Positions 1 through 64,000 of a stretch of 64,000 nucleotides of DNA are shown piece by piece. Below the pieces are notes generated by a model that was given only the letters and a program-made list of their open reading frames with translations, searched no databases and was not told where the DNA came from. Every line of letters starts with the position of its first letter. Positions within the stretch are counted from its first letter, which is position 1. Both the position numbers and the translations under genes were made by a program. This DNA comes from a virus. Its lineage: Duplodnaviria; Caudoviricetes. The stretch spans positions 5,362 through 69,361 of IMG/VR virus record IMGVR_UViG_3300037515_000354; one strand, written 5' to 3'.

Positions 1-261
1 TCCTCTCGTGAGCGTTCCGACACCCTCTCCGAGCCACAAGAATCGTTGGTCCACACCACACGCATATACCCGTACTCGAATCTGGATCTTTGGAGATCAA
101 GAAGTGCGCCAAGGGCTTGTGGATCTTTCCATGGCACTTGCCCCCGAGCCCGAGGGTCCGGGCAGGGAGAATCCGGACCGTAGTCTCGCAACGATCACAC
201 CAGGCCGTACGACGCCGACCGTAGATCACAGACAGCTTGTGATACGTCTTAGGAGCCATGA

Positions 262-2080
262 TCATCCCTTCGCGGAGCATTCGCCCCAGCTTGATCCAAC
301 GGGCGAGAGATCCGCGAGGATAGGGACTCCACGCCAGACCCATTCGAAGCTGTCCTTGATGTTCTTCCCAATGATCTCCGCCTGGTCCGCTGGCACCGAA
401 AATATGAATTCATCGTGGGCGTGACCTCGAAGATATTTTACGTAGTCGGGGTGTTTGTCGACCAACATCAACAACGACTCGCAAGTTATGTCACGCGCCG
501 TGCCCTGGCCCATGAGGGCAGGGCCCACGGTGTAGGCCCACGACGGATCGCACCGCATCTTGCGGCCGAATCCGTTGTCCAACAGCTCCCCGTCGCTCGC
601 GCGCTCGCGCACCTCGTCACGCCACTCGCAGAGTCTGGGGAAGTTGTTGGCCATGCCGTTGACGAAGGTCCAGACGACGTCCGGTTTGGCACCCTCACGG
701 ATCATTCGCTTGGCGCCGAGCCCGTAGTTCCAGCCGTGGCCGCGTGCCTTCGCCTCATGGCGCGAGATGCCGAGCATGTCGGCAACCTCCTGGTGCGCGT
801 CACGCCCCGGCTCGAAGAGCTTCATGTAGTTTCGATCTTGGCTGTGCGCCGCCACGGCGCGCATGTCCACCTGGGACAGGTCGCAGGTGATCACCACATG
901 GCCAGGGTCCGCCACGAACACGTCACGCTCGATGTGCTTGCCGTCGCGCTTGCCGTGCACGGTGAAGCCGGACCCTACCGACCACCTGCCGGACGCCTGA
1001 CGCATGCTCACCGAAGGGTGGACACGCCCGTCCGGCGCGAGGTTGTTGGCGTCCGTCTGGTAGATGGTGCGGACCGTGGTGACGACAGTGACCAGTTCGC
1101 ACAGCCGGGCCACACCGCCGAGATGGTACTGGCCGTCGTAGTAGTCGGACATGAGCTGCATGGCATCCCGGCCGGTCGCGATGTCCTTGACGTCCACGCC
1201 GGTGACCGGGTGAGTGATCACGGTCTTGTCGACCTGGGGGAAATACTTGGCCCCCAGATCAGCGAAGGCTCTGATCAACGCATCCTTGCCGTCACGCGTC
1301 GCCAGAGGCGCTTTGTACGGAACGAAGTGCTCCGTCTTGTTGGGCTTCCGGCCCCGTTCCACGGTCCGGCCCAGAGGGATGTTGTAGCGCTCGTTCAGCT
1401 CCTTCAGCGCCGCAGCCTTACGTTCCTGCCCCTCCCTGATCCGCTGCCGGAGCAGCGGCTCGTCGATCCTGAAGCCGTTCAGAGTCATGTGTCCGGCCAG
1501 GGTGGCAAGACGGTGCTCACGGTCGATGTACGGCGTGCGGAACAGCAGTCCGGCCACCTCGCGCGCCGCGATCACGTCCTGTACGAGGTAGGCCCGGAAG
1601 TCCGGGTCCTCGATCGGGATCCGGTCGTAGCCACCGTGCTTGCGCTTCAGCGACCCCAGTCCTGTGTCCCCGGTGATCTTGCCCTCGACCCCGAGCCGCC
1701 TGGCCACGTGGTCGAGATCGTACTTGTCCTCCGAGCCGTGCTCGCGTGAGCGAGGTGGTGTGTGCTGCCGGGACGCCGGATCGGTGTCCCACGCCTTGGC
1801 CGCGAGAGCAGCGAAGTCGGCCCCGTGATGCCAGGCCAGTGCCAGCAGATCGAACGAGATGATGTTGTGGCCCTGAATCACGTCAGCCGCATCCAGGGCC
1901 GCGATCAGCTCGCCCATGTCCGTGGTCAGGATCACGGGACCATCGTTGACGGCGTACCCGGCGAGTCGGCAGAACGGGCCGTCCACCGGCCGGTAACCGT
2001 CCGGGATCTTCACCCGCATCGTGAAGAGGGCTTCGGCTGACGCAGTCTCGATGTCAAAACGTGAGCACCCGAGTGCTCAT
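262..2080 (-). CDS. polA: Family A DNA polymerase with 3'-5' exonuclease. True start is probably ATG 2080, needing a +1 frameshift at 2059-2056 (605 aa); ORF-track version 262..2019
   Basis: ExoII GHNIISFDL, ExoIII YLVQD, motif A DLSQVDMR, motif B AKARGHGWNYG, motif C HAHDEF. ExoI FDIET lies in frame upstream of ATG 2019 with no in-frame start. ATG 2080 overlaps the upstream stop (ATGA). Confidence 0.93.
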
Positions 2081-2568
2081 ACCAACCACCCCCAGTTACG
2101 GCCGCGCCGTATGTCGTTGACAGCCCCTCGGGATACTCCGTACCTCTCAGCGATCTTGGATTCCGTCAGAGCACCGAACAGCCCTCGGATCTCACGTACC
2201 TGATCTTCAGTCAGTTTGACCATGTTGTGGCCGGTGCCCCGGAGACTGGTCCCATGTTGGATCTTGTCCGCATGGTTCCCGGGATGTGTGTCCCACCGGA
2301 GGTTGCTCGCGTGGTTGTTGAACCGGTCACCATCGTTGTGAGCCACCTCGTGCGCAGAAGTAGGCGCCGGGCCATGGAAGGCCGTGCACACGATGACGTG
2401 CACACTGGTGGACAGGTAGCGGCCGTTCCGCTCGATGCCCACGTGGAGGTACCCGGACCCCGACAGACCCGGTTTCAACCATCCGGGATGCCACCTACCA
2501 GGGCCCTGAATCCGTCCGTCATCAGAGATCACGTAGCCCGGATACTCCGAGCAGATTCGCACCCTCAT
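2077..2568 (-). CDS. NUMOD4/HNH homing endonuclease with C-terminal HTH
   Basis: YPGYVISDDGRI (NUMOD4-like), VHVIVCTAFHGPAP...VAHNDGDRFNNHASNLRW (HNH); start set at ATG 2568 by ATGA overlap. Confidence 0.9.
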   Translation of the reverse strand: MRVRICSEYPGYVISDDGRIQGPGRWHPGWLKPGLSGSGYLHVGIERNGRYLSTSVHVIVCTAFHGPAPTSAHEVAHNDGDRFNNHASNLRWDTHPGNHADKIQHGTSLRGTGHNMVKLTEDQVREIRGLFGALTESKIAERYGVSRGAVNDIRRGRNWGWLV

Positions 2569-2780
2569 TTCATCACCGCCCGCATGGCCTTGGCGACCAT
2601 CCGCACCTCGTACCGGAGCACACGGAGCGCGGTCAGGGTCCCCGGCTCGTACACCTCCCCGTAGATGGTCACGCGCCGGTCGAGCCGGTCGGCCAGTTGC
2701 TCGAAGGCCGTAGCCGTGACATCCAGTGCCTCGCGCCGGGCCGTGGTCTGTGCAGCCAGCTTCCGCAGGTTGGTGATCAT
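2565..2780 (-). CDS. Hypothetical protein (71 aa)
   Basis: ORF fits the tight operon packing with ATGA overlap. Confidence 0.7.
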   Translation of the reverse strand: MITNLRKLAAQTTARREALDVTATAFEQLADRLDRRVTIYGEVYEPGTLTALRVLRYEVRMVAKAMRAVMK

Positions 2781-2783
2781 CTG

Positions 2784-3320
2784 TCACGCCTCCGGGTCGT
2801 AGCGCCGGACAGTGATCGTCTGCGGCTCATGCTCCTTGCTCAGACGGGACGTCAGTTCCGCGAACCGGCCGTTGTACTCCGAGCCGATCTTGACCACGGC
2901 CACTGAAGTGCCGTAGGGGTTGAACTGGTTGCCCTCGGTCCAGGCGAAGTCGCCCACGGCAAGGTCCCCTACGTCCTTGGCGACCTTGTACGCGTACGTC
3001 TTGCCAGTGCCGCCGGGGAACCTCACCTGAACGATCTGGCACCCGTCCTCAGCACGTTCCCGGAACGGGCCCTTCATACTGCTCATGATGATCTGACTCT
3101 CTTCCTTTGTGTCGTGGCACTCGCACAGACACGAATTGCCGTTGTCGTGACACCCTTCCGGCCCGAGCACGCGGTGAACCCGGTAGTGATCACCGTCCCT
3201 GCATGCCACCGAGCTGTACGGGAACATCGCCCGCACGGGGTCGGGGTCCCGGGCTTCTTGGATGATCAGAGCCCGATAGGCGCGACGACTGGCCGTCGAT
3301 CTGTTGAAAAGAGCAGCCAC
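2784..3320 (-). CDS. Hypothetical protein; internal RBS+ATG at 3086 may be a second start
   Basis: Open frame packed between neighbours; AAGGAAGAG precedes ATG 3086. Confidence 0.6.
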   Translation of the reverse strand: MAALFNRSTASRRAYRALIIQEARDPDPVRAMFPYSSVACRDGDHYRVHRVLGPEGCHDNGNSCLCECHDTKEESQIIMSSMKGPFRERAEDGCQIVQVRFPGGTGKTYAYKVAKDVGDLAVGDFAWTEGNQFNPYGTSVAVVKIGSEYNGRFAELTSRLSKEHEPQTITVRRYDPEA

Positions 3321-3322
3321 GG

Positions 3323-3511
3323 TCAGCCCTCCCGCTCCAGGAACTCCGTCAGCGAGTTTCTGATCTCTGCGAAGAAGTCCCCGTAGCCCTGCGCCAGGCT
3401 CGCATCCATGTTCACCACGGCGCGGGCTTCCGCCTCGGTCATGGAGATCGTGATGTGCGCCACACGTCCGCTGCCCGGAACGACAGTGACGGGGATCATG
3501 AGGTTGGCCAT
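3323..3511 (-). CDS. Hypothetical protein (MANLMIPVTV...)
   Basis: RBS-like GGAG before ATG 3511; operon packing. Confidence 0.6.
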   Translation of the reverse strand: MANLMIPVTVVPGSGRVAHITISMTEAEARAVVNMDASLAQGYGDFFAEIRNSLTEFLEREG

Positions 3512-3531
3512 GCGTCCAGCTCCGGTGCCGC

Positions 3532-3801
3532 TCACCTGCGCCCCCGGGTGGTCTTGATGTTGAACAGCCTCGGACCGTGCGCCGGGGGCAGGTCCGCCAG
3601 GCAGGCCCGGCCGTGCGCGCTCAGGCACCAGGTGTGGTCAGCGGAGAACAACAGCCACCCGGAGTCTTCCAGCCGGTCAAGGATCACGTACACGGCCGAG
3701 AGACCGAGATTGGTGTCCCCTGAGACCACGATCGCGGTGGCAGGGCCCTTGTCGAGCCGCTCGACGACCCGGCGCACTTTGCGCGTCACACGGACTGTCA
3801 C
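3532..3801 (-). CDS. Winged-helix DNA-binding protein (PadR-like)
   Basis: LGLSAVYVILDRLEDSGWL...WCLSAHGR resembles the recognition helix and wing. Confidence 0.65.
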   Translation of the reverse strand: MTVRVTRKVRRVVERLDKGPATAIVVSGDTNLGLSAVYVILDRLEDSGWLLFSADHTWCLSAHGRACLADLPPAHGPRLFNIKTTRGRR

Positions 3802-4043
3802 GCGTGACCCCCGGCGTCCTTGGTCTGCTTGGCGCCCTGGTCGCTCCGGTACGCCGACTCCCGGTTGTGGCCCAGCTCGATCTTCAGCCGGAGTGAGCGG
3901 ATGCCGCCCCGGAAAGAGACGCGGGCCCGGAGGTGGTCATCGCCCGTAGCTCCAGCCGCGCGGGCGTCACGGCAGAACTTCTCAAGATCTACCAGGGTCA
4001 TGTCCTCGTCGGACTCGAAGCTGAAGGGCCGGTGCACGGTCAC
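3798..4043 (-). CDS. Hypothetical protein
   Basis: GTGA overlaps at both ends. Confidence 0.6.
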   Translation of the reverse strand: MTVHRPFSFESDEDMTLVDLEKFCRDARAAGATGDDHLRARVSFRGGIRSLRLKIELGHNRESAYRSDQGAKQTKDAGGHA

Positions 4044-4243
4044 AGGTTCCCGCCCTCGGTGGAAGCGAAGTAGTCGGCGAGGGCCCACCGGATCACGGCC
4101 GACTGCGGCACGCTGTCCTTCCGGGCCGCCGCTACGAGCTTGCCGAACAGCTCCGGGGGCACCTGCGCGCCCACGTGCTTCCAGTCGGCCTGGAGGCCGG
4201 TGCCCTCACGCTCATCTTTGATCTTGCTGTTGTTTGCTGTCAT
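4040..4243 (-). CDS. Ribbon-helix-helix (CopG/Arc-like) DNA-binding protein
   Basis: HVGAQVPPELFGKLVAAARKDSVPQSAVIRWALADY fits the RHH pattern. Confidence 0.75.
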   Translation of the reverse strand: MTANNSKIKDEREGTGLQADWKHVGAQVPPELFGKLVAAARKDSVPQSAVIRWALADYFASTEGGNL

Positions 4244-4370
4244 GCCATGAATCCTAACATCCAAGGTGTGTGGCCAGCGTGAGTTCCACATCGCGAGCGA
4301 TGCGAGTGGATCAAGGGGCCGGGCCTGATGGGCCTGTACGGGGCACGGCCACTTGTAAAGATCCAAAGGG

Positions 4371-4585
4371 AGGGGCCCACTTTACGGTGTACAGGGGCTC
4401 TGACCTGCAAAAACAGTGGGCCCCTCGGTGTGTGTAAAAAACCGTGCCCCTTGCCAAGGGGCCCACAGGGGCCCACTTTTTCTGATCATGCCCCTGACCT
4501 GCGAAAAAGATGGGCCCCTCAGTAGGGGCCCACAGGGGCCCGGCCTAGTGGGCCCCTGGGCCCCTCTCTTAGGAGAGGGGCCCAC
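4371..4585. repeat. Iteron-like array of AGGGGCCCAC (7 perfect and about 3 variant copies, both orientations); candidate replication origin
   Basis: Perfect copies at 4371, 4416(rc), 4457, 4467, 4524, 4548(rc), 4576; two CTGACCTGC(A/G)AAAA motifs near 4400 and 4495; immediately downstream of the primase/helicase gene. Confidence 0.75.
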
Positions 4586-4620
4586 CCAGGGGCACGGCGG
4601 TAGGGAGGGGTGCAGAGACA

Positions 4621-6639
4621 TTACACAGAAGAGCTTTCTGTAGAGGAGATTTGATCTTGCTCCATGGCCGCTCGTTCCTGTCGAGCGACCAACGCAGTAC
4701 GCCAGTCGTCGGTCTTCCCCCGGATCTCTATGGAGCGGGCTTCGAGCCATGCGCGGGCACGGCGGAAGCTCAGTCCCAACGGGAGGTCTGCTTCGTTCAT
4801 CTCGCGCATGATCCGCTGAACGTTGGCACTTGGCCCCTGTGCCGTGCTCCGCGTTCCGCCACGGGGCCCCTGTGCGTCCCCAAGGGTGATGTAGGCCGCC
4901 GCACCCCGCTTCGGCTCGAACGGGTCCGGCCCCGGGATGGTCCCGAGCCGGAGCGCGTACCTCTGCCCGGCTTCCCCCTCCTTGGTCTTCCGCCGGATGA
5001 GGACCCGTGGGGCGTCGGGACTGCGGTCTTCGTTGTCCGGCCCGTCCAGCTTGATCACGTATGCATCGTCGGCGTCGTCCTCCTGACTCGACGAACCGCG
5101 CGCGTGGATACCCTCGTACCCGGTGTGCGCCAGCATGATCACCGTACAGCCGGTCTCGTCCTTGATCTTCTGGAGACCTTCCATCACGGTGCCCTGGTCC
5201 TTGGCCTGGTTCTCGTCGATACCCGGGGCGCACCGGTGCAGGGTGTCGAAAATGACGACCTTCGCCCCGGTCTTGCGCATCTGACGGATGATCTTCGCGA
5301 CCTCTTCCGGCTTGGTCGGGTTGAGCCCCTTGGGCGTTACGGTCAGGTCCTTGACGAGATCACCATCGTTGAACGCCTGTTCCCACGCCGCGATCCGGCT
5401 GAGGATGCCCCGGTGACCCTCTGCCGCGATGTACAGCACCGGCCCCGACTCGCACACCCGGTGACCCTCCCAGTCCTTGCCGGTGGCGATACAGCCTGCC
5501 CACGCCAGTGCCAGGAAAGTTTTGTACGTGCCGAACTTGCCGGACAGCCACACCACGGACGCCTTATTGATCATGTCTTCGATCAACGGCTCTACCGCCG
5601 GTAGGTTAACCAGCGCCTCACGTGTCAGGAACAGTTCGTCGGTGTCGTCCTCCGGCGCGTCCGGTGCGTCCCGCACCGCCGTGGACAGCAGATCGTTGAA
5701 CTCGTCCTCGCGCCCGTCCCCGGTGGCCGCGTACCAGTCCTCTTCCAGCCGGTTGAAAACCCCCTTGGCCGCCACCTTGCCCTCGACCGCCGCGCGTGCC
5801 GCCCACCCGAGCGCTTGCATCATGGTGTCGTGGCGTGATCCTTCTTTGCGGCTGAACTTGGTGCGGATCTTGTCCACGAGATCGGGATCGAACTCGTCGG
5901 TGAAGTCCTCCTCGAACTCCTCCACCGACCTGCCCGCGCCCGGGGTGTGGTCGCGCTGGTCCTTGCTCAGGTGTTCCAGCCACGACGCGGGCAGATACGG
6001 TATGTCGTCCAGGCCGGGCGGTCCGCAAGCTTTGCCGTCCGGGTCGTACCACTGGTACTTCGATCCGGTTTTGGGATGCACCGAGGGCGCGACCACGGCG
6101 TACCGCAAGTGATGCTGGACCGTGTCGATGTCCGGTCCGGCCGCGCCTTCCAGCTCACCCGCGTTCTTCGGGATCTTGAAAAAGTGGATCCGGCTCGGGG
6201 AGGTCTCGCCGCGCGCGGTGCTGGTCCAGGTGGGGGGGAGTGGCCCGAGCCGTGTTTCCAGACTGGCGAGGGTGTCCGCCCCGGCTTTCGTGTTGCCGTG
6301 CCCGTCGTCGTACCCGTGGTCCACGTCGATGCCCACGTAGCCGGTGGGCAAACGCCATGCAAGGTTGTATGCCGCGTACTTGGCGATGGTCTTGGGGTCC
6401 GCGTACTCGTCCGGCTGTGTTTGCCTGCCGTCCCGGCCGTGCGCTCCCTTGAACGCGGGCAGTTTGGTCGACCGCACAAGCGGGATGATGCCGGTGTAGT
6501 CCTTCTGGGCGTACCGGAGAGCCGCCGATCCGTACGGCTGCGATGTGGTTTTCGCGTGGCCGTTCAGTGTGGTGTGCGCTCCGGGTTCACCGGGTGCGGG
6601 GCCCATGAGGAAGTCGACCGCAGATGACGGAGTGGTCAT
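4621..6639 (-). CDS. Bifunctional primase-polymerase fused to an AAA_25/RepA-type helicase
   Basis: N-terminal GYVGIDVDHGY...STARG...IHFF prim-pol motifs; Walker A GKFGTYKT, Walker B VVIFDTLH. Confidence 0.9.
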   Translation of the reverse strand: MTTPSSAVDFLMGPAPGEPGAHTTLNGHAKTTSQPYGSAALRYAQKDYTGIIPLVRSTKLPAFKGAHGRDGRQTQPDEYADPKTIAKYAAYNLAWRLPTGYVGIDVDHGYDDGHGNTKAGADTLASLETRLGPLPPTWTSTARGETSPSRIHFFKIPKNAGELEGAAGPDIDTVQHHLRYAVVAPSVHPKTGSKYQWYDPDGKACGPPGLDDIPYLPASWLEHLSKDQRDHTPGAGRSVEEFEEDFTDEFDPDLVDKIRTKFSRKEGSRHDTMMQALGWAARAAVEGKVAAKGVFNRLEEDWYAATGDGREDEFNDLLSTAVRDAPDAPEDDTDELFLTREALVNLPAVEPLIEDMINKASVVWLSGKFGTYKTFLALAWAGCIATGKDWEGHRVCESGPVLYIAAEGHRGILSRIAAWEQAFNDGDLVKDLTVTPKGLNPTKPEEVAKIIRQMRKTGAKVVIFDTLHRCAPGIDENQAKDQGTVMEGLQKIKDETGCTVIMLAHTGYEGIHARGSSSQEDDADDAYVIKLDGPDNEDRSPDAPRVLIRRKTKEGEAGQRYALRLGTIPGPDPFEPKRGAAAYITLGDAQGPRGGTRSTAQGPSANVQRIMREMNEADLPLGLSFRRARAWLEARSIEIRGKTDDWRTALVARQERAAMEQDQISSTESSSV

Positions 6640-6780
6640 ACCCGGTACCCCGCCGCCGCCGTTGTCACGCGGACAGGTCCGCTCTTGATACTGTGGTACA
6701 TGGCAGCTCGCTCCTGCTCGTTGGCCCCCGGTGACCATGCGCCTGGTCCCGGGGGTCACTCATGTTCGGGGTGCCCCATC

Positions 6781-7410
6781 TTAGGGGCGGGGGGTCCCGC
6801 TCTCGCCATGCTCGAACCGCGCGGACCGAGCGGCCATCAGGGCGTCGTTGATCCGCTGTGCTTCAGCATTCGCAGCATCCAGGGTCGGCCCTGTCAGGCT
6901 CGGGGGTTCCCCTCCCGGTAGCCACAGGGACTGGACGGCGTCCCAATGATCCACGGGTATCCCGTGACACCTTTCGATGTCCGCTACGAGATCTCTGGAC
7001 GGACCAAGGGTGTGGGTCGGGTCGGTGCTCGGGGGGACGATCGCGTACTGCGGCATGGCTGTCAGCACGGGTATCCCGATCACCAGTTCTTGACGGATCT
7101 TCATGCCCGTAACTTTCCGGGGGACGTCGCCCGGGATCATCCGTACCTTGTTCCCGGTCTCCGACACGGCGTGTCCTAGTTCGATCAATAGCCGGAGTTC
7201 TCGTTTGGTCGGCTTCTGCCCTTTGATCTCTACCCACGCCCCCGCGTCCGGGAGGCGGAAATCAGGGAGGTACCGGCCGCTGGGAAGTTCGAATCCCTCC
7301 GGCTCGTACTCCCAGCCGATCTTCAGAGCGTCGAAGAACACCGCCCATCGAGCTTCGAGGCGGCTGCGGAACCGGCACCCCGCGTAACGGGTCTCAATGG
7401 CTTTGATCAT
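6781..7410 (-). CDS. PD-(D/E)XK nuclease-like phage protein
   Basis: FRSRLEARWAVFFD...WEYEPEGF...YLPDFRL...WVEIKG; AGGAGG RBS. Confidence 0.8.
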   Translation of the reverse strand: MIKAIETRYAGCRFRSRLEARWAVFFDALKIGWEYEPEGFELPSGRYLPDFRLPDAGAWVEIKGQKPTKRELRLLIELGHAVSETGNKVRMIPGDVPRKVTGMKIRQELVIGIPVLTAMPQYAIVPPSTDPTHTLGPSRDLVADIERCHGIPVDHWDAVQSLWLPGGEPPSLTGPTLDAANAEAQRINDALMAARSARFEHGESGTPRP

Positions 7411-7435
7411 GTTCTCCTCCTGTTGTTACCGCCCG

Positions 7436-7493
7436 GTAAGAGATCCAAAGCTCTGTGCGTCCCGCTGACGAGATCGTTTGTCTCCCGGACCCC
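7436..7493 (-). promoter_or_regulatory. Conserved phage leader/operator element, copy 1
   Basis: 27 nt (7436-7462) identical to 46181-46207; sits just upstream of the RBS of the replication operon. Confidence 0.6.
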
Positions 7494-7584
7494 CTTTCAC
7501 CAGGACTAAGATCAAAAGCATTTTGCCTGGTCAGGCGATGGTTGGAGCGAACCTCTCGATTCGGACACTTGATCTTGCTCACGC

Positions 7585-7803
7585 TCAGTAGTCCGCACGC
7601 TCGGGTACGAGCAGCGCGTCCAGCTCTTCGCGCTTGATCAGAGTCCGGCCGGTGCCGGTCCGGTACCGGGTGAGCCTGCCTTCCTTGAGCCACCGGTAGA
7701 TCGTCGGGATGGTCCGGCCGGAGAGCGTGGCCGCCTCGCGCACGGTGACGTACCCGGAGTCGTTCGAGTTCACGATGATGATCCTTTTCTGGTTCGGGGA
7801 CAT
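7585..7803 (-). CDS. Excisionase-like/MerR-type HTH DNA-binding protein
   Basis: YVTVREAATLSGRTIPTIYRWLKEGRL...GRTLIKREELDALL. Confidence 0.85.
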   Translation of the reverse strand: MSPNQKRIIIVNSNDSGYVTVREAATLSGRTIPTIYRWLKEGRLTRYRTGTGRTLIKREELDALLVPERADY

Positions 7804-7826
7804 GTAGATCACTTTACCATGACGTG

Positions 7827-7855
7827 TTGCAATCGCTATCGGCGGCATGTAGCTT
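7827..7855 (+). promoter_or_regulatory. Putative housekeeping-sigma promoter TTGCAA-N17-TAGCTT
   Basis: Canonical spacing in the divergent intergenic region, 42 nt upstream of ATG 7897. Confidence 0.6.
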
Positions 7856-7896
7856 GGGAAGCGAACGACCACGACCACCTAGAGGAAGATCACCAC

Positions 7897-9129
7897 ATGC
7901 CCCAGTTTCACGAACTGGCAGATATCGTCCCCCTGATGGAGGGCGAGGCTTTCGAGCGGCTCGTCGAGGACGTCCGGGCGCACGGCGTTCTGGACGCCAT
8001 CGTGCTGTACGAAGGCAAGATCCTTGACGGCCGCAACCGTTACCGCGCGCTGGACGAGGTCAACAAGGGCCGGACGCCCACCGAGCGCATGGCTCACCGG
8101 GAGATCAAGTTCGAGGAGCGCTACCCGGACACCGATCCGGCCGAATTCGTCTGGTCCAAGAACGTGGCCCGGCGTCAGCTCACCCCGGGTCAGGAAGCAC
8201 TGGCCGCCTCCAAGATGGCCACCGTCAAAGTCGGCAGCAACCAATACGCCCGTAAGTACCTCCCGGAAGGCTCTGCCGATCGGCAGAACCAGGCCAGTGC
8301 CGTTCACGAGGTGTCGAAGAGCACCGGCGTGCCGGTCCGGAACATCGGGAAGGCCCGTGCCGTACAGCAGAAGGCCATCCCCGAGGTCACGGAGAAGGTG
8401 GCGTCCGGCGCACTCGCGCTCGACGTCGCCGACCAGATCGCCAAGCTTCCCGAGGAGAAGCAGGCAGAGGTTGTCGAACTGGGGGACGTCCGCAAGATCC
8501 GCAACGCCATCCGTGAAGCCAAGGGAGAAGCGCCGGTGAACAACGGTGCCCCGGGCCGTGGCCGCGTCGGTCCCAAGATCCTCATGGCCCGTCACATGGA
8601 TCTTCCCGACCTTTCCATGGTCCAGAAGATCGGCGAGGACTGGGAAGAGAACGCTGAGCTGATCAAGGAGCTGGACCCCGAGCGGGTGACGGAGTTCCTG
8701 GCCATGCTCAAGAAGTCCCGCACCGCCACCACCCGGCTCATCAACCTGATCGAGCACGGTGACGTCCGGGGCACGCTGGCCAAGTCCAGCTCACTCAAGA
8801 CGTCGGGCGCCAAGGGCAACGCTGCCAGTACTACGGCCACGGCCGCCCGGAAGAAGGCCGCGCCGAAGGCGTCGGCAGCGAAGAAGGCGCCCGGCACGAT
8901 CACCGCGTCCGGCGCTCCCACGGTGCCGTCCGTCCGTAAAGCCGTAGCCAACAGCAAGGCACCGACCACCGCCTCCAAGACCGCCAAGGCCACGGCCGCC
9001 GCCAAGGCCGTACGCGCCGACAAGGCCGATGCCCTCCGCAAGATCGCCACCCCGGCACCCGCCGAGGCGGTCACTTCAGATGCGCCTGTCGTGAGCGCAG
9101 CGAACGAGAAGAGCGAGACCACCAAGTGA
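7897..9129 (+). CDS. ParB-like protein with HTH and Ala/Lys-rich low-complexity tail
   Basis: LVEDVRAHGVLDAIVLYEGKILDGRNRYRAL; RRQLTPGQ; C-terminal AARKKAAPKASAAKKA. Confidence 0.8.
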   Translation: MPQFHELADIVPLMEGEAFERLVEDVRAHGVLDAIVLYEGKILDGRNRYRALDEVNKGRTPTERMAHREIKFEERYPDTDPAEFVWSKNVARRQLTPGQEALAASKMATVKVGSNQYARKYLPEGSADRQNQASAVHEVSKSTGVPVRNIGKARAVQQKAIPEVTEKVASGALALDVADQIAKLPEEKQAEVVELGDVRKIRNAIREAKGEAPVNNGAPGRGRVGPKILMARHMDLPDLSMVQKIGEDWEENAELIKELDPERVTEFLAMLKKSRTATTRLINLIEHGDVRGTLAKSSSLKTSGAKGNAASTTATAARKKAAPKASAAKKAPGTITASGAPTVPSVRKAVANSKAPTTASKTAKATAAAKAVRADKADALRKIATPAPAEAVTSDAPVVSAANEKSETTK

Positions 9130-9947
9130 TCAAAACTGAAACGCGGGAACTCCCCGCCAGCATCCTGACGATCGACCCCCGGGTGCAGCGGAAGCTGGAC
9201 CAGCGCCGGGTGGACAAGCTGGCCGCCGAGTGGGATGACCTCATGGTCGGCATCCTCACTGTGTCGCGCCGCACGTCGGCCGTCCCCGGTGATCCGTTCC
9301 ACGACAACGACGCGCCGGACGAGTTCGTCGTCCTGGACGGGCAGACCCGTCTCGCCGCTTTCCGTCAGGTGTGCGGCCAGGACACCGACATGCTGATCCT
9401 GGCGCAGGTGCACATCGGCCTGACTCTCGAAGAGGAAGCGGAGATCTTCCTCAAGCACAACAACCGGAAGGCCGTCAGCTCCACGGACCGGTTCCGTATC
9501 GCCGTGGTGGCCGGTGAGCCGTGGGCCCTCGACATCACCGAGATCCTGGCCGAGCACAACTGGACGGCGCGCGGCGTCACGGTCGACGGCAAGCCCATGC
9601 GTCAGTTCAGCGGTGTGATGGCCGCAGAGAAGATCTACCGTCAGGGCGGCTACAAGGCGCTCAAGAACACGTTCGTCACCATCGAGAACGCGTGGGGGTC
9701 CCGGGGCGAGGCGGTGTGCACGCACACCCTGTACGGGCTCGGTCTGCTACACGCCCGTCACCCCGAGCTGACCTCCAAGCAGCTTCACGGGCTGGTCACC
9801 AAGCTGTCCAAGGTGTCGGTCGGCACGTTCATCGGTGAGATCACCTCGGACCGGCGCCGGTATAACCAGTCCCTCCAGTCGGCCGCGTACAGCTACGTGA
9901 TCGAGCTGTACAACAAGGGCCGCAGCGGAAACAACCGGCTGAGCTGA
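9126..9947 (+). CDS. Second ParB/Srx-fold protein (DUF6551/DGQHR-like)
   Basis: LTIDPRVQRKLDQRRVDKLA...ILTVSRR...VVLDGQTRLAA...EEEAEIFLKHN. Confidence 0.7.
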   Translation: MIKTETRELPASILTIDPRVQRKLDQRRVDKLAAEWDDLMVGILTVSRRTSAVPGDPFHDNDAPDEFVVLDGQTRLAAFRQVCGQDTDMLILAQVHIGLTLEEEAEIFLKHNNRKAVSSTDRFRIAVVAGEPWALDITEILAEHNWTARGVTVDGKPMRQFSGVMAAEKIYRQGGYKALKNTFVTIENAWGSRGEAVCTHTLYGLGLLHARHPELTSKQLHGLVTKLSKVSVGTFIGEITSDRRRYNQSLQSAAYSYVIELYNKGRSGNNRLS

Positions 9948-9961
9948 CCAGTGACCGCCAC

Positions 9962-9988
9962 GGGGCGCCGGATGAACTCCGGCGCCCC
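9962..9988 (+). terminator. 11-bp GC hairpin after the ParB-like pair
   Basis: GGGGCGCCGGA-tgaac-TCCGGCGCCCC; no U-tract. Confidence 0.5.
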
Positions 9989-10004
9989 CCGTGAAGGAGA
10001 ACCG

Positions 10005-10367
10005 ATGAGCGAATTGATCATCACACTCTTGAGTGTGTCCGCCTACTTCACCGGCTGGGCCTTCGGAACCCGGTTGATCTACGGCCGGTTGCGGTCCAGG
10101 TCTATCGCCTACAACACGAAACGATGGCCCACCTTGTACGAATCCGATCCCATAGATCACTGGAATCACAGGGACCGGTCCCAAGTGATCATTTCTTCCA
10201 TGCTGTTCGGGCTGGTATGGCCGCTGATACCGCTGATGCTCCCGGCCCGGAAGCTGGGACGGTGGATCTTCGGTCACCCCCCGCTGTCCGCCGTGGAACG
10301 GGAGATCGAGCACCGGCGCATGGCGGACCGGATCGCCGGACTGGAACGGGAGCTGAAGATCAAATGA
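10005..10367 (+). CDS. Membrane protein (paralog A)
   Basis: Two hydrophobic segments; GAAGGAG RBS. Confidence 0.7.
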   Translation: MSELIITLLSVSAYFTGWAFGTRLIYGRLRSRSIAYNTKRWPTLYESDPIDHWNHRDRSQVIISSMLFGLVWPLIPLMLPARKLGRWIFGHPPLSAVEREIEHRRMADRIAGLERELKIK

Positions 10368-10648
10368 TCTGTCCTTCATGCGCCGAGGGCGACCACTGCA
10401 ACGACTCGGGTTGTACCTGCGGGCATCGCCCCCGTGCTCCTCGCCGGGCCCTGACGGACCCTCTCGTGCCGCTCGGGCCCGAGCCGGTACGTCCGGACCT
10501 GTCGGTCCCCCCCGTGCCCTCAGCGGACAGCACACGGCCGTTCACGGCTGTACTGGCCGAATGGCTGCGCGAGCACCGTGCCGGTCATTTCGCCCGCGCG
10601 GCTGTACTCCGGCGCCGGTTGACCGACTACATCGAGAGGACGGACTAA
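10364..10648 (+). CDS. Hypothetical protein with Cys cluster
   Basis: CPSCAEGDHCNDSGCTCGH; ATGA overlap. Confidence 0.6.
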   Translation: MICPSCAEGDHCNDSGCTCGHRPRAPRRALTDPLVPLGPEPVRPDLSVPPVPSADSTRPFTAVLAEWLREHRAGHFARAAVLRRRLTDYIERTD

Positions 10649-10869
10649 TGGCCGACGAAGCGTTCCAGAAGATCGTCACGTACGGGTGCAACGTGCCCCC
10701 GGGGGGTGCTCCGGACTGGGTTCGCGCGGAGCTTCGTCCGCTGGTCCAGGGTCTGTTCGACGAGGTAGCCGGAGAGATCGCCGCTCACTGGGGACCGACC
10801 GACGTCAACGCCGAGGGTCTGGCGTTCGCGCTCGGTTATCTGCACACCCGCTACGGAGGCACCGAATGA
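10648..10869 (+). CDS. Hypothetical protein
   Basis: TAATG overlap; operon packing. Confidence 0.6.
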   Translation: MADEAFQKIVTYGCNVPPGGAPDWVRAELRPLVQGLFDEVAGEIAAHWGPTDVNAEGLAFALGYLHTRYGGTE

Positions 10870-11273
10870 TCACTGCACTCATCGTGTCCGGCTCCGTCGG
10901 TTCATACCTCGCCGTGGCTCTGCTGGTCGCACGCGTCACCTACGGCCGCATCTACCGCGAGGAGATCGGCAGACATTCGATTCTGCCCGGCACCCCGGAG
11001 TGGAACGTCACCGGAATCAAGAAAAAGGCCCGGTACGAGGCTCGCGTCGATGCCGGATGGATGTCCGTCATATGGCCGCTGAGCGTGCCGCTGTGGCTGG
11101 TCTTCGAGACCGGCTTCTGGGCCTGCCGCCGGTTCGTGACGGACGGGGTGCGGGAGCCGGACAGTGTCCGTGCCTGGGACCAGGCGCACCGCATCGGGGA
11201 TCTTGAACACGAGGTGGCCGAGCTGAAGCGTGCCGCCGGTGACGACTACGACGAGGAGGAAGATCGTGACTGA
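10866..11273 (+). CDS. Membrane protein (paralog B)
   Basis: Two hydrophobic segments with layout similar to 10005..10367. Confidence 0.7.
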   Translation: MITALIVSGSVGSYLAVALLVARVTYGRIYREEIGRHSILPGTPEWNVTGIKKKARYEARVDAGWMSVIWPLSVPLWLVFETGFWACRRFVTDGVREPDSVRAWDQAHRIGDLEHEVAELKRAAGDDYDEEEDRD

Positions 11274-11646
11274 CGTATCAGAGATCGCACGCCGGTACCG
11301 CACCGCCAACGTACTCGGCGAAGTCATGGCCGAACGAGCGAAGCAGTACGAGAAGTGGGGAGACCAGGTTCTCCCGTTCCATCAGCCCGGAGATCACAAC
11401 GGCGTGGTCATCGTCGGCCGCTCGTACACGGTCATGGCGGAGATGATGAAGACCCGCTGTGACATCTACCGGGACCACGCACTGGCCGGTCACCCCGACC
11501 TGCGGAACAACGCGCTGGTCCTCCTGGAAGAGGTCTTCGAGGCACTGGCCGAGACGGACCCTGTGAAGATCCGCGCGGAGCTGGTACAGGTCGCAGCGGT
11601 AGCGGTCAAGGCAATCGAGACCCTGGACCGCCGGGAGGTCTCGTGA
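11266..11646 (+). CDS. MazG-like nucleotide pyrophosphohydrolase
   Basis: ERAKQYEKWG...LLEEVFEAL...RAELVQVAAVAV (EExxE...ELxQ all-alpha NTP-PPase pattern). Confidence 0.65.
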   Translation: MTDVSEIARRYRTANVLGEVMAERAKQYEKWGDQVLPFHQPGDHNGVVIVGRSYTVMAEMMKTRCDIYRDHALAGHPDLRNNALVLLEEVFEALAETDPVKIRAELVQVAAVAVKAIETLDRREVS

Positions 11647-12071
11647 GCGACTGGCTTATCAGCTACGGATCCTGGTGCCTCGCGCCGTTCGGACTGCTGG
11701 GAATGTGGGCCGCCGGACGGAAAAAGGCGTGGGGCTGGGCCCTGTCGTTGTGCACTCAGGTCCTGTGGGGCTTCTACGCGGTAGGCACCGGGCAGTACGG
11801 GTTCCTGATAGGGACGTGCTCTTACGCACTGGTCTACGCCCGGAATTGGCACATCTGGCGTCGCGACGCACGCGACAGCAACGAAGGAGCCAAGGAGGAC
11901 GACCGGCCGTCCGAGCAGGAAGTGCGCGCGGCTGAGTGCGTGATCAATGACCAGAAGGCCACCCTCGACGAGGTGGCCGCCGCCGACACGGTACTGCGCC
12001 GGGCCGAGCAAGAGGGCGTCTGGCCGGACAACCGCCCCGGTGTCAAGCACAGCGACGAAGGAGCCAAGTGA
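11643..12071 (+). CDS. Small multi-pass membrane protein, PnuC-like N-terminus
   Basis: GLLGMWAAGRKKAWGWALSLCTQVLWGFYAVGTGQYG. Confidence 0.55.
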   Translation: MSDWLISYGSWCLAPFGLLGMWAAGRKKAWGWALSLCTQVLWGFYAVGTGQYGFLIGTCSYALVYARNWHIWRRDARDSNEGAKEDDRPSEQEVRAAECVINDQKATLDEVAAADTVLRRAEQEGVWPDNRPGVKHSDEGAK

Positions 12072-12334
12072 TGGCCCGGCCGTACAGCGGTGCCAAACCG
12101 TGGAAGCCCTATCCCTCGCAACTGGAAGCCCTCCGGGCCGTGGCCGACGGCTGCTCGCTCAGCGAGGGGGGCCGGAAGATCGGTCTGGAACAGCAGGACA
12201 TGGCCAGTCGAATATCCAGCCTGTACACGAGGCTCGGTATCACTGCGGACAACGCGCCGGGTCACCATCTGTCGCAGCACCGCCGATGGGTCGCCATCAA
12301 GATCTGCAAGGACCACGGATGGTGGGACGAATGA
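12068..12334 (+). CDS. LuxR-type HTH protein
   Basis: PSQLEALRAVADGCSLSEGGRKIGLEQQDMASRISSLYTRLG. Confidence 0.7.
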   Translation: MMARPYSGAKPWKPYPSQLEALRAVADGCSLSEGGRKIGLEQQDMASRISSLYTRLGITADNAPGHHLSQHRRWVAIKICKDHGWWDE

Positions 12335-12579
12335 GTGCGTACCTGATGACCGGTGAGTTCCGGGACTTCGTGATCGACATAGGCGAGGACGGCGGAAAAC
12401 TGACGATCACGCAGTCCGTGCCGCCGGTCTACCTGATCAATGGTGGAGTGGTCAACGAAGCCGCCGCGTACGCCTGGATCCGGCACTGGCACGCTCTTCG
12501 GGACGCAGCCACACCCGTCGATCCGCCGTTCTCATGCTTGTGCGAGCCGTGCCAGAAGACCCGGGAGCTGCACCGGTGA
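12331..12579 (+). CDS. Hypothetical protein
   Basis: ATGA overlap; terminal CxC..C. Confidence 0.55.
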   Translation: MSAYLMTGEFRDFVIDIGEDGGKLTITQSVPPVYLINGGVVNEAAAYAWIRHWHALRDAATPVDPPFSCLCEPCQKTRELHR

Positions 12580-12779
12580 CCCCCCGTCAGGCGAGGCCCC
12601 GGCCGACCAAGCACACCGGTCTGCTCGGGGTACAGGCCGACTGTGACGACTGTCTCTGGCAGTCCTGTGAACGCAACGCTTCGGGTACGGCCGCGTGCCA
12701 TGCCCGGGACTACGGCCACACCGTACGCGTAGAGCAGACCACCATCGTCATCTACAACAAGAAGGACCCGCAATCGTGA
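12576..12779 (+). CDS. Hypothetical zinc-binding protein
   Basis: CDDC...CHARDYGH. Confidence 0.6.
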   Translation: MTPRQARPRPTKHTGLLGVQADCDDCLWQSCERNASGTAACHARDYGHTVRVEQTTIVIYNKKDPQS

Positions 12780-12967
12780 TCAGTGAGCTGACCCTGGCCG
12801 AGCTGCGCTGCAAGCACGCTCAGCTATCCCTCAGGGCCGAACAGGGGCGGGCCCGGTGGCGCGGCATGGTCAACGCGTCATCAGGCGCTGCCGCCGCCGG
12901 TCGGCGTGTCAAGGATCTTCAGGCCCGTGCCGGTGAGTACGAGATGATCATCAGGAGCCTCACATGA
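12776..12967 (+). CDS. Hypothetical protein
   Basis: GTGA/ATGA overlaps. Confidence 0.5.
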   Translation: MISELTLAELRCKHAQLSLRAEQGRARWRGMVNASSGAAAAGRRVKDLQARAGEYEMIIRSLT

Positions 12968-14652
12968 CTGTGTCGATCTTGCCCCTCCGTGACTACCAGC
13001 GCGGTGCAGTGGATGCGGTGCAGGACGCGCATGCCGCCGGGATGAACTTCCCGGCGGTGGTCCTGCCGTGCGGATCCGGGAAGTCGGTCATCCTGGCCCA
13101 TCTGGCCGCCGAGAATCTGGCCGCGCACCGTGGCCGGAACCTCGTGCTCGTCCACCGCGACGAGATCGTTGACCAGTTGATCAGCCAGATCAGGGCGGTC
13201 GCGCCGTGCCTCACGGTGGGCAAGGTGAAGGCCGCAGACGACGAGGTGATGGCGGACGTGGTGGTCGCCAGTGTGCAGACCGTGTCCCGGCCGGAAAGGC
13301 TCCGGCGTCTGGTCGCCTCGCAGTACCAAGTTGCTCCGAGATCCGCACACCCGAAGAACTTCGGGCTGGTGATCACCGATGAGTGCCACCGGTCGGCAGC
13401 TCCTAGCTACCTCAAGATCTACGACGCGTTCCCGGGAGCCAAGAAGGCGGGGTTCACCGCCACGCTGTCACGCGGCGACGGAGTCGGCCTCGGGTCCGTC
13501 ATCGACGATGTGGTGTTCACCCGGTCATGGCTATGGATGATCAAGAACGGGTACCTCGTGGACCCGGTGGGGCAGGTGGCCACCGTGGAAGACCTGGACC
13601 TGTCCGGCGTCCGCCGGAGCGGGGGTGACTACGCGGCTGGTGCCCTGGGTGAGGCACTGCTCGACACCGGGGCGCCCGAGGTCATCGCGGCGGCATACCG
13701 GCGCTACGCGTGGGACCGCTCCGGCGTGGTGTTCACGCCGACCGTGGCCGCCGCCTACGGCGTGCGCGAGGCGCTGGCCACTGCGGGTACCACGGCCGCC
13801 GTGGTGGACGCTGCTACACCCCGTGCGGACCGTCTGCGGATCTACGAAGACTCACGCAGCGGCAGGGTCCAGGTCATCGTCAACTGTGCGGTGCTGGTCG
13901 AGGGAGCTGACTTCCCGTGGGTGTCCGCCGTAGTGCCCCCTATCACCCGGTCTCAGGGCCGGTTCCAGCAGTCGGTGGGCCGGGCCATGCGCACGTTCCC
14001 CGGCAAGCAGGACGCGCTGGTGCTGTCCGTGGGCGGTATGTCCGGGAGGCTCTGCACACTGGTGGACCTTCAGCCCGGGACCGTGCGGGCCGTCAGGCCG
14101 GGGGAATCTCTGGTTGAAGCGGAAGTCCGGGAGAAAGCCGAGGCGGACCGGACCGTACCCGCCAGCACGCGCGGGTTCGATCTGAAGGTCCGGCACGTCG
14201 ACATGTTCGCAGCGAGCCGGAGTGTGTGGCTGCGCACCCACGGAGGGGTGTACTTCGTCCCCGTGGCGGACGGCGAGGTCTTCCTCTGGAAGGGCTCCGA
14301 CGGTATGTGGGAAGTCCGCCACGCACCGCGTGACACGTCCCGTCTCAAGATCGTGTGGCCGGTCCTGTACGAAGGTCTTTCCCTGGAGATGGCCATGGCG
14401 TTCGGCGAGGCTGCTTCCGAGGATCTGGAGACCGGCTCCGCCCGTGTGTCGAGCAAGGCAGCGTCGTGGCGCAAGTCCAAAGCCGGTCCCACCGAGGGCC
14501 AGATGGCCGCCTGCCGCGTCCACGGGGTGGCCGTGCCCGAGGGTGCCACCCGCGCTCAGGTGTCCGATCTGCTGTCCGTACACGTGGCCAGTGCGAAGTT
14601 CGATCCGTTCGCTGTCCGGCTGGCCCGGCAGACCACTGTCAGTGCCCCGTAG
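12964..14652 (+). CDS. Superfamily 2 DExH helicase
   Basis: Walker A LPCGSGKS, DECH, FTAT, VIVNCAVLVEGADFP, QQSVGRAMR. Confidence 0.93.
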   Translation: MTVSILPLRDYQRGAVDAVQDAHAAGMNFPAVVLPCGSGKSVILAHLAAENLAAHRGRNLVLVHRDEIVDQLISQIRAVAPCLTVGKVKAADDEVMADVVVASVQTVSRPERLRRLVASQYQVAPRSAHPKNFGLVITDECHRSAAPSYLKIYDAFPGAKKAGFTATLSRGDGVGLGSVIDDVVFTRSWLWMIKNGYLVDPVGQVATVEDLDLSGVRRSGGDYAAGALGEALLDTGAPEVIAAAYRRYAWDRSGVVFTPTVAAAYGVREALATAGTTAAVVDAATPRADRLRIYEDSRSGRVQVIVNCAVLVEGADFPWVSAVVPPITRSQGRFQQSVGRAMRTFPGKQDALVLSVGGMSGRLCTLVDLQPGTVRAVRPGESLVEAEVREKAEADRTVPASTRGFDLKVRHVDMFAASRSVWLRTHGGVYFVPVADGEVFLWKGSDGMWEVRHAPRDTSRLKIVWPVLYEGLSLEMAMAFGEAASEDLETGSARVSSKAASWRKSKAGPTEGQMAACRVHGVAVPEGATRAQVSDLLSVHVASAKFDPFAVRLARQTTVSAP

Positions 14653-14664
14653 GAGGATGAACCC

Positions 14665-14868
14665 ATGACCGCCAATCCCAACGATTCAACCGGCTTCCTG
14701 ATGGGCGACACCCCAGAACCTGAGGAAGACGACCAGGGCCCCCCGTGGATCACCGCACGGTACGACGGGTTCTGTTCCGCGTGCGAGGAGTTCCACATCA
14801 CGGCCGGTGAGACCCGCATCCGTGCCGACGGGTGCGGGGGCTGGGAAGCCGAGGAGTGTGCTTGGTGA
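14665..14868 (+). CDS. Small zinc-ribbon protein
   Basis: ARYDGFCSACEE...C...EC; AGGAGG RBS. Confidence 0.65.
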   Translation: MTANPNDSTGFLMGDTPEPEEDDQGPPWITARYDGFCSACEEFHITAGETRIRADGCGGWEAEECAW

Positions 14869-15089
14869 AGATCAAAAGCATCGAGCTGGAGAACAGCCTG
14901 CCGGTCCGGATCGTGGTTGAGCTGACGGTCGAGGAGGCCGCACAGATCGCGAAGTGGACCGGGTCCCTGTCCCCGGTCACTGGCATGACCGGCGAGACGT
15001 CCGAGCTGTACGGGGCCTTGACCGGAAGTGTCTTCAATCGCTTCTGGGACGACGGAGTCGACGGGTACCTGAGAGGTGAGACCGAGTGA
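14865..15089 (+). CDS. Hypothetical protein
   Basis: GTGA overlaps. Confidence 0.6.
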   Translation: MKIKSIELENSLPVRIVVELTVEEAAQIAKWTGSLSPVTGMTGETSELYGALTGSVFNRFWDDGVDGYLRGETE

Positions 15090-15394
15090 AAGCGCGAACA
15101 ATTCTCATGTGCGGTGGACCGGCCGACGGGCGATGGGTGACTGTGCCGCCAGGAGCCACGTACCAGGACGTGATGGAGCCGGTCCGCCCGTCGGTGCGGA
15201 TGCTGTCCCAGGAGGAAGCCCTGGCGCAAGTGCAGGGAGAACTGACCCGGGTCAGGTACCGGATCACATCGGTGCCGGTCGCGGGCCATGAACTGTGGAT
15301 AGGGGTGTGTGAGGCCGAGGCGTACGACGACCGGGCCGTCTTGCGCGCGATCTTGCAGCGTGATGTTGCTCAGTACCTGGGGGCGTACCGATGA
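15086..15394 (+). CDS. Hypothetical protein
   Basis: LMCGGPADGRW motif common in small actinophage proteins. Confidence 0.65.
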   Translation: MKARTILMCGGPADGRWVTVPPGATYQDVMEPVRPSVRMLSQEEALAQVQGELTRVRYRITSVPVAGHELWIGVCEAEAYDDRAVLRAILQRDVAQYLGAYR

Positions 15395-15768
15395 ACGCTC
15401 CTGTAGAAATCAGCGGGTACTGCCCGGCGTGCGGACATGGGTCCCTCGTGATCTACCCGGCACCTCTCAACGCCGTGCCGATATGGGTCATGTGCTGCTG
15501 GCCCGACTGCCCCCGTCCGACTGCCGCGCACGAAATCCTCGCCGACCGGGAGACGGAGCACATCGTCGACCTCGGAACGGAAGGGTTCACGCTCCGGCAT
15601 CCCCTGCGCGAGCGCCTGGACGATGCGCTCATGGACTGCGACGTACATGCGCGACTGGCCGCCGGAGGCCCGCCCGCGAGCACCGGCCGGTTCCGGGTCA
15701 GGCTCCACACAGTGGAAGAGCCGGACGGCGTAGAGCTGACCTTCGAGCCACTGGAAGACCAGGAGTGA
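15391..15768 (+). CDS. Hypothetical zinc-finger protein (DUF6085-like)
   Basis: GYCPACG...VMCCWPDCPRPTAAHEILADRETEH. Confidence 0.7.
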   Translation: MNAPVEISGYCPACGHGSLVIYPAPLNAVPIWVMCCWPDCPRPTAAHEILADRETEHIVDLGTEGFTLRHPLRERLDDALMDCDVHARLAAGGPPASTGRFRVRLHTVEEPDGVELTFEPLEDQE

Positions 15769-15773
15769 TCACC

Positions 15774-18005
15774 ATGTCGGACAGCAACGATTTCCTGATG
15801 AGCGACGGACCCCCGGCGCCCGACCCCATGGACGTGCTCATGGCCGAGGACCGGCCGAGCAACGGACTCGACAAGCTGTACAAGAACAAACGCTATTACC
15901 TGCCGGACCCGGTCACCGGTCTGCTCCGCACCTGGACGCGCGTCACCACCATGGCCGAGACGACCAGTGATCTTTACGCACTGAACCTCTGGCGTATCCG
16001 CATGATGATCATCGGTCTGACCCGGAACCCGGAGCTGCTCGACGAACTACGGGAGCTGGACGAGTTCGACCCCGAGACCGGCAAGGGAAAGCTCGACCCC
16101 AAGCTGCACAAAGACAAGTTGAACAAGATCGGATTCCGGTCGCAGGATCTCGCCGGAGCCAAGGTGCCCGCCGGGTGGGGCACCCGCATGCACACCTGGA
16201 TCGAGAAGCTGTCCCGCGACGAGATCACTCTGTCCGAGGTGGAGGACAAGTACCGCGACGAGGTGACCGCGTGGCATGCCGCGATGCAGGGTGCGGAGCT
16301 GTCCGCCGTGCCCCATCTCATCGAGCGCCGGGTGTCCATTCCTGTGTACGGCACGGCTGGGACCTTGGACCAGATCGACCGTGTGCACCGGTCCCGGTCC
16401 ATCCGGCTCGGTAACCGGGTCGTCCGGCTCAACGCGGGTGACCACCTCGTGGGCGACGTCAAGGGGTTGGCCCTCACGGAGCGCATCCCTACTCCGGACG
16501 GCTGGGCGACCATGGGCGAACTCCGCACCGGTGACCAGGTGTTCGACGCGTACGGCACGCCGTGCAACGTGACCGAGAAGTCCCCGGTGAAGAGGATCGG
16601 AACGTACATCGTCCGGTTCGATGACGGGTCCTCCGTGGTGTGCGACCGTGAGCACATCTGGTGGACGGCTGCCGGATTCGGGACCAACGTGCGCCCTCCG
16701 TTCAAGCCGACTGCCAAGCCCGTATCAGAGATCATCAGTACGTTGCGGAACAGCAACGGGGCGCAGCACCGGGTTCCGGTGGCCGGTCCATTGGATCTTC
16801 CGGAATCCGATCTCCCCATTGATCCGTACCTCTTGGGGTGCTGGCTCGGGGACGGTGCGGTACGCGGTGGGACCATTCACAAGGGCCGCGATCTGTTCGA
16901 GATCCTGGAAGCTGATGGTCATTCGCTCGGGGTGGAACAGGACGACAAATCTGATCACTGTGTTGCACGCACAGTGATCGGCTTGACTACGCAGCTCCGG
17001 GCGGCTGGTTTGCTGCACAACAAGCACATCCCGGCCTACTACCTCCGGGCATCCGCCGGGCAGCGTGTGCGCCTGCTACAGGGCTTGATGGACACCGACG
17101 GGACATGGAACACCGCTCGGAATTCCGCCGCGTTCAGCACCACGGACAAGGCTCTCGCCGGACAGGTTGAAGAGCTGATGCTGTCCCTTGGGCAGCGTCC
17201 GCACGTGTCATACATGAAACGGCACGGGTACGGCTTGACCGTGGACTCATGGACGGTAGAGATCACCCCGGTTGATCTCAACCCGTTCCGGCTGCCCCGG
17301 AAGGCGGACCAGGCCGCCGCGTCCGTCAAGTCGGTGACCCGATCACGTCGTCGGGTGATCACCCAAGTACTTCCGGGCCCGGATGTCGACACGGCGTGCA
17401 TCGCGGTCGACTCCCCGACGCACACCTATCTGTGCGGGGACCGGATGATCCCCACGCACAACAGCGGCCGGGATCTTGACTACGGGTGGGGGGAGATCTC
17501 CATCCAGATGGCTCTCTACGCGCACGGCGCGCGCGAAGGGCTGGTTGCCCGCTGGGATCCGGACGCCGAGACAGCCGACCCGGACGACCCCGGGGCGTGG
17601 GTGTGGGAGGACATCGGCATACCCCCCAAGTCGATCAGACAGGATGTCGGAGTGGTCATGCACGTGCCCATCGGTGAGAAGACGTGCACCCTGCACTGGA
17701 TAGACCTCACCGAGGGCTGGAAGGCCGTACAGCTTTGCGACAACGTACGGGACTGGCGGAAGGCCAAGGGACTCCAGACTCCGTTCTCCATCGCCGAGGT
17801 GCCCACCGACGATCCGGGGTCCAGTCCCCGGGTGCGTGCGTCCAGTTGGCAGGAACGGTTCGCGTCGATCACGTCCAGGCCGCACGCCACGCTGCTGTAC
17901 CGGGAGTACCTCCGCGCCGGTGGGGTGCACGGCAGCCCTGAGGCGAACCGGCTCATCGCCATAGCGACCAAGCACCTGGAACAGCTCGAAGAGTCCAGCG
18001 CGTAG
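15774..18005 (+). CDS. PD-(D/E)XK (RecB/Cas4-like) exonuclease interrupted by an intein
   Basis: AGTLD...GDVK|SG...IQMALYA after removal of the intein. Confidence 0.88.
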   Translation: MSDSNDFLMSDGPPAPDPMDVLMAEDRPSNGLDKLYKNKRYYLPDPVTGLLRTWTRVTTMAETTSDLYALNLWRIRMMIIGLTRNPELLDELRELDEFDPETGKGKLDPKLHKDKLNKIGFRSQDLAGAKVPAGWGTRMHTWIEKLSRDEITLSEVEDKYRDEVTAWHAAMQGAELSAVPHLIERRVSIPVYGTAGTLDQIDRVHRSRSIRLGNRVVRLNAGDHLVGDVKGLALTERIPTPDGWATMGELRTGDQVFDAYGTPCNVTEKSPVKRIGTYIVRFDDGSSVVCDREHIWWTAAGFGTNVRPPFKPTAKPVSEIISTLRNSNGAQHRVPVAGPLDLPESDLPIDPYLLGCWLGDGAVRGGTIHKGRDLFEILEADGHSLGVEQDDKSDHCVARTVIGLTTQLRAAGLLHNKHIPAYYLRASAGQRVRLLQGLMDTDGTWNTARNSAAFSTTDKALAGQVEELMLSLGQRPHVSYMKRHGYGLTVDSWTVEITPVDLNPFRLPRKADQAAASVKSVTRSRRRVITQVLPGPDVDTACIAVDSPTHTYLCGDRMIPTHNSGRDLDYGWGEISIQMALYAHGAREGLVARWDPDAETADPDDPGAWVWEDIGIPPKSIRQDVGVVMHVPIGEKTCTLHWIDLTEGWKAVQLCDNVRDWRKAKGLQTPFSIAEVPTDDPGSSPRVRASSWQERFASITSRPHATLLYREYLRAGGVHGSPEANRLIAIATKHLEQLEESSA
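16464..17462 (+). mobile_element. Class 3 intein (333 aa) with LAGLIDADG homing endonuclease
   Basis: Starts GLALTERIPTPDGW, ends IPTHN|S; WCT triplet (EHIW, TACI, PTHN); LLGCWLGDG and LLQGLMDTDG. Confidence 0.92.
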
Positions 18006-18123
18006 GTTTACCGTGTGCTTATGCAATCTGTTGGTACTATGAACCTGCGGGCCGGTCCACGGGCCGTGACAACTGAATAGCCGGGCCCGTTGCGCTCCGC
18101 AAACACACCGGGTCCGGCGTCAG

Positions 18124-18196
18124 TCCTCCGTAGCTCAGTTGGCAGAGCACCGTCCTGTTAAGTCGGTGGCCGCTGGTTCGAGTCCAGCCGGGGGAG
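18124..18196 (+). tRNA. trnN: tRNA-Asn (GTT)
   Basis: Cloverleaf TCCTCCG/CGGGGGA, D arm GCTC/GAGC, loop CTGTTAA, T loop TTCGAGT; one U-U mismatch in the anticodon stem; no encoded CCA. Confidence 0.92.
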
Positions 18197-18252
18197 CGCA
18201 TCACACAACCCAACAAGCCCGCAGCCCGCAGCACACAGCAAAGGATCACAGC

Positions 18253-18801
18253 ATGACGACAGAGCAGAGCCCGCTCGACTTCCTCATGCAGGGAAGCTCG
18301 GTCGGCGCGCAGTTCCCCAAGGTCGGACACAGCTACTCCGGCACCATCGTCCAGATCGGCAAGGCCCGGCAGCAGACGGACCTGTCCACCAAGCAGCCGA
18401 AGTTCTTCGACGACGGCGTGACTCCCCGCATGCAGGTGCCGGTCACCCTGGCCACCGACGCGCGCGGAAAGTTCGTCCGCGAGGACAACAGCTCACCGTG
18501 GGAACTCCAGGACATCCCGGACGACGACGGCGTCCGTACCCTCTGGGTCGCGGCCGACATGCAGCGTGCCATCCGCGACGCGGTGGTGCAGGCCCGCAAG
18601 GACCACGGACTCAGTCCCGAACAGCTCAAGGGACCGGAGGTGGGCGGTCATCTCACCGTGACGCGTACCAAGTCCAAGGCCGCGAAGAAGGCCGGATGGT
18701 CCGGCCAGCACACCTTCGAGGCCGTCTACGTGCCGAAGGCCGCGAACGCGGGCGCCGACTCGATCATGGATGACCGCGACCCGTTCAGCAAGTCCGAGTA
18801 G
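18253..18801 (+). CDS. Putative single-stranded DNA-binding protein (actinophage type)
   Basis: FPKVGHSYSGTIV...QQTD...PKFFDDG..RMQVPVTL; acidic DDRDPF C-terminus; recombination neighbourhood. Confidence 0.7.
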   Translation: MTTEQSPLDFLMQGSSVGAQFPKVGHSYSGTIVQIGKARQQTDLSTKQPKFFDDGVTPRMQVPVTLATDARGKFVREDNSSPWELQDIPDDDGVRTLWVAADMQRAIRDAVVQARKDHGLSPEQLKGPEVGGHLTVTRTKSKAAKKAGWSGQHTFEAVYVPKAANAGADSIMDDRDPFSKSE

Positions 18802-18813
18802 CACACCCGGTCG

Positions 18814-18851
18814 TCAGCCCCCTACCGGAACCGAAGCCGGTGGGGGGCTGA
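18814..18851 (+). terminator. Imperfect hairpin after the SSB gene
   Basis: TCAGCCCC..ACCGG loop CCGGT..GGGGCTGA. Confidence 0.5.
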
Positions 18852-18973
18852 CTTACAGACAGGGTCCGGCACGGGGCACAACCGGTCCGCAGGACGTACG
18901 GGGGACCGGGGCGGGCCGCCGCGTAGGGCCACCTCCCACAATCGCGCCAGAGTGGCGCACAGGGATCTGAATC

Positions 18974-19261
18974 ATGAAAGCAGCGGTCATGACAGGAAAG
19001 CGAGCAGCACGGAAGGGCGACCCGTCGGAGAACATCGCACAGGCGCAGTACTGGCAGTCGATCAAGAACAAGTACCTCGCCGCTGGTCTCTGCAACGGAT
19101 GCTCCGGGCAGGCCGCGTACGGCCATCAGCTCGGGTTCAGCCGGGTGCACGATCCGTGTTCCGCGTGCCGTGGCATACAGGTGCCGGTCTCCCTGACCTA
19201 CCGGCACGGTGGCTGGGGGCAGCTCTGGCTCGACGACCACTTCGTCAAGGACGTGGGCTGA
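18974..19261 (+). CDS. Hypothetical zinc-binding protein
   Basis: CNGC...CSAC. Confidence 0.65.
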   Translation: MKAAVMTGKRAARKGDPSENIAQAQYWQSIKNKYLAAGLCNGCSGQAAYGHQLGFSRVHDPCSACRGIQVPVSLTYRHGGWGQLWLDDHFVKDVG

Positions 19262-19263
19262 CC

Positions 19264-19539
19264 ATGACCACCGACCGGCCGCGCGGCGGACGCCGCCCCG
19301 AGGAATTCCCGGAAGCGCGTGCGCGTGACGCGAAGATCATCGATCTGCTCCGCACGTACGGCGGGATGACCAGAAACGATCTCGCTACGAATCTGTACCT
19401 GGACGACCGCCCGAAGCTGGTCACCTACGCGCTGCACCGGCTCCGGCTCCGGGGCCTGGTGCACCACATCCCCAAAGGAAACGAGGGTCACGGTGTATGG
19501 GCCGTGACTGCCAAGGCACGACAGGAGCGAGGAGCATGA
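19264..19539 (+). CDS. Winged-helix DNA-binding protein
   Basis: IIDLLRTYGGMTRNDLA...VTYALHRLRLRGLV. Confidence 0.7.
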   Translation: MTTDRPRGGRRPEEFPEARARDAKIIDLLRTYGGMTRNDLATNLYLDDRPKLVTYALHRLRLRGLVHHIPKGNEGHGVWAVTAKARQERGA

Positions 19540-20030
19540 ACATGGTCAACTTGGGCCCGCTCTCATGCGGGGCATGGCTGGAGGTGTCCACCGCCGAGGG
19601 CCGCCGCCGTATCTGTGTGCTGGCCGCCGGTCACTACCGGGAGACCGAGGGACCGGCCGTCGGCGAGAATCCGTCCTGGCACACCGACTGTCTGGGGGCG
19701 GAACGAGCGTCCGAGCCGCTGGAAGGTCGCCACGGACTCAACCGCGAGGTACGTTGCGACGGCCGCGCGTGCTCCGTGTGGGCCGACTGGGCTGACGGAG
19801 CACACCCGTCCGAGGCGCCGGTCATGTCGTTCATGGAGAGCGTGATCCGCGCCGCTTCGGACGGCCCGGTCATGCCGCCGGTGGAGCTTCCGGCCTACGT
19901 GGCCAACGTGTCGTTCGACACGGCCGACGGGGAGCGCGTGGTGTCCGCCACGCTGTACGGTCCGGCGGAATTCCTGGCCACGGCCGTCGGTTCGATCACG
20001 GAAGCGTTCCGGGACGAGGTGGAGAAGTGA
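19536..20030 (+). CDS. Hypothetical protein
   Basis: GAGG RBS, ATGA overlap. Confidence 0.6.
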   Translation: MNMVNLGPLSCGAWLEVSTAEGRRRICVLAAGHYRETEGPAVGENPSWHTDCLGAERASEPLEGRHGLNREVRCDGRACSVWADWADGAHPSEAPVMSFMESVIRAASDGPVMPPVELPAYVANVSFDTADGERVVSATLYGPAEFLATAVGSITEAFRDEVEK

Positions 20031-20356
20031 GGTGGCTACGGATCTTCCAGCGCAAGTCGCCGGTTCTGCCTGTCCAGTTGCTCACCGTGGAGGAGCCGTT
20101 CAGCCACGAGGAGCTACAGCGGATCTTCGACAAGAACCGGAACGCGACCGGTACGTCGTACCGGGTCGGCACTCATCCGTCCGGCGGTCCGCTTCCGGTG
20201 GAGGCTCAGGTGTTCCTCCGCGTCATGGGCGAGGATCTGTCCGGCGCGCGGAACCTGCTCCGAGGCATGCCCCCCACGGAACGGGCGATCTTGCTGTTCT
20301 GGATAGAGCAGATGGCCGGACTCGTGTACGAAGTCGAAGAGCGGGAGGGTATCTGA
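20027..20356 (+). CDS. Hypothetical protein
   Basis: GTGA overlap. Confidence 0.6.
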   Translation: MRWLRIFQRKSPVLPVQLLTVEEPFSHEELQRIFDKNRNATGTSYRVGTHPSGGPLPVEAQVFLRVMGEDLSGARNLLRGMPPTERAILLFWIEQMAGLVYEVEEREGI

Positions 20357-20358
20357 TC

Positions 20359-21054
20359 ATGGCTAGGTACCACACCACGGGCAGGGCCGTGTGCAATGTC
20401 CAGTGCGGGAAGTGGATCTACGGAACCCCGGACAGGGAGTTCGTACCCGACGGGTCGTACGACTTTCACCGGAAGTACAGTCCCGGCTCCCCGTTCATCG
20501 TTTTCAAACCGATCGTTCATCGCTCGTGGCTATCGCGCGCCGTACTCCGCGTCCGGCGTTCCCGTTGGATCGAGGTGGACGTTCCGGCGAGTGGGGGTTC
20601 TGGAGACGGCCATTGGAACCAGAAGTGGCGCGTGTCCGTGACGAAGTGCAGGGGTGAGACGGACACAGACATCCTCGACGGTGCGTACGAGCACGTGCGC
20701 AACGAACTGAAGATCATTGAGACGCTGATCCAATGGCGCCGGGACATCCCCGTTGCAACGCGTCCCGTTGCATGGTCGTACCGTCTCCCGGACGGGACGC
20801 ACCCCCCGGTCGTGTATTTCATGCGCAACGGAACGCGCGTCAAGATCGGTACGACGTCTCACATACGCAACAGGGTGCGGCGTCTTGCGTTGCGTCCCGA
20901 AAACGTTGCACTCATTACCCCGGGGGACCGGGACGCGGAGCACGCGTTTCACCAGCGTTTCGCAACGTACCGGGTCGGAGACACCGAGTGGTTCGACGAG
21001 ACGGGGACGCTCCGCGATTTCATCGAGACGGAGAGGCTGGGACAGCGGTCATGA
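20359..21054 (+). CDS. Protein with C-terminal GIY-YIG-like (T5orf172/MUG113) domain
   Basis: VVYFMRNGTRVKIGTTS..RNRVRRL...EHAFHQRFATYRVGDTEWF. Confidence 0.75.
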   Translation: MARYHTTGRAVCNVQCGKWIYGTPDREFVPDGSYDFHRKYSPGSPFIVFKPIVHRSWLSRAVLRVRRSRWIEVDVPASGGSGDGHWNQKWRVSVTKCRGETDTDILDGAYEHVRNELKIIETLIQWRRDIPVATRPVAWSYRLPDGTHPPVVYFMRNGTRVKIGTTSHIRNRVRRLALRPENVALITPGDRDAEHAFHQRFATYRVGDTEWFDETGTLRDFIETERLGQRS

Positions 21055-21860
21055 GCACTGAGAAGAAGACCGACAAGGCTCTGAAGTGGATCGAGTGGCT
21101 GCCCCGTGCGGGATGGCCCGTCGTAGCGGTGATCGTCATGGTGATGTGTGCCCCCGGTGAACACGCTCTGGCCGTGCTGGCCGGTTGGGAGGAGCACCTT
21201 GCGTGGGGCATGCCTGCCTGCCTGGTCGCGTACGCGGGCATCGCGGCGTCCGTGGCTACCAGGCGCAGTAAGGGTGCCCAGGGACGGGCCACGGCCATCG
21301 TGGGCGCGTTCACGTCACTCGCCGCTGCCATGGCCGCGCAGCCAGTCAGTCACCTGTTCGTGACCGGCCACTGGGACGCGTCTCCGTCCCCGGTGTGGCT
21401 GGTTGTTGCAGTGAGCTGTGTCCCGCCTCTCGTGCTGGGACACCTCATGCACGTTGCGGCGTCTCACGGACGGTCTGCTGAGACTCCCGCCGAAACCGTT
21501 GCAGCCGTGGCTGAGACATCGTCTGACGCAAGTATCGAGTCGCTCCGGGCCCCTCTTGCGGTGCCGAAGAAGCGTCTCACCAAGACTCCGGCCCGTCCCG
21601 CACTGCCTACCCCCGAGACGCCGGATGAGACGAAGACTCTTCTCACCGTTGCAGAGGCCGCAGCCGTTGCGTCTCAGGTACGCGGTGAGACCGTCTCGTC
21701 GTCAACCGTCCGGACGTGGAAACACAGGGGGCGTCTCACTCCCGCGCTCGACGAGGACGGGACGCTGTTCGAGCGGGACGCCGTTGTAGCCGCTGCAACG
21801 CGCAACGGAAAGAACCCGGCACCTGCAACTGACGATCACCACACCACACAGGAGAAGTAG
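21051..21860 (+). CDS. Spd-like membrane protein (DUF2637/SpdA-like) with C-terminal MerR-type HTH
   Basis: About 4 hydrophobic helices, CAPGEHALAVLAGW, VSCVPPLVLGHL; LLTVAEAAAV...TVRTWKHRGRL. Confidence 0.65.
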   Translation: MSTEKKTDKALKWIEWLPRAGWPVVAVIVMVMCAPGEHALAVLAGWEEHLAWGMPACLVAYAGIAASVATRRSKGAQGRATAIVGAFTSLAAAMAAQPVSHLFVTGHWDASPSPVWLVVAVSCVPPLVLGHLMHVAASHGRSAETPAETVAAVAETSSDASIESLRAPLAVPKKRLTKTPARPALPTPETPDETKTLLTVAEAAAVASQVRGETVSSSTVRTWKHRGRLTPALDEDGTLFERDAVVAAATRNGKNPAPATDDHHTTQEK

Positions 21861-21863
21861 ATC

Positions 21864-22397
21864 ATGACCACACCCGTCAAGAAGACCGCCGCACCGCGCA
21901 AGACCGCCGCCCGCAAGACCGCTGCACCGGCCGCACCGTCCTCCCCGCCGGGGACGCCGGTGAGCCAGGGCAACACACAAATGCACCGCCGGGGCCGGGG
22001 CCAGTTCGCCGCGTGGGCCGACTCGGTGCAGAACCTGGACATCACCACGGTCGACGAACTGTACGAGTTCTGCGAGGACACCCGTACCTTCTGCCAGGAG
22101 GCATCCTCCCTGCTTGAGGTGCTGGCCAAGCAGTTCGACCACAACCTCAAGCTGACCGAGAAGAAGAAAGACAGCAAGTGGTCGTGGCTGGGGGTCTCGT
22201 TCGGGGGCCGGTTCAAGAAGCCGGTCAAGGAGCTGCACAAGGTCAGCGATTCGTTCGAGGCCGCCGCGAAGCACGCGTACGCCTGCTGGATCGAGTACGA
22301 GAAGGCGTCCCTCGAAATGCAGGAAGAGGTACGTGCCGCAGAGATCGCGGCCCGTCACGGCAACAAGGGCGCAGGGGGTTTCGATCATGACTTCTGA
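21864..22397 (+). CDS. TraA-like protein upstream of TraB
   Basis: Helical protein directly 5' of the FtsK-like gene, as in Streptomyces plasmid tra loci (positional inference). Confidence 0.45.
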   Translation: MTTPVKKTAAPRKTAARKTAAPAAPSSPPGTPVSQGNTQMHRRGRGQFAAWADSVQNLDITTVDELYEFCEDTRTFCQEASSLLEVLAKQFDHNLKLTEKKKDSKWSWLGVSFGGRFKKPVKELHKVSDSFEAAAKHAYACWIEYEKASLEMQEEVRAAEIAARHGNKGAGGFDHDF

Positions 22398-24474
22398 GGA
22401 CATGCCCAGCGCCACCGGGGGACAGCGCAGGGGAGGGACACGCCGCGTCAACATCAACCGGAGGACAAGTGACACAGGTGACAGGCTCATGCCCTACCTT
22501 GTCCCGGTGGCGCTGTGTCTGTCCGCCATGCCGGTGTCCTTGATCGGACACTGGCAGTGGGGTGACGACCCGCTCATGGTCGCCCTCATGTCCCTCGCGT
22601 CCGCCGGTCTGTCTCTGTTCACCTACTCGACGTGGGGAACACGGCGCCGGACAACGAGGACAACGGCCGCCGTGTTCGTCCTCGCCGTGTCCCTGTGGAT
22701 GACGTTCGCCGTGGCGACGGATCCGTTGTCCCCCGCGATGCTGAACGCGTGGATATACGGCACCGTTGTCCTGTCCGCCGCGTGGGGCATCCGTCACGCG
22801 TCCATGTCCCGTCACCACGAGGAGGACATCGCGGACGGACCGAAGGACACGTTCCTTGACCGGCTCGGGGGGCTGTTCGAGTCCCTGTCCGCCAAGGAGA
22901 TCAAGAGCCACGGGAACCGGATCACCGCCGAGTACGCCATACCTCCGGGTTCCGCCACGGTGGGCGACGTCCAGGCGGAGCTGAAGCGCGTGGCCGGTGC
23001 TCTCGAAGTGCCGGTGTCCGCCGTGACGATCACGGAGTCCAAGCCCAACCACGTGATTTTCTCGGTCCAGCCGGGCGACCCGCTCGGTTCCGGCCCGGTC
23101 ATGTGGCGCGGCCCGTCTCTGCCCGGCCGGTCCGTGGCCGATGGACCGCTCAGGTTCGGGTGGCGCATGAATGACACCCCGGTCGGCTTGTGGGTGTGCG
23201 GAGACGAACGGCTCGACCGCCAGCTCTCTCACATGCTCGACGTCGGCATGACCGGTTCCGGGAAGTCCGAGACCCTGTCGACGATCATCATCGAGGGCCG
23301 GTCGCGTGTCGACTTCGTGCCCGTGGTGGCCGACCCCAGGAAGTTCGACCAGGCGTACGGTGACATCGCCGACACCCTCGCCCTGTCAGCGGCTGACGAG
23401 GAGCAGACACTACGCCTGATCAGCAATTTCCCCGCTGTCGCCGCGTACCGGGCCAAGCTGCTCGGATCACTGACAAGGGCTGACGGGGGCCGTGGTTACA
23501 AGCAGTGGGTCCCCGAGTGCTGGACCCTGCACAAGATCCCGCTCGTTTTCATGGTGATCGACGAGGCCGCTTCGGTGATCTCCCGGAACGACGAGTTCAA
23601 CGACGGCGTACGGCTCTTCAGGTCCCTGGGGATCTTCATGGTGGCCGGTCTTCAGACCGCCATCGGCTCGGACATCGACCGCAAGATCAGGGACCAGTTC
23701 GGCCAGGCACTCGCGCACGGTTGCAAGTCCCCGCTCGACGCCGGGTTCGTCCTCACGGACGGCACCCTCGCCGCCGGGGCCGACCCCACAAAGTGGCAGG
23801 CCAACAAAGCGGGCGCGTTGTTCGCCGAGCTGACCGGCACCCCCAAGGACCAGTGGCACCTGGAATGCCGGGCCTTCCTCACGGACCACCCGGACGACCG
23901 CACCGTGAAGCGCCGCGCGCTCGAAGCATCCCGCCCCACCTGGGCCGTGCTCGACGAGGGCACCGCCTTCCACCTCGGACGGGGCCTGACCATGCCGGAC
24001 AGTGCGCTTCCGATCAAGGGCGCCTTCACCCCGGTCACCATGCCCGAGACAACCGCACCGGTCGAGCCCGAGACCCGCACCAGGAGCGAACACGCCCCGC
24101 CCATGGACGAGGAGTATGAGCACGTGGACATCACACAGAAGATCCCCCGGAACCCCGCGCTGGTCAGCGAGGCGTTCGAATCCGACCGACCGGCCGAGCC
24201 GTGGCCCCAGGCTGAAGCGCAGGAAGCCTTTGATCTACGGCTGGAAACCCTCGTGGCCGACGATTACGACACGGTCCGGCTGGTCGACTTCAGCGACGTT
24301 ATCGCCGAGGTGGGCCGTTCCCGTGCATGGGGATACGACCAGCTCACCCGGCTCGAACGACAGGGAGTGATCAAGTCGGACCCTACCGGAAGCCGCGCCT
24401 ACCGGGTTGTCACCGATCGTCATCCCCGTGTCACCAGCCTGAGTCACGGGATAAACGGGGCGGAAGTGATCTAG
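22387..24474 (+). CDS. traB: TraB-like FtsK/SpoIIIE DNA translocase
   Basis: N-terminal TM helices, Walker A GMTGSGKS, Walker B MVIDEAA, RSLGIFMVAGLQ, C-terminal winged helix GRSRAWGYDQLTRLERQG. Confidence 0.78.
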   Translation: MTSEDMPSATGGQRRGGTRRVNINRRTSDTGDRLMPYLVPVALCLSAMPVSLIGHWQWGDDPLMVALMSLASAGLSLFTYSTWGTRRRTTRTTAAVFVLAVSLWMTFAVATDPLSPAMLNAWIYGTVVLSAAWGIRHASMSRHHEEDIADGPKDTFLDRLGGLFESLSAKEIKSHGNRITAEYAIPPGSATVGDVQAELKRVAGALEVPVSAVTITESKPNHVIFSVQPGDPLGSGPVMWRGPSLPGRSVADGPLRFGWRMNDTPVGLWVCGDERLDRQLSHMLDVGMTGSGKSETLSTIIIEGRSRVDFVPVVADPRKFDQAYGDIADTLALSAADEEQTLRLISNFPAVAAYRAKLLGSLTRADGGRGYKQWVPECWTLHKIPLVFMVIDEAASVISRNDEFNDGVRLFRSLGIFMVAGLQTAIGSDIDRKIRDQFGQALAHGCKSPLDAGFVLTDGTLAAGADPTKWQANKAGALFAELTGTPKDQWHLECRAFLTDHPDDRTVKRRALEASRPTWAVLDEGTAFHLGRGLTMPDSALPIKGAFTPVTMPETTAPVEPETRTRSEHAPPMDEEYEHVDITQKIPRNPALVSEAFESDRPAEPWPQAEAQEAFDLRLETLVADDYDTVRLVDFSDVIAEVGRSRAWGYDQLTRLERQGVIKSDPTGSRAYRVVTDRHPRVTSLSHGINGAEVI

Positions 24475-24480
24475 GGGGGC

Positions 24481-24586
24481 GTGTCAGTGGGTGTTTGTCA
24501 GCCCTTGTCACACCCGCCGACACGGCCTCCCACCTGTATATCCGCGTTCTGATATCCACGGCTGACACCGTCCGGCCGTGTCACAC
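24481..24586. repeat. Cluster of six TGTCA/GACA-type short repeats downstream of traB (clt-like candidate)
   Basis: gtgtcag 24481, ttgtcag 24495, ttgtcac 24505, ccgacac 24517, ctgacac 24562, gtgtcac 24578. Confidence 0.45.
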
Positions 24587-24606
24587 CACCAACGGAGGAG
24601 ATCCAC

Positions 24607-24858
24607 ATGAAGACTGCACGGCTCGACAAGATCGTGAAAGAGGTCATCTGGTGGACCCATGCTCTCGTCGCCCTGCCCTTGATCTACTTGGGCGCTGGAC
24701 TCGTCCCGGGTGACCGGGTCAACCTGAACGTGATCGGATCACTGATCATTATGGCGGTGTTCGTCGCCCTTGATCTGGCGATCACCGTTCCGTGCTCAGC
24801 ATGGCGCCGGAAGATCACGCGTCCCGTTCTCGCGCCGGTCCACCGGAGCGAGTGGTGA
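24607..24858 (+). CDS. Small two-TM membrane protein (Spd-like)
   Basis: GGAGGAG RBS; two hydrophobic helices. Confidence 0.7.
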   Translation: MKTARLDKIVKEVIWWTHALVALPLIYLGAGLVPGDRVNLNVIGSLIIMAVFVALDLAITVPCSAWRRKITRPVLAPVHRSEW

Positions 24859-24959
24859 GGCGTCGGGCGTACAACCGGGTCAAGCTCATCGTGATCGTCC
24901 TCAGCTTCCTGGCCGCCGTTCTGATCGCGGACGCCATGGAACTGACCAACCACCCGTAG
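24855..24959 (+). CDS. 34-aa single-TM peptide
   Basis: GTGA overlap; LIVIVLSFLAAVLIA. Confidence 0.5.
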   Translation: MRRRAYNRVKLIVIVLSFLAAVLIADAMELTNHP

Positions 24960-24967
24960 GGGACACC

Positions 24968-25375
24968 GTGAACGACCGTAAGAAGGAGCTGAACGTCCGT
25001 AAGGCGGACGAGATCAGCTACCGGCCCAGCGGGCTTCCCGCAGTGCCGGAAGAGACGTACGTGGACCAGCAGGGCCGGGTGATCGAAGTCCGGCACGTGC
25101 AGAGCCCGCCGGAGTACCGGGGGGATGATCTTCTCCGGCGGTTCGTACCGTATTTCGTACTGGCGACCATGAGTATGATCCTTCTCGGCGCACTGCTCGC
25201 GCTGCTCGGTATGATCATTCCCCCGCTGCTCGCACTGGTGATCACTCTCGTAGGCTCGCTGGTGTCGATCATCCTCAGCCTGGTCGTAACGATCATTGCG
25301 GGGGTGGTCGCTGCCGTCGGCATCGGGTACCTCCAGACGATCAATGCGCGGGCCGATTGGGAAAATGATCACTGA
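24968..25375 (+). CDS. Membrane protein with long hydrophobic C-terminus (SpdD-like)
   Basis: Hydrophilic N-terminus then more than 60 hydrophobic residues. Confidence 0.6.
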   Translation: MNDRKKELNVRKADEISYRPSGLPAVPEETYVDQQGRVIEVRHVQSPPEYRGDDLLRRFVPYFVLATMSMILLGALLALLGMIIPPLLALVITLVGSLVSIILSLVVTIIAGVVAAVGIGYLQTINARADWENDH

Positions 25376-25394
25376 GTACAGGAGTTGATCAAGA

Positions 25395-25517
25395 ATGACC
25401 GGACGGCACCGGCGCCGGTCCAGCAAGATCATAGCCACCGTGAAAGGGATGATCCTTTTCACGGTGGCTCTGTTTCTGATCTTGGGAGCGCTTTGGATCT
25501 TCCTGGCGAGCAAATGA
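25395..25517 (+). CDS. 40-aa single-TM peptide
   Basis: GGAG RBS; basic N-terminus plus ILFTVALFLILGALWIFL. Confidence 0.5.
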   Translation: MTGRHRRRSSKIIATVKGMILFTVALFLILGALWIFLASK

Positions 25518-25561
25518 TCTACATGGATATGCGGTGATCAAGGAATGCCCATAATGCCCGA

Positions 25562-25618
25562 TTCGCTCCAACCAATGTTCGTGATCACGCCCCTGACCTG
25601 CACAAATCCCTAACCCAA
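25562..25618 (+). repeat. 57-bp element, inverted copy of 46254..46310 (52/57 identical)
   Basis: Manual alignment. Confidence 0.9.
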
Positions 25619-25733
25619 AGGTCCTGGTACGCGGGCCCCAGGGAGGGGGTTGAGGCCGCCAGACGGACGCACAGGACGTTCATGTAGCACCGTTTGTATC
25701 ATGATTTTATGCATCGTCATGCATGACCACCCG

Positions 25734-25763
25734 AGCCGCCGGTGATCTTCCCGGCGGCTTTTG
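25734..25763 (+). terminator. Intrinsic terminator-like hairpin
   Basis: AGCCGCCGG-tgatcttc-CCGGCGGCT followed by TTT. Confidence 0.65.
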
Positions 25764-26534
25764 ATCTTCCCTTACGCGCGCGCGTAGACACGCGTGCCTG
25801 CCCGCTCCTCAAGATCCAGCAAACTTTTTAAAGAATCTTGCTCTACCCCATTGCGTACCCCCGAACGGGGGAGCTTAATGGAGTCAGTACAACAGCACGG
25901 CGCAGGGAGGGTCCAACCCCCTCCAACCGATCAAGAGTCACCCCGGGTACCTACGGAGACCGGCAAAGGCTCAAGATCACAAGGACCGCCCCGACGGGGG
26001 CGGGCGCCACTCCCCTCCAGGGCCGCGAGGTACAGGGGGGCGGGGACCGGATCTCCGCAAGCAGCATTGCAGCCGGGCCCGGAGTGATCACCGGGTACAC
26101 AAACTGACGATCAAGAGAAGCCTAGCCGCTGGACGAAGGGGCGGGGCCACAAGATCGCCGAGGACATACGGCACTGACGATCTTGAGGAACCAATCCGGA
26201 CGTACTGGAATCCGCGAAGCAACTCGGGTTAATCACCCGGCCAGTAGGCCGCCGATGAAGATCCCCGCCAATCCTCGCGGGTCATACAGCACCGGGCAAC
26301 CGGATGCATACGAGGATCACACGCTTCGCAGGGTCTGCGGTCAAACACCCTGCTACGGCATTGAGGCGGTAGACGCGGCCGGTAGCCGCGACCGAGAGGC
26401 GCCCAGCGGGTTCAACCCCCGCCCCTGCCACTGATCACCGCACGCCAGAAACGATGGGTCAAGGGCCTGGGAAACAGCGGCGCACGGCGGTCCCCCTACA
26501 CCACCCACACCCACACCCACACGAGGAGCCGGTC

Positions 26535-26768
26535 ATGAGCGACACCCGAGAGATCACCGGCAAGGGCTTCACCTACGTAGTCACCCGCCGGTTCCTGAAC
26601 AAGGAGACCGGCCGGATGCGCGTCCGGGTCCGGATCTACCAGGGCATGATCGCTTTCGGCACCCCCAAGGTCAACGAATACCGCGACTACGACAACATGC
26701 ACGACGGCGACGCGAAGTTCCTCGCACACATCAACAAGATCACCGCGCACGTCAACTCGAAGGGCTGA
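26535..26768 (+). CDS. Hypothetical protein
   Basis: GAGGAG RBS. Confidence 0.75.
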   Translation: MSDTREITGKGFTYVVTRRFLNKETGRMRVRVRIYQGMIAFGTPKVNEYRDYDNMHDGDAKFLAHINKITAHVNSKG

Positions 26769-26773
26769 TCATC

Positions 26774-26971
26774 ATGGAGACCAACCAGTACGCGACTGAG
26801 TCCAACACCTCCGTCTGGTACGAGGTGCAGCGCCAGTCCGGCAGCAACTACGGCTGGATCACTCTCTCCGACCACGACACCCGCGAGCAGGCAGAGAGCG
26901 CCATGGATGCCCGGACGGGTTCGGTCGCCGACCCCAGCTACCGGATCCGCCGGGTGCGCGGACAGGCATAA
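26774..26971 (+). CDS. Hypothetical protein
   Basis: Stop TAA abuts hammerhead 1. Confidence 0.7.
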   Translation: METNQYATESNTSVWYEVQRQSGSNYGWITLSDHDTREQAESAMDARTGSVADPSYRIRRVRGQA

Positions 26972-27031
26972 GGCGAAACGCCCCTCGGGGCGTCCGCCGG
27001 GGGTGCCTCCCCGGCGCTGATGAGCCAGGCA
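26972..27031 (+). ncRNA. Type II hammerhead ribozyme 1 (predicted cleavage after C26994)
   Basis: GGC-GAAA-CGCCC/GGGCG-TC-CGCCGGGG/CCCCGGCG-CTGATGA-GCC; loop TGCCT pairs with tail AGGCA. Confidence 0.92.
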
Positions 27032-27051
27032 CACGGACACAGGGAGCGATC

Positions 27052-27246
27052 ATGACCAGCATCAACCAGGGCCCGAACGACGACTACCGCCGCACCGGCC
27101 AACCGGTCACGTACCTCACCGCCGACGGCACCCGGCGGGTGTCCGGCACCGTCCGGTGGGAAGACGCGAACGGCGTCAAGGTGGATGTACCCGGACAGCA
27201 GTTCGGAGCGTACGTGTCCCACGCGTTCGTCACCTTCACACGCTGA
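27052..27246 (+). CDS. Hypothetical protein
   Basis: GGGAG RBS between hammerheads 1 and 2. Confidence 0.75.
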   Translation: MTSINQGPNDDYRRTGQPVTYLTADGTRRVSGTVRWEDANGVKVDVPGQQFGAYVSHAFVTFTR

Positions 27247-27250
27247 TCAA

Positions 27251-27310
27251 GGCGAAACGCCCCTCGGGGCGTCCGCCGGGGGTGCCTCCCCGGCGCTGAT
27301 GAGCCAGGCA
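27251..27310 (+). ncRNA. Type II hammerhead ribozyme 2 (cleavage after C27273)
   Basis: Identical to copy 1. Confidence 0.92.
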
Positions 27311-27330
27311 AACGAACCGAGGAGCCGGTC

Positions 27331-27531
27331 ATGGCACTTACCCCCGGAACACAGATCACCGTCCTGCTGGGGACCGAGCCGGAGCAGTTCACGGTCGAGA
27401 GTGTCGACAAGGACTGCACGGTGCATGTGCGGTCGAACGCTGCGCCGTACAGCCTGGTCATGTGGCCGACTGACTACCGCCTCGGTGCCACGCTGCACAA
27501 GATGGGCCAACCGGGTACCAAGGGTTGGTAA
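27331..27531 (+). CDS. Hypothetical protein
   Basis: GAGGAG RBS. Confidence 0.75.
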   Translation: MALTPGTQITVLLGTEPEQFTVESVDKDCTVHVRSNAAPYSLVMWPTDYRLGATLHKMGQPGTKGW

Positions 27532-27550
27532 CTGATCTCCGTCTGATCAA

Positions 27551-27610
27551 GGCGAAACGCCCCTCGGGGCGTCCGCCGGGGGTGCCTCCCCGGCGCTGAT
27601 GAGCCAGGCA
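27551..27610 (+). ncRNA. Type II hammerhead ribozyme 3 (cleavage after C27573)
   Basis: Identical to copy 1. Confidence 0.92.
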
Positions 27611-27624
27611 CGGAAGGAAAGATC

Positions 27625-27771
27625 ATGGATGCCGCAACCGAAGCGATCAGTTTCGCCGCCGCCGCGTGGTCGCTCGAACTGATCGACCACTACCCCGGCA
27701 CCGACGCCGACCGTGACGACATGATCCGCAATCTGGCCGCGTACGGTCCGGCCATCACCGAGAGGGACTGA
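27625..27771 (+). CDS. 48-aa hypothetical protein (not in ORF track)
   Basis: AAGGAAAG RBS; MDAATEAISF...ITERD. Confidence 0.6.
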   Translation: MDAATEAISFAAAAWSLELIDHYPGTDADRDDMIRNLAAYGPAITERD

Positions 27772-27776
27772 TCCAA

Positions 27777-28007
27777 ATGACCATGGACACCACCATCCGT
27801 ACCGGCGACGTTGTCGTGATCTTCTACGACGCCGACTCGCTGCCCGGAACGGTCTGCAAGATCGTAAAGTCCCGCACCGGCAACGTCCGCCGGGTCGGGA
27901 TCGCTCCCGACGGCGCGGACATCGTGGCCTGGTTCATCCCGGTGCCCGACATGTTCGACGGGGCCTGTCTGGTCTCGGTGGGGGGTTCCACCGTCGCGTA
28001 CTGGTAA
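27777..28007 (+). CDS. Hypothetical protein (SH3-like beta pattern)
   Basis: IRTGDVVVIF...PGTVCKIV. Confidence 0.65.
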   Translation: MTMDTTIRTGDVVVIFYDADSLPGTVCKIVKSRTGNVRRVGIAPDGADIVAWFIPVPDMFDGACLVSVGGSTVAYW

Positions 28008-28009
28008 GA

Positions 28010-28073
28010 GGCGAAACGCTCCCTCCGGGGAGCGTCCATCGGGCATGGTCCCCCGGTGCTGATGAGCCGGACC
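28010..28073 (+). ncRNA. Type II hammerhead ribozyme 4, divergent (cleavage after C28036)
   Basis: Same core; compensatory stems CGCTCCC/GGGAGCG and CATCGGG/CCCGGTG; loop TGGTC pairs with tail GACCA. Confidence 0.92.
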
Positions 28074-28089
28074 ACGAGGAGGAGCGATC

Positions 28090-28287
28090 ATGAGCATTAC
28101 ACTCACCAAATTCAAGATCCAAGACGTTGTGATCGACAACGACTGGAACGACCCCCCGGATCTCGGAATGATCGTCGACATTCCGAACGACGGTAACGAC
28201 CGCCGTTTCGAGATCTTCTGGCAGGACGGAACGCATACGTTCGAGCGCCTGTCTGGTATGGCCGACTTCGGCCACGTGAGTGTGTGA
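28090..28287 (+). CDS. Hypothetical protein
   Basis: GAGGAGGAG RBS. Confidence 0.75.
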   Translation: MSITLTKFKIQDVVIDNDWNDPPDLGMIVDIPNDGNDRRFEIFWQDGTHTFERLSGMADFGHVSV

Positions 28288-28369
28288 TCTCCGCTCGGGT
28301 GCGCGTCTCGTACGTGCACCCCCTGAGGCTGATCATCCATACCTCACTCCGACTACCACAGGAGCGACC

Positions 28370-28570
28370 ATGTTCACGATCGTTTACCGCACGCAGCTCG
28401 ACAGCACCCTGACGCGACTGGAGACCGACAACCTGTACGACGCGATGTTCGTGCTTCAGGACGTTGCGGTCCGCCGGGACGCCGAACTGATCGACTTCAG
28501 CCCTGAGCTGGACGGAGCGCTGGACGGCCTGCTCGACCACGTCCGGCTGTCCGTCGCTCGCGCGCTCTGA
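28370..28570 (+). CDS. Hypothetical protein
   Basis: AGGAG RBS. Confidence 0.7.
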   Translation: MFTIVYRTQLDSTLTRLETDNLYDAMFVLQDVAVRRDAELIDFSPELDGALDGLLDHVRLSVARAL

Positions 28571-28611
28571 TCAAGGACAGTAAAGCTGATCTTCGACAAG
28601 AGGAGACCATC

Positions 28612-28809
28612 ATGAACGTCCTCATCATGCACGTGTTCTACCCCGGCATGACGCAGTCCCGCCCGGTGTCCGTGGGCGACCCGGTGACGGATGCCGGTTA
28701 CACCGGCTACGTCTGGACCGTGGACATCAACGACGTGAACGCGGACCCGGTCCGTACGCACTGCTCGCGTCTGTCGGAAGACCCGGTCGGCCAACTGTCC
28801 GTCCGTTGA
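28612..28809 (+). CDS. Hypothetical protein
   Basis: AGGAGAC RBS. Confidence 0.7.
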   Translation: MNVLIMHVFYPGMTQSRPVSVGDPVTDAGYTGYVWTVDINDVNADPVRTHCSRLSEDPVGQLSVR

Positions 28810-28951
28810 TCAGCAGCTCCGGCCGGTGTCAGAGCCGACCGGAGCACTAGGCGCGGGTCACGGGCCGGTCATCCCCCCGTCACTCCGTTGCCAGCACAAC
28901 GACCGGCCGGATCCCCCGGCCGGTCCACCTCGTTCAACCGCAGGAGCGATC

Positions 28952-30145
28952 ATGCAACTCACTCTCCGTAAGGGCACTCTCCAGGATCTGGCCACCGAGC
29001 TGGCCGAGCAGCAAGAGCGCAAGAACGATCTCGTCGTCCCCGCGTCCAAGCTGTGGTCCCACAACGGCAACGTGATCGTTGCCGGTGGCCGCCCCGAGCG
29101 GATCGACTCCGACGGAGTCACTCCCGCCGGGAACCTCGAACTGACCCCGTCCGGCGTGTTCGACACCGGCATGGTGGCCAAGCTGTCGCAGCCCGGCCGT
29201 CCGGTCGGCCGCGCGTTCATCCGTGGGCTGCGCGAGACCGGCCGTACGGACATCATCGACGGCGTGTACAACGGATTGCTGCACGGTAGTGCCGATCTCG
29301 CGGTGCAGGGCGACGCCCGGAAGTTCTTCGTCCGCACCTTCACGGGTCAGGGCGACGGACCGGGCTACGCCCGCGCACTGCTCAGTGACAGCTACCGGCC
29401 GATCGACAACTGGGACGTGCTCGCGACCGTGATCGACGGTCTCACGTCCGCCGGATTCTCCGGCCACGTGGTCCGGCAGGCCGATCTGTCGGACGACAAG
29501 ATGTACCTCCGCGTGTCGGTGCCGGAGATCACGGCGCTCGCGCCTGGTCTGTTGCACGGCTACACCTCGCCTTACGGCGGAGCGCGCGGTGCGGACAACC
29601 CGGTCGTCGAGGCCGGGATCGTCATCACCAACTCGGAGACCGGGGGCGGTGCCTTCACGATCACTCCCGAGCTGGTCGTCCAGATCTGCTCGAACGGGAT
29701 GACGATCAAGCGGGACATGATCCGCAAGACGCATCTCGGGTCCAAGCTCGACGAGGGGCACATGAAGATCAGTCAGCGGACCCTGGCGGCTAACCGTGAG
29801 CTGGTCGCGTCTCAGACCCGCGACGCCATCGAGACGTTCCTGGACGAGGGGTACATGAACCGCGTGCTCCAGCAGATCGAAGCGGGCTCGGACGAGAAGA
29901 TCGCCGACGTCGAGAAGACGATCGAAGTGATCACTCAGCGTCCGGCGTTCGGCAAGGCGGACATGAAGGGCCTTCTCGCCACGTTCATGGACGGAGGCGA
30001 CCGCACGCGCGGCGGTCTGGTGCAGGCGGTCACCGCGTACTCGCAACAGATCGACGACGCCGACCGGGCGTACGAGATGGACGCGGATGCGCTTCCGGCC
30101 GCCGGGTTCAGCAACGTGACCGGCCTGGTTCCCGCCGGACGCTGA
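28952..30145 (+). CDS. DUF932-like protein
   Basis: RALLSDSYRPIDNWDVL; ITNSETGGGAF...QICSNGM. Confidence 0.75.
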   Translation: MQLTLRKGTLQDLATELAEQQERKNDLVVPASKLWSHNGNVIVAGGRPERIDSDGVTPAGNLELTPSGVFDTGMVAKLSQPGRPVGRAFIRGLRETGRTDIIDGVYNGLLHGSADLAVQGDARKFFVRTFTGQGDGPGYARALLSDSYRPIDNWDVLATVIDGLTSAGFSGHVVRQADLSDDKMYLRVSVPEITALAPGLLHGYTSPYGGARGADNPVVEAGIVITNSETGGGAFTITPELVVQICSNGMTIKRDMIRKTHLGSKLDEGHMKISQRTLAANRELVASQTRDAIETFLDEGYMNRVLQQIEAGSDEKIADVEKTIEVITQRPAFGKADMKGLLATFMDGGDRTRGGLVQAVTAYSQQIDDADRAYEMDADALPAAGFSNVTGLVPAGR

Positions 30146-30146
30146 A

Positions 30147-30208
30147 TGATCGGAGGCAGCATGGTGGCCGGTCCCTCCGGGGGCCGGTTGGCCACGGGTT
30201 ACCGATCA
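30147..30208 (+). ncRNA. Unknown 62-nt structured intergenic motif, copy A
   Basis: Terminal stem TGATCGG/CCGATCA and inner stem CCGGTCCC/GGGGCCGG; repeated at 30635. Confidence 0.6.
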
Positions 30209-30218
30209 CTGAAAGGAA

Positions 30219-30446
30219 ATGACCATGGCAGGTAAGTACTTCGTCGACTGGACGGATCCGCCTTTCCCGGCCATCCGGCCTATCGGTGATGCGTCTTCGT
30301 ACGCGGAGCCGATGACTCTGGCGGAAGCCAAGCAGGACATCATCAGCAGCTTCCAGGGGCAGCTCGAACACGCCCGGGACCAGATTCGCCGGACCCGGTC
30401 CCTGAAGGTCGCGGACATCAAGGCGGAAGCCGAAAGGGGCTGGTGA
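30219..30446 (+). CDS. Hypothetical protein
   Basis: AAAGGA RBS. Confidence 0.7.
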   Translation: MTMAGKYFVDWTDPPFPAIRPIGDASSYAEPMTLAEAKQDIISSFQGQLEHARDQIRRTRSLKVADIKAEAERGW

Positions 30447-30637
30447 TCATGCGCGTAGGCGACCTGATCCAGATGACGGTTACCCGATGCGATTCGATCA
30501 TTGAAGTCACCGCTCGGTTCGGGGGGCAGGAAGGACGCGGCCAGGCCCCGAACACCGGGACCCTCGCGCAGGACGTGGCCGCACTCCGGGCGGTCCGCAA
30601 TCTGAAGCGCAAGCTGGACGGCCGACCGGCCGAATGA
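30443..30637 (+). CDS. Hypothetical protein
   Basis: GTGA overlap; stop lies in motif copy B. Confidence 0.6.
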   Translation: MIMRVGDLIQMTVTRCDSIIEVTARFGGQEGRGQAPNTGTLAQDVAALRAVRNLKRKLDGRPAE

Positions 30638-30696
30638 TCGGAGGCAGCATGGTGGCCGGTCCCCTGGGGGGCCGGTCGGCCATGGGTTACCGATCA
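30635..30696 (+). ncRNA. Unknown 62-nt structured intergenic motif, copy B
   Basis: Differs from copy A in the apical loop and two stem-compatible positions. Confidence 0.6.
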
Positions 30697-30714
30697 CAGG
30701 AGGAGCGAGAGTAC

Positions 30715-31194
30715 ATGGACGTAGCAGACATCTTCAAGGATCTCGGAAGCGTGGTGTCCGGCGTCTCCGAGAAAATGGACTGGGCCGAGGACGAGATCGA
30801 AAAGGCTCAGGCCCGGCACGGCGAAACCGGCCGTGGCCCGCTGTGGGGCAGCTTCCGGGCGGTCCGGCAGAACGAGAATCACATGGCCGAAGAGATCATC
30901 TACCGGGCGCACGCCAGGGAGATTCTCGACCGGGTGGCCGCCGGTCGCGACGTCCGTCCCGGCACCGACGCCGAGATGATCGCTGCGCTCCGCGCGTCGT
31001 CGCTGGTGTCGCCACTGCCATCGGCCGCCGCGACCCTGTATTTCCGGATCGCGGCCCGGTCGTTCCCGGAACTGTTCGCCACGGTCATGGCCGTGATCGA
31101 CTTGAAGGCATACGAGGCGGTGCACGGCACGGCCGCCGACGACCAAGAATCCTGGCTCCGGGCCAAGCTGGCCACGGACCGGGGGAAGGACTGA
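30715..31194 (+). CDS. Hypothetical protein
   Basis: AGGAGG RBS. Confidence 0.75.
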   Translation: MDVADIFKDLGSVVSGVSEKMDWAEDEIEKAQARHGETGRGPLWGSFRAVRQNENHMAEEIIYRAHAREILDRVAAGRDVRPGTDAEMIAALRASSLVSPLPSAAATLYFRIAARSFPELFATVMAVIDLKAYEAVHGTAADDQESWLRAKLATDRGKD

Positions 31195-31196
31195 TC

Positions 31197-31496
31197 ATGG
31201 CGCACGAGATGTCCGAGGAGATGTGGCGCGCCTGTCACCCGCCCATCGACACCATCGCGATTCCGCCGGAGCTGTGCCCCGAGCACCGGAGCATCGCGCA
31301 CGACTGGCGGAACAATCTCTACAGCTCGTACAACCCGTCCGAGTGGCCGGGCGGCTCACACATCATGGACAGCCGGACCAGCCACCGCGACCGCCGGTAC
31401 GACTGGGAGACCAAGAACGAGGACCAGGTGCGGCTGACGGTCAAGTCGTGCTTGTCCGGCCGGTCTCCGCAGTGCAACCACCCCGAGGAGGGTTGA
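31197..31496 (+). CDS. Hypothetical protein
   Basis: Operon packing. Confidence 0.65.
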   Translation: MAHEMSEEMWRACHPPIDTIAIPPELCPEHRSIAHDWRNNLYSSYNPSEWPGGSHIMDSRTSHRDRRYDWETKNEDQVRLTVKSCLSGRSPQCNHPEEG

Positions 31497-31498
31497 CC

Positions 31499-31732
31499 GT
31501 GGCAGCAAAGATCACAGATCCGGCCGACTTCGAAGAGCCGGTGTTCAGCCCGTCGGAGATTCTGGCGTGGACCACCTCGGACGCCGGGGGCAGTCTGCCA
31601 AACGTGTCCGCGCGGCCGTTCACCGAGTGGCTGAACGGTACGTGGAACCAGTTCGACGACGGCTCCGGCACCCAGACCAACGAGAACATCCTGAAGGGTG
31701 CCCTGGAGCACTGGACGGGGGGCCGGTCATGA
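31499..31732 (+). CDS. Hypothetical protein
   Basis: GAGGAGG RBS. Confidence 0.65.
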   Translation: MAAKITDPADFEEPVFSPSEILAWTTSDAGGSLPNVSARPFTEWLNGTWNQFDDGSGTQTNENILKGALEHWTGGRS

Positions 31733-32019
31733 CTCAGGTGCGCACCCTCGCTCAGGCCGAGGAAGCGATCAGGGAGCTGCGCCCGTTCCGGCTGCGCGAC
31801 ACCCTGCGGGCACTGCCCGTTTGGAACGGAACGACCGGATCCCTGCCGTGGCCCGACTACCACGAGTCCATCAAGGACGCGGTGTACGTGGTGATCAGCT
31901 ACGGCACGCCGATCGCCTGGGTCCGGCCGGACGGCACGAAGGTGCTGCCGGACATCGGGTACAGCGCCACGACCGGGCAGCACCAGTACATCGTCAAGGA
32001 CGCGGGGATCGACTCATGA
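31729..32019 (+). CDS. Hypothetical protein
   Basis: YVVISYGTPIAW...YSATTGQHQ, a common small phage family pattern. Confidence 0.7.
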   Translation: MTQVRTLAQAEEAIRELRPFRLRDTLRALPVWNGTTGSLPWPDYHESIKDAVYVVISYGTPIAWVRPDGTKVLPDIGYSATTGQHQYIVKDAGIDS

Positions 32020-32321
32020 CCTGCATCCTGCGACTGTGCGGCGGCTGCAACGGATCGTTCTGCGGGGACAACCGCAACGAAACGTATTTCTGCCCGAAGT
32101 GCACGGCTGCACTGCCGGAGTTCGATCCCCAGCCGTACGCGAAGTGCGAGGGACGGCCGGACCGGCAGCAAGTCAAGTACGGCCCGTACCTGCGTGACCA
32201 TGTCGTCCTCGCCCGTGAGGGCGACATGGTGACGATCAGGCTCCTGGGCAGCCCGGACGCACCGTCGTTCGAGGTGCACGTCAACAACCTGCGACCGCCG
32301 TGGGTTTCCTACGGCCGGTAG
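32016..32321 (+). CDS. Hypothetical zinc-ribbon protein
   Basis: CGGC..C, CPKC. Confidence 0.65.
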   Translation: MTCILRLCGGCNGSFCGDNRNETYFCPKCTAALPEFDPQPYAKCEGRPDRQQVKYGPYLRDHVVLAREGDMVTIRLLGSPDAPSFEVHVNNLRPPWVSYGR

Positions 32322-32459
32322 CACATACGGGGAGGTACGCGACTCCCATGTCATATCCGCCGAGGGGCCTGAGCGTCGCTGTGACGTCCGGGCCCCGATA
32401 CCTGGGGAGGTTGCACCACCCCGGCTCTGTGCGCCCCGCTGTGGGGCGCACAGAGCTTT

Positions 32460-32508
32460 GCCCCCGTGGAGTAACGGGATCTCGCCGGTTCGAATCCGGT
32501 CGGGGGCA
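32460..32508 (+). ncRNA. 49-nt tRNA-like element lacking the anticodon arm
   Basis: Acceptor GCCCCCG/CGGGGGC plus A; D-like arm GAG/CTC; T arm GCCGG-TTCGAAT-CCGGT. Confidence 0.8.
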
Positions 32509-32552
32509 CGCACGAGAGACACGATTCTGTCCGGCCACCAAAGGAACCGATC

Positions 32553-32684
32553 ATGACAGACAGGCATGACCAGAACACCGAGGACGAGTATCCGCGCACG
32601 GTCGACTTCGAGCCCGAGCCGGAGCTGTTCGACGTGAACGAGGTGGCCGCTGAGATATGGGCCGCCACCCACCCGAAGGCGTGA
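32553..32684 (+). CDS. 43-aa acidic protein
   Basis: AAAGGAA RBS. Confidence 0.55.
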   Translation: MTDRHDQNTEDEYPRTVDFEPEPELFDVNEVAAEIWAATHPKA

Positions 32685-32689
32685 TCAGA

Positions 32690-32833
32690 ATGCTGATTGC
32701 GCTCATCTCCGATCACCGGGCCCGCACGGTCCTCATGATCCTCGCTCTGATGGGTGCCGTCCTCCTCGCCTCGTGCGGGAGCGAAGGCGGCATGTACCAG
32801 GGCGGGAACGACGACTCACCGCACTGGCGGTGA
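32690..32833 (+). CDS. 47-aa putative lipoprotein
   Basis: Hydrophobic stretch ending in lipobox LASC. Confidence 0.55.
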   Translation: MLIALISDHRARTVLMILALMGAVLLASCGSEGGMYQGGNDDSPHWR

Positions 32834-32928
32834 CTACCGGAAGAGACAACTGAATAGGAACAACGCGGGGGCCGGACATCGAGTCCGGCCCCTGCGATCG
32901 TCCGTCGACCCGACAGGAAAGGACCACC

Positions 32929-33627
32929 ATGACCATCTACTACAAAACCGTCCGGATGGACGGCACGGACTTCTGGACAGGCACTGTCGACTATGCGTCG
33001 CTGTCCGGTACCGGGCGTTCGCTGCCCCGGTTGCCGGGAGGTCAGTGCTGCGGGCCCGGCGTGTACCACGCATCCACAGTCGCCGCTGAGACGCTGATCG
33101 GTGGCTACTGGCCGTGCAGACTCTTCGAGGTGGAAGGCGAAGCGGTCTCGGAATCCGGGCACAAGCGTGGTTTCCGCACGTTGACTGTCGGCCAGGAGCT
33201 GCCTGCCTGGCGGGCTCTCGGGCCGAACGGCGAAGCAGTCGTCGCACTGATCGAAAAGGCCGAGCGCCTCACAGACGGAGAAATTTCTGGCCTCGGTGCA
33301 GCGTGGAACGAGGCGAGGGACGCGGTGAGTAACGAGGCGAGGAGCACGACGTGGAACGAGGCGAGGGACGCGGCGAGGGGCGCGGCGAGGGACGCGGCGA
33401 GGGGCGCGGCGAGGGAGGCGGCGAGGGAGGCGGCGATGGGCCTGGCAAGGAACACGGTGGGGAACGCGGTGAATCACGCGGCGAAGTACCTCGCCGCGAG
33501 GAACGCGGCGGTGAGTTCGGCGCGGAGTGCGGCAATGGCGATGGTGACCCAGGACTTGATCACCGAAGAACAGTTCCGGATCCTGGCGGACCCGTGGCTG
33601 TCCGTTATGGGCGGGACACCGGCGTGA
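32929..33627 (+). CDS. Hypothetical protein with Ala-rich tetrapeptide repeats
   Basis: AGGAAAGGA RBS; GCCGPGVYHAS; (ARDA/ARGA/AREA)n. Confidence 0.75.
   Translation: MTIYYKTVRMDGTDFWTGTVDYASLSGTGRSLPRLPGGQCCGPGVYHASTVAAETLIGGYWPCRLFEVEGEAVSESGHKRGFRTLTVGQELPAWRALGPNGEAVVALIEKAERLTDGEISGLGAAWNEARDAVSNEARSTTWNEARDAARGAARDAARGAAREAAREAAMGLARNTVGNAVNHAAKYLAARNAAVSSARSAAMAMVTQDLITEEQFRILADPWLSVMGGTPA
33353..33434 (+). repeat. 12-bp imperfect tandem repeat GCGAGGGNNGCG within the CDS
   Basis: About 6 units read directly. Confidence 0.8.
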
Positions 33628-33854
33628 ACAGGCGACGGAGCACCGGGCGCCGGGACGGCTACGACCGCCATGGCTACGACCGTGGCCACCGGAGCCACGG
33701 CGGTGGCGGTAGCTGGTGGGTATGGATCGTCGTCATCGCGGCCGTCGTGATGTGGGGGTCCAGCAAGCAGGGGGACGGTACCCCCCGCCAGGACACGCCG
33801 CGCGACGGCAACTCGTCCACCGTGTGCACGCAGTACTTCCGGGGGGGTTGCTGA
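33624..33854 (+). CDS. Small single-TM protein
   Basis: WWVWIVVIAAVVMW; C-terminal CTQYFRGGC. Confidence 0.6.
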   Translation: MNRRRSTGRRDGYDRHGYDRGHRSHGGGGSWWVWIVVIAAVVMWGSSKQGDGTPRQDTPRDGNSSTVCTQYFRGGC

Positions 33855-33856
33855 CC

Positions 33857-34126
33857 ATGCACGCGGACATCCTCAAGATCCTCTACCGCTTCGAAGAAAC
33901 CGGCCCCGGGAGCGAGGTTCCAGCCGACGACATGGACGTCATCCGGGGGTACGTGACCGGTCTCATAACCGGCACAGCGTCCGTTCCGATGCGCGAAGCA
34001 GAAGCCTTGATCCGCTTCCTTCAGTGGGCGGACTGGGCCGGAGGGTGGGAGCGCGGTTACGACTCCGGTATCCGGAACACGCGCCCTGTATTCAGCTTGA
34101 ACCTCGATACTCCGAAAGGGAGTTGA
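33857..34126 (+). CDS. Hypothetical protein
   Basis: Operon packing. Confidence 0.6.
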   Translation: MHADILKILYRFEETGPGSEVPADDMDVIRGYVTGLITGTASVPMREAEALIRFLQWADWAGGWERGYDSGIRNTRPVFSLNLDTPKGS

Positions 34127-34133
34127 CCTGATC

Positions 34134-34412
34134 GTGGCAGACAAGATCACTTGGTACTTCGTTTCGACTGTGTCCGGAAAGATCGACACAGACGACGAAG
34201 GCACCCCGTTGCACTACCCGACGCAGACCGGCGCCGTGGATTCGATCAAGATCGGCGAACACGGGGACATCGGCACCCGGTACGTGGTCAAGGCCGAACT
34301 TAAGACGGTGGCTGTGGCCACTCGTTCATGGACCCTGGTATCCGCCAAGCCCCCGGCCGACCCGTTCGCCGGAGACCGTCCGTACGTGCCTGGCGACTTC
34401 CAGACCGACTAG
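34134..34412 (+). CDS. Hypothetical protein
   Basis: GGGAG RBS. Confidence 0.65.
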   Translation: MADKITWYFVSTVSGKIDTDDEGTPLHYPTQTGAVDSIKIGEHGDIGTRYVVKAELKTVAVATRSWTLVSAKPPADPFAGDRPYVPGDFQTD

Positions 34413-34425
34413 AGAGGAGCTGACC

Positions 34426-34674
34426 TTGAACTTCGAAGAGGACGACTACGCATCGATCAGAGATGAGCACACGGTGACCCGGTTCGCGGTCTTCGGGTGG
34501 CGCTGGTGCACCACACAGAACCGGTGGGAGCCGGTCACCCGGACCATGGCCACCCGGAAGCGCGCGTTCGAGCGGCTCGCGGAGGTGCGCGCCGATCACC
34601 CGTCTCACCGGCCGGAAGATTTCCGCGTAGTGCAGATCGACCGGATCCACCGGACCACCGAGCTGAAGGAGTAG
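34426..34674 (+). CDS. Hypothetical protein
   Basis: GAGGAG RBS. Confidence 0.6.
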   Translation: MNFEEDDYASIRDEHTVTRFAVFGWRWCTTQNRWEPVTRTMATRKRAFERLAEVRADHPSHRPEDFRVVQIDRIHRTTELKE

Positions 34675-34679
34675 CGATC

Positions 34680-34823
34680 ATGGCAAAGCATGCCGGGCGA
34701 CCGGCACCCGAGCCGCGACCGCTGACCACCGGCCGCCTGGCCGTGTGGCTCACCTTCTGGCTCTTCATAGCGATCATGGTTCTCAGTACCGTGGTCGGCA
34801 TCGCATCGGAGGGGGTGCAGTGA
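34680..34823 (+). CDS. Small single-TM protein
   Basis: LAVWLTFWLFIAIMVLSTVVGI. Confidence 0.6.
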   Translation: MAKHAGRPAPEPRPLTTGRLAVWLTFWLFIAIMVLSTVVGIASEGVQ

Positions 34824-35137
34824 GCGAGCAGCCCACCATCCGGGAGCTGTGGCCGGAACCGCCGAAGAACCAGTCCGAGCGGTTCGAACACTTCCTGGAC
34901 CAGTGGCGCGACGTGGCTGACGACCATGTGATCCTCTTCGCCACGATCGGTGTCTACGACCAGCCCACCGGCATTCTGATGGGTGATCTCCGTGCGCTGT
35001 ACCAGCGTGCGCGTCTGGACGTGGACGCGGTGGTCTATGGCAGTGCGGCCGAGCGGCTCCGTCAGCGGCTCCGGAAGGACGTAGAACGCAACGGCCGACC
35101 ACCCGGTCAGCCCGGCACCCCGAGCGAAGGACAGTAG
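34820..35137 (+). CDS. Hypothetical protein
   Basis: GTGA overlap. Confidence 0.6.
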   Translation: MSEQPTIRELWPEPPKNQSERFEHFLDQWRDVADDHVILFATIGVYDQPTGILMGDLRALYQRARLDVDAVVYGSAAERLRQRLRKDVERNGRPPGQPGTPSEGQ

Positions 35138-35381
35138 CCATGAGCCGACAGCGCGTACAGGTGCAGCGCAAGCCACAGTCAACCCGCTCGACCACCACCC
35201 GCGACCGGGACCGCACACCGGCCACCGACCGGCGAGAGATCCGTAAGGACATCGCGAAGGTGTGGTGGCCGGAGTCGTAACGCAGCATCACAGTCCAGCA
35301 CCCCCCGGGACACAACACCCGGGAGGTGCCGTTCTGTGTAGCTACGGCTACGCCCCAACCCCCGAGCGAGGAGCAGCACGA

Positions 35382-35654
35382 GTGAAGCGCCGTGACTATC
35401 TCAGGAACATGAAGAGCAAGCACCCCCAGGGCTGCGCGTGGTGCGGGACAGACGTCCCGTCGCCCGTCACGAACATGACCACCTGTTCGGACGTCTGCAC
35501 ACAGATGCTCTTCGAAGGCATCGACGACGGGCCGCCCGCTTTCATGCTGGCCTACAACCAGGCGCAGGGAGGCGAAGCGCACGTGGCCCGGAAGATCGCG
35601 GAGTACAACCAGGCGTACGGAGGCAAGCGTCCGGACAGCGGGAGCGATGGCTAG
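35382..35654 (+). CDS. Hypothetical zinc-finger protein
   Basis: CAWCG...TCSDVC. Confidence 0.6.
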   Translation: MKRRDYLRNMKSKHPQGCAWCGTDVPSPVTNMTTCSDVCTQMLFEGIDDGPPAFMLAYNQAQGGEAHVARKIAEYNQAYGGKRPDSGSDG

Positions 35655-36174
35655 TCCGCTGTGGACCAAGGTAGGCGCGTTCGGCGAGTGGATCATTATC
35701 GAGACACCGGCCGATCTACCGGGTGCCCAGGAGATCCACAACCAGAAGTTCGCGGACGCCATGACCGAACTCCGGCGCCGTGAGGCGGACCGGGCGGAGC
35801 CGTACAACGAGGAGGTTGCCGCCATGCTCCGCGAACCGTGGCAGTGGACCGCGCACCGCAGACCACTGCCTTACTCGGCCGGACGTGGTTACTACGCGTC
35901 CGAGGTATGGGAACCCGCGCTGCCGCTCAAGCGGTGGAAGCCGTCCAGGGCGCCGAGCGACAGGCAGGCACGAGTCAACGCAGAAAAGATCACCAAGCGT
36001 GACTACGTGCCCCGGTGCGCCCGACGCTGGGACAAGAGCGGGGTGACCCCGAGCATGTTCGAGGTCATCTACGAAGAAATCGGATCCACCCCAGAAGGAG
36101 AAGTAAATGGCGACACAGGTACAGCCGACCGGCGACCTGAATCACATGTCCCTCGTGGACGCCGTGGCCGCTGA
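35647..36174 (+). CDS. Hypothetical protein
   Basis: GGGAG RBS; 3' end overlaps the HU-like gene. Confidence 0.55.
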   Translation: MASPLWTKVGAFGEWIIIETPADLPGAQEIHNQKFADAMTELRRREADRAEPYNEEVAAMLREPWQWTAHRRPLPYSAGRGYYASEVWEPALPLKRWKPSRAPSDRQARVNAEKITKRDYVPRCARRWDKSGVTPSMFEVIYEEIGSTPEGEVNGDTGTADRRPESHVPRGRRGR

Positions 36175-36451
36175 GTCCGGCGTCCACCCGGACACGGTCA
36201 AGGCCGTGCTCCGGGCCGCGTTCGATGTGATCGGCCGGACCACGGCCGGTGGCTTCAAGGTCACGGTGACCAATTTCGGCGCATGGCGCCGGAAGACGGT
36301 CCCGTACACGCGCAACCCGCAGACCGGCGAACCCGCCGGGCCGTCGGCGTACGTGGCTTTCCGGTCCACAGGCCGTCTGTCCGCGTGGGCCCGGTCCGGC
36401 ACCGCCGGGGCCACCCTGGCCAAGTCCCCCAAGACAGGAAGTGAATCATGA
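36107..36451 (+). CDS. HU/IHF-family DNA-binding protein
   Basis: LVDAVAAESG...VKAVL...VTVTNFGAWRRKTVPYTRNPQTGEP. Confidence 0.85.
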   Translation: MATQVQPTGDLNHMSLVDAVAAESGVHPDTVKAVLRAAFDVIGRTTAGGFKVTVTNFGAWRRKTVPYTRNPQTGEPAGPSAYVAFRSTGRLSAWARSGTAGATLAKSPKTGSES

Positions 36452-36945
36452 CCACGTACCCCGCAGGGGAGATCACCTGTAACGGCGTGACCGTGTCCGT
36501 GTTCACGGAGAACGGCAAGTGGGCGGCCGATCACGCCGGAGCCACGTGGCGCACCGACACGTGGGACCAGCTCGTCCATAAGATCGGCAGTGCCACCCGG
36601 AAGACCACCAAGAAGGTGGCGGTTCCGGTCACTCAGGTAACTCCAGAAGGTGTTCTCGGAATCAAGTTCCGGCGCGGCACGGCGACCGGCATCCACGGGT
36701 CGAACGGCAACGTTCTCGTCACGTGGCACATGCTCCACGGCGACGTGAAGGACCAGATCAGTAGGTGGGGCAGCTCCGAAGTGTTCTTCGGCGAGGTGAC
36801 GGACGATGTGCTGGAGAAGTTCCACACCCTGGTCAAGGCCGCTGCTGAGGCTGAAGAGGCCAGGCACGCGTTCCAGAGCCAGCACAAGATCAACTTGCTG
36901 GAAACGGTCGAGCGCGCGATCGACCAGGACCGCACCGAAGCCTGA
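36448..36945 (+). CDS. Hypothetical protein
   Basis: ATGA overlap. Confidence 0.7.
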   Translation: MTTYPAGEITCNGVTVSVFTENGKWAADHAGATWRTDTWDQLVHKIGSATRKTTKKVAVPVTQVTPEGVLGIKFRRGTATGIHGSNGNVLVTWHMLHGDVKDQISRWGSSEVFFGEVTDDVLEKFHTLVKAAAEAEEARHAFQSQHKINLLETVERAIDQDRTEA

Positions 36946-37295
36946 TCGTTCCAGGACCGTGACCCACCATCTCCGCCGGTGCTCTCCTCCGGCGCACCAT
37001 GAAGAGAGCACCGGCCCATCCCACAACTCAAGAGCCGAGATGACCGCCATGACCGGCGAGATCAACACGTGCATACCGGCAGTCGAGATGCGTCACTACC
37101 TCGACCCGCTCGACACGGACGACGGGCCGCTCCAGCGCCTCGCCCTCCGGTCACCCGCCCTCGCAGGGGAACCCGCCTCCGAGGCGGTCCTGTTGCCTAC
37201 CTCAGAGGCTGCGAGCGACACCCCCTGCGCGGGGTACCCGCTCGCGGTGTGAGGTCCGCACACGGACGTACAGAGCTCCGGCCCTGCCGGAGTGC

Positions 37296-37367
37296 ACACC
37301 TGTAGCTCAGGGGACAGAGCACCGCGCTACGGACGCGGAGGACGGGGGTTCGAATCCCCCCGGGTGT
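37296..37367 (+). tRNA. trnR: tRNA-Arg (ACG), one nucleotide short at the T-stem/acceptor junction
   Basis: D arm GCTC/GAGC, anticodon stem CCGCG/CGCGG, loop CTACGGA, T loop TTCGAAT. Confidence 0.85.
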
Positions 37368-37400
37368 ACGCAGACCACCACCACTACGTAAGGATCACCC

Positions 37401-37748
37401 ATGCTCACACTCGACAGCTACATCGGCTCCAGGACGGTCCTGCCGAGCAGGCTCGGACCGGGCGACGTCGTCGCTGACCTTCAGGGCGAGTTTGCCCTGA
37501 TGGTCGACGAGATCGAGCCCATCATGATCAGCTACAAGTCCGGTCCCGTGCCGGTGTGGTGGGTCAGGGGACACAAGGTCAACCCGGCCGGTCACTACGC
37601 CACCGTGATCACGGTGTGCATTCCGCGTCAGCACTGGTACCTGCTCAAGCAGTCACAGCCGGTGGCCGCCGCGCCCCTTGAAGAGAGGAGCGAGCCTCGT
37701 GGAGAAGCTGTCTCAGCGGCAGGCGCAAGCAGTCCGTCTCGCCGCTGA
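37401..37748 (+). CDS. Hypothetical protein
   Basis: AAGGA RBS. Confidence 0.6.
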   Translation: MLTLDSYIGSRTVLPSRLGPGDVVADLQGEFALMVDEIEPIMISYKSGPVPVWWVRGHKVNPAGHYATVITVCIPRQHWYLLKQSQPVAAAPLEERSEPRGEAVSAAGASSPSRR

Positions 37749-37881
37749 CGGACTGACGAACGGCGAGATCGCCGCCGAGCTGGGCATCGGGCCCGAGTCG
37801 GTAAAAACGCATCTCGCCGCCGCGTACCGGAAGTTGGGTGTACGCAACCGGATGGAAGCAGCCAACAAGCTCAGGGGGTAG
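37699..37881 (+). CDS. LuxR-type HTH protein
   Basis: LSQRQAQAVRLAADGLTNGEIAAELGIGPESVKTHLAAAYRKLGVRNR. Confidence 0.9.
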   Translation: MEKLSQRQAQAVRLAADGLTNGEIAAELGIGPESVKTHLAAAYRKLGVRNRMEAANKLRG

Positions 37882-37884
37882 GGG

Positions 37885-38274
37885 ATGTGCGCACATGATT
37901 CACCCCAGGAAGCCGCGCGGTGTGAATGCACCGGGTACGGATTCGGCGACCCGTCGTGCCGCTGCGGTCATCCTCGCTCGGAACACGTAGACGGTACCGG
38001 CGCGTGCGTCGTACCGGTCGCCCGGTGTCATGAGTTCGTGCTGCACCTCCACGACCCGTTCCCGGTGACCGTGGCGCTCGTCAAGGCTGCCGCCGCCGAG
38101 GTGGCCGCCGAGCTGGACGTAGGCCCGCTGACCGCACTGCGGGCGGCCACGGCCGCACTGCTGGCCGGACACCAACACGCCGCGCACCGGGACTACGAAC
38201 TCACGTCGGTCCGTGCGCAGAATGACCGTCTTCGCAAGCAACTCAGAGAACTGCAAAGGCAGTTGGACGTATGA
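37885..38274 (+). CDS. Hypothetical Cys/His-rich protein
   Basis: CRCGHPRSEH...C. Confidence 0.6.
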   Translation: MCAHDSPQEAARCECTGYGFGDPSCRCGHPRSEHVDGTGACVVPVARCHEFVLHLHDPFPVTVALVKAAAAEVAAELDVGPLTALRAATAALLAGHQHAAHRDYELTSVRAQNDRLRKQLRELQRQLDV

Positions 38275-38765
38275 AGATCATCCCCCTGTCTAGGGGGTAC
38301 ATCACCGTGGTCGACGAGGACGATTACGATGATCTTTCGCAGTACAACTGGTACGCACTGGTCATGGGCCCACACACCGTTTACGCGTGTCGAGACATAC
38401 GACGAGACGGCAAGCGAGTCTGTGAGTACATGCACAGCCGTTTGACTGGCTACCCCATGACAGACCACGCCAATGGGTTGAGTCTGGACAACCGTCGAGA
38501 AAATCTCCGGCGGACCACCTACGTCCAGAACAATCGCAACGCCCGTAGCCGTGTAGGCAGTTCGTCCAAGTACCTCGGAGTGACCTGGTACAAGCGGGGT
38601 GGCAAATGGATGGCCCGGATACAAGACGGCGACAAGCGGACTCATCTCGGATACCACATTGCCGAGGAGGACGCTGCTCGCGCCTATGACCGAGCCGCGT
38701 TCGCACGCGACCCGCAGTTTTGTCGACTCAACTTCCCCGAGGAACACAAGGTGATCATCACGTGA
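38271..38765 (+). CDS. HNH-AP2 domain endonuclease
   Basis: TDHANGLSLDNRRENLR; SSKYLGVTW...WMARI...EEDAARAYDRAA. Confidence 0.92.
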   Translation: MKIIPLSRGYITVVDEDDYDDLSQYNWYALVMGPHTVYACRDIRRDGKRVCEYMHSRLTGYPMTDHANGLSLDNRRENLRRTTYVQNNRNARSRVGSSSKYLGVTWYKRGGKWMARIQDGDKRTHLGYHIAEEDAARAYDRAAFARDPQFCRLNFPEEHKVIIT

Positions 38766-39358
38766 GTACAGACAGCAAAGGGCTAAGCCGGGGGGACGGC
38801 ATGGTTGACGCCCGAGGGGTGTTGATCGAACCCGGCGATATCGCAATTTATGGCTTCGGCGTAGGCCGCAGTGTGGCCATGGCTGAGGGCCGCATACGGG
38901 ACGACGGGTACGGTCACGTGTCGACCACCCCGAGTGGCCGCGTATGGGTGAGCATCGTGCGCCGGTCGTACGGGAGTGGCACGGAAGACCGCGTGCACGT
39001 GGCGCCGGACCGCCTCGTCGTCCTCAAGCAGGGGCTCAACAACCAGGGTGACTTGGACCCAGGAATCCCCACGCTGTATCCGTCGCCGTTGCCGACCCAG
39101 GACGAGACCAACCTGAAGGAACTGCAAGAGCTGGTCGCACGTACCCGGGCCACCCTCGAAGCCCTGGAAGCCGGGGGTCTTGTGCCGGATTACTGGCGTC
39201 ACGACTACATGCGCCGGAGCCTGGCCGCGCAGGGGGTCGACGCGGACGACGAGGCCGCGTTGCACGCCCACGTACTTCGCAAGGAACGCACATGGCTACA
39301 GGAGCGCGAGGCTCGGTTGACGGAGCTGCGGGCCCGGATGGAGGCGGATCCGTCGTGA
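38762..39358 (+). CDS. Hypothetical protein
   Basis: GTGA overlap; DARGVLIEPGD. Confidence 0.65.
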   Translation: MSTDSKGLSRGDGMVDARGVLIEPGDIAIYGFGVGRSVAMAEGRIRDDGYGHVSTTPSGRVWVSIVRRSYGSGTEDRVHVAPDRLVVLKQGLNNQGDLDPGIPTLYPSPLPTQDETNLKELQELVARTRATLEALEAGGLVPDYWRHDYMRRSLAAQGVDADDEAALHAHVLRKERTWLQEREARLTELRARMEADPS

Positions 39359-39461
39359 CGTGGCTTCACTGGTTCTACCGGATCCTCATGTGCCCGTTCA
39401 CGGGCCATGAGTACTCCCTGCCTCTCAACCGCTGCATCCACTGCCGGAAAGAACCCCGCCC

Positions 39462-39725
39462 ATGGCCGAAGAGGTGAGATGGCCGCCGAAGCACGAGACG
39501 TACTGTCGCGAGTGCCGGAAGATAGTGGCCGCTCGGATCGATCTCGGGTCGCTGGACACGCCGGACACGCACTTCGTGTTCTGCACGGTGGACGACTACG
39601 GCCGCCGGGGGGGTCCGTTCAAAGTGTGCCAGGGGCGGCGCGGCACGTCGGCCCTGACCCACGGCATGGAAGACCCGAGGGCCGCGTCCTACGTGGGACC
39701 GGAACCGGTGGACCTATGCTTGTGA
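39462..39725 (+). CDS. Hypothetical zinc-ribbon protein
   Basis: CRECRK...C. Confidence 0.55.
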   Translation: MAEEVRWPPKHETYCRECRKIVAARIDLGSLDTPDTHFVFCTVDDYGRRGGPFKVCQGRRGTSALTHGMEDPRAASYVGPEPVDLCL

Positions 39726-39786
39726 CCGGACTGGCCAACGGCCGGTCCTGAAGGTCCGATCCACCGCACCGACGTACGGAGACACC

Positions 39787-40122
39787 ATGCGCGAGTATCA
39801 CCTGCCGAGCGGCGAACTGGTTCCGGCGGAACTGCAAGAACAGATCGCCGACGACGTACGGGATTTCGACCAGGCCCAGACGCCGGAAGCACGGTCGGCC
39901 GCCGCGTTGAAGAAGATCGGAAACGAGCTGCCGCGCATCCGCGCGGCGGTTGCCGGTGAGGACATGCTCGTCAAATGCGTGGAACGCATGGCCGTGGCGC
40001 TGGAGATCGTGGCTCTCAGCGAGCTGGGGTTCACCTCGGACACCGTCGCGAACACCACGCCCGCCCACCGGCTCATGGCCCGCTACGGTCTGCTCGACCC
40101 GGACGACGAAAGGCCGCTGTGA
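39787..40122 (+). CDS. Hypothetical protein
   Basis: GGAG RBS. Confidence 0.65.
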   Translation: MREYHLPSGELVPAELQEQIADDVRDFDQAQTPEARSAAALKKIGNELPRIRAAVAGEDMLVKCVERMAVALEIVALSELGFTSDTVANTTPAHRLMARYGLLDPDDERPL

Positions 40123-40307
40123 AGATCACATCGGAGCAGAAACGAAAGATCCCCTGGTTCATGCACCGGAATCGGTGCGCGCGGTGTTCCGGCTACCACG
40201 CTCCGTGGTGGGGCACGGTCCGGGCACCCTCGTGCGAGGAGGGATCCGCCCGCGTCAACGACATGACCATGGCGCTGGAATCTCTGAAGGTCAAGGAGAA
40301 CCGATGA
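40119..40307 (+). CDS. Hypothetical protein
   Basis: GTGA overlap. Confidence 0.55.
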   Translation: MKITSEQKRKIPWFMHRNRCARCSGYHAPWWGTVRAPSCEEGSARVNDMTMALESLKVKENR

Positions 40308-40849
40308 TGGTGGACGTTCCGGACTACCAACCGATCCCGGGGGACATCGGCCTGACTTCCATCTCGGGCAAGGTCGGGAGATCGATCAAGCTGGGCCAGT
40401 GGCTAGCTGGTGACGGATTCCATGATCTTTCCCACGCGTTCACCTACGTGGGCGACGGCAAGATCATGGAAGCCATGCCGGGTGGCGCCCGCATGGCCGA
40501 GCTGATCCAGTACGAGTCAAAGAAGATCATGTGGCTCCGGTGCCCCGAGCAGTACGGGGAGGCCGTGGCGCGAGCCGCCATCAGCTTCCACGGTGTGAAG
40601 TACGCGTTTTCCGACTACGGCGCCTTGGCGCTGCACCGGTTCCACATCCCGACGCCGCGCCTGAAGTGGTTCATCGCGCGTCGGAAGTCGATGATCTGTT
40701 CGCAGTTGTGCGACCGGGCCGCCCTGACGGGCGGGTGGCACATCTTCGATGACGGCCGCTGGTCCGGCTACGTCACGCCCGGTGACCTCTACAAGTGTGC
40801 GATCAAGTCCGGGGGTCAGCCGGGAGAACGGTACAAGGTGAGTCGGTGA
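40304..40849 (+). CDS. Permuted papain-like NlpC/P60 (YiiX-type) hydrolase
   Basis: PGDIGL...SHAFTYVGDGKIMEA (His) precedes MICSQLC (Cys). Confidence 0.8.
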   Translation: MMVDVPDYQPIPGDIGLTSISGKVGRSIKLGQWLAGDGFHDLSHAFTYVGDGKIMEAMPGGARMAELIQYESKKIMWLRCPEQYGEAVARAAISFHGVKYAFSDYGALALHRFHIPTPRLKWFIARRKSMICSQLCDRAALTGGWHIFDDGRWSGYVTPGDLYKCAIKSGGQPGERYKVSR

Positions 40850-41322
40850 CACGACGCATCTACCTGACCCAGGGGAAGTTCACCCTGGTAGACGATGATA
40901 ACTACGACCTGTTGTCGCAGTGGAAGTGGTGCGCTCACGTCAAGGTGAACACCACTTACGCCGTCCGGAGTATCTACGACCGGGGTACGTGGCAGACCGT
41001 TCCCATGCACGGCGTGATCATGGACCAGAAATACATAGGTCACATCAACGGTCTCGGACTGGACAACCGGAAGATCAACCTGAGGTTGTCCAGTCCGTTG
41101 TTCAACAACAGGAACCGCCGACCTGATCGCGGTCATGTCTTCAAAGGTGTTCGTCCGTCTTCCGGCACTCGATGGAGAGCTAGGATCTACGCGGATGGCA
41201 AGCGGTTCTGCCTCGGTACGTTCGACGATGCAGAGACGGCCGCCCGAGCGTACGACCGGGCCGCGTTCGAGAAAGATCCGGTGCACTGCTACTTGAATTT
41301 CTTCGACGAATACAGGGGGTGA
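40846..41322 (+). CDS. HNH-AP2 domain endonuclease
   Basis: HINGLGLDNRKINLR; FKGVR...WRARI...AETAARAYDRAA. Confidence 0.9.
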   Translation: MTRRIYLTQGKFTLVDDDNYDLLSQWKWCAHVKVNTTYAVRSIYDRGTWQTVPMHGVIMDQKYIGHINGLGLDNRKINLRLSSPLFNNRNRRPDRGHVFKGVRPSSGTRWRARIYADGKRFCLGTFDDAETAARAYDRAAFEKDPVHCYLNFFDEYRG

Positions 41323-41394
41323 TGCCATGACAGAGCTGATCACACCCCGCGCGTCCAATCTCCAGTACGGCCAGGGGTCCTCACTCTGGAAGTT

Positions 41395-41586
41395 ATGTAC
41401 TGGACGAAGGGCAAGGGTGCCGCGAAGTGGACCGGTGCCAAGCACAAGTGGTCGACCCTCAACAAGTTGCTGAAGGCCGCCGGTGTGCCGTCAGGCGAAG
41501 TCGACGGTCTGACCACCAACATCATCCAGGCCGTTCTGCCTGGCTACATGGGCTCGAAACAGAAGAAGGGCACGTACGCAAAATGA
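41395..41586 (+). CDS. Hypothetical protein
   Basis: YWTKGKGAAKW...; start may lie upstream near 41327. Confidence 0.6.
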   Translation: MYWTKGKGAAKWTGAKHKWSTLNKLLKAAGVPSGEVDGLTTNIIQAVLPGYMGSKQKKGTYAK

Positions 41587-41777
41587 TCATTGACCCCGAC
41601 AAGAAGGCCACGAAGCGTGGTCTGTTCCGCACGATCTTCAGCCCGTTCATGGGCGCCAACGCGCGGCGGGCCCGCCTCGCGCACCGCGATCTCAAGGACG
41701 CGCGGGCCAAGCTCGCCGAGCAGCGCTCGGTGAACCGCAGCGTGAAGCAGCTCCGGAAGGACGGGGTTCTCAAGTGA
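41583..41777 (+). CDS. Basic hypothetical protein
   Basis: ATGA overlap. Confidence 0.55.
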   Translation: MIIDPDKKATKRGLFRTIFSPFMGANARRARLAHRDLKDARAKLAEQRSVNRSVKQLRKDGVLK

Positions 41778-41886
41778 CCAACGACCGCCGGAAAGCCGTG
41801 TACCTCCGCCAGAACGGGTCGGACACCCGGCTCACCGGCGCTCAGCGCCGGAGGCTGCGGAGCAAGCGTCACAAGATCAAGTAATC

Positions 41887-42633
41887 TCAACCGGTACGGG
41901 CGTGACGGCCCCGGCTCACCGCCGGACGTCGCGCCCGTTTCCGCATCGCGGCCCGGCACATCACGCCGAGCGTCAGCCCGTACGTCGCGTGACCAAGACT
42001 GCTGTTGACCATGGTCTGCCACGACACCGGGAACAACTGGGTCTGCGCCACCGGGAAGAGGCTGAGGAAGCCGAGCATTCCGAGGCCGATCATGCTCGCG
42101 TAGACCAGGCCCAGCTTCGGCCCCCACCACTTGCGCGGGCAGAGCGTCGCGAAGATGACCCCCATCCCGGCCCCGTTGCCGAGGGTCCGCCACGCGTACC
42201 CGACCCACCACGGAGTACCGTCCCCGAAGATCATGGTGCCGATGTGCGGGATCGGATCGCCGCCTCCCTGGCTGAAGCTCAGAGCGAGGCGCATCAGGTC
42301 GTAGGCCAGCACAGCCACGATGCCGCCGAGGAACCCCGTGGCGGCGTCACGGCCCACGGCAGGGAGCAGCATCCCGAGTGTCAGGATGGCCGCGTACGCC
42401 GGGATGACCACGAACGTGAGCAGTGTGCCGAGCGGAGCGAAGCCCGCGTAGGCGACGCTCAGCATCAGGATCGGTGCGGAACCGCACATGGCGCACGCGA
42501 GTCGCGCTCCCACTTCGGTCACCTGATCGAAGCTGATGTCCGGCATCCTGTCCGGTCTGGGCACGCCTGCCAGAAAGACCATGGACCCCAGCCCGAGGAG
42601 GGTGAAGCCCATGACCGGGATGACGAAACTCAC
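41887..42633 (-). CDS. Multi-pass membrane protein
   Basis: About 7 hydrophobic segments; HIG...H...NG...NS..GH.YG polar motifs. Confidence 0.75.
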   Translation of the reverse strand: MSFVIPVMGFTLLGLGSMVFLAGVPRPDRMPDISFDQVTEVGARLACAMCGSAPILMLSVAYAGFAPLGTLLTFVVIPAYAAILTLGMLLPAVGRDAATGFLGGIVAVLAYDLMRLALSFSQGGGDPIPHIGTMIFGDGTPWWVGYAWRTLGNGAGMGVIFATLCPRKWWGPKLGLVYASMIGLGMLGFLSLFPVAQTQLFPVSWQTMVNSSLGHATYGLTLGVMCRAAMRKRARRPAVSRGRHARTG

Positions 42634-42636
42634 GGC

Positions 42637-43545
42637 CTACCGGCCTATGACCTTGAACTCGAAGACGTCGAACGCCTGCACCCGCGTGGCCACGTTGGTC
42701 ACCAACGCGGGGTGACCGGGGCCCGAGCAGTACACGTCGCCCCGGTAGCTGCCCTTCGGCAGACCTGTGATCTCTGCGGTGAGGTCGCCCTTGAAGCCCT
42801 GGATGCCGGAGAACGCCGCGTCGTAGTCCTCGCCCGGCAGCGCTCCGAACCGGTCCAGCGTGGTCACCCCGAGATGGCAGTGCGCGAGGGGCCTGCCGGA
42901 TTCGTCCAACTCCCCCGGGTGCTCATGCAGGGTGGTTCCCGCACCGCCGGTCTCATCGAACGTGAAGGCGTTGAGGTCGAGCACGCCCTGATCGTCGGCG
43001 ACGAGAATCTTGACCTTCACCGGCTTGTGCACCCAGTTGAAGAACTTCGCGTTGGCGCTCACCCGCACCGGGTGTTCGGCCACTTCCCCTACGGGGGTGG
43101 ACACGCAGGTGTTCGCCTTGTTCGCTACACCCTCGCCCGGTTCCAGGTCGGACGCGTCGCAGAATTCGGACGTCTCCGGCGGTGCGGCATCCTGCCGGAC
43201 GTTCTCGACCGGCGTCCCGCGCACGACCTTGATGGTGCCGGGCCGACCGGCCGGAGCGGGCGCCGTGGCGGACGCACTGCCGGACTCCGTGGACGCTGCT
43301 CCGGGGTCTTCCTCCGGCGTGGCGGTCCCGGTGCTGCGGTCGTCGTGCTCACCGGCCGCAGTTCCGGTGTTCGGCCCGGATGCGCTCGACTGCGACGCCG
43401 TCTCGGATGCGCTCGACTGCGACGCCGTCTCGGATGCACTCGACTGCGCCGGAGCCGGAGTGTGGCCCGACGCCACACCACACGCGCTGAGCAGAACCAG
43501 TGCAGACGCGGTGCACGCGCCACGCTTGAAGTTCTTGCGGGTCAT
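42637..43545 (-). CDS. Secreted lipoprotein with Ser/Ala-rich linker
   Basis: Lipobox LSAC; QSSASETAS repeats; GAAGGAG RBS. Confidence 0.8.
   Translation of the reverse strand: MTRKNFKRGACTASALVLLSACGVASGHTPAPAQSSASETASQSSASETASQSSASGPNTGTAAGEHDDRSTGTATPEEDPGAASTESGSASATAPAPAGRPGTIKVVRGTPVENVRQDAAPPETSEFCDASDLEPGEGVANKANTCVSTPVGEVAEHPVRVSANAKFFNWVHKPVKVKILVADDQGVLDLNAFTFDETGGAGTTLHEHPGELDESGRPLAHCHLGVTTLDRFGALPGEDYDAAFSGIQGFKGDLTAEITGLPKGSYRGDVYCSGPGHPALVTNVATRVQAFDVFEFKVIGR
43378..43448 (-). repeat. 27-bp tandem repeat (2.6 units) in the lipoprotein linker
   Basis: ggatgcgctcgactgcgacgccgtctc x2 plus a partial unit. Confidence 0.85.
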
Positions 43546-43723
43546 GAGTCACTCCTTCGTAGACGCATGGATCATACCGACATTCAACCAACGGAGTTGA
43601 TCAGGATGACCGAACGCTTCGGCATACAGCGCTGTTCCGTGTGCGGTCACTACGCCTTCGGGCGAGTGATCCACGTGACGGACGGCTTGCACGTACCCAT
43701 GGACGACGAGGAGGAAGACCACG

Positions 43724-44008
43724 ATGACTGATCGCAAGACCAACGCACTGGTGCGCCGGGCCGGAGATGCCAAGGCGTCGCGCCGGAAACCGGTGCTTCT
43801 CGACGCGCAGGAAACGGCTTGGGCCCATGCCCGACGGGAGCGCTACTACTGCCCCGGTTGCGGGCAGGTGCGGGCCCGGCGAGACAACTGGGGGATACGT
43901 CAGCTCTCGGGTGACCGGGTACTGCCGCACGAGTTCAACACCGGGGTACGGGAGGTCGAACTCTGCCCCGGTGGGCCGATCGATCCGAAGGGGGACCGGG
44001 CACCGTGA
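43724..44008 (+). CDS. Hypothetical zinc-ribbon protein
   Basis: YYCPGCG...H...CPGG. Confidence 0.6.
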   Translation: MTDRKTNALVRRAGDAKASRRKPVLLDAQETAWAHARRERYYCPGCGQVRARRDNWGIRQLSGDRVLPHEFNTGVREVELCPGGPIDPKGDRAP

Positions 44009-44346
44009 CCGACTACTACGCACGGATCAACGAAGCCACCAAGGACGCGGAGTCGCGTGGCTGGGTACGGGTTCCGGGCAGCTACAACCCGACATGGCGC
44101 AAGTCGGTGGAGCACCCCACACCGGCCAGTGTGATCAAGTGCGGGTGGTGGACCAACCCTTTGTACCCCAGCCACCAGTTCGTCTCGTTCATCCTCCGGG
44201 GCCGTGACCGCGCGCCGGGTGCGGTGTACCGGACCAGCCGCACCTACTGGACACCATGCTTCGATCGGAGCATCAGTTTCAAACGGGCACTGGAGATCCT
44301 CGCCGCCGAGACGGACGAGGTCCACGAGAACCACTGGGCCGGGTGA
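44005..44346 (+). CDS. Hypothetical protein
   Basis: GTGA overlap. Confidence 0.6.
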   Translation: MTDYYARINEATKDAESRGWVRVPGSYNPTWRKSVEHPTPASVIKCGWWTNPLYPSHQFVSFILRGRDRAPGAVYRTSRTYWTPCFDRSISFKRALEILAAETDEVHENHWAG

Positions 44347-44672
44347 TGGCCGACCACTACGACGACGAGGGCCGCCGGATCGACGTCGCGGAGCTGGGTG
44401 AGATCCGGCTGTGCGCGCGCATGTGCGACACGTGCGTGTTCCGTCCGGGGAACCTCATGCACCTGGAACCCGGACGGGTGACCGACATGGTCAAGGCCGC
44501 ACACAAGGACGAGGGGCACATCACGTGTCACAAGACGCTCGACACCGAGGCGCCTGCCATCTGCCGTGGCTACGCCGACAAGGCCGACCGTGGCCGGTCC
44601 CTCGCGCTGAGGATCGGCCGCGCGCTGGGATGGCTCCGCGAAGTAGAACCGCCGAGGAAGGATCACGAATGA
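44346..44672 (+). CDS. Hypothetical Cys-rich protein
   Basis: CARMCDTCVFRPG...ITCHKT...AICRG. Confidence 0.7.
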   Translation: MADHYDDEGRRIDVAELGEIRLCARMCDTCVFRPGNLMHLEPGRVTDMVKAAHKDEGHITCHKTLDTEAPAICRGYADKADRGRSLALRIGRALGWLREVEPPRKDHE

Positions 44673-44956
44673 GTCTGGTCAACTGCCCCGTAGACCCTGA
44701 CTGTGCCTTGGTCGAACTGACCAGGCTGCCACAGCACGTCTACGAGGTGCACACCGAAGATCACCCCAACTACAACCGGTGGGACATCGTGGAACGCTGT
44801 TTGACTCAAGCCGTCCGCAACACGGCCGGGACGCACCCTTCGGTGCCGATTCCGGCCGTTCGCAACGACTGCGCGTTCTGCCACCGGGAACGCAGCCCCA
44901 AGGACGACAACCACGCACCGGAATGCCCGTACTGGGTGTTCTTCGGAGAGGGATGA
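44669..44956 (+). CDS. Hypothetical Cys/His protein
   Basis: CAFCH...HAPECPY. Confidence 0.6.
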   Translation: MSLVNCPVDPDCALVELTRLPQHVYEVHTEDHPNYNRWDIVERCLTQAVRNTAGTHPSVPIPAVRNDCAFCHRERSPKDDNHAPECPYWVFFGEG

Positions 44957-45189
44957 TCATGTACGAGTGCCCCATCGAGGGCTGCGCTTCCAACCACATC
45001 GATGTGACGAGTCTCAAGACTCATGTGATCCGCACCCACACGGACATAGCCGACAGCCCGACGCGAAGGGAGCGGACAGCGGAACACATCATCGAGCATC
45101 AGCGTGTATCGTCAGCTTTGGACTTGGTAGAGATCATCGGCGGCATGCGCCGCATGGCCTACGACTACGAGCAGGGAGACATCTGGTGA
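44953..45189 (+). CDS. C2H2 zinc-finger protein
   Basis: YECPIEGC...LKTHVIRTH. Confidence 0.65.
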   Translation: MIMYECPIEGCASNHIDVTSLKTHVIRTHTDIADSPTRRERTAEHIIEHQRVSSALDLVEIIGGMRRMAYDYEQGDIW

Positions 45190-45392
45190 GCGGACCCCGA
45201 CCCGCACCCGAGCCGGACCGGTGGCCCACTCCCGAAGAAGCCGCCGACACGGACTGTGTCTTCCACGGCGAGATCTACCCCGAGCACGATTTCTACTACG
45301 GCTCCGAGTGCCGCCGGTGCGGAGCCGAGGCAGACGAGGACGACATAGCCGACGATGTGCCGAACAGGATGCAGCGGAATCTCGGGATCTGA
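45186..45392 (+). CDS. Hypothetical protein
   Basis: CVFHG...CRRCG. Confidence 0.6.
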   Translation: MSGPRPAPEPDRWPTPEEAADTDCVFHGEIYPEHDFYYGSECRRCGAEADEDDIADDVPNRMQRNLGI

Positions 45393-45397
45393 GCAGC

Positions 45398-45427
45398 AAA
45401 ATGCCCCCTCCTCGGAGGGGGCATTTT
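45398..45427. terminator. Bidirectional intrinsic terminator between convergent early and late operons
   Basis: AAAATGCCCCCTC-ctcg-GAGGGGGCATTTT. Confidence 0.9.
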
Positions 45428-45438
45428 TGCGTTGTGGA

Positions 45439-45807
45439 CTAGCTGGTCAGCTTGCCCGGAGGCGACACCGACGCGGGCACCGGCGCCGTCACACGGCCGC
45501 GCAGCCAGAAAGCACCGAACACGGTGATCAGCCCGAGGACGTTCGCCTGGTGCTCAGCGGCCCAGTCCAGACCGAACGCGGCGAACAATGCACCGGCCGC
45601 GACGACGACACCGGATGCCAGGGCAATCAGGCCGTCGCCCGAGGACACGGCCAGTGCGACCGCGAACACGAACACGACCACCGCAGTAGCGATGCCCTGG
45701 AACTTACCGCTGGAATCGAACCCGTACGCCGACACCACCTGGAAAACACCGGCGACGAGAGCGAGGTACACCGCCTGTTCGCGACCGAAGATCTTGATGG
45801 GGTTCAT
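45439..45807 (-). CDS. Holin
   Basis: KIFGREQAVYLALV..., about 4 TM, GAFWLRGRVTAPV; lysis context. Confidence 0.8.
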   Translation of the reverse strand: MNPIKIFGREQAVYLALVAGVFQVVSAYGFDSSGKFQGIATAVVVFVFAVALAVSSGDGLIALASGVVVAAGALFAAFGLDWAAEHQANVLGLITVFGAFWLRGRVTAPVPASVSPPGKLTS

Positions 45808-45823
45808 GATGGTCTTCCTTCTC

Positions 45824-46003
45824 TCAGCCGATGAGCCGGGCGAGATCGTTCAGCCCGGTCACTACTTGTCTTCCCACGGTGGTCTGGCCCATGTAGAACC
45901 CGATGATCAGGAAGACGCACGCGATGAGCGTCTGCGGAGATCTCCGTCCGGCGATCAGCGCGATTCCCAGCAGGGCCAGCAGTATAGGGATAGCCAGAGT
46001 CAC
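45824..46003 (-). CDS. 59-aa two-TM membrane protein (not in ORF track)
   Basis: VTLAIPILLALLGIALIAGRRSPQTLIACVFLIIGFYMG... Confidence 0.6.
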   Translation of the reverse strand: MTLAIPILLALLGIALIAGRRSPQTLIACVFLIIGFYMGQTTVGRQVVTGLNDLARLIG

Positions 46004-46180
46004 GGCCGCAGTGTACCGCCCCTGCGCGGTTCGTCCGAGACGGAACAGAACCGGTGCACTACGCCCCGTCCAGAGAGGGGTGGACCTGGTTGCCCGGCCT
46101 GGCGCTCCCGTCGCCCTCAGCGGGGCGTACAGCCCTTCCGGCCCGGGTCGGGCCGCGCGGCCCTACCGGGTTACCGGCGA

Positions 46181-46310
46181 GTAAGAGATCCAAAGCTCTG
46201 TGCGTCCGCCTAACGAGATCCTTTGCCGCCCGGACCCCCGTGGTACCCCGGACTTGGGTTAGGGATTTGTGCAGGCGGGGGACGTGATCACGAACATTGG
46301 TCGGAGCGAA
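46181..46310 (-). promoter_or_regulatory. Composite conserved element sharing one half with 7436-7493 and the other with 25562-25618
   Basis: Manual alignment. Confidence 0.65.
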
Positions 46311-46333
46311 ACGGTCATTGCGGGCACAAGACC

Positions 46334-46846
46334 TCAAGCACCCGTACAGATCTTCTGAACGACCGTAGCGATCTTCTCGCCGTAGTCCTGCGCCGGTGCC
46401 CACCGGCCGCCGAGGTCTTCTACGTAGTTCACCGACCCGAACGCCCCGGTTCCGGGGCCGACCCACACCGCACGTGGGTCAGGAGTGTCGTCCGGTACCG
46501 GGAGACCGCAGTACAGCCGGAGGTGGTGTGCGTGCGCCAAGGCCCCGACGCGCGGGTAGCCGTCACGGTCGATGGAGAACCGCGCGTGGTCCTCGGGCCG
46601 GTCGCCGGAGGAATCGCGGATCTTCAGACCGCACGTGTTGCCGAACGTCGGCTGCACCGCACCGCCGAACCGGCCGTAGCCGGTCTCGTGGCCGCACTGT
46701 GCGGCGAGCACCACGGGATCTACCCCGGTCGCCAGTCCGGCGTCCCACAGCGCCGTCACGGCCTTGGCGTACCAAGCCGAGTGCAGCGAGGCGAACATCC
46801 GCACCGCCACGTAGGGCAGGCTCGGAACCGCGATGACCGGGATCAC
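46334..46846 (-). CDS. Glucosaminidase-like cell wall hydrolase
   Basis: VDPVVLAAQCGHETGYGRF...NTCGLK...LGGRWAPAQDYG. Confidence 0.8.
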   Translation of the reverse strand: MIPVIAVPSLPYVAVRMFASLHSAWYAKAVTALWDAGLATGVDPVVLAAQCGHETGYGRFGGAVQPTFGNTCGLKIRDSSGDRPEDHARFSIDRDGYPRVGALAHAHHLRLYCGLPVPDDTPDPRAVWVGPGTGAFGSVNYVEDLGGRWAPAQDYGEKIATVVQKICTGA

Positions 46847-47034
46847 CGGTACCTCACTTCGTCGCGTAGCAACGGATTCCAGTCCTTCACCTGGTTGTGC
46901 GCCCAGTCGAACGCATCACGCCAGTTCGTGAATGGCTGTAGACCGTACTCGTAGTTACCTGAGAAACCGCGAGTCACGCGAGCCATCCAGCAGGACCCCA
47001 ACTTGCATACCGTCGGCTTGGGGTAGCGGCTCAC
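46843..47034 (-). CDS. Hypothetical protein
   Basis: ATGA/GTGA overlaps. Confidence 0.55.
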   Translation of the reverse strand: MSRYPKPTVCKLGSCWMARVTRGFSGNYEYGLQPFTNWRDAFDWAHNQVKDWNPLLRDEVRYR

Positions 47035-48107
47035 TGGTACCTCACCTTGTCACCAGGGCTGATCTCGTCACCCTTGACCGACGGGTTCAACTGCCGGAGC
47101 CGGTCAACGGTGACCTTGTACCGTTGGCCGATCGACCACAGGGTGTCGCCCCTGGCCACGGTGTGAGTCCTGACGACCGTGGCGACACTGCCCGATACGG
47201 TGATCTTGTCACCGATGCCGATGTTGGAATCCTTGATCGCGGGGTTCAGCTTGCGGATCTTGTCCACGGTCGTGCTGTACTTCCGGGCGATGGCCCACAG
47301 TGTGTCACCCTTGACCACGGTGTGGATCCTGACTCCCGGAGCCGGGGTCCCCGATACGGTGATCTTGTCACCGGGAGTGATCAGATCACCTTCGGCCCAC
47401 GGATTGAGGCGCCGGAGCGTATCCACGGTGACGCCGTACCTGCGGCCGATCGACCACAGAGTATCGCCCCTGGCCACGGTGTGAGTCCTGGCCCCCGGAG
47501 CCGGAGTGATCGCGGTCATCCGCTTCGCCACCTTGGCCCGCATGCCGCTCATGGTGAACCCGCGCGGATCGATCTTCCCGGGCTGCCATTCGAGGTGGCC
47601 GATCACGTGGTGCTCGTTCCATCCGTGGTGCTTGCAGATGGCCGCACTCACGCGCTCGATGGCCAGCAACTGAGCGGCAGGCCACGGGTCTGTTCCGTTG
47701 CCCATGTTCTCGCACTCGAACCCGTAGAACGCGCGGTTGCCATCGGTGTTCGCCTGGTTGTCCTGCGGTGCCGGACGCCCTGCCCTGACGGCCGCGAGAA
47801 CGTCGGCGTCGCCGCTTCCGGCGTGGTTGGCGCGGCCGTAGCCGACGAGGTGTACCTTGCCGTCCTTGGTGATGACGCCGTGACAGAGCGGGCCTGGCAG
47901 GCCGCTGTACCCGTCCCGGCAGATCTGCACCGTGCGAGCGCTGCCACTGGTGACCGTGTGATGGATCATCACTCCGTACACCGGCCCCCACGCACCTATG
48001 TGGTTGCGGTTGTGGGTTTCCCAGTTGCCGATCTCGACCACGGTCACACCGGCCGCGCGGAGGACGGACGCGAACTTAGCTGCTGTCATCGGTGTCGTGC
48101 TCACCAT
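47031..48107 (-). CDS. Endolysin: N-acetylmuramoyl-L-alanine amidase with three LysM domains
   Basis: GVMIHHT, RANHAG, YGFECEN, IGHLEW...KIDP; three HTV..GDTLW.I repeats. Confidence 0.95.
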   Translation of the reverse strand: MVSTTPMTAAKFASVLRAAGVTVVEIGNWETHNRNHIGAWGPVYGVMIHHTVTSGSARTVQICRDGYSGLPGPLCHGVITKDGKVHLVGYGRANHAGSGDADVLAAVRAGRPAPQDNQANTDGNRAFYGFECENMGNGTDPWPAAQLLAIERVSAAICKHHGWNEHHVIGHLEWQPGKIDPRGFTMSGMRAKVAKRMTAITPAPGARTHTVARGDTLWSIGRRYGVTVDTLRRLNPWAEGDLITPGDKITVSGTPAPGVRIHTVVKGDTLWAIARKYSTTVDKIRKLNPAIKDSNIGIGDKITVSGSVATVVRTHTVARGDTLWSIGQRYKVTVDRLRQLNPSVKGDEISPGDKVRYQ

Positions 48108-48586
48108 GATCCCCTGCCGCTGTCTTCCAGGAACTCGTCACATTTCAGAGTGAGGTAACCCTCATTGATCACTTCGAATGCATGATCGTACTCATCGGGG
48201 GGCAGCGCCGAACGCGCCTTCCCCTCGGGGGACTCCGCGCCCTTCAGGACTCCGTACAGGGGACACAGTGCGCGCGTCCGCTGCTCGGTCTGCGTGGCAC
48301 TAAGATCACTGGTGACCTGATTCAGCCGGTCCGTGTTCTTCACCGTGGCAGCTCCGACGAAGACAAGCACAACGGTGATTATCACATCCAGGAACATGGA
48401 ACCTGCGAGAGCCCATATCATCAGCCGGTTACGCCGCGTGGAACTGGCCAGAGAAACGAACTGTGTGCCACTGTCATGGGCCAGTGTTTCCACCTCGCCC
48501 GTCAGCTCGACCGCCATCCGGATCAGCCGGTCCACCCGGCTCTGATCCGTCGGTTCCTGTTCCGGCGGCGTCGTCCCGCTGCTCAT
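48101..48586 (-). CDS. Single-TM membrane protein of the lysis region
   Basis: GGGAGG RBS; LMIWALAGSMFLDVIITVVLVFVG. Confidence 0.7.
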   Translation of the reverse strand: MSSGTTPPEQEPTDQSRVDRLIRMAVELTGEVETLAHDSGTQFVSLASSTRRNRLMIWALAGSMFLDVIITVVLVFVGAATVKNTDRLNQVTSDLSATQTEQRTRALCPLYGVLKGAESPEGKARSALPPDEYDHAFEVINEGYLTLKCDEFLEDSGRGSW

Positions 48587-48758
48587 GATCGTTACCTCCC
48601 GGTCGGCGTGGCTCACCAGCCTCTTCCCTGAGGCACTGTGCTTCTCCTGTCAGACCTTCAGCGAAGACTTCCAGCCTGGCCGCCATGCGCAACAGTTCTT
48701 CGCGCAGTCGTTCCGACTCGGCTACCAGCCTGTCAGTTCCACCGTTCCCCGAGATCAT
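48474..48758 (-). CDS. Hypothetical coiled-coil protein
   Basis: ORF between lysis-region genes; overlaps the next gene. Confidence 0.45.
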   Translation of the reverse strand: MISGNGGTDRLVAESERLREELLRMAARLEVFAEGLTGEAQCLREEAGEPRRPGGNDHEQRDDAAGTGTDGSEPGGPADPDGGRADGRGGNTGP

Positions 48759-48763
48759 GATGG

Positions 48764-49033
48764 TCAGCTCCTCCGGACCGCTGCAAGTGCGTCGGCCACG
48801 GCGCGGCTCGCGTCCTGCATCGAATGCTGTGTAGCGGCCAGAGTGGTCACGTATTCGGTGCGCACGGTTTCGTTCAGCCTACGCAGCTCGTCCTCCAGCC
48901 GGTCCGCACGCGCCGTCTCCCGGTCGAGTGCCTGGTTCAGCCGGTTGAAGAGCACACGCGACACCATGATGCCGAGTACCGCGATGACTCCGACGGCTCC
49001 GTACTGAATGAGTACTTCCACCGCAGGGTTCAT
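48764..49033 (-). CDS. Membrane protein (holin/antiholin-like)
   Basis: QYGAVGVIAVLGIMV followed by a coiled coil. Confidence 0.7.
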   Translation of the reverse strand: MNPAVEVLIQYGAVGVIAVLGIMVSRVLFNRLNQALDRETARADRLEDELRRLNETVRTEYVTTLAATQHSMQDASRAVADALAAVRRS

Positions 49034-49059
49034 GTCTCCTCTTGTCCGGCCGAGCGCGC

Positions 49060-50148
49060 CTAGATGAACCATTCGAGTTGGTTAAAGCTGATCCACGACG
49101 GTTCGTCCACCGTATGTGAGTGGTTTCCCACGGATCCCGAAGTCCCGTTGATCGTGACGGCCGTGCCGCTGGTGTCGCCTCCGTGGGCGTGCGAGCTGGA
49201 ATCGGGAGTCCGGTTACCCGTGGTTCCGTCGATCGTCACGGCGGTGCCCAAAGCTCCCTGTGTTCCGTGAGTGTGCGGTGAAGTGGCCGACACCTGACCG
49301 GAGTGGTTGTGCACGGTTTCCCGGATTTGGTGAGTGTGTGCGTTGTCGTCAATGTTCACGCCGTGGTTGTGCTGCCCATGAGTGTGGGCGTAGCTGGATA
49401 TTCCATGGGTGTGCGCGTTGTCGGTGATCCCGATGCTGTGGTTGTGAGAGCCGTCCGAGCCCGGAGCTGCGGTCATCCCTATGAGGATCATCTGGCCGTT
49501 TGTCTCTATGTCGATCTTGACCACGTTGGAACCGCCGATGGCCGTACGCGTGCAGAGCAGCGAACGCCGGGCGGCGGGACGGTACTTGGCGTCCAGCGTC
49601 GCGACGAGTGAACCGCTCGACCGGTCCACCGCTCCCTGCATCTGCACTTTCCAGGTGCCGTGATCCCAGATACGGCGGATCTGCGCGTTGCCGTTCAGGT
49701 TCCCGTTGTGCGTGAAGCCCGAGGCGAGGGACACGGTCTCCCACGCGCTCTCACTGAACTGCGCGGCGATCTCCCCGAGCGCGACCAGGTCCGTGCCCTG
49801 CTTGATGATCAGGACCGTGTCACCGGCCACGGGTGCGTAACTGTCCAGGTAGCGGATTCCGTCGATGGTGGTGGTGGTGTCTCCGGAGATCTGCACACTC
49901 AGCGTGGGGGGCGTCGCTCCGGTGGCAATCGCCGTGACCGCGCCCTTACGGATGGTCGCAGGATCGAAGTCGAGAACCGCCTGCTCCGCGATCTTCGCAG
50001 CGAGCGCGCGGATCTGTTCAGTCAGCGCAGCTTCCGCTGCGGCAGCTTCCGCCGCTGCCTGTTGCGCCGCTGCCTCCTCCGGCGTCGACTCGGGGACCGG
50101 CGGTACGGGAACGGCCGGATCACTGCCTTCGGCGGGAGGGGTGGTCAT
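49060..50148 (-). CDS. Minor tail/tail-fibre protein
   Basis: His-rich HTH/HNH collar repeats; tail context. Confidence 0.75.
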   Translation of the reverse strand: MTTPPAEGSDPAVPVPPVPESTPEEAAAQQAAAEAAAAEAALTEQIRALAAKIAEQAVLDFDPATIRKGAVTAIATGATPPTLSVQISGDTTTTIDGIRYLDSYAPVAGDTVLIIKQGTDLVALGEIAAQFSESAWETVSLASGFTHNGNLNGNAQIRRIWDHGTWKVQMQGAVDRSSGSLVATLDAKYRPAARRSLLCTRTAIGGSNVVKIDIETNGQMILIGMTAAPGSDGSHNHSIGITDNAHTHGISSYAHTHGQHNHGVNIDDNAHTHQIRETVHNHSGQVSATSPHTHGTQGALGTAVTIDGTTGNRTPDSSSHAHGGDTSGTAVTINGTSGSVGNHSHTVDEPSWISFNQLEWFI

Positions 50149-51281
50149 GCCAAGATCCTTTTCGCCCGGAGAACCAGGCTCTGTAGGTCGGTCGCACGCA
50201 ACGGCACGTTGAAGCTGTCCACGGCGTACAGTCCGGTGACGCGCGAGCGGGCCCGCTCGACCTGCACCACGTGACCGGCTTCGTACGACGGGTTGACGAT
50301 ACCGCTGATGGTCAGTCCGGAGCTGAACCCAAGCAGGTTGCGGAGCAACTGGTCTGCTGTCTCCTGCGCGTCCTCAGTCGTTTTGATCGTCTGATCTGTG
50401 ACGAACCTCGGAACCTCGCCGTACGGGCCGAGATGGTACGTCGCCGAAGTCGGCTCCGCGTCCCACGCCACGGCCCGGACAGCGGGCAGTTCGTCGCCGG
50501 GCGACTCACCAGTGATCACTACGCCGTTGAACCCCGGTTCGTCGGTGAACACCCTGGACAGGCTGGTCATGATGCAGCCCTGACCTTCGATGTACGTGAA
50601 GTCCGGCGAGGGCAGTGCGTCGATGTCCACCGGCGGGGCGATGACCACCCACCCGTCCACATCGAAGTAGATCTCGCACCCGAGCGAGGTGGACAGGTCG
50701 GTGCACGCCTTCCAGGGGTCGTCTCCCACGTCGTACAGCTTGGGTGCCGTGGTGACCCTGGTAGTGCTGATGGCGTCGTATTCGAGATCCGGGAACGTCC
50801 TTTCGAGGATGGTCTTGATCGCGTCTATGAGGTTGGTGCCCACCTCGATCACGTACGGGCTGACGAACTTGTCCCGCTGCACCGTGCGGCTGAGATCGTA
50901 GGCTTCGAGCTTGATGTCCGCCGACCCGCCCGACGAGTCGTCCACAGATGATTTCGCCAGGCGGAACACACCGAGCGGCAGGACTTCGGTCGTACCGTCG
51001 GTGTACCGGACCCCCCTGTACGGACGCAGGATCGTCCCGTACGGCGTCAGGAGACTGCTTGTGTCGCCCGGTACCAGAATGCCCGTTGGATCTATGCACG
51101 TCGCACTACAGGCCCGCCGGATTTCGGCCGTGCGGTCCACCGTGACTTCCCCGCCGGTGGCAGGCAGGCGAAGTGTTTCCTGGGTCGGGCTGATCACGTC
51201 GATGTAGCTGTAGACCTCATGGCTCCGGCGGATCTCCGCGAGCAGCCGGTCCGTCGCGCGGCTGACGGCCACGGTCACCAC
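50145..51281 (-). CDS. Minor tail (hub/baseplate-like) protein
   Basis: GGEVTVDRTAEIRR..., NGVVITGE, GPYGEVPRFV; tail context. Confidence 0.8.
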   Translation of the reverse strand: MVTVAVSRATDRLLAEIRRSHEVYSYIDVISPTQETLRLPATGGEVTVDRTAEIRRACSATCIDPTGILVPGDTSSLLTPYGTILRPYRGVRYTDGTTEVLPLGVFRLAKSSVDDSSGGSADIKLEAYDLSRTVQRDKFVSPYVIEVGTNLIDAIKTILERTFPDLEYDAISTTRVTTAPKLYDVGDDPWKACTDLSTSLGCEIYFDVDGWVVIAPPVDIDALPSPDFTYIEGQGCIMTSLSRVFTDEPGFNGVVITGESPGDELPAVRAVAWDAEPTSATYHLGPYGEVPRFVTDQTIKTTEDAQETADQLLRNLLGFSSGLTISGIVNPSYEAGHVVQVERARSRVTGLYAVDSFNVPLRATDLQSLVLRAKRILA

Positions 51282-51745
51282 CTCCGCGATACATGCGCCA
51301 TCGGGGGCGTCTCGTCGCGGTGCTCGACCTCGTCACCGGCCGCCGGTGGCTCGAACTCCCTGAACCACCTGTTCACGTACTGATACCAGTCACCGGGCCG
51401 CTCGCCCCTGGCGCGCCGGAGACAGGTGCTCTCGTCGGTGTCCATGAGCACGATGCGGAAGCCGCGCCGCGTATACCACTCGCGATCCCGCCGCTTCGGA
51501 GCGCCGAAGATCACCCATAGATCCACATCCTTGCGGGACTCCCACTTGGCCAGCACCCGGTCCCGCGCCTCGTACACGTACGGCCGGATCTCACGCACAT
51601 GGTCGTGAATCTCCTGGCCGGACAGCGCCGCCATGAGGGCGTCGTAGTCCACCACGAGATCACCGGGCTGCATGTGCTGCTCGACGTACCGGTTCTTCCC
51701 CGAGCAGGGGGGCCCGGCAACAAGTGTCGCGAGAGCTGTCACCAT
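51275..51745 (-). CDS. P-loop ATPase/kinase-like protein (AAA_33-type)
   Basis: LVAGPPCSGKNRYV...VVDYD...LMDTDESTCLRRA. Confidence 0.75.
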   Translation of the reverse strand: MVTALATLVAGPPCSGKNRYVEQHMQPGDLVVDYDALMAALSGQEIHDHVREIRPYVYEARDRVLAKWESRKDVDLWVIFGAPKRRDREWYTRRGFRIVLMDTDESTCLRRARGERPGDWYQYVNRWFREFEPPAAGDEVEHRDETPPMAHVSRRW

Positions 51746-51924
51746 CCCTCCTCGAAGTGCGGAGCGTTGGCTGACAGATAGTAGTTGCTGCCGAGTGGCC
51801 GCGCGCGGACCCACCCCTCGCGTGGATGCAGGGGCCGGGGTGCGTAACAATGCGTGCATATCCAGAACCGCCACCCGCGTCGCTGGAACGCGTGAGACTG
51901 CACAGTGACCCAAGTCATGCCCAT
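51739..51924 (-). CDS. 61-aa CxxC protein
   Basis: MGMTW...WICTHCYAP...; stop overlaps the ATPase start. Confidence 0.55.
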   Translation of the reverse strand: MGMTWVTVQSHAFQRRGWRFWICTHCYAPRPLHPREGWVRARPLGSNYYLSANAPHFEEGW

Positions 51925-52025
51925 GCACCCCGTCCGTCGCACAGTCCGGACAGCCGTAGAAGCCAGTGCACCGGAGAGATCTTCAGCCGGATACAGCCGG
52001 GGCACACCCATGAGTCCCGCATGGC

Positions 52026-55000
52026 TCACCCTTCCGGGGCGATCTGGACGAATGTGATCTTGAAGAAGCGGATGGGGTTGGTGAACCGCTGGCCGGTGTA
52101 CTGGAGCGCCGACGACGGATCGCCTACTGCCCGCACCCACCACGCGGCATCCACCGGGGACTGGAGGAACAGTGTCCGGCCGGTCCGGAGCTGCGCTCGC
52201 AGTTGTGCATGTTCGGCCCGGTTGAGCACCAGGGTCAGCTCGAACGATTCGCCCTTGTACCCCTCCGTGAGCACCACGGGGAAGTCTTCCCCGAGCGGCT
52301 GGAACACGACCGCTGTGTTGGTTGTGCCCACGGTCACCGGGCCCGCCGGTACATGCACCCGCAGGATCATGGCGAAGTCCGTGGTGAGATCCTTCAGCCA
52401 CCACTCGCGAGCGGTGAGACTCACCTCGTCCGAGTCGGGGCCGTATCCCGAAACGAACCTGTCACCGGCCAGTCCGTAGCTCACGGTCTGCGCCCGGTAC
52501 TTGCGGCGTTGCAGGGGCACGACCGTGTTGTCCACGTACTCAGTGATGCCCGTGAGCGAGTCGAACTGCGGAGGCCGGATCGTCTGCCCCGGAAGGTCGT
52601 ACCAGTCGCCGTAGCCGGTGCCGTCGTCGTCCGCGTACTGGATCGAGGGGGCCGACCACACAGGGTGTGTACTCCGGCCGGTGCCGTTCCTCCACACTTC
52701 GGTGTCGCCCAGCATGACGCCGATACGGTCGAAGTACACGAAGTCACCCACGGTCCGGTCCGTGACGGACACTTCGGGCTGGATACCGGTCGTGCCCTCG
52801 GGGAGATCCACCGTGCCACTTGAGGACGACCATATCGCCGTGCTGAACGACGACCCCTGCCGTGTCTCCGAACTGATCAGTTGATTGGCCCGGTAGAACT
52901 TCAGGGTGAGGAACGGGGTACCGGCCGTCGAGCCGATGAAGTCGGAGATGAGCGTCACCCGGTTTCCTGCGCGAGCGAGGATGTCCGGATCGATCAGGCT
53001 GATATCCGTGACCGCCGGTGCCGTGGCCACGGCCAGACCGGAGGTGAGTGGCACGGCAGGTTTGACCAGGCCCACCCAGGACGCTGCCGACTGGAGCGAC
53101 GATCCGGACCCCGGGGTGTACGCGCCAGTGACCGACTGCGCGCCCGTAGGGACCACGCCGTTGCTGTCGTAGATACCGGTCATCATGAACGGGTTGCTCG
53201 CGCCCGTGGTGTCGTCCACCCGTTCGGTTTCGTTTGCGCCCGGAGCAGGCGCCGACGGCAGGGCCTTGATGATCCCTATCCACGATGCCGCCGCGAAATA
53301 CGACCGGTTCAGGTTGGCTTTTCGTGAGGTGTTGCCGGTGCCGATCGTGCCGTTACTGTCGGCCACGCTCACGGTGATCGTCCGGTAGCTCGACCAGCTC
53401 GCCCAGTATTCCCGGGAGTCGTCGGCCCGTTCGGTGACCTCAGAAGTCCAGTTCCAGTAGGTGTAGTAGTCCCCTGACGCGGAGAAGATGCAGTGCCGCC
53501 ACGACCGGCTGTCCGTGTTGTTCACTGTGGCCGTGGTGACCGAGTTACCGGACCCGGACTGTGATGTGTTCTCCGTGAGGAACTGGTTCGCCGCGTCGTC
53601 CGCACCCCGGTACGCGGTCACCTGCGTCATGACCGGTTTGACCGTGGCGGACAGGGTGCCGGACCAGGACGAAGGCTCCGAGCCTCCGGCCGTGCGCTTG
53701 AGTACGGCGAACCGGAGCGGTGCGTAACTGTCCGACTGGGTGATGTTTCGGACTACTGTCCAGCCTGCCGGGGCCGTGACGGTCGGTACGACGGGGTCCG
53801 AGACGGACACCGAAGCAATCATCAGGTCTCCGGACTGGACGCCCGACGGCCGGTTGATGGTGTAGCCGGTTGTATTGGACGAGGTGGACCACACAGTCCC
53901 CTTGCCCACGTACGAAATGTTGGGACTGGCCGCCGGAGGCTGAGTGTTGGCGACCATGGTTCCGGCCACGTCGTCGTTGAAAGCGAACGCCGACACCCGC
54001 CATGCGTTCGGGTCCGTGTTATTGACCACGGCGGAAGTCAGGTACAGCGGAGTGTCGCTCGCCCGTGTGGTCACGTTCTCCGCGACGAACTGCTGTGCCG
54101 CGTCGGCCGCGCCGGAGTAGGCGACCACCCGCGCGTGCCTCCGGCCGGAGGCCACGCTGACCGTGCCGTCGGTCCAGGATGCGGGCTCGGAGCCGGTGGC
54201 CGTGCGCTTCAGCACGAAGAGCGCTGTATCGGTCGAACTGTCGTCCACCGACGCTGTGTTGACCAGGGCCCAGCCTGCCGGTGGCGTGCATGTGCTGTGA
54301 TTGGACGTGGTCACGAAAGCCAGCATCAGGTCCCCGACCACCAACCCGGCGGGGGCTTCCAGAGTGAAGTTCGTGGCTGTCGATGTGCTGTTCCAGTTGA
54401 CGCCCGTCGCCCTGAAAGCCAGGGAAGGGGTGATCCCGTCGTAAGTGATCCTCTTTGTCTGGAGTCCATGACCGCCGATGCCGGGCGGGGTGACGCGGGA
54501 AACCGTGCTGCCCACGCCAGCAACCCAGTTGGTCTGTGTGGGATCTTCAGCGGTCGCACTGAAGGCGTCCAGGATATTGCGGGACGCGTGGCCACCGTCG
54601 TTCCACGGCGTGTTCGTACCGGGCATCAGGCCGACGTGGTCGACATGGTGTACCTCGCCACTGGCCGCGCCGGTCACTTCGAGCTGCACCCGGGCCCACT
54701 TGGTCACTGACGGAGACGTACCGGTGCCGACCGTCTCAGTCCATGTCGACGCGCTGTCCGTGGCCGTCGCGGTAAGGGTGTCCGAGAGCTGCTCGGTGAA
54801 CTGATCATCGTAGAAGAGGATCCGGGTGTTGACCGTGCGCGCGGTGGCCGCTGCGCGGAACTGTGCACGAACTGTCACCGGGATGTCCGGGGCACATCTG
54901 ACGAACGTGGACAGTACGGAATACGTGCCGGACGCACCGCCTGTCATCTTGCCCGACGCGACCCCGGCGTAATACACCGAGGTGTCCCGCACGATGCCGC

Positions 55001-55991
55001 AATTGATCGTCGTGTATTCCAGACCGTCAGTGGACGTCTCGAAGTCGGCCTGTTGCACCGACAGGATGTTCGAGGTGTTCCGCAGGGTCAGCGCTACGGA
55101 AGAGCGGAAGCTGTCCGGGACCACGGCCACGGTCCCGGTACCCGGACCGCCGAACACGGTGTTGTCCTCAACGGGAACACCAGGGGTGGGACCGACTACC
55201 GAGAACTCACGGCCGACCCACTCGGACCGCGCGCCGAAGGCAGAAACCACCCGCACGTACGCATGGTACGTATCAGCGTTCAGCGAGGTAGGCAGGGTGA
55301 CCGAAGTGGTGTCACCCGTAACGGTGGCCTGATACACCGGGTCCGTGGTGGACGGATTGAAGGTGGAGTCCGCGACCTGGATCCCGGTGAACACCTTGTA
55401 CTGGGCCGACGCCTGTAGATCGCCGTCCGCCTGTGCGTACGTCCACGAGATGACCGGCGACGGGGTGAGCTGTGTACCCGAGGGAGCGTCCACGGTCACC
55501 GTGGGGCGTGCCCGGTAGTTGACCACGGCCCACAGCTTGTACACCCGGACGCATTGCAGCACCGCGTGGTAGGTGAACACTTGGCACATGAACTTGTTCA
55601 GCCGGTGGATATCCCAGGGATGGCCGAGCGGATCACGCTGATATGTGGCCACCTCGTAGTCAGTGATCGTTTCCGACAGGGATATCGTCCGTGAAGTGAA
55701 CCGGGACGTGTCGTCGAACGGCAGCACGTTGACCGTGATCGTGCGCGGAGTAGACCCGATACGCGCAGCCCGGATCATGATGGTAATGGACGTGATCACC
55801 GCGCCTTCCGGCACGGCGGTGATGTCCACCGGGAAACGGACACAGGCGCGGCCCTTGTACGGGGGGTTGTAGCAGTACTTGCTGTTGTCGTCGTTGTTCC
55901 ATGCGAGGAACAGGCGGTTGACCCCGGAACCGACCAGGAACCACCCTTCGTTCCGGAAATCGTTGTTACAGAGATGATCGTAATTGGTCAC
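52026..55991 (-). CDS. Large minor tail / receptor-binding protein with an internally duplicated domain
   Basis: Two GDLM(L/I)A...PAGW...VLKRTA.G.EP.SW modules; tail context. Confidence 0.8.
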   Translation of the reverse strand: MTNYDHLCNNDFRNEGWFLVGSGVNRLFLAWNNDDNSKYCYNPPYKGRACVRFPVDITAVPEGAVITSITIMIRAARIGSTPRTITVNVLPFDDTSRFTSRTISLSETITDYEVATYQRDPLGHPWDIHRLNKFMCQVFTYHAVLQCVRVYKLWAVVNYRARPTVTVDAPSGTQLTPSPVISWTYAQADGDLQASAQYKVFTGIQVADSTFNPSTTDPVYQATVTGDTTSVTLPTSLNADTYHAYVRVVSAFGARSEWVGREFSVVGPTPGVPVEDNTVFGGPGTGTVAVVPDSFRSSVALTLRNTSNILSVQQADFETSTDGLEYTTINCGIVRDTSVYYAGVASGKMTGGASGTYSVLSTFVRCAPDIPVTVRAQFRAAATARTVNTRILFYDDQFTEQLSDTLTATATDSASTWTETVGTGTSPSVTKWARVQLEVTGAASGEVHHVDHVGLMPGTNTPWNDGGHASRNILDAFSATAEDPTQTNWVAGVGSTVSRVTPPGIGGHGLQTKRITYDGITPSLAFRATGVNWNSTSTATNFTLEAPAGLVVGDLMLAFVTTSNHSTCTPPAGWALVNTASVDDSSTDTALFVLKRTATGSEPASWTDGTVSVASGRRHARVVAYSGAADAAQQFVAENVTTRASDTPLYLTSAVVNNTDPNAWRVSAFAFNDDVAGTMVANTQPPAASPNISYVGKGTVWSTSSNTTGYTINRPSGVQSGDLMIASVSVSDPVVPTVTAPAGWTVVRNITQSDSYAPLRFAVLKRTAGGSEPSSWSGTLSATVKPVMTQVTAYRGADDAANQFLTENTSQSGSGNSVTTATVNNTDSRSWRHCIFSASGDYYTYWNWTSEVTERADDSREYWASWSSYRTITVSVADSNGTIGTGNTSRKANLNRSYFAAASWIGIIKALPSAPAPGANETERVDDTTGASNPFMMTGIYDSNGVVPTGAQSVTGAYTPGSGSSLQSAASWVGLVKPAVPLTSGLAVATAPAVTDISLIDPDILARAGNRVTLISDFIGSTAGTPFLTLKFYRANQLISSETRQGSSFSTAIWSSSSGTVDLPEGTTGIQPEVSVTDRTVGDFVYFDRIGVMLGDTEVWRNGTGRSTHPVWSAPSIQYADDDGTGYGDWYDLPGQTIRPPQFDSLTGITEYVDNTVVPLQRRKYRAQTVSYGLAGDRFVSGYGPDSDEVSLTAREWWLKDLTTDFAMILRVHVPAGPVTVGTTNTAVVFQPLGEDFPVVLTEGYKGESFELTLVLNRAEHAQLRAQLRTGRTLFLQSPVDAAWWVRAVGDPSSALQYTGQRFTNPIRFFKITFVQIAPEG

Positions 55992-58900
55992 GGCTTGCTC
56001 CCTACGTGCTGCTCCAGAGCCATGCGCAACCGGTTAGGCAATTCGTTGTTCAGCTTGTCCACGGCGGACGCCGTGGCGCCTCGTGCGTCGATGTGCAGGG
56101 TCAGATTCACGTCACCGCCGGAACCGCCGCCGACGAGGTCACCGAGTGGCGTGATGTCCTCGCCGCCGCGCATGCGCATCAGCTCCAGGCCACGGTCACC
56201 GACAATGCCCACGCCGGGATGCGCGTCTCTCGTGCCGCGCCCGTACCAGTTGTTTGCCCGCTGGAAGTTGTTCGCCTTGGTCGGAGTGCCGTACCTGGAC
56301 CGGATGTACCCGAGACCCCACCTGATCTGAGTGGCCGGATTCGTCTTCCAGTCGGCACCGGCCGACTTCATCTTGCTGCCGGGCAGTGCCTGAGGAATGC
56401 CGTACGCGTCCGAGGTGGGGTTGTCCGCGTTCCAGCGCCAGCCCGACTCGCGGTTCCAGAGGGCTTCGAGCGCGGACCAGTGGGACGACCATCCGTAACT
56501 GCCGAGCATGTTCTTGCCGGTGGCCTTGGCTGCACTCACCGACTTGCCGGACGTGCCGCCGCCCGGCGCCTTGTAGGTGTCCTTGCCTCCACCGGCCAGA
56601 CCGTTCAGGCCCCGGTGGAAGTCGCGCACCTGAGACTTCGCGGCAGAGGATGCCGTGGGGTCGCCCACGGCGATGCCGTGGATGTGCGGAGCCCACGGGC
56701 CCTCTGCCCTGGTGCGCAGCCATGCCGCGAAGCCACTGGCGCGCAAAGCGCCGACGATCCCGTTCTTGGCGGGACCAAGGTCGACCGCACCTCCACCGGC
56801 GTGGGTGCCGCCGGACGCCCCCACGCTGGTGCTGTAGCTGCCCTGAGTCATCGAGAGCGCGGTCTTGGCAATCTTGGTCGCGTTGCTCAGCATGGCCGCC
56901 GTGCGCCGGTTGACCGTGACGCCTCCGTAGTTCTGCCGGGTACCGTCTCCGGCCTTCCACGCTCGCCACGGGATGAAGCCATTACCGCCGACACCGATCT
57001 CAGGGGCGATGTCGTTCTGCTTGACCCATTCCTTGATCGTCTTGGCGATCTTGTCGATGATGCCGGTACCGAGCTGTTCCATGCCGGAATTGCTGCCGGG
57101 AATGGCCGCACGGACCGCCGTCTTGCCCAGCTTGGCCACACCGTCCACGGCCTTGCCGAACGGACCGGAGATGGCGCCGAGTGCCAGATCCTTCAGCTTG
57201 CCGAACGCGTTCTTTATGATCCCGTCCGGGACCAGGTCCGGGCCCACCTTCGGCCCTATGCCGGTCCCGAGGAAGCCGCCTCCGTCGTCGAACCGATGAT
57301 CCCCGTACGTCCTGACCTTGGCCCCGCCCATGGCGTTCCGGCGCATCCTGGCTACGGCCTCATGCCCACCGGCGCCCGCCACCTCTGCGGCTGTCCACAC
57401 GTGTTCGTTCGGGTGCAGGATCGCCGGGAACCCACGGCTGGAGCCTTCGCCGGTCGGACCGCCTGAGGCGAAAGCCGGAAGAGTGAACCTTTTCAGCTCC
57501 TTGGCTCCGAAGGTTCCGGCAACCATATTCCACAGCTTCACGATGCCGTCGTTGTAGACGACGTTCACGACCGCCTGAATCGGCTTACGGGCCAGTTCCC
57601 GGATCTTGTCCCATGCCTTGCCCATCGCCGCGACGCCCTTGTCGAAAGCATCCGGGATGGTCTTGGTGAAGAAGTTGCTGACAGGGTTCCAGAACGTAGT
57701 CCGCAACCAGGTGGAACCAGCGGAGAAGAGCCCCCGGATGTCCTTCCACAGTTCAGCGGCCCTGTCCTCCACCGTCTTGGCTACGCCACCGAAGAAAACC
57801 CGGATGGTCGTCCACACCAGGTTCCACATGTTCTTCACGAAGTCGAGCCCGGTCTGGAAGGCCGCGCGCATGGTCGCCCACCAGTCCCGGGCGATCTTCA
57901 GGATCGCGTCAACGACGGTCTTGAAAAGATTCTGGATGAAAGTCCAGACCGTGTTCCACAGATTCCGGATGGCTGTCAGGAATGTGCTGAAGGTGTTCTG
58001 AACGGCAGTCCAGAAAGTCTTAGCCGTGTTCGCTATCCCGTTCCAGAACGCATTCCACATGTTCTTCACGGTGTCGATGAATCCGCCCAGGAGCGCCCGG
58101 AGTACGTTGAGGAATCCCTGCCACGCGGTTCTGATCACGTTCCAGATGGCCTCGCCTGCGGCCCTGATCGCGTTCCAGGCTTTGCCCCAGTTCCCAGTGA
58201 AGATCGCCGTGAACGTCAGGAAGATCGCGGTGACCACTTTCCACAGCGCAGTCCACGCCGCGCTGATCACCTTCCAGATACCTGTGACGAAGGCGACGAT
58301 GACGTTCCAGGCCGTCTTGAAGATCCCGGAGAACGCCGCGTAGAAGACGTTCCAGATTCCGGTCACCACGGACCAGACGACTTTCCAGGCACCGGTCAAG
58401 ATCGACCATGCTATCTGCGCCGCGCCGGTGAGGAATGACCAGCCGATTTTCCAGGCGCCGGACAGGATGGCCCATGCCACATTGAAGATGCCTTGGATCA
58501 CGGTCCACGTGAGATCCCAAGCGGCCACCAGGGTCTTCCAGACTCCCATGGCTACCCCGGCGACGACCTGCCAGGCCGCTGTGAAGATCGGCCCGAACTT
58601 CCCCCAGAATTCGTTCCACCTGTCTGTGGCTCCGCCCCACAGAAAATCCCACGCGATGCTGAGCGCGTTCCAGATGTTCTCAGCGGCCTTACGCAGCTCG
58701 GGCCACACCTGGTTCCAGGAATCCCGGATCGGTCCCACCACGGCGTTCCAGGCAACGAGCAGCCCGCCGACCGTGGTATCCCAGACGTCCGTGATCCAGC
58801 TCCAGACGTCCGAGGCTACAGATTTGACCCCGCCCCAGATGGTTTCCCAGTGCTTGGCCACCGCGATGATCAGACCTATGGGACCCATGAACAGGAGCAG

Positions 58901-60295
58901 CGTCTGCCCCCATCCGTTGGTGAGGAAGTTCCACACCTTCACTGCTATGTCCCTGATGAAATTCCAGGTCTTTTCCCACGCCATTTTCAGCCAGTCCCAC
59001 ACCACCTGTGCAGTCTTCTTGATCGCGGCCCACACCGTATCCCAGTGCTTCACCAGGAAGTAGATACCGACACCTACCGCGATCACGGCTGCGACAAGCA
59101 GGGCGATCCACCCCACCGTGATGAGGATGATCACGCCCATACTGGTCGCTGCCATGGTCATGATCGTGGTTGCGGCAGCGGCGATGAGCGTTATCGCCGC
59201 GTAGACCTTAAGAGCAACGCTGATTCCGATGAACGCGTACATCATGGCCTGGAGCAATCCAGGCGGGAAGCTGGCCAGCACTTTGAAGAAAGTCCCGAGC
59301 ACTTCGAGCGCCGCGCCGGACATACCGTTCAGTGCCGAGCCCATGTTCTTCAGGAACGTGGCCAGATCCCGCAGCACTGCGGTCACCTGAGGGCCGTTGT
59401 CCCGTAGGTAGGCGATGAACCTTCCGAACCCCCCGCCATTGCCCCACTGCTCGAACGACTGGAATGTTTCCATCAGCCATTTGGAAAATTCCACCCCCAT
59501 CGGAGCGAAGGACCGCATTCCGCTGCCAAGTCCCCCGAACAGGGACACGAACGCCATGTGGAAGTTCTTCAGTGCCGGGACGCCGTAATCGACCACGAAG
59601 CGCAGGAACCGGTCCAGGCCGCCGTCCTGCACCCATCCCTTTGTTGCATCGGCCATGAGCTGGAACACCGGGGACACGGCCGCGACCACGGATGTCAGCT
59701 TGGGAATCGCCAGGGTCGCCGCCTGCACCATTGTGGTAGCAGGCTTCAGGGTGAACTTCATGGTGGACTGGATGAATGCGCTCCACGCATCCCCCATGTC
59801 ACCTATCGACAGGGCGAAGTTCCTCTGAACCGGCGACATGGCATTGAGCGCCTGCTGATGCGCCTTCTCCGCCTGAGTGACCTTCTTCAGCGCCTTGTCG
59901 TACTCCTCGGTCCCAACCACTGTCTTGGCCAGCGCGTTCTCCGCGTTCCCCAGCGCGGTTTTGGTCTGGCCGAAGGCAGAGTTCGCCCCCACAGTTGACT
60001 GGACGGCCCCCATCAGGGCAGCGCCGAATATCCCAGCGGCGGCTCCGGCACCGACCAGTGCGGAAGTGGCCGCTCCTCCGATTGCCAGCAGCCCAGCCGT
60101 GATCGGTATCAGGGCCGGTCCAAGCGTGAGCGCAGTCGCCACTAGGTCCCGCATGCCCGGTACCAGCGCGCGAGACGACTTGGTGAGTGCGTTCATGGAC
60201 GAGTCCAGGCGCGCAATATCCCTGCGCGCCTGGCGGATTCCCTCACCGTTGTAGAAGGAGTTCAGCCGGAACGCCAGGCTAGTGATCGTTGCCAT
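55988..60295 (-). CDS. Tape measure protein with C-terminal M15-like peptidase and lytic transglycosylase domains
   Basis: Trp-rich helical repeats; THAGGGAVDL...PHIH; RESGW...AYGIPQALPG. Confidence 0.95.
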   Translation of the reverse strand: MATITSLAFRLNSFYNGEGIRQARRDIARLDSSMNALTKSSRALVPGMRDLVATALTLGPALIPITAGLLAIGGAATSALVGAGAAAGIFGAALMGAVQSTVGANSAFGQTKTALGNAENALAKTVVGTEEYDKALKKVTQAEKAHQQALNAMSPVQRNFALSIGDMGDAWSAFIQSTMKFTLKPATTMVQAATLAIPKLTSVVAAVSPVFQLMADATKGWVQDGGLDRFLRFVVDYGVPALKNFHMAFVSLFGGLGSGMRSFAPMGVEFSKWLMETFQSFEQWGNGGGFGRFIAYLRDNGPQVTAVLRDLATFLKNMGSALNGMSGAALEVLGTFFKVLASFPPGLLQAMMYAFIGISVALKVYAAITLIAAAATTIMTMAATSMGVIILITVGWIALLVAAVIAVGVGIYFLVKHWDTVWAAIKKTAQVVWDWLKMAWEKTWNFIRDIAVKVWNFLTNGWGQTLLLFMGPIGLIIAVAKHWETIWGGVKSVASDVWSWITDVWDTTVGGLLVAWNAVVGPIRDSWNQVWPELRKAAENIWNALSIAWDFLWGGATDRWNEFWGKFGPIFTAAWQVVAGVAMGVWKTLVAAWDLTWTVIQGIFNVAWAILSGAWKIGWSFLTGAAQIAWSILTGAWKVVWSVVTGIWNVFYAAFSGIFKTAWNVIVAFVTGIWKVISAAWTALWKVVTAIFLTFTAIFTGNWGKAWNAIRAAGEAIWNVIRTAWQGFLNVLRALLGGFIDTVKNMWNAFWNGIANTAKTFWTAVQNTFSTFLTAIRNLWNTVWTFIQNLFKTVVDAILKIARDWWATMRAAFQTGLDFVKNMWNLVWTTIRVFFGGVAKTVEDRAAELWKDIRGLFSAGSTWLRTTFWNPVSNFFTKTIPDAFDKGVAAMGKAWDKIRELARKPIQAVVNVVYNDGIVKLWNMVAGTFGAKELKRFTLPAFASGGPTGEGSSRGFPAILHPNEHVWTAAEVAGAGGHEAVARMRRNAMGGAKVRTYGDHRFDDGGGFLGTGIGPKVGPDLVPDGIIKNAFGKLKDLALGAISGPFGKAVDGVAKLGKTAVRAAIPGSNSGMEQLGTGIIDKIAKTIKEWVKQNDIAPEIGVGGNGFIPWRAWKAGDGTRQNYGGVTVNRRTAAMLSNATKIAKTALSMTQGSYSTSVGASGGTHAGGGAVDLGPAKNGIVGALRASGFAAWLRTRAEGPWAPHIHGIAVGDPTASSAAKSQVRDFHRGLNGLAGGGKDTYKAPGGGTSGKSVSAAKATGKNMLGSYGWSSHWSALEALWNRESGWRWNADNPTSDAYGIPQALPGSKMKSAGADWKTNPATQIRWGLGYIRSRYGTPTKANNFQRANNWYGRGTRDAHPGVGIVGDRGLELMRMRGGEDITPLGDLVGGGSGGDVNLTLHIDARGATASAVDKLNNELPNRLRMALEQHVGSKP

Positions 60296-61063
60296 CGTCG
60301 CCGTCCTCCTCGTGCAGAAGATCAGGACCAATCTCGTCTAGCGGATCTTCACCCGGATCGTACCGTTCCTCGTCCTCGTCGTCCTTCCGGTACAGCTCCC
60401 ACGGCCGCGCGTAGTGCTTCGGCTTCGGGACCGGATTCTTCCGGTGCTTCTTGTCCGTGAAGTGAGCCGCGCCCTGGATGTGATTGAGGCGTTGCAGTTG
60501 TTCGTGCACCGCTGCTTCAGTCTCGTCCTGCCACTCACTGTCGAGCGGGCCGACGACCCGCTCGAAGGCCATCCACTCTGTCAGCTCTCTAGAACTGATT
60601 CCCGCAAGTCCGGATTCGACGGAGGACCATCCGAGGGCGAGGGCGAGCCGGAAGTAGAAGACCCGCTCGGGCCGTCGGTGAAATCCTCGGTCAGCTCGTC
60701 GATGTCGGAGTCGCTGAGACCGTTCATCTCCTGGCACTTGTCGAACACCCGGCCGAGCGCCTTCGCGGACCGTTCGCCGAGCATCTTGACGTCGCCGGAG
60801 TTGAACAGCCGGTTGCCGTCCTCGTCCACCGCGCACCACGTGACCATGCGCGCGCGGAAGTTCTCCATGTTCGGCCGCTTGCTGTTCCCCTTGGGAGCCA
60901 TGGACGCCTCGAACCGGTCGCGCTCGGTGCCGCTCAGACCCTTCAGCCGGAGGACCCAGGAGTCCGGCTCGGGGTCACCTTCCGGCGCCCACTCGGGGAC
61001 CGGTACCTCGTCGTAGTGCTGATCCTTGGCCTTGTGGATTTCTTCGCGTCCCAGGTACGGCAT
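60279..61063 (-). CDS. Tail assembly chaperone, -1 frameshifted long form
   Basis: The -1 frame continues as FYFRLALALG...ISSRELTEWMAF. Confidence 0.8.
60581..61063 (-). CDS. Tail assembly chaperone, short form (160 aa)
   Basis: YDEVPVPEW...LKGLSGTERDRFE; position before the TMP. Confidence 0.88.
   Translation of the reverse strand: MPYLGREEIHKAKDQHYDEVPVPEWAPEGDPEPDSWVLRLKGLSGTERDRFEASMAPKGNSKRPNMENFRARMVTWCAVDEDGNRLFNSGDVKMLGERSAKALGRVFDKCQEMNGLSDSDIDELTEDFTDGPSGSSTSGSPSPSDGPPSNPDLRESVLES
60680..60686 (-). other. Programmed -1 frameshift slippery site G GAT TTC
   Basis: Lies at the switch point between chaperone frames (ELTEDF). Confidence 0.7.
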
Positions 61064-61135
61064 GACGATCTCTCCTCGTTCCAGTCCTGCGATTACTCGC
61101 CTGTTCGGTGCGGATCGTGCGGGTCTGTAAGGCGG

Positions 61136-61172
61136 GAAGAACCGGGTGACCCGCACAGGACCCGGTTCTCCC
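61136..61172 (-). terminator. Hairpin in the intergenic region upstream of the chaperone
   Basis: AGAACCGGGT...ACCCGGTTCT. Confidence 0.5.
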
Positions 61173-61191
61173 CTCGGTGTTGCAGTCTCGG

Positions 61192-61680
61192 TCACAGTCC
61201 GGCGCGGCCAATGTCCCGTGCCGCGTCTTCGAAGATCTCTTCCATCCTTCGCTGGATTCTGGGCTGTCCGCTGGCTATGGTCTCGCGGAACCAACTGCCG
61301 CCGGTCTCTTGCTCGACCCATACATGCCGGTTACCGAACACCGGGTGTCGCCACCCCCGGTTGATGTCCAGATAAGCCGGGATGTTGATCTCGTCCTTGT
61401 CGTTCATGGACGTCGTGATCTGGACGCCGGTACTGGTCAGCTTCGTGCCGACACCCTTGGCCACCCGCGTACGCAGACCGGAGTGCTTCGAGGTGTGAGT
61501 CGGAATGCGCATGACCTCTTCGGCCGCCTGGCGAGAGAGAATCTCACCTGCCTCGCGTGTCTCGTTCCTGAATTTGTCGGCCAACGTGCTGTTCTGCCGT
61601 CGCAGCTCAGCTTCGACACGTTTCCACTCAGGGCCCGTGGTGACGCTCAGCCTGATGGTTCCCGGGCTCCTTCTCGCCAT
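61192..61680 (-). CDS. HK97 gp10-like tail completion protein
   Basis: RHPVFGNRHVWVEQ...WF; tail context. Confidence 0.7.
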   Translation of the reverse strand: MARRSPGTIRLSVTTGPEWKRVEAELRRQNSTLADKFRNETREAGEILSRQAAEEVMRIPTHTSKHSGLRTRVAKGVGTKLTSTGVQITTSMNDKDEINIPAYLDINRGWRHPVFGNRHVWVEQETGGSWFRETIASGQPRIQRRMEEIFEDAARDIGRAGL

Positions 61681-61682
61681 GG

Positions 61683-61928
61683 TCAGTCACCGCCCGTGTG
61701 AGGCATCGGCCGGAGAAGCTTCCGGGTGATGGCCCCGGCCGCCGCCACCCACGCCATCCGGGTACGGTCCGAGAGACCACCCCAGTTCGGCATGTCGCGG
61801 CCGTCGTGGGTTTTCCACTCGGTCCACTCGCCGTACGCCTCGTAACCGACGCGCGCAACGTCTGTAACACGCGGACCGGTGTTCGGCTCTTTGCTCTTTC
61901 GAGCGTTGTCGCCCGGATGGGACGGCAT
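61683..61928 (-). CDS. Hypothetical protein
   Basis: YEAYGE...MPNWGGLSDRTRMAWVAAA. Confidence 0.65.
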   Translation of the reverse strand: MPSHPGDNARKSKEPNTGPRVTDVARVGYEAYGEWTEWKTHDGRDMPNWGGLSDRTRMAWVAAAGAITRKLLRPMPHTGGD

Positions 61929-61954
61929 CTGCTCTCCCCGTTCGCGCTCGCCCG

Positions 61955-62371
61955 TCAGGCCGTGGCCCGCGTGATCCCGGTCCGCTGGCTCGGGAACGTG
62001 ACTTCGGTCTCGGAGAGATCGCCCACGGAACCGGCGAGCGGCTGGTACTCCAGCACGATGCACGTACCGGTGAACTTCGGGTTGGTGGGGGAGGCCGCCG
62101 CCGCCGTCGGCCGCACTTCCACGGTGAATTCGGTGTCGCCGTCGTACAGCGCGAACAGCGTTTCGTCCACCTCGCCGGACGCGTAGTCCTGCTGGAAGGT
62201 GACCACGAACGAGTCGTCCTTGAGACCCGCGACGCGCTCGCGGCCCTGACCACTGAAGTTGGTCGTCTCAACCTCGTCCTTGACGAAGTTGATCTCGACG
62301 CTACTTGCGTGGTCCGACAGGTTCACACCATTGATGATCACCTGGCAGTCGCGCAGTACTTGCTTCGCCAT
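61955..62371 (-). CDS. Major tail tube protein
   Basis: VETTNFSGQGRERVAGLKD...TNPKFTG...GSVGDLSETEVTF. Confidence 0.88.
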   Translation of the reverse strand: MAKQVLRDCQVIINGVNLSDHASSVEINFVKDEVETTNFSGQGRERVAGLKDDSFVVTFQQDYASGEVDETLFALYDGDTEFTVEVRPTAAAASPTNPKFTGTCIVLEYQPLAGSVGDLSETEVTFPSQRTGITRATA

Positions 62372-62373
62372 GA

Positions 62374-62712
62374 TCAATTACCTTTCTCAAGGCCCGACAC
62401 GGGCTGATCGTCCTGCTCGGTCCACGGCTCGACATGGTGACTGCGCCGTAGTGCCTCGTACTGCCCGTCCGTCAGAGTCATGACCACACGTCCGCCGGGG
62501 GCGACGCCGCCGACTTCCCTGGGCCCGGTCACGCGGAGCGTGCGTTCAGTGGGTTGCTCGGGCCCCGCCTTGACCGGCACAACCGGGTTGGGCGGGAAGT
62601 CACCGGACGCCGGGGGCTCCGGCGCCTTCTTCTTCGCCGGAGCAGCGGGCCGGTCCTGGATCTTAGGGGCTTCCGCCGGGCCGGACGACCGGCGCTGACG
62701 CGCTGGTGTCAT
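62374..62712 (-). CDS. Hypothetical protein
   Basis: ATGA overlap. Confidence 0.6.
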   Translation of the reverse strand: MTPARQRRSSGPAEAPKIQDRPAAPAKKKAPEPPASGDFPPNPVVPVKAGPEQPTERTLRVTGPREVGGVAPGGRVVMTLTDGQYEALRRSHHVEPWTEQDDQPVSGLEKGN

Positions 62713-63047
62713 CGCTCGACCACCGCCATGGTCACGTCGGTCTGCTCGTCCGTGGTGATGGTCACGACGCGGGTCGTCGGGTCCTGCATTTCCTTGATGA
62801 GCGGAATCCACCGCTCGGTGACCGTGGTCGACCCGTCGGCCAGGGTGTAAGCCTTGTCCTCGTGCGCCACGCCGAACGCGTCGGTTCCGGGCGTGATCAC
62901 GGTCACGGTGCAGACGGCCGCGTTGGCATTGCGGTAGACCGCGAACACGTTCGGCGCCGGAGCCATGGTGTCCGACGCGGTAACAGCAGTGAAGGTCGGA
63001 GCCGCGCCGGTCGCTACTGACAGGGTCTGCTTCGTACGGAGAGACAT
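62709..63047 (-). CDS. Hypothetical virion-associated protein
   Basis: Beta-rich; structural module context. Confidence 0.65.
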   Translation of the reverse strand: MSLRTKQTLSVATGAAPTFTAVTASDTMAPAPNVFAVYRNANAAVCTVTVITPGTDAFGVAHEDKAYTLADGSTTVTERWIPLIKEMQDPTTRVVTITTDEQTDVTMAVVER

Positions 63048-63057
63048 ATTGGATCAC

Positions 63058-63483
63058 TCACTTCCCGGATGTGCGGACCATCAGCCGCACGATCGCGCCG
63101 ACATGATCGATACGGGCTGTCTGGAACTTCCCGCCGTACTCCCGGACGCCCGAGCAGTGGGCATCGTCCACACCGTCGAGGCCGAGATTCGGGTTCTCGC
63201 GGAACACCCGTCGGAGCGACCGGTCCCCCGCCGGACTGAGGTACTGGTCGAGTGCACCCTGCGCGACAGACGACTCAGTCCGGGCCACCAGCACATAAAG
63301 ATCAAAGTTCCAGGTGGCGTCATTGCCGAACGAGATGTTGAAATCGGCCGTGTCGCGGGCAGGCATTACGACCATGGCCGGTACCTGGATGACGTCGGCC
63401 ACGTCGTTGAAGCCGCGCAGTCCCGGAATGCTGGTCTGCACCGTGTCGTCTATCGCCTGCCTGATCTCTCCGAGTGTCGGCAT
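63058..63483 (-). CDS. Tail terminator-like protein
   Basis: Position; LYVLVART...LDQYL pattern. Confidence 0.7.
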   Translation of the reverse strand: MPTLGEIRQAIDDTVQTSIPGLRGFNDVADVIQVPAMVVMPARDTADFNISFGNDATWNFDLYVLVARTESSVAQGALDQYLSPAGDRSLRRVFRENPNLGLDGVDDAHCSGVREYGGKFQTARIDHVGAIVRLMVRTSGK

Positions 63484-63487
63484 GGGA

Positions 63488-64000
63488 TCACCCGACCAAG
63501 ATGCGGTCGACGACGTACCGGCTGAGCTTGTTCTGTGCCATGAGGTTGTCCTTGACCCGGATGGTGCCCCACTGGTCCGATCCGGCGACGCCGAACGGGG
63601 AGTCCTTGAGCTGGAAGGTGGCTCCGGCCATGATCAGGCAGGACTGCTTGACCGGCGCCGGTACGGCGTTCCAGCCCCATGGCGCCGTGGCTCGCATACG
63701 ACCGCCGCGCCGGAGCCGTGCCGAACCGCCAGCTCGCATTTTGATCTTGTTGTACGGCCATCCGGACTGGCCGGACACGACGCCGTTGAGCGGGTGCAGT
63801 TCGTAGTCGGCCGCAGTCCACACGGTGTCGTACGCGCCGGTGTCCCCGGTAGATTCGATCACCAGTCCGGCGGTCGTGTAGAAGTCATCGACGATCACGT
63901 AGGTCGAGTTCAAGATCGGAAACTCTCGCGCCGTGGCCGCCGTCGCCTTGTTGAACTGGCGGTTGCAGAACTGTTCGATCTCTTCCGACACGGACTCCAG
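63488..64000 (-). CDS. Head-to-tail adaptor (5' truncated by the window edge)
   Basis: IEQFCNRQF...WGWNAVPAPVKQSCLIMA. Confidence 0.8.
   Translation of the reverse strand: MESVSEEIEQFCNRQFNKATAATAREFPILNSTYVIVDDFYTTAGLVIESTGDTGAYDTVWTAADYELHPLNGVVSGQSGWPYNKIKMRAGGSARLRRGGRMRATAPWGWNAVPAPVKQSCLIMAGATFQLKDSPFGVAGSDQWGTIRVKDNLMAQNKLSRYVVDRILVG

Follow-up and report, generated by a model that had tools for sequence, protein, structure and literature searches.

What can a tRNA-like element that lacks an anticodon arm be doing between two small genes of a phage? The question arises from 49 nt in the window, by which we mean the whole 64,000-nt stretch of virus DNA analysed here, comprising the greater part of G000, an IMG/VR virus record of 69 kb (about 65% GC, about 65% complete). 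The element, hereafter the mini-tRNA, lies in a 231-nt gap between the orphan genes A and B and on the same strand as both. The features of this locus are as follows.

32016-32321, + strand: gene A, taken from the ORF list, a 101-aa orphan with CxxC pairs upstream of the mini-tRNA; stop codon TAG at 32319-32321
32322-32459, + strand: structured leader with hairpins at 32330-32347, 32364-32396, 32404-32422 and 32423-32457
32460-32508, + strand: mini-tRNA, with acceptor stem 32460-66/32501-07, D arm 32469-83, T arm 32484-500 and discriminator A 32508
32509-32512, + strand: trailer CGCA, with no CCA encoded; common to most tRNAs and mini-tRNAs of G000 and of four further contigs (G001-G004)
32540-32546, + strand: ribosome-binding site of gene B, AAAGGAA, 31 nt past the mini-tRNA
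32553-32684, + strand: gene B, a 43-aa orphan with ATG at 32553
32690-32833, + strand: gene C, a small membrane protein, with no tRNA after it in the window

Read directly from the sequence, the mini-tRNA corresponds to a tRNA minus exactly positions 26-48. Its acceptor stem (32460-32466 with 32501-32507) consists of seven Watson-Crick pairs, G-C or C-G throughout, beginning with G1-C72, C2-G71 and C3-G70 and followed by A73. U8 and G9 at 32467-32468 lead into a D stem (32469-32472 with 32480-32483) of three Watson-Crick pairs plus a U.U at 13-22, closing a D loop of AACGGGA (A14, G18, G19, A21). The D stem adjoins the T stem directly, with neither anticodon arm nor variable loop between them. 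The T stem (32484-32488 with 32496-32500) has four Watson-Crick pairs and G49.U65 and carries the loop TTCGAAT, so that the T-arm motif GGTTCGAATCC occurs here together with a 7-bp acceptor and a canonical D arm. The canonical tertiary-contact bases are all kept, leaving the upper half intact, and a U stands at position -1. An earlier sequence-only reading had described this anatomy (7-bp acceptor, discriminator, T arm, and a D arm joined to the T arm without an anticodon arm), and the direct reading bears it out; its span of 32460-32512 begins correctly but takes in the 4-nt trailer at the end, the element itself stopping at 32508. The mini-tRNA is incapable of decoding.

Standard tRNA detection passes over the element. 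ARAGORN called two tRNAs in the window, both also found by Rfam, and did not call the mini-tRNA.

18124-18196, + strand: tRNA-Asn(GTT), located in a gap between genes and trailed by CGCA; the gene after it begins at about 18253
37296-37368, + strand: tRNA-Arg(ACG), in an intergenic gap, with a hairpin before it and trailer CGCA; the next gene starts at 37401

The Rfam tRNA model (RF00005, family threshold 29 bits) gave no match to the mini-tRNA even at E<=10. With positions 26-48 absent, there is no four-arm cloverleaf, 5-bp anticodon stem or 7-nt anticodon loop. Nor does the element resemble the tRNA-like domain of tmRNA in its diagnostic pair, position 3-70 being C-G and not G3.U70, and ARAGORN made no tmRNA call. 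The trailer CGCA follows the discriminator at three places in the window (18197-18200, 32509-32512 and 37369-37372) and also in many Streptomyces phage tRNAs. Among distinct T-arm-plus-ACGCA sites sampled from IMG/VR, 37 of 115 had no ARAGORN call.

An element of this size could in principle be a coincidence of short motifs. The T-arm consensus GGTTCRANYCC is expected 0.72 times per window, and two other T-arm motifs in the window (26409 and 45712) lie in coding frames, have no acceptor stem and were dismissed as chance matches. We examined 159 T arms lying beyond any called tRNA in phage DNA totalling 1.33 Mb, with a composition-matched decoy control. A 7-bp acceptor stood 13-20 nt from the T arm in three cases against 0.33 expected, and 21-35 nt away in six cases against 0.5 expected. 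One further match (L072) sits within a real tRNA-Arg and was set aside. Because of this enrichment of T-arm and acceptor pairings over expectation, and because the same slot holds a true tRNA in a related genome (G001, below), the mini-tRNA is more than a chance assembly. On these grounds it is tRNA-derived, and a chance match is most improbable.

Genes A and B led to three related IMG/VR contigs (G001, G002 and G003). Gene B is conserved at 63-66% identity in all three and in two further metagenome proteins, and its relatives P0002 and P0003 are 65% identical. An identical gene B is encoded by 10 contigs in all, nine of them other than G000 and the longest measuring 81 kb, and a scan of genome contigs with gene B returned a chance match only. 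A gene A homologue occurs in G001 at 68% identity but at another position. Over 110 nt, the G001 leader is 74% identical to that of the window, and double changes preserve the pairing of its hairpins; a search of IMG/VR with a conserved leader word returned G001 as the only relative.

The contents of the slot before gene B differ among these genomes. In G001, a full tRNA-Ala(AGC) bearing G3.U70 comes after the leader, and next come homologues of genes B and C and then a tRNA-Glu(CTC). In G002, gene B comes directly after another gene with nothing between. In G003, gene B is preceded by nothing more than a short hairpin and followed by a tRNA-Arg(TCT). A mini-tRNA at this place is absent from all three relatives. 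Judged by sequence comparison, the slot is orthologous and can hold a working tRNA, a mini-tRNA, or nothing, and any cut made at it must be dispensable, since no relative has the mini-tRNA (one tRNA-Ala, two empty). We rejected the idea that the mini-tRNA is a truncated copy of the G001 tRNA-Ala, because five stem pairs differ on both sides with pairing kept and G3.U70 is missing. The sequence-only reading had held that a full tRNA at this place in relatives would mark the element as a recent deletion pseudogene. To the letter, G001 provides such a tRNA in the same slot, but its type differs from the glutamate-like parent described below; the comparison thus establishes sharing of the slot and not simple decay of the same gene.

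Broader searches returned no counterpart of the element itself. No exact or near-exact copy of the mini-tRNA was found in IMG/VR, no orthologue of it came to light, and a BLAST search of the region found no relative among cultured phages. When the mini-tRNA alone was used as the BLAST query, matches were confined to the T arm and belonged to ordinary tRNAs, attP cores and some aberrant tRNA-like sequences. The junction pattern GTAACGG..GC.GGTTCG was searched in IMG/VR; beyond G004 (below), most of the inspected matches were either chance or canonical tRNAs that have GTAACGG within or close to the variable region. A match in Streptomyces phage TomSawyer that seemed to run across the D/T junction was rejected for lack of a 5' acceptor strand and its position adjoining an HNH gene. 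At this site (L188, about 700-750) a tRNA D loop, T arm and 3' acceptor adjoin the stop codon of the HNH endonuclease with no 5' acceptor strand nearby, which may represent a tRNA gene split by a homing element.

Where, then, did the mini-tRNA come from? Among 783 distinct tRNAs from phage loci, its best full-length match is a tRNA-Glu(TTC) (L136), identical at 42 of 49 positions (86%), and eight of the 14 best matches to its 5' part are likewise tRNA-Glu. The mini-tRNA and the L136 tRNA share the 10-nt stretch ATCTCGCCGG, which in tRNA-Glu extends from the D stem across G26 to the anticodon stem and in the mini-tRNA leads from the D stem into the T stem. The mini-tRNA thus appears to be the upper half of a glutamate-type phage tRNA gene. 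Its most probable origin would be slippage between GCCGG repeats at 26-30 and 49-53, the first formed by G26 and the 5' strand of the anticodon stem and the second by the 5' strand of the T stem, with loss of positions 26-48. From a parent with GCCGG at both places, slippage would give exactly this product, and its clean borders would follow without invoking selection. We consider an origin by deletion likely.

This origin raises the prospect that the mini-tRNA is simply inert, a phage tRNA-Glu that recently lost its anticodon arm through GCCGG slippage, has not yet decayed, plays no selected role and is perhaps cut incidentally. The closeness to tRNA-Glu fits such an account, as do the shared ATCTCGCCGG, which gives the junction the look of a repeat-mediated deletion, the single copy in this genome, and a slot that is empty in G002 and G003 and held by a working tRNA in G001. 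The upstream hairpin might in addition terminate transcription. Against this, all 15 of the standard stem pairs and the conserved loop bases are intact, and phage genomes tend to shed useless DNA quickly. Weighing these points together with the elements from other phages described below, we regard an inert pseudogene as possible but somewhat doubtful.

The hairpin in question belongs to the leader, whose 138 nt fold into a chain of hairpins with a z-score of -3.7. The last of them (32423-32457) is a perfect 15-bp hairpin, followed by UU and then the mini-tRNA, and its stem is repeated at 7450-7467 and 46191-46204. The leader hairpins (32330-32457) may be an operator or an RNA-stability element. 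The 15-bp hairpin with UUU just upstream of the mini-tRNA could end transcription before it; the terminator scan made no call there, and simple promoter and terminator scans called neither signal around the mini-tRNA.

The sequence-only reading had also proposed an att-site remnant; recombination by an integrase would then have left part of a tRNA copy behind. There is indeed a resemblance between the attP cores of Streptomyces phages RP3 and VWB and the T arm and 3' acceptor of the element. However, an att core contains no more of a tRNA than its 3' part, whereas the mini-tRNA has both acceptor strands and a whole D arm, and the orthologous slot of G001 is occupied by an ordinary internal tRNA gene between the same flanking genes. 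Pfam detected no family in any of ten proteins neighbouring the mini-tRNA, gene A included, and hence no recognisable integrase among them. We reject this proposal as extremely improbable.

Elements of similar build exist in other phages. G003 encodes a 47-nt anticodon-less element with a 7-bp acceptor including one G.U, a 15-nt linker, a T arm and discriminator A, scoring 18.8 bits with the Rfam tRNA model, below threshold. Set against the tRNA-Arg(TCT) of the same contig, it has one changed base in the T loop and no other difference in the T arm, and the two agree fully in the 3' acceptor strand. A covariance model first built from the two minis of the window and G003, then refined (model R2), picked out a series of 48-50-nt elements in a further IMG/VR contig (G004; 62% GC), which is not a close relative and by BLAST has no cultured relative. 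With the refined model, G004 has eight copies of 48-50 nt on one strand, one of them absent from the seed. In the six copies whose flanks were read, each begins 7-9 nt past a stop codon and is separated by some 10 to 60 nt from the ribosome-binding site that follows; the trailer is CGCA in five and CGTA in one. Two G004 copies carry in the linker the motif GTAACGG, as in the D loop of the window element. When nine distinct elements are compared, pairing is kept in 97% of stem cells and double-sided changes are seen at six of 12 pairs, a result reached by 0-1 of 500 shuffles, in a family-wide test on an alignment that was fitted to the model and so favours structure. Rfam contains no family covering mini-tRNAs of this build. 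Its Plastid-ycf2 matches, on the opposite strand of every mini, merely reflect the reverse complement of the acceptor/T-arm shape and were discarded.

The window mini-tRNA shares the build of this family (7-bp acceptor, 15-18-nt linker, 5-bp T stem, 7-nt T loop, 47-50 nt overall) and scores 59.6 bits with model R2, though it was part of the model seed. Like the G004 elements, it lies on the gene strand before a ribosome-binding site, with GG in the linker, discriminator A and trailer CGCA. Unlike them, it is the only mini-tRNA in G000, where G004 has eight, and it begins 138 nt past the stop codon of gene A instead of 7-9 nt past one. It also keeps a complete D arm and is closer to the full tRNA-Glu (86%) than to those copies (about 65%). 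We conclude that the window mini-tRNA and the G004 elements probably arose independently. The many covarying copies of the same build in G004 argue against inertness, as does the G003 element, in which the D stem is gone and the linker changed, yet the acceptor and T stems are kept.

Several other unusual tRNA-like sequences came to light in the contigs and loci compared. On the - strand of G002 (L176), an 89-nt sequence at 13427-13515 has an alanine-type acceptor (G3.U70) and a long irregular hairpin replacing the anticodon arm, and a 69-nt Arg(ACG)-like sequence at 14521-14589 has positions 32 and 38 that can pair, giving a 5-nt loop. Both have sound upper halves with unusable or doubtful anticodon arms, and both precede a ribosome-binding site and start codon. 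In Streptomyces phage RemusLoopin (L004, 551-636), an 86-nt tRNA-like sequence with a 32-nt 'anticodon region' and no ARAGORN call sits where phiBT1 has a tRNA-Thr(CGT), and the same type occurs in two IMG/VR contigs (L099 and L168). In the tRNA array of Streptomyces phage Satis (L006, about 395-628), unannotated 5' and 3' parts of a tRNA lie about 170 nt apart and may be an intron-bearing tRNA. Three IMG/VR loci (L065, L085 and L098) have, in about 80 nt ending at the T-arm match, a G3.U70 acceptor and a motif like the 5' end of tmRNA about 47 nt before the T arm; they resemble the tmRNA tRNA-like domain without its message part, and their Rfam tmRNA matches are weak. G003 (L178, 14685-14756) also has a tRNA-Glu(TTC) with the non-canonical T loop ATCATGA, which keeps its ARAGORN call and scores 44.8 bits with Rfam. 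A 62-nt tRNA-like sequence in L113 (4828-4889) has a normal anticodon arm (CAA) and only 8 nt for the D arm, with no ARAGORN call.

The surroundings of the mini-tRNA suggest what such an element might do. Its layout is that of the two real tRNAs of the window in strand, intergenic gap, CGCA trailer, ribosome-binding site and start codon, and the same operon contains ribozymes.

26971-28075, + strand: four type II hammerhead ribozymes, scoring 54.6-57.8 bits with Rfam against a gathering score of 37

The fourth hammerhead begins 2 nt past the stop codon of an ORF that ends at 28007. Because four hammerheads lie there, cutting between cistrons appears to be used in this operon. A 62-nt motif with a 7-bp closing stem is present in two copies (30147-30208 and 30635-30696), each between a stop codon and a ribosome-binding site, the type of slot in which hammerheads and tRNAs are found; a whole-window Rfam scan at gathering thresholds placed no family there.

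RNase P, RNase Z and the CCA-adding enzyme recognise their substrates by the acceptor/T-arm stack and the elbow. We therefore turn to the reading in which the mini-tRNA is an RNase P/RNase Z processing signal, akin to the t-elements of plant mitochondria, within a small-gene operon. The element would be transcribed as part of the + strand operon and fold so as to form the D/T elbow and the acceptor/T-arm stack. Cleavage by host RNase P would follow at 32459/32460 and, as no CCA is encoded, RNase Z would cleave after A32508. The cuts would free a short RNA and leave the gene A message ending in the hairpin-rich leader, and the gene B message would start about 44 nt before its start codon. This would be the same job as that done by full tRNAs in neighbouring slots and by plant mitochondrial t-elements. 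In sequence the mini-tRNA has the tRNA homology, T-arm motif and acceptor stem of a t-element. In position it separates genes A and B, shares their strand and is presumably co-transcribed with them, and in its slot it is interchangeable with the tRNA-Ala of G001. We favour this reading because the stems and loops are intact, the layout is that of a covarying multi-copy family, and the slot is shared with a tRNA; selection would then be keeping the element.

Other observations weigh against it. There is a single copy in G000, the slot is empty in two relatives, and the 86% identity to tRNA-Glu together with the 5-nt repeat fits a recent neutral accident. The distance of 138 nt from the stop codon departs from the 7-9 nt seen in G004. 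The three-arm fold is not the minimum free-energy fold, at -23.3 kcal/mol against -24.6 kcal/mol for a different fold (a gap of 1.3), and folds with both the acceptor and T stems make up about 5% of the computed ensemble. On balance we give a t-element-like processing signal, as read from the sequence, an even chance of being correct. Of the three hypotheses offered by the sequence-only reading, this one fits best in terms of position, tRNA-sharing slot, hammerheads and the G004 minis, the cutting itself being deduced from these.

The remaining hypothesis is that the mini-tRNA is a mimic directed at proteins, serving to soak up tRNA-targeting defences or tRNA-binding enzymes as a decoy or sponge, itself immune to anticodon nucleases, or as a chargeable acceptor outside translation. 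The element keeps the elbow and acceptor end that many tRNA-binding proteins read, and other phage contigs hold non-decoding tRNA-like sequences with intact upper halves, one of them with the alanine G3.U70 mark. Yet in the ten neighbouring proteins Pfam recognises neither a defence or counter-defence function nor a synthetase or transferase, the acceptor (G1-C72, C2-G71, C3-G70, A73) has no nameable identity set for anticodon-independent charging, and plant t-elements are not aminoacylated (bioRxiv 10.1101/2024.09.09.612099). We consider such a mimic distinctly unlikely.

Processing signals of tRNA-like form are already known from organelles and eukaryotic nuclei. The mascRNA is the tRNA-like 3'-end signal of MALAT1 and keeps a small anticodon-like stem-loop. 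In mitochondrial tRNA punctuation, as with mascRNA, a tRNA or tRNA-like fold in a long transcript brings in RNase P and RNase Z and sets the ends of the neighbouring RNAs, and the 3' end that the cut creates is protected by a stable upstream structure; at our locus the 15-bp hairpin at 32423-32457 could take that part. Both of these systems are eukaryotic, unlike ours, and the comparison draws in part on the summary in bioRxiv 10.1101/2024.09.09.612099.

The closest parallel is with plant mitochondrial t-elements, which are cut by RNase P and RNase Z and CCA-tailed and are not aminoacylated (PMC1920247, Forner et al. 2007; bioRxiv 10.1101/2024.09.09.612099). Like the mini-tRNA, they are tRNA-derived and non-decoding, carry the GGTTCRANYCC T-arm motif, lie at the ends of coding regions in polycistronic transcripts and share slots with true tRNAs. 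They differ in being organellar and mostly a degenerate cloverleaf, whereas the phage mini-tRNA cleanly lacks the anticodon arm and variable loop; and cleavage, demonstrated for the plant elements, is deduced for the phage one. In bacteria, the tRNA-like module of the Mycobacterium smegmatis YrlA RNA is cut by RNase P and CCA-tailed (PMC4201824). This module and the tRNA-like domain of tmRNA share with the mini-tRNA an acceptor stem, a T arm, a D-like loop and the absence of anticodon function. The mini-tRNA, in contrast, has no G3.U70, mRNA-like part or Ro60-binding part and is far smaller, with both ends within 49 nt. A literature search of partial coverage found no description of such elements in phages.

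If the mini-tRNA is merely a dead gene, the finding is ordinary. More broadly, we hypothesize that high-GC phages use stripped upper halves of tRNAs as dedicated cut marks for host RNase P and RNase Z, a phage version of tRNA punctuation, although for this general proposition our confidence stops a little short of even. On this hypothesis, tRNA genes of the phages themselves would repeatedly give rise to such marks on losing the anticodon arm, and the window element would be a young member that still has its D arm, in a slot held by a working tRNA in a relative. The operon would also use hammerheads and a further repeated motif for the same purpose. As a transitional form, the window mini-tRNA illustrates how a tRNA gene could plausibly become a top-half element in one step, and with the G001 tRNA it places a mini and a tRNA in the same slot of related genomes. 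Were the element cut in the proposed way, host tRNA-maturation enzymes would shape phage messages through tRNA-derived signals that go unreported by tRNA finders and RNA databases alike. This would bear on phage annotation, a third of the sampled T-arm-plus-trailer sites having no tRNA call, and on the design of multi-gene expression cassettes in actinobacteria. Part of the value of tRNA genes to the phages that carry them may then lie in processing and not in decoding.
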